Part shown: positions 1 to 485 of the stretch, piece after piece
How the letters are laid out: every line of letters starts with the position of its first letter
Numbering within the stretch: the stretch's first letter is position 1
Origin: Escherichia coli
Lineage (GTDB): Bacteria > Pseudomonadota > Gammaproteobacteria > Enterobacterales > Enterobacteriaceae
NCBI RefSeq assembly: GCF_003334785.1
Contig: NZ_QOWV01000087.1
Length of the DNA stretch: 485 bases
Reading direction: 5' to 3' (one strand)
Position numbers and translations under genes: made by a program
The notes under the pieces: generated by a model
Database searches by the model: none
What the model saw: the letters and a program-made list of their open reading frames with translations, nothing else
What the model was told of the DNA's origin: nothing

Positions 1-33
1 GTGTTGACGAACTCCTGCCATGGAACGTAGTAC

Positions 34-396
34 TCACCAATAAATAAGCGTCAATACGGTGCTCCGTTGACGCTTACTTTCATTCGCCCGGTAGCATGAA
101 CCATTATCCGTCAGCCACTCCACTGGAGACGCCGGAAGCTCGCTGCCAAAGCGGCGTTCCACTACTCCCAGCATGACGTCCTGTACTGTTTCACTGTCGA
201 AGCCACCCGTTGTGACCGCCCAGTGCAGTGCCTCACGGTCACAGCAGTCCAGCGCGAACGTGACCCGCAGTTTTTCTCCGTTATCACAGCGGAACTCGAA
301 CCCGTCAGAGCACCATCGCTGATTACTTTCTTTCACAGCCACTCTGCCGGTATGTGCCCGTTTCGATGGCGGTACAGCGGGTTTTCGCTCAAGCAA
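34..396 (-). pseudogene. insD: Internal fragment of an IS2-type (IS3 family) transposase OrfB/InsD, integrase-core (rve/DDE) region. Intact as a 120-codon ORF but truncated relative to the full-length transposase of about 300 aa, so most likely a non-functional relic.
   Basis: The translation [105 protein letters not shown] is near-identical, with a handful of substitutions, to the middle of E. coli IS2 InsD as I recall it. It contains the IS3-family motifs W-x-x-D (D codon at 304..306) and D-N-G-S-x-Y (D codon at 106..108). The glutamate of the DDE triad and everything C-terminal to it are absent, and the last 15 residues ([14 protein letters not shown]) are read from unrelated flank. The annotated start is a TTG (394..396) with no Shine-Dalgarno-like sequence upstream, and the frame stays open upstream to the window edge at 485. 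Confidence 0.85.
45..76. other. Perfect 10-bp inverted repeat (TAAGCGTCAA, 12-nt spacer, TTGACGCTTA), a potential stem-loop or palindromic protein-binding site; function unknown
   Basis: Read directly: 45..54 TAAGCGTCAA is the exact reverse complement of 67..76 TTGACGCTTA. Inside the spacer, CGG (57..59) can pair with CCG (64..66), leaving a 4-nt loop TGCT. On the minus strand the stem is followed by TTTATTGG, a modest T-tract, and it overlaps the 3' end of the transposase-fragment ORF (stop at 34..36). Confidence 0.45.
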
Positions 397-409
397 CAGC
401 GCATTCTGG
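77..409 (-). mobile_element. IS2-like insertion sequence remnant: internal segment of orfB only, with no terminal inverted repeats, no orfA and no orfA/orfB frameshift window in this sequence
   Basis: Protein-level resemblance to IS2 InsD begins at the codons for QNALLLER (about 397..409) and ends just after the codons for SCYRANE (about 79..81). DNA outside these limits does not resemble IS2 ends as I recall them and is visibly more AT-rich. Boundaries are approximate, about +/-10 bp. Confidence 0.7.
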
Positions 410-463
410 GTAACCGGCTCATTTAAACCGTCTGGTCTGTTTCCTCCGGCTCTACAAAAATAA

Positions 464-485
464 TGTCCATCATTTTTAATGGACA
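464..485. repeat. 7-bp inverted repeat TGTCCAT / ATGGACA around CATTTTTA, in an AT-rich tract at the window edge
   Basis: Read directly: 464..470 TGTCCAT and 479..485 ATGGACA are reverse complements, separated by 471..478 CATTTTTA. It may continue beyond the window. Confidence 0.4.

Follow-up and report, generated by a model that had tools for sequence, protein, structure and literature searches.

Three insertion sequence pieces meet in the 485-bp stretch of Escherichia coli DNA analysed here (hereafter, the window): the right end of ISEc47 (positions 1–77), an internal fragment of an IS2-type transposase gene lying on the minus strand (78–409), and the left end of ISCro1 (410–485). In a megablast search of complete E. 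coli genomes, all 485 bases were found at 100% identity in two chromosomes only (NZ_AP022177.1 and NZ_OZ547038.1), and thousands of further records gave partial matches breaking sharply at 77/78 and 409/410. The matches break at these two points because, as the annotation of both full-length matches shows, separate insertion sequence pieces meet there. No sigma-70 promoter was found in the window by a promoter scan, and no Rfam covariance model matched either of its strands at E ≤ 1.

The window opens inside a gene. Plus-strand frame 3 is open from position 3 to 44, with bases 1–2 completing an Arg codon, and stops at TAA 45–47, at the base of a stem-loop spanning 45–76, just as the original prediction had described. 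That prediction took the frame for the tail of a plus-strand gene whose body lies upstream of the window, and the wider context bears this out. In both chromosomes that match over the full length, a 1,614-nt CDS annotated as ‘IS66-like element ISEc47 family transposase’ stops exactly at window base 47; upstream in NZ_AP022177.1 frame 3 remains open across 547 codons, with no in-frame stop just ahead of the window, and the CDS translates into 537 amino acids without an internal stop. The peptide visible in the window corresponds to residues 524–537 of this protein, TnpC. The gene (tnpC 3′ end, 1–47, plus strand) is thus identified by annotation, by its domains and by its coding bias. TnpC scores 450.5 bits on NCBIfam model NF033517 (cut-off 180; profile positions 4–385 of 387) and carries the Pfam domains LZ_Tnp_IS66, zf-IS66, DDE_Tnp_IS66 and DDE_Tnp_IS66_C (together PF03050, PF13817, PF13007 and PF13005), the DDE_Tnp_IS66 match covering model positions 1–283 of 284 at E = 3e-97. 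The last of these domains finishes at residue 530, within the window, where VDELLPW marks its end; the LLPW motif is present in all relatives examined.

A frame of 14 codons is of little weight by itself. By our estimate 14 stop-free codons arise by chance with a probability of (61/64)^14, or ~0.5, so that the proof had to come from the extended sequence. Further to the open reading frame upstream, the comparison with ISKox1 is informative: over the last 80 codons of tnpC, third codon positions account for 34 of the 45 nucleotide differences, and the codon changes divide into 32 synonymous and 6 non-synonymous (5 and 2, respectively, in the 14 codons visible in the window). Judging by these substitutions, frame 3 is under coding constraint and purifying selection. 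Taken with the 547 open codons and a transposase that is both annotated and verified as a family member, this makes it vanishingly improbable that the frame is an accidental opening at the window edge with no gene end behind it.

ISEc47 is an element of the IS66 family. In NZ_AP022177.1 (locus L001) it measures 2,541 bp and carries tnpA, tnpB and tnpC as three adjacent or overlapping plus-strand CDSs (L001 3622–4056, 4053–4403 and 4434–6047). TnpB reaches 119.1 bits on NF033819 (cut-off 50); the first ORF falls below the cut-offs of the IS66 TnpA models (66.8 vs 74 and 61.9 vs 150 bits), and its assignment as tnpA is therefore weaker. Members of the family have imperfect terminal inverted repeats of 20–30 bp starting with GTAAGCG (PMC11946415), generate 8-bp direct repeats by target duplication (PMC11946415, PMC6778807), and encode three ORFs in the order tnpA-tnpB-tnpC together with a DDE transposase (PMC12888890). 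When ISEc47 is set against the classic members of the family (IS66, IS679), no defining feature is seen to fail, the 8-bp duplication being observed for the composite that contains it. Bases 1–77 are 100% identical to annotated ISEc47 right ends carried by E. coli and by an IncC plasmid of Salmonella. Of the named relatives the nearest are ISEc23, 95% identical over the last 300 nt of the element, with the last 33 nt and the 30-aa C-terminal peptide unchanged, and ISKox1, ~81% identical, with its stop codon equally placed 30 nt from the tip. At the other end of ISEc47, a direct repeat, CTAAATTAG, occurs twice (L001 3582–3590 and 3599–3607, 8 bp apart) just upstream of the tnpA start at 3622, and may act in regulation or as a binding site.

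The last base of ISEc47 is 77, where the element finishes in ...CGCTTAC, the GTAAGCG tip read inward. This boundary is drawn because matches break there, because the flanks that follow identical ends are unrelated, and because of the tip itself. The 33 nt from 45 to 77, which form the right terminal inverted repeat (IRR, plus strand), do not vary among the ISEc47- and ISEc23-type copies that Salmonella, E. coli and Shigella plasmids carry, and in five other records unrelated DNA directly follows the identical 33-nt end. Read inward from 77, the IRR is GTAAGCGTCAACGGAGCACCGTATTGACGCTTA. At L001 3537 the element begins with GTAAGCGTAAAGCCAATGCCGTCTG..., and when the left repeat (IRL, taken for comparison as GTAAGCGTAAAGCC...) is aligned with the inward IRR (GTAAGCGTCAACGG...), 17 of 30 positions match, including positions 1–8 with the GTAAGCG tip and CCGT at 19–22. 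The tnpC stop codon lies inside the IRR, 30 nt from the tip. A transposase gene that runs into the terminal repeat is common in insertion sequences. What is particular to the window is that the neighbour of ISEc47 is the IS2 fragment, not host DNA, and that the element is the left-hand half of a bigger composite.

Two blocks of this right end, TCAATACGG (51–59, plus strand) and CGCTTAC (71–77, plus strand), were invariant in a first comparison of 14 related right ends, taken from plasmid and chromosomal records and ranging from ~67 to 100% identity; the second block also agrees with the family tip described in the literature (PMC11946415). We infer that TCAATACGG is the putative transposase-binding part and CGCTTAC the putative cleavage end. 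Bases 1–47 supply the last 14 codons and the stop of tnpC, bases 45–77 constitute the right repeat with which ISEc47 ends at 77, and the chief role of the latter would be to serve as the end recognised and cut by the transposase. To our knowledge, IS66 transposition is poorly characterised biochemically.

The stem-loop noticed at the stop codon lies entirely within this repeat. Fold prediction and a repeat search agree on a perfect 10-bp inverted repeat, TAAGCGTCAA (45–54) and TTGACGCTTA (67–76), enclosing a 12-nt spacer (55–66). The right arm together with C77 makes up the outermost 11 nt of the ISEc47 right end, and the left arm is the inner part of the IRR overlapping the stop codon; the structure arises because the inner repeat TAAGCGTCAA can pair with the 10 nt that precede the terminal C. 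As plus-strand RNA the hairpin folds at -17.0 kcal/mol (z = -3.28, with 1 of 200 dinucleotide shuffles as good) and as minus-strand RNA at -19.8 kcal/mol (z = -4.86, 0 of 200), the folded RNA adding four inner pairs to the 10-bp arms.

We compared this palindrome across IS66-family right ends. Since TCAATACGG was invariant in the first 14 ends, it was used as a search anchor, and later scans, being selected on it, offer no independent evidence for that block. A second scan took one genome per species and held TCAATACGG and CGCTTAC fixed, leaving the positions that complete the stem free. As we estimate that ~140 matches would be expected by chance (16 fixed bases, ~600 Gb over both strands), matches were kept only with an LLPW-type TnpC tail upstream, which left at least ~20 distinct genuine ends; the matches listed came mostly from one Pantoea genome. 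All 10 pairs of the stem are present in the ISEc47/ISEc23 type and, among the matches listed, in two Acerihabitans element variants, where the loop reads CCCAGAG or CCCTGAG in place of TGCTCCG; a Serratia plasmid element, also among the matches listed, has 9 of 10. ISKox1 retains 8 of 10, and its two uncompensated changes (the equivalents of G48C and G69A) leave no stable hairpin (MFE -3.4). Only 3–6 of 10 pairs are formed in ISEc8, ISEc22, ISKpn24, ISCro1, a Pantoea element present in >80 copies, and others among the matches listed. The fixed features of the right ends compared are the two sequence blocks, with pairing between the arms being variable.

The original prediction read the hairpin as terminator-like, closing the gene. 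Hairpin 45–76 does resemble a Rho-independent terminator in being a G+C-containing stem-loop placed directly 3′ of a stop codon, and it is stable, with the plus-strand energy and z-score given above. The weak T-tract that the prediction pointed to is also real: 5 of the 8 bases after the stem are T in this window (CTTTCATT, 77–84). However, this tract does not belong to the same element as the hairpin, as only C77 lies in ISEc47 and 78–84 are IS2 DNA. Elsewhere the bases that come after an identical end read GCATGACA, GTATTAGT, ACATAAAA or GAACGTGA, with 1 to 4 T per 8 bases at these four plasmid sites; as the flanks after identical ends differ, the U-tract is not encoded by the element. Even here the run of T is interrupted, its longest stretch being 3, and a consensus terminator scan called no site at 45–76 on either strand. 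Further to that, most relatives in which the gene ends alike, including those among the matches listed, have lost the stem with no compensating change. The hairpin differs from Rho-independent terminators in being a transposon end, without an element-encoded U-tract and unconserved among homologous gene ends, and Rho-independent termination of tnpC transcription at this point is, in our judgement, improbable. Recognising the ISEc47 end for what it is avoids a false terminator call at the end of a transposon.

The palindrome could also be read in the other direction, as a terminator on the minus strand that stops outside transcription entering ISEc47 antisense to tnpC. This reading has the merit that its T-rich tail, TTTATTGG (the complement of 37–44), is inside the element, that the minus-strand fold (-19.8 kcal/mol, matched by none of the shuffles) is followed by UUUAUUGG, and that the tail recurs in ISKox1-type ends (GATAAATAA). 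Against this, the consensus scan does not call the site, the corresponding tails are not T-rich in Acerihabitans (...CCTGTTGAA|TAAGCG) or Serratia (...TCACTC|TAAGCG) among the matches listed, ISKox1 retains the tail while having lost the stem, and the AATAAA in question is also constrained as Asn-Lys codons. We hold this to be just as improbable as termination of tnpC. A promoter at the end was considered as well: an outward -35 box, TTGACG (67–72), might form a junction promoter where IRR and IRL meet. The idea was dropped because the sequences at the -10 spot, CCAATG or GCGTAA (0 or 8 bp between the ends), do not, on inspection, resemble a -10 box.

A further proposal is that the palindrome is a selected structure of the right end, an inverted second terminal motif that modulates transposase binding, the choice of end or a hairpin step on single-stranded DNA. 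In its favour, the left arm TAAGCGTCAA agrees in 9 of 10 positions with bases 2–11 of the ISEc47 left tip (TAAGCGTAAA), a stem with 9 or all 10 of its pairs occurs with unrelated loops in at least three TnpC clades (the ISEc47 type, Acerihabitans and the Serratia plasmid element), and both arms switch together in close relatives within Acerihabitans. The recurrence among clades, together with a fold that goes well beyond the shuffles on both strands, is also what speaks against regarding the palindrome as a by-product. On the other hand, it is absent from most lineages among the matches listed, including the active-looking Pantoea element with 6 of 10 pairs in its >80 copies, and its recurrence could reflect shared ancestry or an exchange of ends between elements. 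One partner of every pair, moreover, falls within or beside a block kept invariant, or nearly so, for other reasons, and compensatory change is thus unscorable; what the comparison yields is the presence or absence of pairing. We rate selection for the structure as unlikely.

The most economical account would be that the DNA is selected as a recognition and cleavage end for the transposase, the palindrome being a lineage-variable property of this particular end and probably a lineage-specific by-product or accessory feature. Across IS66 lineages the right-end palindrome appears to be recurrent yet dispensable. We conclude that bases 1–77 are almost certainly the tail of tnpC and the right end of ISEc47, with a palindrome that is probably a by-product or accessory feature and not a dedicated terminator. 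As such the feature is already known, being the annotated tail of an IS66-family transposase with its terminal repeat; the tail itself is of very little import, coming from a common enterobacterial insertion sequence that is already annotated. The internal palindrome of the IRR goes unmentioned in the papers on the IS66 family cited here (PMC12888890, PMC11946415, PMC6778807).

In Acerihabitans arboris (L119, L120, L122, L127 and L128), closely related TnpC tails of a single genome precede ends with either 10/10 or 4–5/10 pairs, the two arms switching together, which suggests that whole end modules have been exchanged between elements or that the stem has been gained and lost repeatedly. A single genome of Pantoea stewartii (CCUG 26359, L023–L114) holds >80 copies of one IS66-family right end, many of them at contig ends, a large expansion of the insertion sequence.

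Beyond the ISEc47 boundary, positions 78–409 on the minus strand belong to a dead internal fragment of the orfB of an IS2-type (IS3 family) element, identified by annotation and by the IS2 TnpB profile. It is annotated as a DDE transposase pseudogene at 70–405, ‘incomplete; missing N- and C-terminus’, corresponds to positions 102–215 of the 301 in the profile, and shares 99.4% identity with intact IS3-family elements that many plasmids carry. The longest mechanical ORF of the window, a 120-aa minus-strand frame at 34–396, is part of this dead IS2 orfB fragment; as it crosses the 77/78 junction into the ISEc47 IRR, its last ~14 codons are meaningless, a junction artefact and no true gene end. 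In another record (NZ_CP104788.1, L016 1435–5182) a related IS66-family element sits inside the same IS2-like element, ~160 bp from the junction seen in the window. Similar arrangements occur in >12 genomes, and IS66-family elements seem to insert repeatedly in the IS2-type transposase gene.

The third piece, the left end of ISCro1 (410–485, plus strand), another IS66-family element, is identified by annotation, by its TnpA profile and by its IRL, which begins GTAACCGGCTC at 410. The tnpA ATG lies at 463, and the encoded TnpA scores 295.8 bits on NF038385 (cut-off 150). Just after this start a 9-pair stem, TGTCCAT.../...ATGGACA, occupies window positions 464–485 and overlaps the ATG; TTATTTTTGT comes after it on the minus strand, where the scan of the window called it as terminator-like, with no other such site. 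It could occlude the tnpA start on the plus-strand mRNA, or act as a stop for outgoing minus-strand transcripts.

The three pieces belong to one larger unit. In NZ_AP022177.1 the block from the ISEc47 IRL to the ISCro1 IRR measures 5,572 bp (L001 3537–9108) and carries the 332-bp IS2 fragment as its cargo. It is flanked on both sides by GCAAGGTC and lies between yceK and mdoH; in NZ_OZ547038.1 the corresponding block (L002 2090–9108) is flanked on both sides by ATTTGATG and interrupts yegP. In the latter chromosome a 1,447-bp ISEc45 element (IS110 family) has inserted in the ISEc47 tnpC (L002 4412–5858); otherwise only 2 nt distinguish the two composites. When the empty sites were reconstructed with one copy of the respective 8-mer, each was found in ~5,385 E. 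coli genomes at ≥80% coverage, the best matches being 100% identical over all 400 bases. The 8-bp duplications are seen at the outer ends of the composite, the right flank of ISEc47 itself being the IS2 fragment. Such duplications at two chromosomal loci indicate at least two transpositions of the composite as one unit, with the ISEc47 left end and the ISCro1 right end serving as its ends, and this implies that one transposase can use the ends of both elements. The TnpC proteins of ISEc47 and ISCro1 are 51% identical, and the heterologous pair formed by the ISEc47 IRL and the ISCro1 IRR matches at 16 of 30 positions, much like the cognate pairs with 17 and 18 of 30.

Compound transposons such as Tn5 and Tn10 are bounded by two copies of an insertion sequence. 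The composite is similar to these in having moved as a unit by way of its two outermost ends, here with the 8-bp duplication of the IS66 family. Unlike them, it is bounded by different members of that family in direct orientation, and its cargo is a dead IS2 fragment. One may speculate, with little expectation of being right, that selection maintains the palindrome as a recurring module of some IS66-family right ends, acting in end recognition or as a block to inward transcription, and that two IS66 elements with 51%-identical TnpC jointly mobilise the DNA between them. For specialists in mobile elements, the recurrent palindrome and a two-member composite that has moved to two or more chromosomal sites are of modest value.

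A rearranged remnant of the composite is found on plasmid pWP7-S17-ESBL-04_2 of the same strain as NZ_AP022177.1 (L015 4960–5030), where IS1203 abuts window base 59 and so cuts the ISEc47 IRR between window positions 58 and 59, within the loop of the hairpin. About 3.4 kb away on this plasmid, adjoining a second IS1203, are the first ~510 bp of ISEc47 in inverted orientation. The plasmid copy was considered as a third insertion site and set aside as uninformative, its ends having been rearranged by IS1203 and its flanks being unmatched (GCTTATCC vs AAGCCATT); the arrangement suggests an IS1203-mediated rearrangement of a plasmid-borne composite.

Follow-up and report, generated by a model that had tools for sequence, protein, structure and literature searches.

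Our analysis indicates that positions 78..409 of the window, by which we mean the whole 485-nucleotide stretch of Escherichia coli DNA that was analysed, are a dead internal piece of an IS2 isoform (orfB/insD codons 98-207) lying between the ends of two other insertion sequences, ISEc47 and ISCro1. We assign this reading a probability of about 0.93. The features of the window are as follows.

1..47, plus strand: the last 15 codons and the TAA stop (45..47) of ISEc47 tnpC (RefSeq NZ_AP022177.1, ORF translation).
48..77, plus strand: the right terminal inverted repeat region of ISEc47, ending ...GTTGACGCTTAC at 77 (ends of related elements, megablast).
34..78, minus strand: the tail that the ORF gained at the junction, where the ISEc47 terminal repeat and the end of tnpC are read from their opposite strand (IS2 identity stops at base 78).
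78..409, minus strand: the internal IS2-isoform fragment, with a partial rve domain or DDE catalytic core (blastn, codon mapping, NF006918, rve, PGAP).
106..108, minus strand: the second catalytic aspartate, InsD D198 or OrfAB D306, in LTDNGSCY (translation, codon mapping, PMC3219604).
304..306, minus strand: the first catalytic aspartate, InsD D132 or OrfAB D240, in WCSDGFEF (translation, codon mapping, PMC3219604).
394..396, minus strand: the nominal TTG start of the ORF, which is the codon of internal InsD Leu102 (frame open and IS2-homologous upstream, QNALLLE...).
410..485, plus strand: the left end of ISCro1, with its repeat starting GTAACCGGCTC at 410 and the tnpA ATG at 463 (annotation, pGZM7a copy).

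The window contains a 120-aa ORF with a TTG start at 34..396 on the minus strand (ORF listing with translation), which a first-pass annotation had described as the middle part of an IS2 InsD-type transposase. This description was confirmed by blastn and by two protein profiles. Window positions 78..409 correspond to nt 1036..705 of the K-12 IS2 reference (IS2A, NC_000913.3 381260-382590), with 94.0% identity over 332 nt (20 mismatches, 0 gaps, E 2e-148). The NCBIfam profile NF006918 ('IS2 transposase TnpB') matches the ORF at profile positions 98-207 of 301 (E 2.8e-72), scoring 243.9 bits against a full-length cut-off of 597, and Pfam rve (PF00665) gives a partial domain match at model positions 3-83 of 102 (E 9.4e-15). 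Codon mapping onto full-length InsD showed that the IS2-encoded span in the window covers residues 98-207 of 301, equivalent to OrfAB 206-315. The ORF thus exists where it had been placed, and one correction applies to the coordinates: the IS2-derived DNA is 78..409 rather than 34..396, with homology running 13 bases upstream of the TTG. The RefSeq annotation (PGAP) gives window 70..405 as a pseudogene, 'DDE-type integrase/transposase/recombinase; incomplete; missing N-terminus and C-terminus'.

In genomic context the frame of the ORF stays open upstream of the internal leucine codon as far as a GTG within ISCro1, for a length of 155 aa. Beyond the other junction InsD reads ...ANETRQFARML and the ORF sequence diverges, its final 14 codons and stop being read from the ISEc47 end on the opposite strand. 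The TTG is not a real initiation site, and both the start and the tail are artefacts of the junctions. A sigma-70 promoter scan of the window returned zero promoter-like sites, and an Rfam scan of both window strands (E up to 1) returned zero matches. We infer that ORF 34..396 is not expressed.

The catalytic triad of IS2 OrfAB consists of D240, D306 and E342, with W237 three residues before D240 and A341 adjoining E342 (Lewis et al. 2011, PMC3219604). InsD D132, D198 and E234 correspond to these three residues at a constant offset of 108. Both aspartates were found at the codons where the first-pass annotation had reported them. Resemblance was said there to end about 9 residues past the second aspartate, and the last IS2-encoded residue is E207, exactly 9 residues past D198; the glutamate was said to lie some 35 residues past the same aspartate and to be lost, and E234 (OrfAB E342, motif GIAESFVKTIK) lies 36 positions past it and is not encoded. 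The fragment keeps beta-strands 1-4 with both aspartates (codon mapping, PMC3219604), while everything past OrfAB residue 315 is absent, including alpha-helix 4 with E342 and the remaining catalytic core.

The losses extend to the rest of the element. When the full 1331-bp isoform was compared by blastn with 6 kb on either side of the three known copies of the fragment, nothing but nt 705-1036 was recovered. The A6G frameshift site (IS2 nt 409) falls outside the fragment and is missing from both window strands. None of the three loci has the IS2 terminal repeats (IRL and IRR), orfA or the frameshift site, nor the N-terminal domains for DNA binding and oligomerisation. In the IS2 transposase these domains are an H+HTH DNA-binding domain and a leucine-zipper-like oligomerisation domain (PMC3219604). 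Since E342 and the OrfA-derived H+HTH and leucine-zipper-like domains are all lacking, the encoded polypeptide would be unable to bind or cut IS2 ends. The prediction that this could not be an active transposase agrees with the finding of two of the three DDE residues and no E342; the identity with an IS2 OrfB holds, and no complete DDE triad occurs in the ORF. Judged by what it encodes, 78..409 is not a functional IS2 or IS3-family element, as it has no full triad, orfA, A6G site or terminal repeats.

Homology to IS2 stops on both sides because IS66-family elements begin there. The breakpoints, 77/78 and 409/410, coincide exactly with the termini of ISEc47 (left) and ISCro1 (right), both of which belong to the IS66 family and have annotated tnpA, tnpB and tnpC genes. 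On the left, the ISEc47 tnpC CDS (WP_000080164.1) ends at base 6047 of the chromosomal locus, which is window base 47, and megablast matches to IS66 ends stop at window base 77. The same right end of ISEc47 was also seen with other flanks and 8-bp duplications in TUM2802 and SHP24; in TUM2802 it is shared by ISEc23, an element related to ISEc47, whose 8-bp duplication is TTTCATTC. On the right, a single copy of ISCro1 on pGZM7a measures 2699 bp and has an identical end and an 8-bp duplication (CCTTCTGG), in line with the published length of 2699 bp and 8-bp target duplication of ISCro1 (PMC12115866). Both flanks thus show the tnpA-tnpB-tnpC arrangement, terminal repeats starting GTAAGCG or GTAACCG, and the 8-bp duplications of IS66-family elements, and their TnpC proteins are 51% identical to each other.

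Within the ISCro1 end, an inverted repeat (TGTCCAT-CATTTTTA-ATGGACA, window 464..485) overlaps the ATG and first codons of tnpA. The same positions were flagged as the window's only terminator-like hairpin, on the minus strand, a number within the expectation from shuffled sequence. This repeat could affect the initiation of tnpA translation or block read-through from outside.

Copies of the arrangement are rare. The window is 100% identical to the chromosomes of E. coli WP7-S17-ESBL-04 (WP7; NZ_AP022177.1, 2830798-2831282) and of isolate AF58 (NZ_OZ547038.1), and its bases 59..485 are 100% identical to the plasmid pWP7-S17-ESBL-04_2. When 44-nt queries across each junction were searched against 5426 complete E. 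coli genomes, K-12 included, both junctions were spanned in three records from 2 of the 5426 genomes, namely WP7 (chromosome and plasmid) and AF58. In PLSDB the junctions were spanned by the WP7 plasmid only. For exact junction 28-mers, one gave 0 matches in metagenome contigs and the other 0 matches in species-representative genome contigs. The fragment with its junctions is thus known in three copies.

In the two chromosomes, ISEc47, the IS2 fragment and ISCro1 behave as a single block. In WP7 this unit is 5572 bp long (3537..9108 of chromosomal locus L001, with the window at 6001..6485); it lies inside the 5' end of yceK and is bracketed by an 8-bp direct repeat, GCAAGGTC. In AF58 it lies inside yegP (2090..9108 of locus L002), bracketed by a different 8-bp direct repeat, ATTTGATG. 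Removal of the unit together with one copy of the repeat restored the K-12 sequence exactly, with 112 of 112 bases matching, at both sites. The two units differ from each other by 2 mismatches and by an insertion of the IS110-family element ISEc45 in AF58, which adds 1447 bp (about 4412..5858 of locus L002) and breaks the ISEc47 tnpC; further movement of the AF58 unit would need ISCro1 or another IS66-family copy in trans. The outer ends of the unit, the left end of ISEc47 and the right end of ISCro1, are identical at 16 of 30 bases; the two ends of ISEc47 itself agree at 17 of 30. Because the unit has its own 8-bp duplications and exact empty sites at two places, it appears to have moved as a compound element that used the left end of ISEc47 and the right end of ISCro1. 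We consider it likely that two only distantly related IS66 members here form a 5.6-kb compound element that had not been described before, and that it has transposed as a unit at least twice.

The unit resembles Tn5, Tn9 and Tn10 in that two insertion sequences bracket a passenger and the outer ends jointly give one target duplication around the whole. It differs from them in that its flanks are different members of a family, with the 51% TnpC identity noted above, in direct orientation, and in that the passenger, 332 bp left over from a third insertion sequence, includes no selectable gene. The plasmid copy has been rearranged. On pWP7-S17-ESBL-04_2, IS1203 has replaced the unit's ISEc47 except for its last 19 bp (4745..6019 of locus L006), and at a distance of about 3.3 kb there is a second, inverted ISEc47 that IS1203 interrupts as well (1..2665 of the same locus). 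A single inversion between the two inverted IS1203 copies was considered as an explanation for this structure and was rejected, as it does not restore an intact unit.

The fragment most likely came to lie here in a small number of steps. ISEc47 and ISCro1 would both have inserted into one copy of IS2, and the pair would then have transposed by its outer ends, carrying the 332-bp IS2 segment along while the remainder of IS2 stayed where it was. The 120-aa ORF would be an accident of that history with no function of its own, and the fragment would persist because it lies inside a mobile compound unit. The first of these steps has a real parallel in strain SHP24, where an IS66-family element lies inside orfB of an IS2 copy of the isoform found in strain JJ2434 and is flanked by an 8-bp duplication (GCAAGGTT). 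As in the window, the interrupting element has the right end ...GACGCTTAC. The SHP24 case differs in being a single insertion, at IS2 nt ~1197-1204, with both IS2 remainders in place, whereas the window has two different IS66-family elements and no IS2 remainders.

A progenitor with two insertions was defined by an IS2 remainder joined to the left end of ISEc47 and by the right end of ISCro1 joined to an IS2 remainder, each with an 8-bp duplication. The expected junctions were AACATCCTGGCGAACTGACGTGTTTCATTC|GTAAGCGTAAAG... and ...GAGTCGCTTAC|CATTCTGGCGCATGGTCC, with duplications TTTCATTC and CATTCTGG, and the two junctions that would mark such a progenitor read AACATCCTGGCGAACTGACGTGTTTCATTCGTAAGCGTAAAGCCAATGCCGTCT and ATACGGTTCTGACGAGTCGCTTACCATTCTGGCGCATGGTCCGGTAAACACGTT. 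In 5426 E. coli genomes and 72,556 plasmids there were 0 spanning matches to these junctions; only the uninterrupted IS2 half was matched. As the progenitor was not found, the two-insertion history is put forward as a proposal, and one or both breakpoints may have arisen by deletion or recombination. The resulting alternative, that the same dead fragment owes its breakpoint or breakpoints to IS-mediated adjacent deletion or to recombination instead of two insertions, is in our judgment unlikely, though it deserves to be taken seriously. It would account for the lack of a progenitor junction in the genomes and plasmids searched, and this region rearranges readily, as is seen where IS1203 cut ISEc47 down to its last 19 bp on the plasmid. 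The position of both breakpoints exactly at intact IS66-family termini and the single-insertion analogue in SHP24 speak instead for insertion, although each is compatible with deletion as well. Under either route, the fragment is a dead piece of IS2.

Over its 332 nt the fragment departs from K-12 IS2 at 20 nucleotides and 7 amino acids, which might suggest an old copy decaying by accumulated point mutations, and the first-pass annotation had left open whether the sequence was such a copy or a distinct isoform. Comparison with JJ2434 spoke for the isoform and against decay. That strain carries an intact 1331-bp element, 95.6% identical to K-12 IS2 (4264-5594 of locus L005; WP_096928816.1), which PGAP annotates as a non-pseudo IS3-family transposase with programmed frameshift; its OrfB is identical to that of K-12 IS2 at 286 of 301 residues and scores 693 bits on NF006918, above the 597 cut-off. 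The fragment is 99.4% identical to this isoform by blastn (2 mismatches in 332 nt, no gaps), and 18 of its 20 differences from K-12 IS2 are common to the two. The fragment has just two private changes, one synonymous and one A179V. Relative to K-12, 12 of the differing positions fall in synonymous and 8 in non-synonymous codon changes, the latter giving the 7 amino-acid changes, and codon comparison with IS2 found no indels or stops in the fragment. The isoform is also widespread. It occurs in Nissle 1917 and other strains, exact 30-mers from it are present in 625 to 895 of the 5426 E. coli genomes, and plasmids of Escherichia, Klebsiella, Salmonella and Serratia carry 99.4% matches to the IS2 part of the window. 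Decay by point mutation is thus very improbable. On these comparisons the fragment derives from a distinct IS2 isoform and was truncated recently, its damage being truncation and not decay, and the JJ2434-type isoform is clearly indicated by sequence as its parental type. The JJ2434 element differs in being full length with a complete OrfAB, the window corresponding to its nt 705-1036 with the private A179V. The gapless segment shared with K-12 IS2 orfB/InsD likewise includes W237/D240 and D306, whereas the window holds only 332 of the 1331 bp and none of the terminal repeats, orfA, A6G site or E342 of that element. An origin in the partial IS2 copy of a K-12 cryptic prophage, or in a homologous locus, had been suggested with reservation in the first-pass annotation, and the searches gave it no support. 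This suggestion is almost certainly wrong: IS66-family elements form the flanks, the locations of the unit are yceK, yegP and a plasmid, the sequence is no more than 94% identical to K-12 IS2, and K-12 was among the genomes searched and has neither of the junctions, which occur in 2 of 5426.

It could also be proposed that the ORF yields a truncated catalytic-core protein with a modulating effect on IS2 transposition, such as that of a dominant-negative subunit. A frame that is open for 155 aa in context, and the retention of beta-strands 1-4 with both aspartates, would be in keeping with such a role. The absence of promoter-like sites from the window argues against it, as does a start that would have to be either an internal Leu codon or the GTG in the ISCro1 end, followed by a C-terminal tail that is junction read-through. 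The protein would have neither of the domains described for IS2 DNA binding and oligomerisation, and substitutions that appear to disrupt the IS2 catalytic core have been reported to abolish binding altogether (PMC3219604). With only three copies known in addition, we regard an expressed regulator as extremely improbable. Taken together, these analyses favour a dead internal fragment of an IS2 isoform held between two IS66-family elements.

Several resemblances were observed among the target sites of these elements. The sequence TTTCATTC at window 78..85 is also the target duplication of the independent ISEc23 insertion in TUM2802 (3523..3530 of locus L010). The unit's GCAAGGTC resembles the GCAAGGTT of the SHP24 insertion in IS2 (4078..4085 of locus L004), and CATTCTGG at window 402..409 resembles the CCTTCTGG of ISCro1 on pGZM7a (3499..3506 of locus L011). 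The junction search required 28-mer words, which favours two of these coincidences and partly explains the recurrence of TTTCATTC. No target consensus was found in the flanks of 11 distinct insertion contexts with the shared right end. IS66-family elements were also observed inside the same IS2 isoform in SHP24 (1424..5273 of locus L004) and 189 bp from it in JJ2434 (1952..5594 of locus L005), and the association of IS66-family elements with this isoform seems to recur in unrelated strains.

Truncated copies of insertion sequences are common debris in E. coli genomes. The fragment belongs to a familiar class, that of truncated IS pseudogenes, and PGAP had already annotated it accordingly; the compound ISEc47-ISCro1 unit is the only mildly new element here. 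Gene counts and surveys of transposase variants should leave the 120-aa ORF out, given that both its start and its tail are artefacts of the junctions. The IS2 scrap serves instead as a molecular tag, marking the ISEc47-ISCro1 pair as having apparently moved as one unit into yceK and yegP, with a related copy on a plasmid. If the compound movement is real, a single transposase of the IS66 family is able to pair its end with that of a heterologous family member, and the nesting of insertion sequences is a way in which new mobile units can arise in multidrug-resistant E. coli lineages.

Follow-up and report, generated by a model that had tools for sequence, protein, structure and literature searches.

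The window, that is, the whole stretch of 485 nt of Escherichia coli DNA that was analyzed, is composed of three nested pieces of mobile elements (Table 1). Two complete E. coli chromosomes contain it in full with 100% identity; from position 59 onward, it is also matched by a plasmid of the first of these strains. The annotation of the first genome (locus L001) lists, in this order, a tnpA-like gene, tnpB and tnpC of the 'IS66-like element ISEc47', then a DDE-type pseudogene lacking both termini, and finally the tnpA, tnpB and tnpC genes of the 'IS66-like element ISCro1'. The middle piece is 99.4% identical to IS3-family (IS2-like) copies by megablast, and its boundaries also follow from mapping to two further loci (L002 and L003). 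With homology to orfB and both termini missing, it is a relic of IS2. The correct annotation of the window is the right end of ISEc47, an IS2 relic and the left end of ISCro1, rather than an IS2 relic next to an unexplained signal. The chimeric open reading frame that crosses the first junction is a by-product and not a gene. Its tail and stop codon had been predicted to stem from the non-IS2 side, and indeed the last 14 residues and the stop (36-34) are encoded by positions 77-34.

Table 1. Features of the window, with positions counted from its first nucleotide.
Feature	Position	Strand	Details
3' end of tnpC (DDE transposase, ISEc47)	1-47	+	TAA stop 45-47; RefSeq annotation, L001 CDS 4434-6047
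ISEc47 right terminal inverted repeat (IRR)	49-77	+	Inner box CGTCAATACGG 49-59, tip box GACGCTTAC 69-77, last base C77
IS2 relic, 332 bp, mid-orfB	78-409	-	Nt ~296-627 counted from the right end of IS2; pseudogene without both termini in the annotation
Chimeric ORF	34-396	-	IS2 orfB fragment that continues across the junction into the end of ISEc47; incomplete pseudogene in the annotation
ISCro1-type left end (second IS66-family element)	410-485	+	Left inverted repeat (IRL) starts GTAACCGGCTC at 410; annotated tnpA ATG at 463
Palindrome, left arm	45-54		TAA stop (45-47), GC (48-49) and inner-box start GTCAA (50-54)
Palindrome, loop	55-66		56-59 pair with 64-67 in the predicted fold
Palindrome, right arm	67-76		TT and tip box GACGCTTA (IR positions 11-2)
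Second palindrome, TGTCCAT-catttttA-ATGGACA	464-485 (L001 6464-6485)		54 nt inside the ISCro1 IRL; overlaps the tnpA ATG (463-465)

Profile searches agree with this annotation. TnpC scores 450.5 bits against the NCBIfam IS66 transposase model (transpos_IS66, NF033517; cutoff 180), TnpB 119 bits against the IS66 TnpB model (NF033819; cutoff 50) and TnpA of ISCro1 296 bits against the IS66 TnpA model (cutoff 150). The first ORF of ISEc47 remains below the cutoff of the IS66 TnpA models (66.8 vs 74). Four Pfam families (PF03050, PF13817, PF13005 and PF13007) are on record for proteins near-identical to TnpC. A TnpC of the IS66 type, preceded by accessory tnpA and tnpB genes, places the element in the IS66 family. 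The ORF of the relic aligns to profile positions 102-215 of the 301 positions of the NCBIfam IS2 TnpB model with 238 bits, where the cutoff of 597 bits refers to the full-length protein.

At the junction of the first two pieces lies a perfect inverted repeat, in which the arms TAAGCGTCAA and TTGACGCTTA are complementary at 10 out of 10 positions and enclose a loop of 12 nt. Only 5 of 1000 mononucleotide shuffles of the whole window yielded a perfect inverted repeat as long as this one or longer (≥10 bp; loop 3-30 nt). The palindrome is real and not a chance product of random sequence with the composition of the window. A repeat finder reports a 13-nt version (42-54 / 67-79), yet this extension is incidental as it enters the IS2 side and contains an A44/C77 mismatch. 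The predicted fold adds an inner stem of 4 bp, after which a UGCU tetraloop remains. Folding of positions 40-90 on both strands had been proposed as a check, and the 60-nt segment 36-95 indeed folds stably on the plus strand (-17.0 kcal/mol; z = -3.1) as well as on the minus strand (-22.1 kcal/mol; z = -4.0), with zero shuffles folding as well. A direct repeat (61-85 / 310-334; 72%) and other short repeats in the window were treated as chance.

The original prediction placed the end of the IS2 resemblance at about 77-80, directly next to the palindrome. Both statements are borne out: IS2 homology starts at position 78 by megablast (78-409) and by exact mapping, and the single base C77 separates it from the palindrome. 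The palindrome touches the IS2 breakpoint because this breakpoint is the outer end of ISEc47 and the right arm is its tip. In sister copies of the element, identical 8-bp target duplications are found directly outside the left GTAAGCG… and the right …CGCTTAC termini, namely AAATATTG in L003, GCAAGGTT in L002 (a copy located within an IS2) and TTATTTAC in L005. Therefore, the element ends at C77. Matching 8-bp duplications occur in nine further relatives, bringing the number of elements that validate the ends to 12, and in the genome of the window itself an 8-bp duplication brackets the whole three-part block. Inverted repeats of the IS66 family start with GTAAGCGTCCGG or GTAACCGTCCGG, and its members have three ORFs and 8-bp repeats (PMC12888890, PMC3281130). 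The IRR (GTAAGCGTCAACGGAGCACCGTATTGAC) and IRL (GTAAGCGTAAAGCCAATGCCGTCTGTAAC) of ISEc47 form such an imperfect terminal repeat, with a GTAAGCG / GTAACCG start. The other boundary of the IS2 piece, at 409/410, is the left end of ISCro1. The palindrome very probably represents the right-hand terminal inverted-repeat region of ISEc47, an IS66-family element whose tnpB-tnpC-IRR part is of the ISEc23 type. As such, it is an ordinary, already known kind of feature, i.e., the terminal repeat of a catalogued insertion sequence (IS) at a nested-IS junction. The view of positions 1-77 as an anonymous flank, taken in the original prediction, has to be abandoned: they comprise the 3' end of tnpC and the right inverted repeat and align as a continuous known element, an outcome that had been named beforehand as speaking against a special role of the palindrome. 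Among the functions proposed for it, a site involved in the truncating rearrangement comes closest, in that the breakpoint is an IS66 end with the right arm as its tip, but the palindrome is not a free-standing signal.

The same block occurs at different places in the two matching chromosomes. In the first genome, it spans 5,572 bp (L001 3537-9108), is bracketed on both sides by GCAAGGTC and is inserted in yceK. The reconstructed empty site, with one copy of GCAAGGTC, is 100% identical to yceK along 300 nt. In 5375 genomes, a site covering 80% or more of it is present. The second genome (L205 2590-9608) has the block in yegP, with ATTTGATG on both sides and an extra IS110-family element inside ISEc47. 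Given that the block is shared between yceK and yegP, each time with a flanking duplication, it has transposed as a unit at least twice. The ends used by the block are the left end of ISEc47 and the right end of ISCro1; the right end of ISEc47, with its palindrome, has become internal and is bypassed. Two ISs with a passenger, one duplication for the whole unit and an empty site that is uninterrupted in other genomes are the hallmarks of a composite transposon, and it is of modest interest that ISEc47, the IS2 relic and ISCro1 together behave as such a mobile compound. The IS2 'truncation' at 77/78 is the junction of the ISEc47 end with IS2 DNA, and only 332 bp of IS2 are left because the whole block was later moved as one unit via its outer ends. 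The relic may stem from simple insertions of ISEc47 and ISCro1 into one intact IS2 or from insertions with accompanying deletions: the reciprocal junctions that would prove the former (IS2…TTTCATTC joined to the IRL of ISEc47, and the IRR of ISCro1 joined to CATTCTGG…IS2) were not found among 5426 complete E. coli genomes, which yielded only two-piece, non-contiguous hits. Separately, two independent IS66-type insertions have near-identical 8-bp targets, i.e., GCAAGGTT in IS2 (L002 1559-1566 and 4078-4085) and GCAAGGTC in yceK (L001 3529-3536 and 9109-9116), and many E. coli genomes have IS66-type elements within or next to copies of IS2. This could be a target preference or a coincidence.

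Right ends of the family were collected from 80 loci in one-genome-per-species contigs, and a further 120 metagenome loci were retrieved with the pattern CGTCAATACGG-N10-ACGCTTAC. Both ends of the family share a tip box GTAAGCGTC and an inner box CCGT(C/A)T(T/G)GAC at inverted-repeat positions ~19-28, giving the family consensus GTAAGCGTC..CCGTcTTGAC. At either end of family members, the inner box is set back from the tip by ~20 bp, and the two boxes are conserved across ~100 distinct relatives. The right arm of the palindrome corresponds to the opposite strand of the family-invariant tip, GTAAGCGTC(AA), and the left arm is made up of the tnpC stop, a GC dinucleotide and the five bases with which the conserved inner box GTCAATACGG begins. 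If the bipartite ends of other DDE insertion sequences are taken as a guide, TnpC would bind the inner box and would cleave and join at the tip. The two arms may thus be parts of one transposase recognition site, as the inner box is presumably bound and the tip presumably cleaved. Positions 49-77 are best read as the putative site at which the transposase recognizes and cleaves the right end.

Perfect pairing of the two arms was found in six of the 55 distinct right-end variants that share both boxes (metagenome variants). Five of these six belong to the ISEc23/47 lineage and represent three loop sequences in 39 distinct flanks, a number that identifies this lineage as mobile. The sixth, L011, has a TnpC with 55% identity and a fourth loop sequence; its arms are identical, and four of the seven non-box loop positions (60-66) are changed. 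The nearest sister variants (…TAACCGTCAA…TTAACGCTTA) form eight out of ten pairs, with a weak fold on the plus strand (dG of -3.4 to -5.6), and the closest sister clade has C48 and A69, which break two pairs and are uncompensated. Variants with nine out of ten pairs were not seen among the right ends sharing both boxes. Only five out of ten pairs are formed in the two most abundant other relatives, whose 13 and 10 distinct flanks mark them as mobile. Perfect complementarity of the arms would be dispensable for mobility in this family. Across the family, the only pairs of the palindrome register above background are 7-28, 8-27 and 9-26, the invariant GTC/GAC, and no covariation was detected at positions 2-6 and 10-13 in 47 right and 34 left ends. 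The relatives show no compensatory changes of the kind expected for a conserved functional hairpin. The perfect complementarity may be a lineage-specific elaboration of the 3-bp GTC/GAC complementarity that is built into the two boxes.

Folding was also compared between the ends. The terminal 45 nt of the right end of ISEc47 fold well on either strand (z = -6.2 on plus; z = -4.3 on minus), while its left end does not fold (z = -0.4 and -1.1). For the right-end 45-mers of the family, the median z is ~0, and 17% of the 52 distinct ones reach z < -2, versus 4-10% of the left ends. In many relatives with long spacers, the tnpC stop is directly followed by a separate hairpin. Strong right-end hairpins in the last 45 nt (z of -2 to -5.5) were observed in L064, L046, L041, L037, L067, L076 and L045, where they bracket the inner box with arms of unrelated sequence and register. 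A hairpin as a requirement at all IS66 right ends was rejected in view of the median z of ~0 and the abundant mobile relatives without a hairpin.

Other explanations for the palindrome differ widely in plausibility. We attach next to no probability to a deletion that removed the end of IS2 at a fragile or cruciform site in host DNA of unrelated origin. Only the position of the palindrome beside the breakpoint points in this direction, whereas positions 1-77 are contiguous IS66-family sequence up to the canonical tip, and the presence of the same 77-nt end next to dozens of unrelated flanks, together with the 8-bp duplications of the sister copies, refutes it. It is less far-fetched, but still unlikely, that, besides forming part of the inverted repeat, the hairpin has been selected as an RNA element, acting as a putative stop for transcripts that enter from the right flank (minus strand) or as a stable 3' end for tnpC (plus strand). 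The stem is followed by a UUUAUUGGU tail on the minus strand, with a borderline T-tract score of 3.32, and such a role would fit the stable fold of the terminal 45 nt on both strands next to an unfolded left end, the larger share of right ends with z < -2, the hairpins with different arms around the inner box in several unrelated lineages and the separate hairpin after the tnpC stop of long-spacer relatives. However, a consensus scan for rho-independent terminators finds none at 45-77 on either strand, and the plus-strand tail lies outside the element, so it depends on the flank (here IS2 DNA, with a T-tract score of 1.73). Moreover, the family median of z is ~0, and both the sister lineages with two mismatches and abundant hairpin-free mobile relatives persist. 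Neither an Rfam match (E ≤ 1) nor a promoter-like site (consensus scan) was found in the window, and its sole terminator-like site is located at 485-464 on the minus strand, away from the palindrome at 45-76. With a negative scan and a T-tract that is weak on the plus strand and borderline on the minus strand, the intrinsic terminator suggested in the original prediction is unsupported.

In line with the dimeric binding site suggested in the original prediction, one could also consider the palindrome as a putative two-fold symmetric protein-binding site, in which an inverted copy of the tip would accommodate another TnpC or TnpA subunit and regulate the use of the right end. The left arm ATAAGCGTCAA differs from the genuine tip GTAAGCGTCAA in the first base alone, the centres of the arms are 22 bp or about two helical turns apart as read from the sequence, and L011 has identical arms around a different loop. 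Nonetheless, we regard such a site as distinctly improbable, as the non-box arm positions neither covary nor are conserved across the family, C48 and A69 disrupt two pairs in the closest sister clade and the left end has no equivalent. Somewhat short of an even chance is given to the perfection being functionless, i.e., a product of chance, or of template-switch 'quasipalindrome correction' of the partial complementarity of the two boxes, that then hitch-hiked in a successful lineage. In E. coli, such correction is established as a mutational process. A complementarity of 3 bp is inherent to the consensus, relatives often form five to eight of the ten pairs, a perfect palindrome is restricted to L011 and one successful lineage, and relatives lacking it are mobile. 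Less easily reconciled with a lack of function are the retention of perfect arms in L011 despite 55% TnpC identity and the changes in its loop, and the missing intermediates with nine pairs. Seven of the ten pairs need bases that are not set by the boxes, and a perfect match by pure chance is expected at ~4^-7 per lineage. Because of these seven pairs and their retention in L011, selection or templated mutation may have acted on the pairing. That the perfect fold-back of ISEc23/47 is a selected structure, putatively a barrier to inward transcription or a second, inverted transposase site, is nevertheless doubtful. If true, it would represent one case of recurrent hairpin evolution around the inner box with unrelated arms, and a right-end hairpin may indeed have evolved recurrently in unrelated IS66-family lineages.

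As to the palindrome as the right terminal inverted repeat of ISEc47, no description of the perfect self-complementarity of the ISEc23/ISEc47 right end was found in the IS66 literature reviewed, and nothing specific on hairpins was found in the literature on IS66 ends. ISEc47 (L001 3537-6077) and ISEc23 (L003 1544-4075) are 89-100% identical from ~nt 500 to the right end, versus only 37-77% over the IRL and tnpA (both in 100-nt windows). Judged from these alignments, ISEc47 and ISEc23 are mosaics of each other. The IRL of ISEc47 resembles that of L007, a relative from Acerihabitans with 76% TnpC identity. On plasmid pWP7-S17-ESBL-04_2 of the first strain (L004 3930-4030), an IS1203 (IS3 family) is inserted in the loop of the palindrome, between window positions 58 and 59, and the remainder of ISEc47 is inverted beside a second IS1203 copy. 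Elements with passengers downstream of tnpC have been described as tIS66 (PMC12888890). Seven relatives from Pseudomonas and Aromatoleum (L047, L054, L056, L060, L070, L073 and L084) lack an inverted repeat up to 110 nt from the tnpC stop and instead carry a conserved downstream ORF-like sequence (…TCCATGGTTAAAACTGT…) after tnpC, which is consistent with such passenger-carrying elements.

The second palindrome of the window, in the left end of ISCro1, belongs to a recurrent type. A TGTCC(A/G)(C/T)…GGACA palindrome is present in 22 of 52 distinct IS66-family elements, located either 53-78 nt inside the left end or directly after the tnpC stop at the right end. The copy at 464-485 is the one flagged by the terminator scan on the minus strand. 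Its conservation at the sequence level suggests a candidate protein-binding site rather than a terminator. This recurrent palindrome and the two conserved boxes at the ends of the family are of modest interest.

Compared with known systems, the right end of ISEc47 resembles the bipartite ends of other DDE insertion sequences in that, across the family, each end carries a conserved block at the tip and another ~20 bp further in. The functions of these blocks are assigned by analogy, and in ISEc23/47 the blocks and their neighbours are, in addition, complementary. With rho-independent terminators it shares a stable hairpin and, on the minus strand, a U-rich tail, but it differs from them in its 12-nt loop with a bulged inner stem, in its closing A-U pairs and in failing the consensus scan, and ISEc47 itself encodes no U-tract on the plus strand. 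The element itself agrees with the IS66 elements of Enterobacterales (ISEc47, ISEc23 and ISEc8-like elements, and ISCro1 for the second element) in the tnpA-tnpB-tnpC order, a DDE transposase, GTAAGCG inverted repeats and 8-bp duplications. The ISEc23-type copies at many loci have a right end identical to that of the window, and nothing essential differs. Finally, as in compound transposons, two ISs bracket a passenger and move jointly with one 8-bp duplication; here, however, two different members of the IS66 family flank the passenger in direct orientation, and this passenger is a 332-bp fragment of IS2 without function.

Follow-up and report, generated by a model that had tools for sequence, protein, structure and literature searches.

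A reading frame left open across an ISCro1–IS2 junction in Escherichia coli, most probably a by-product of nested transposition

With a probability of roughly 0.93, the reading frame considered here crosses a routine transposition junction, at which an ISCro1 end lies against an IS2 relic and the frame stays open by chance, without creating a meaningful fusion gene. The junction is located in a 485-nt stretch of Escherichia coli DNA (the window, analysed at its full length), in which a first-pass annotation had seen the minus-strand frame of a transposase fragment continue into a flank of foreign appearance and had considered an unusual chimeric protein. All components of this arrangement are known and annotated, and junctions of this kind routinely result from nested transposition. 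The window is identical (100%) to positions 2830798–2831282 of NZ_AP022177.1 from E. coli WP7-S17-ESBL-04, which correspond to positions 6001–6485 of the locus that we refer to as L001. A second chromosome, NZ_OZ547038.1 of E. coli isolate AF58 (locus L002), also matches the window at 100%, and window bases 59–485 are carried by the plasmid pWP7-S17-ESBL-04_2 (NZ_AP022179.1, locus L003). An Rfam search of the window with E-values up to 1 detected no known RNA.

The flank had initially been described as unrelated and AT-rich. It is indeed foreign to IS2 and has a GC content of 41%, compared with 57% in the IS2 piece, but it is not anonymous, and the BLASTN comparison that the first-pass annotation had suggested identified it as the left end of ISCro1. 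When searched alone, window 397–485 was present in 1,663 of 5,426 complete E. coli genomes (coverage of at least 80%), and the matches listed mostly begin at query base 14, which is window position 410. From this base to position 485, the flank equals the first 76 nt of ISCro1 copies on many E. coli chromosomes and plasmids, and more than 1,500 records have ISCro1 ends with exactly this sequence. Judged by these matches and by the RefSeq annotation, window 410–485 (plus strand) is the canonical left terminus of ISCro1, a member of the IS66 family, and not anonymous DNA; it comprises the inverted repeat, a leader and the tnpA start codon (ATG, 463–465).

The left inverted repeat of ISCro1 starts with GTAACCGGCTCATTTAAACCGTCTGG at window position 410. 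Both terminal repeats begin with GTAA, the left one reading GTAACCGGCTC... at 410 and the right one GTAAGCGACTC... at L001 9108, and 18 of their first 30 nt are identical. An independent ISCro1 copy in a tia/porin gene (locus L006) has the same first base (GTAACCGGCTC...) and is accompanied by an 8-bp duplication, GGCCTTGC. The copy in L001 has a length of 2,699 bp; published ISCro1 is 2,699 bp long and makes 8-bp target duplications (PMC12115866), and 8-bp duplications were likewise found for experimentally captured IS66 members (PMC3281130). RefSeq annotates the genes tnpA-tnpB-tnpC at L001 6463–9078, with tnpA starting at window position 463 on the plus strand and encoding WP_001339397.1, and the ISCro1 genes match the NCBIfam profiles IS66_access_TnpA (E 1.1e-88) and transpos_IS66 (E 2.4e-143). 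Different from other ISCro1 copies, the one in the window is without a duplication of its own; its left end adjoins the IS2 relic, while its right end is the outer end of a compound unit.

A hairpin of the form TGTCCAT-N8-ATGGACA is located just after the annotated tnpA ATG (463), with its arms at window 464–470 and 479–485 (L001 6464–6485). The 5' arm takes in the TG of this ATG, and the predicted fold of 464–485 has an energy of -9.6 kcal/mol (z -2.85). Alignment with the NCBIfam TnpA profile does not begin before residue 13 of the annotated ISCro1 TnpA. Translation of tnpA may thus truly begin with the ATG at L001 6493, in which case window 463–485 would be a non-coding leader.

The neighbouring segment, window 78–409, is a 332-bp internal fragment of IS2 orfB (insD) on the minus strand. 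In a sensitive blastn comparison (word size 7) with a complete IS2 of 1,331 bp from locus L005, it aligned to IS2 nt 1036–705 with 99.4% nucleotide identity (two mismatches over the 332 nt) and in the same reading frame as orfB/InsD of this IS3-family element. IS2 homology is restricted to 78–409 and stops at position 409, and the residues upstream of QNALLLERK differ from those at the same place in complete IS2. The first-pass annotation was thus correct in stating that the residues upstream of QNALLLER do not match IS2.

In comparison to intact IS2, only nt 705–1036 are left in the relic, and both terminal repeats, orfA, the frameshift site and the catalytic E of the DDE triad are lost. The first two D residues of the triad are retained, but the IS2 fragment terminates with ...CYRANE, nine residues past the second D, and the E of ...ESNGIAE is gone. 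The Pfam domain rve is represented by model positions 3–82 of 102, and the alignment to the NCBIfam IS2 TnpB profile spans positions 97–215 of 301 and scores 249 bits versus a cut-off of 597. RefSeq lists the segment as a pseudogene (window 70–405, minus strand; 'DDE-type integrase/transposase/recombinase', IS3 family) that is without both termini. Active IS2 transposase is an OrfAB fusion produced by frameshifting, as is typical for IS3-family elements. Since IS2 ends, orfA, frameshift site and catalytic E are missing, no transposase can be encoded by the relic, and its product could not be a transposase.

On the opposite side, the relic borders on the IS66-like element ISEc47. Window 1–47 (plus strand) contains the 3' end of its transposase gene tnpC, with the stop codon TAA at 45–47; RefSeq places the complete coding sequence (WP_000080164.1) at L001 4434–6047, and it matches the NCBIfam profile transpos_IS66 (E 4.8e-135). 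The right terminal inverted repeat occupies window 42–79, and the element ends at position 77 with ...GCTTAC (GTAAGC on the other strand). Window 1–77 is identical to the right end of an IS66-like element in locus L004 (NZ_CP104788.1, 1424–5273), which adjoins another IS2 position there. In L004, a complete IS2 is split by this element, the last 77 bp of which are those of window 1–77, and the insertion generated an 8-bp duplication, GCAAGGTT, at IS2 nt 1189–1196. L004 is therefore an independent precedent for an IS66-family element landing in IS2.

A 13-nt inverted repeat, AAATAAGCGTCAA and TTGACGCTTACTT, directly follows the tnpC stop codon in the right end of ISEc47 and has its arms at window 42–54 and 67–79. 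The RNA fold predicted for this hairpin (window 42–79) reaches -17 kcal/mol (z -5.2), and it could be a terminator-like or a transposase-binding structure.

ISEc47, the 332-bp IS2 relic and ISCro1 constitute a unit of 5,572 bp (L001 3537–9108), in which both ISs are present in direct orientation. In L001, the unit is inserted into yceK and has a perfect 8-bp duplication, GCAAGGTC, on both sides. The same unit is found in yegP of isolate AF58 (L002 2090–9108), with ATTTGATG on both sides, two SNPs and an ISEc45 insertion. The reconstructed empty sites, each containing one copy of the octamer, match at 100% and contiguously, with at least 80% query coverage, in 5,375 and 5,388 genomes. These target duplications and empty sites show that the whole 5.6-kb unit has moved. 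The TnpC proteins of ISEc47 and ISCro1 are 51% identical, while similarity at the nucleotide level is patchy and ranges from 63 to 74%. The hybrid pair formed by the outer ends of the unit is alike at 16 of 30 nt and thereby matches as well as the elements' own pairs do (17 and 18 of 30 nt). The unit has moved at least twice with two different arms, which implies that a single IS66 transposase can pair an ISEc47 left end with an ISCro1 right end.

Compound transposons, such as Tn10 and Tn5, consist of two ISs that mobilise the DNA between them. The ISEc47–ISCro1 unit is similar in that two direct ISs flank a passenger, with unit-wide 8-bp duplications at two sites and empty sites elsewhere. 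It differs because its arms are two different IS66-family members and not copies of one IS, and because its passenger is merely a 332-bp fragment of a dead IS. We regard it as a new but modest case of a familiar type of transposon.

Both additional copies of the unit have been altered by further IS activity or rearrangement. The unit in isolate AF58 has the IS110-like ISEc45 inserted in its ISEc47 transposase gene (L002 4412–5858), which adds a third layer of nesting. In the plasmid copy (L003 1–5000), ISEc47 has been disrupted, and beside the IS2 relic no more than its last 19 bp are left. The first 537 bp of ISEc47 are found in inverted orientation approx. 3.4 kb away, and a copy of IS1203 is present at each break. 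This layout suggests an IS1203-mediated inversion or deletion. A third target duplication was sought on pWP7-S17-ESBL-04_2, but none was found, the flanks being GCTTATCC and AAGCCATT.

The most economical and most likely history that we infer for the unit is a double insertion into one IS2. ISEc47 and ISCro1 would each have transposed into the same IS2 copy, with equal orientation and at a distance of 332 bp, for which L004 provides the precedent. Thereafter, the two outer ends (left of ISEc47, right of ISCro1) served as a pair, by which ISEc47, the relic and ISCro1 moved as one unit and the remaining IS2 was left behind; this last step is shown by the duplications and empty sites. The octamers expected in the donor state are CATTCTGG for ISCro1 at IS2 nt 704/705 and TTTCATTC for ISEc47 at IS2 nt 1036/1037. 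Among the 5,426 genomes, no donor IS2 with either insertion at exactly these positions was found. The IS2/ISCro1 junction (window 409/410) occurs as one contiguous piece in three records from two strains in this genome set, while the other full-coverage matches consist of two separate pieces; a search of the plasmid collection for this junction added only the plasmid of the same strain.

A different origin of the junction would be a deletion, in which intramolecular transposition of ISCro1 or ISEc47 removed the adjoining sequence as far as IS2 nt 705 or 1036; in this case too, the frame would be accidental. Such an event would account for the fact that neither IS has an 8-bp duplication of its own at the junction, as CATTCTGG is present at window 402–409 and GCAAGGTC follows the right end of ISCro1, and for the lack of a donor IS2 with the other halves in our search. 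However, movement of the compound unit away from the remaining IS2 would equally lead to the absence of single duplications, and L004 demonstrates that an IS66-family element can insert into IS2 and leave a clean duplication. We consider an IS-mediated deletion unlikely, albeit not negligible. A random deletion independent of ISs is excluded, because both breakpoints are located exactly on canonical IS termini.

Under the preferred reading of a routine transposition junction, the frame is open by chance. The minus-strand translation from window position 483 encounters no stop codon before the TGA at 36–34, and the first-pass annotation had correctly reported the stretch between 396 and 485 as free of stops and quoted its residues accurately. 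The program-listed ORF covers window 34–396 with a TTG start, and the frame as a whole occupies window 34–485 on the minus strand. Beyond the window, it continues for 13 codons up to a TAA at L001 6523–6525, i.e., 38–40 nt past position 485. Only two in-frame start codons precede this TAA, GTG at L001 6499–6501 and GTG at L001 6484–6486; the first of them is located 14–16 nt outside of the window and has a weak AGGT 3 nt upstream. The full ORF (L001 6034–6501) encodes 155 amino acids from this GTG, with the TTG at L001 6394–6396 as an alternative start. It is composed of approx. 35 amino acids antisense to the ISCro1 left end, approx. 110 amino acids of IS2 OrfB and 15 amino acids antisense to the right end of ISEc47.

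Of the two alternatives in the first-pass annotation, an in-frame fusion of the relic to a foreign 5' segment beyond the window is the one not supported; the ORF reaches no foreign gene and crosses the annotated start of ISCro1 tnpA in antisense direction. A stop shortly beyond the window without a plausible start, which the first-pass annotation had named as a refuting outcome, is nearly what the extended sequence contains; the two GTGs, neither with a usable Shine-Dalgarno sequence and both within a predicted hairpin, lie between the stop and the window edge or just at it. In this view, the frame meets no stop when it crosses 409/410 simply because, among the three frames that lead out of the ISCro1 left end, one lacks stops over 38 codons. 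When the flank was shuffled with preservation of its dinucleotides, the frame remained open to the window edge (25 codons or more) in 33% of the shuffles, and in 18% it extended over 38 codons, its actual length, or more. As 18–33% of the shuffles are equally open, the openness is unremarkable. The alternative view in the first-pass annotation, a chance frame at a deletion junction, was thus right with respect to chance, but the junction arose by transposition or, at the most, by a deletion that an IS caused next to itself, and not by a random one.

The open frame is a property of the ISCro1 end and not of this particular junction. The same outward frame, (V)...(R/G)AGGNRPDG..., is open at the ISCro1 end in L006, and it is also open in an ISCro1-like left end in locus L007, which is 94% identical over the first 140 nt. 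ORFs that read outward from IS ends or that are fused to adjacent DNA commonly arise when ISs insert. All ISCro1-type copies examined have this frame open at their left end, and it fuses to whatever adjoins it. In L007 (plasmid NZ_CP047380.1, 1–477, minus strand), PGAP/RefSeq annotates WP_309476000.1 as a 'group II intron maturase-specific domain-containing protein'. Its start codon is a GTG within the ISCro1-like left end, at the position that corresponds to window 484–486, and from there the frame runs out into a maturase gene that is truncated. The annotated protein is probably spurious, an ORF of an IS junction like the one in the window. At the sequence level, nothing sets the window ORF apart from other fusion ORFs at IS ends, such as the one in L007.

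These observations also bear on the idea that the ORF is a real chimeric gene, which would start with a GTG in the ISCro1 left end, be translated through the IS2 OrfB fragment and yield a catalytically dead, truncated piece of the integrase core that might interfere with IS2 transposition. The ORF is continuous over 155 amino acids and has a GTG start, and its translation is therefore formally possible; moreover, the rve core is partly kept, and PGAP accepted the analogous outward ORF in L007. However, a search for Shine-Dalgarno sequences in front of all three starts by anti-Shine-Dalgarno duplex formation revealed none that is usable: the duplex energies are -3.2 kcal/mol for the GTG at 6501, -4.8 kcal/mol for the GTG at 6486 and -3.7 kcal/mol for the TTG at 6396, and the spacing is poor. 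For the TTG, this agrees with the earlier statement that it has no ribosome-binding site, -3.7 kcal/mol being its best duplex. The minus-strand RNA of L001 6410–6530 is predicted to form a stable fold of -36.5 kcal/mol (z -3.8), in which both GTGs are paired. A consensus scan for promoters and terminators on both strands of L001 5900–7000 detected no sigma-70-like site, which is weak evidence because the strict scan also misses the promoter of tnpA. In addition to the openness by chance in 18–33% of the shuffles, the junction is confined to two strains, and exact look-up of the 155-, 150- and 120-amino-acid products among approx. 15 billion predicted proteins found none of them. Finally, the IS2 part is a pseudogene in RefSeq, from which the catalytic E and the entire DNA-binding part contributed by OrfA are missing. 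A functional chimeric gene is therefore very unlikely. Because the ORF has no ribosome-binding site and no detectable promoter, starts within a predicted hairpin and contains an incomplete DDE triad, it encodes a non-functional pseudogene product at best.

An extended version of this idea, in which the triple chimera is translated from its GTG and modulates IS2, and in which the ISCro1 left end more generally acts as a portable start and open frame that makes fusions, is likewise very unlikely. If it were true, the ISCro1 left end would convert truncated target genes into fusion proteins, as WP_309476000.1 would suggest. That the flank is locally diverged IS2, the second outcome that the first-pass annotation had named as refuting, was rejected, since nothing more than the continuity of the frame favours it, and word-size-7 blastn against full IS2 retrieved only chance matches of 9–17 nt within 410–485, a segment with more than 1,500 identical counterparts at ISCro1 ends.

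A frame that is left open over the join of two insertion sequences is thus no evidence for a fusion gene, and a false lead has been removed. A mildly useful by-product of this analysis is the 5.6-kb compound transposon of two different IS66-family elements, which has moved at least twice. More generally, the frame that leads out of the left end of ISCro1 will give rise to such spurious ORFs at any site of insertion, and RefSeq already annotates at least one of them as a protein.

Follow-up and report, generated by a model that had tools for sequence, protein, structure and literature searches.

Organization of the locus

The stretch of DNA analysed here (the window, 485 nucleotides from Escherichia coli) has an exact match between yceK and mdoH in E. 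coli WP7-S17-ESBL-04 (NZ_AP022177.1). There, it is part of a nest of insertion sequences (L001 2622–8108 in the coordinates of the extended locus), which consists of an ISEc47-like IS66 element, a 332-bp piece of IS2, and an ISCro1-like IS66 element. The window contains the following features:

1–77, plus strand: right end of the ISEc47-like IS66-family element, with the 3' end of tnpC (stop codon at 45–47) and the terminal repeat closing with ...GCTTAC at 77
78–409, minus strand: internal fragment of orfB of IS2 (IS3 family), 332 bp, both termini missing
410–435, plus strand: left terminal inverted repeat of the ISCro1-like element, GTAACCGGCTCATTTAAACCGTCTGG, an imperfect repeat with a GTAA-type start
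436–455, plus strand: spacer from the terminal repeat to the leader block, holding most of the hexamer TCTACA (451–456)
456–463, plus strand: A-rich tract AAAAATAA adjoining the left arm of the inverted repeat and corresponding, when read on the minus strand, to the U-run of a motif that resembles a terminator
463–465, plus strand: ATG taken by PGAP as the tnpA start, giving a 225-aa product (MSIIFNGHYRMKHRTW...); CDS from L001 5463
464–470, plus strand: left arm of the inverted repeat, TGTCCAT
471–478, plus strand: loop of variable length, CA followed by a hypervariable T-run (5 T here), including most of the hexamer TTTAAT (475–480)
479–485, plus strand: right arm of the inverted repeat, ATGGACA, with the sole Shine-Dalgarno (SD)-like triplet, GGA (482–484)

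The tnpC gene of the ISEc47-like element is annotated by PGAP in NZ_AP022177.1 as a CDS at L001 3434–5047, and the BLAST coverage breaks at 77/78. The adjoining IS2 piece was identified by ORF translation and by BLAST matches named IS3-like element IS2 family transposase, and it is listed by PGAP as a pseudogene 'missing N-terminus and C-terminus'. A minus-strand ORF at 34–396 (L001 5034–5501), which codes for 120 aa in the window and 155 aa in the extended locus, reads out of the left end of the ISCro1-like element, across the IS2 fragment, and on into the right end of the ISEc47-like one. It is almost certainly a chimera of three unrelated elements rather than a gene. At the right tip of the ISEc47-like element, we also observed a 13-nt inverted repeat of 92% complementarity (42–54/67–79, AAATAAGCGTCAA/TTGACGCTTACTT), where the terminal GTAAGCGTCAA has an inverted second copy about 25 nt further inward which overlaps the tnpC stop codon. 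This repeat could form a hairpin at the 3' end or, alternatively, hold a second, subterminal copy of the site used by the transposase.

Positions 410–485 are the left end of an intact 2,699-bp ISCro1-like element of the IS66 family. The left boundary was set at G410 because homology begins there in copies with different neighbours, and the left repeat agrees at 18 of 26 positions with the reverse complement of the right end (...GCTTAC, L001 8108). Directly to the right of the tract, PGAP annotates tnpA, tnpB, and the gene for an ISCro1-family transposase (tnpC, DDE_Tnp_IS66) in NZ_AP022177.1, all in the same orientation. The same operon is present in the relatives, with Pfam domains PF01527, PF05717, and PF03050/PF13007/PF13005, and TnpA carries HTH_23 and HTH_Tnp_1 domains. 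The stop codon of tnpA overlaps the start codon of tnpB (TGATG, L001 6138–6142), and tnpC follows 20 nt past tnpB. This layout fits translational coupling, so that any control exerted at the tnpA start would spread to all three proteins. In its GTAA-initiated imperfect repeats, its gene order tnpA-tnpB-tnpC with the tnpA/tnpB overlap, and its length of about 2.7 kb, the element resembles those of the IS679/ISCro1 type, IS679 being the subject of a paper by Han et al. from 2001. The last 86 bases of the window gave 5,255 matches in 1,733 of 5,426 complete E. coli genomes, nearly always annotated as 'IS66-like element accessory protein TnpA'. No 8-bp target-site duplication was found around the ISCro1-like copy, as the left flank CATTCTGG (402–409) differs from the right flank GCAAGGTC (L001 8109–8116). 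These unmatched flanks suggest rearrangement or successive insertions and deletions in the IS nest instead of a simple insertion, and the missing duplication has no bearing on the family membership of the element.

In the preliminary description, the tract at 451–485 (tctacaaaaataatgtccatcatttttaatggaca) was taken to lie beside an IS remnant and to hold a weak, outward-reading promoter overlapped by a 7-bp inverted repeat, with a possible gene start further to the right. There is indeed a gene in the plus orientation, namely tnpA, whose conserved start (493, see below) lies 8 nt past 485. The tract, however, is located 42–76 bp inside the left end of an intact IS66-family element, so that any promoter there would read into the IS and not out of it. 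We regard 451–485 as the putative leader of the tnpA-tnpB-tnpC operon, from which translation of its first gene, tnpA, would be initiated.

Conservation of the inverted repeat

The inverted repeat is present as described: TGTCCAT (464–470) and ATGGACA (479–485) are perfectly complementary and enclose an 8-nt loop. A perfect 7-bp repeat with a loop of 3–10 nt also occurs in 15.5% of dinucleotide-shuffled windows, and the stem-loop of the window by itself is thermodynamically unremarkable (−8.7 kcal/mol, z = −0.8). Only the comparative data indicate that the inverted repeat is non-random and that the hexamer pair of the proposed promoter is not. For this comparison, relatives were fetched by their TnpA proteins and not by the motif, which yielded 46 loci from species-representative genomes and another 8 via diverged homologs. 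A 16-sequence alignment of whole left ends gave the following mean column identities:

Left and right arms of the inverted repeat: 0.99 each
Terminal inverted repeat: 0.93
A-rich tract: 0.90 (close group)
First 20 codons: 0.81
Later codons: 0.72
Spacer with the hexamer TCTACA: 0.70, the lowest value of the left end

Within the arms, GTCC on the left and GGAC on the right were found in all 20 distinct sequences. The repeat is kept at 40–60% TnpA identity in Pantoea, Erwinia, Xenorhabdus, Serratia, Mixta, Klebsiella, and Enterobacter, and likewise in Edwardsiella, Kosakonia, Salmonella, Sodalis, Thauera/Zoogloea, and a MAG. It also precedes elements with a short TnpA that lacks the N-terminal HTH domain (Sodalis). 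The A-rich tract is absent in the Thauera and MAG groups. While the right arm (GGAC) is separated from the tnpA start codon by 7–9 nt in every group, including the short-TnpA elements, the loop measures 7, 8, 9, 10, 12, or 14 nt in the relatives, and the spacing of the arms reaches up to 28 nt. The T-run (473–477 and its equivalents in L003–L061) was observed to vary from 4 to 9 T's in otherwise very similar elements, and the loci of Serratia sp. H1w (L016) and Salmonella diarizonae (L054) carry a loop insertion of 24–27 nt with an AGATCT-type inner palindrome, which provides an inner helix of its own.

One clade with about 42% TnpA identity (Mixta, Erwinia sp. S63, Pantoea formicae/rodasii, and Cedecea) lacks the left arm and contains direct ATGGACAC repeats instead of the inverted pair. 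Two to three of these repeats are arranged as ATGGACAC-N10-ATGGACAC-N4-GTGGACA in frame with tnpA (L025 1440–1492), and the same right-hand motif is paired there in an alternative CCAUG/CAUGG stem. Mixta mediterraneensis contains at least 17 near-identical copies, which suggests a recent expansion of the IS.

The tnpC gene of the ISCro1-like element opens with ATGGACA (L001 6507–6513), the same 7-mer as the right arm. Altogether, TGTCCAT/ATGGACA occurs at 3 sites in 10.5 kb, which is at chance level (32 of 200 shuffles). We rejected the idea that both ends of the element carry the motif subterminally because there is no copy near the right end. A search of L001 4900–5700 on both strands with the covariance models of Rfam 15 gave no match at E ≤ 1. 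We consider the inverted repeat a conserved cis-element, which is probably cis-regulatory.

The start of tnpA and a possible leader ORF

Apart from the ATG at 463 used by PGAP, a second in-frame ATG is located at the window-equivalent position 493, 10 codons further downstream, and this is probably the tnpA start conserved among the relatives. Diverged copies have tnpA annotated from the second start, most full-length TnpA homologs are 204–215 aa long, and indels of 1–2 nt separate the copies between the two ATGs. Among 23 distinct relatives, the upstream start was found in every possible frame with respect to tnpA: 7 have it in frame, 5 have a stop within the loop, another 7 have the stop on the tnpA start codon, and the remaining 4 run out of frame. 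In one relative (the MAG), the upstream codon is not a start codon (GCG). Because of the indels, the changing frames, the lengths of the homologs, and the annotation of the diverged copies, 463–492 does not appear to be a conserved N-terminus, and ATG 463 is in frame in the window only because the T-run of the loop consists of five T's.

The conservation of the tract could also be explained by coding constraint only, with 463–492 encoding the TnpA N-terminus MSIIFNGHYR as annotated. This would agree with the PGAP annotation of the 225-aa form, whose protein cluster (WP_001339397.1) has 2,424 members, and with the 7 of 23 distinct relatives in frame. It is contradicted by indels of lengths not divisible by three, which affect the loop as well as the stretch from the right arm to the start, by the other 16 relatives being out of frame or having an early stop, and by the start codon lost in the MAG. 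Moreover, the identity of the arms (0.99) exceeds that of the coding sequence (0.72–0.81), and third positions are not relaxed. We find coding constraint as the sole explanation hardly credible. As a point of annotation, the 225-aa TnpA model, on which thousands of E. coli entries rely, probably has its start placed 10 codons too far upstream. A mini-ORF opening with the ATG of the right arm (MDTIV*), whose stop overlaps the tnpA start, was rejected for lack of conservation: Xenorhabdus and Serratia sp. H1w have it in frame, and in L005 and L006 it runs on without a stop.

The ATG at 463 may open a short leader ORF (M/V-S-I-I-F...), and many relatives have GGGA or GGGGA ahead of the upstream start. 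The end of this ORF depends on the number of T's in the loop: with 5 T, as in the window, it is fused in frame to TnpA, with 6 T it ends at a TAA in the loop, and with 4 or 7 T it ends at a TGA overlapping the tnpA start codon. The T-run might be conceived as a slipped-strand switch in which the number of T's sets the transposition competence of each copy, making the IS phase-variable. In the fused or overlapping states, ribosomes would melt the hairpin and either deliver translation into tnpA or couple it to that of the leader. Because all three states of the leader ORF are about equally frequent, the variation looks more like neutral drift, and we hold such a switch to be very doubtful.

The proposed sigma-70 promoter

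The hexamers TCTACA (451–456) and TTTAAT (475–480) are present with a gap of 18 bp and match TTGACA at 4 of 6 and TATAAT at 5 of 6 positions, respectively. They are weak, as the preliminary description had stated itself: a pair of equal grade is contained in 18.9% of dinucleotide-shuffled windows. According to the proposal, a weak sigma-70 promoter would fire to the right from about position 487, with the inverted repeat serving as its operator. The spacing of the hexamers is permitted, a gene start follows just downstream, and no better promoter was found in the leader. In addition, a TAAT-ending hexamer at the junction of loop and right arm is kept in most close relatives, with a perfect TATAAT in Xenorhabdus lircayensis.

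Promoter prediction on the extended sequence, using a consensus scan of L001 5300–6200 and a PWM for 410–540, yielded nothing above shuffles, and neither method detected a sigma-70 promoter above chance in 410–540 on either strand. The consensus scan made no call at the hexamers, given that the −10 lacks an A at its second position. In the PWM, the pair scored 2.9 bits, a value equalled or exceeded every 69 bp or so on each strand of the surrounding locus, as compared to a median best score of 6.2 bits when the 131 nt of 410–540 were shuffled. Conservation of the −35 is lacking: the relatives have TCCACA, TCCGGG, TCGGGG, TCAGAG, or TCCCTG at the equivalent place. Because the length of the T-run varies, relatives that are otherwise intact would have promoter spacers of 17, 18, 19, 20, 22, 24, or over 30 bp. 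The −10 is located downstream of the annotated ATG 463 and 13 nt upstream of the conserved start at 493. With the PGAP start, it would fall within the coding region, and a transcript starting at about 487 would have a leader of 5–6 nt without a ribosome-binding site or SD sequence before the ATG or, as in most relatives, the GTG at the conserved start. As indirect evidence, taken without regard to orientation, an insertion of ISCro1 upstream of afaA in ST131 lowered, and did not raise, afaA transcription and the activity of a promoter fusion (PMC8764528).

We regard the hexamer pair as a probable chance match and not as a supported promoter, and the promoter explanation as very improbable. The earlier suggestion that the repeat is a regulator site holds up in that the repeat, with its conserved arms, looks regulatory, but the promoter it was thought to serve is at chance level. 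An IHF site and a junction promoter were also considered and dropped, given poor consensus matches by eye.

Base pairing and possible functions of the repeat

In an alignment of 20 sequences, 78.9% of the cells are paired, compared to 24–46% with the partners slid, and the stems of the relatives extend over 10–14 continuous bp with fold z-scores of −2.7 to −4.7. Four pairs are changed on both sides, e.g., A:U / G.U / C:G at 462:487. The covariation score amounts to 0.108 versus 0.082 in shuffles and was reached by 3 of 500 shuffles, although related sequences can exceed shuffles without any structure; the stem hardly varies, which keeps the covariation weak. Variation at 463/486 (A.C, G:C, A:U, G.U) was rejected as a case of compensation, with the four combinations occurring at approximately independent frequencies. 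Non-Watson-Crick cells able to pair on a single strand only are split 9 to 11 between plus and minus, favouring neither strand.

Arms that are invariant rather than covarying, together with wobble counts that favour neither RNA strand, are consistent with (A)TGGACA being a DNA site for TnpA, TnpC, or a host factor. Such a site would act at the left end only, in autoregulation or transpososome assembly, and its inversion would be incidental. TnpA with its two HTH domains would be a suitable ligand, and the two to three direct ATGGACAC/GTGGACA repeats of the Mixta/Erwinia/Cedecea clade fit a DNA motif at least as well as a hairpin. The free variation of the arm spacing from 7 to 28 bp, however, argues against a rigid dimeric operator on a palindrome. 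The motif is absent near the right end, TGTCCAT occurs elsewhere only at the tnpC start in a count at chance level, and the constant 7–9 nt to the start codon would be left unexplained. Furthermore, several relatives show arm changes that preserve pairing (U:A to U.G, A:U to G.U, A:U to C:G). Overall, we consider a DNA site rather unlikely.

Read on the minus strand, where UUAUUUUUGU comes after it, the hairpin might represent an intrinsic terminator. It would stop leftward RNA, for example at the 3' end of an antisense RNA over the tnpA start in the manner of RNA-OUT of IS10 or art200 of IS200, or keep transcription from leaving the IS. A scan flagged a terminator-like motif on the minus strand exactly at this place, the minus-strand stem has 12 uninterrupted pairs including G.U, and the A-tract giving rise to the U-run is conserved in the close group. 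An antisense RNA and a leader hairpin are present together in IS200 (PMC4513863). Against a terminator, the Thauera, MAG, and Sodalis groups have kept the hairpin but have lost or degraded the U-tract, the stem is AU-rich and weak for this purpose, and one terminator-like match is about what shuffles yield (0.5 ± 0.7). The best minus-strand promoters scored 5.8–6.1 bits, compared to the shuffle median of 6.2 bits, and would start at or beyond the hairpin, and the consensus scan of L001 5300–6200 found no minus-strand promoter. We judge a terminator function to be quite improbable.

The remaining explanation is a stem-loop in the tnpA mRNA that limits translation, and we favour it because all groups share the 3' arm at a fixed short distance from the tnpA start. 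TGTCCAT-N8-ATGGACA would fold in the tnpA mRNA with its stem 7–9 nt upstream of the start codon at 493. Ribosome loading would be kept low by the 3' arm, which holds the GGA, and low loading would in turn lead to low expression of the transposition proteins. The predicted pairing of GGA with the anti-SD sequence amounts to −3.0 kcal/mol, and the triplet is placed 8–10 nt before the conserved start, while the 5' arm overlaps the non-conserved upstream ATG/GTG. Because the SD-like element is merely GGA, 'SD sequestration' is a loose description of the proposed effect. The 7-bp stem of the window with its unremarkable folding energy and z-score counts against a hairpin, as does the result that no sigma-70 promoter above chance was detected in 410–540. 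We infer that the repeat lies within the transcript and acts as plus-strand RNA, and we see the prospects of its limiting tnpA translation as evenly balanced.

Comparison with known insertion sequences

In IS10 and IS50, inverted repeats at the left end include the translation-initiation signals. Incoming transcripts that contain both arms are untranslatable, while the promoter of the element itself starts between the arms and resident transcripts thereby escape. This 'fold-back' against external transcription is reportedly treated by Davis, Simons and Kleckner in 1985, by Krebs and Reznikoff in 1986, and in a review by Mahillon and Chandler from 1998. The ISCro1-like element is similar in having inverted repeats near the left end that would span translation-initiation signals. 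It differs in the position of the promoter, which starts between the arms in IS10/IS50, whereas none was placed in 410–540 here.

The closest parallel to the proposed role is found in IS200 (Ellis, Trussler and Haniford 2015, PMC4513863; Beuzon et al. 1999). There, an inverted repeat in the left end folds into a 5'UTR stem-loop which sequesters the SD sequence, and tnpA translation is strongly repressed as a result. Both elements have an inverted repeat in the left end between the terminal sequence and the start of the transposase gene or operon, a leader stem-loop (predicted in our case) over the ribosome-binding region, and promoter elements that are weak or undefined. By analogy, the hairpin of the ISCro1-like element may have the same function of keeping transposase translation very low. 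In contrast, IS200 is a single-gene element of the HUH/Y1 type which is unrelated to IS66, and its hairpin of about 70 nt contains a near-perfect SD sequence (AAGGGGGU), compared to a predicted stem of 7–14 bp with just GGA in the ISCro1-like element. Repression in IS200 was demonstrated by toeprinting and fusions, whereas the case made here is drawn from sequence comparison. IS200 also has a bidirectional terminator and the antisense RNA art200, which are not evidenced for the ISCro1-like element. ISPpu9, a member of another IS family, has its transposase expression regulated through secondary structure in the 5'UTR of the mRNA (PMC8450116), which is analogous to the control proposed here. 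ISPpu9 differs in employing two sRNAs, one of them stimulatory, whereas the ISCro1-like locus gave neither sRNA evidence nor an Rfam match. In the literature covered, which stopped short of the primary IS66/IS679 papers and ISfinder, we found no description of a leader structure or promoter in the IS66 family, and an earlier description is possible.

By analogy with these systems, the candidate is most likely a self-limiting IS leader hairpin, which represents a well-known strategy of insertion sequences and would otherwise be ordinary. In Enterobacterales, virulence and resistance plasmids are rich in IS66-family elements such as ISCro1, ISEc8, ISEc23, IS679, and their relatives. The control of their three-gene operon is essentially undescribed, and the near-invariant candidate leader hairpin would offer a concrete and mutable handle on it.
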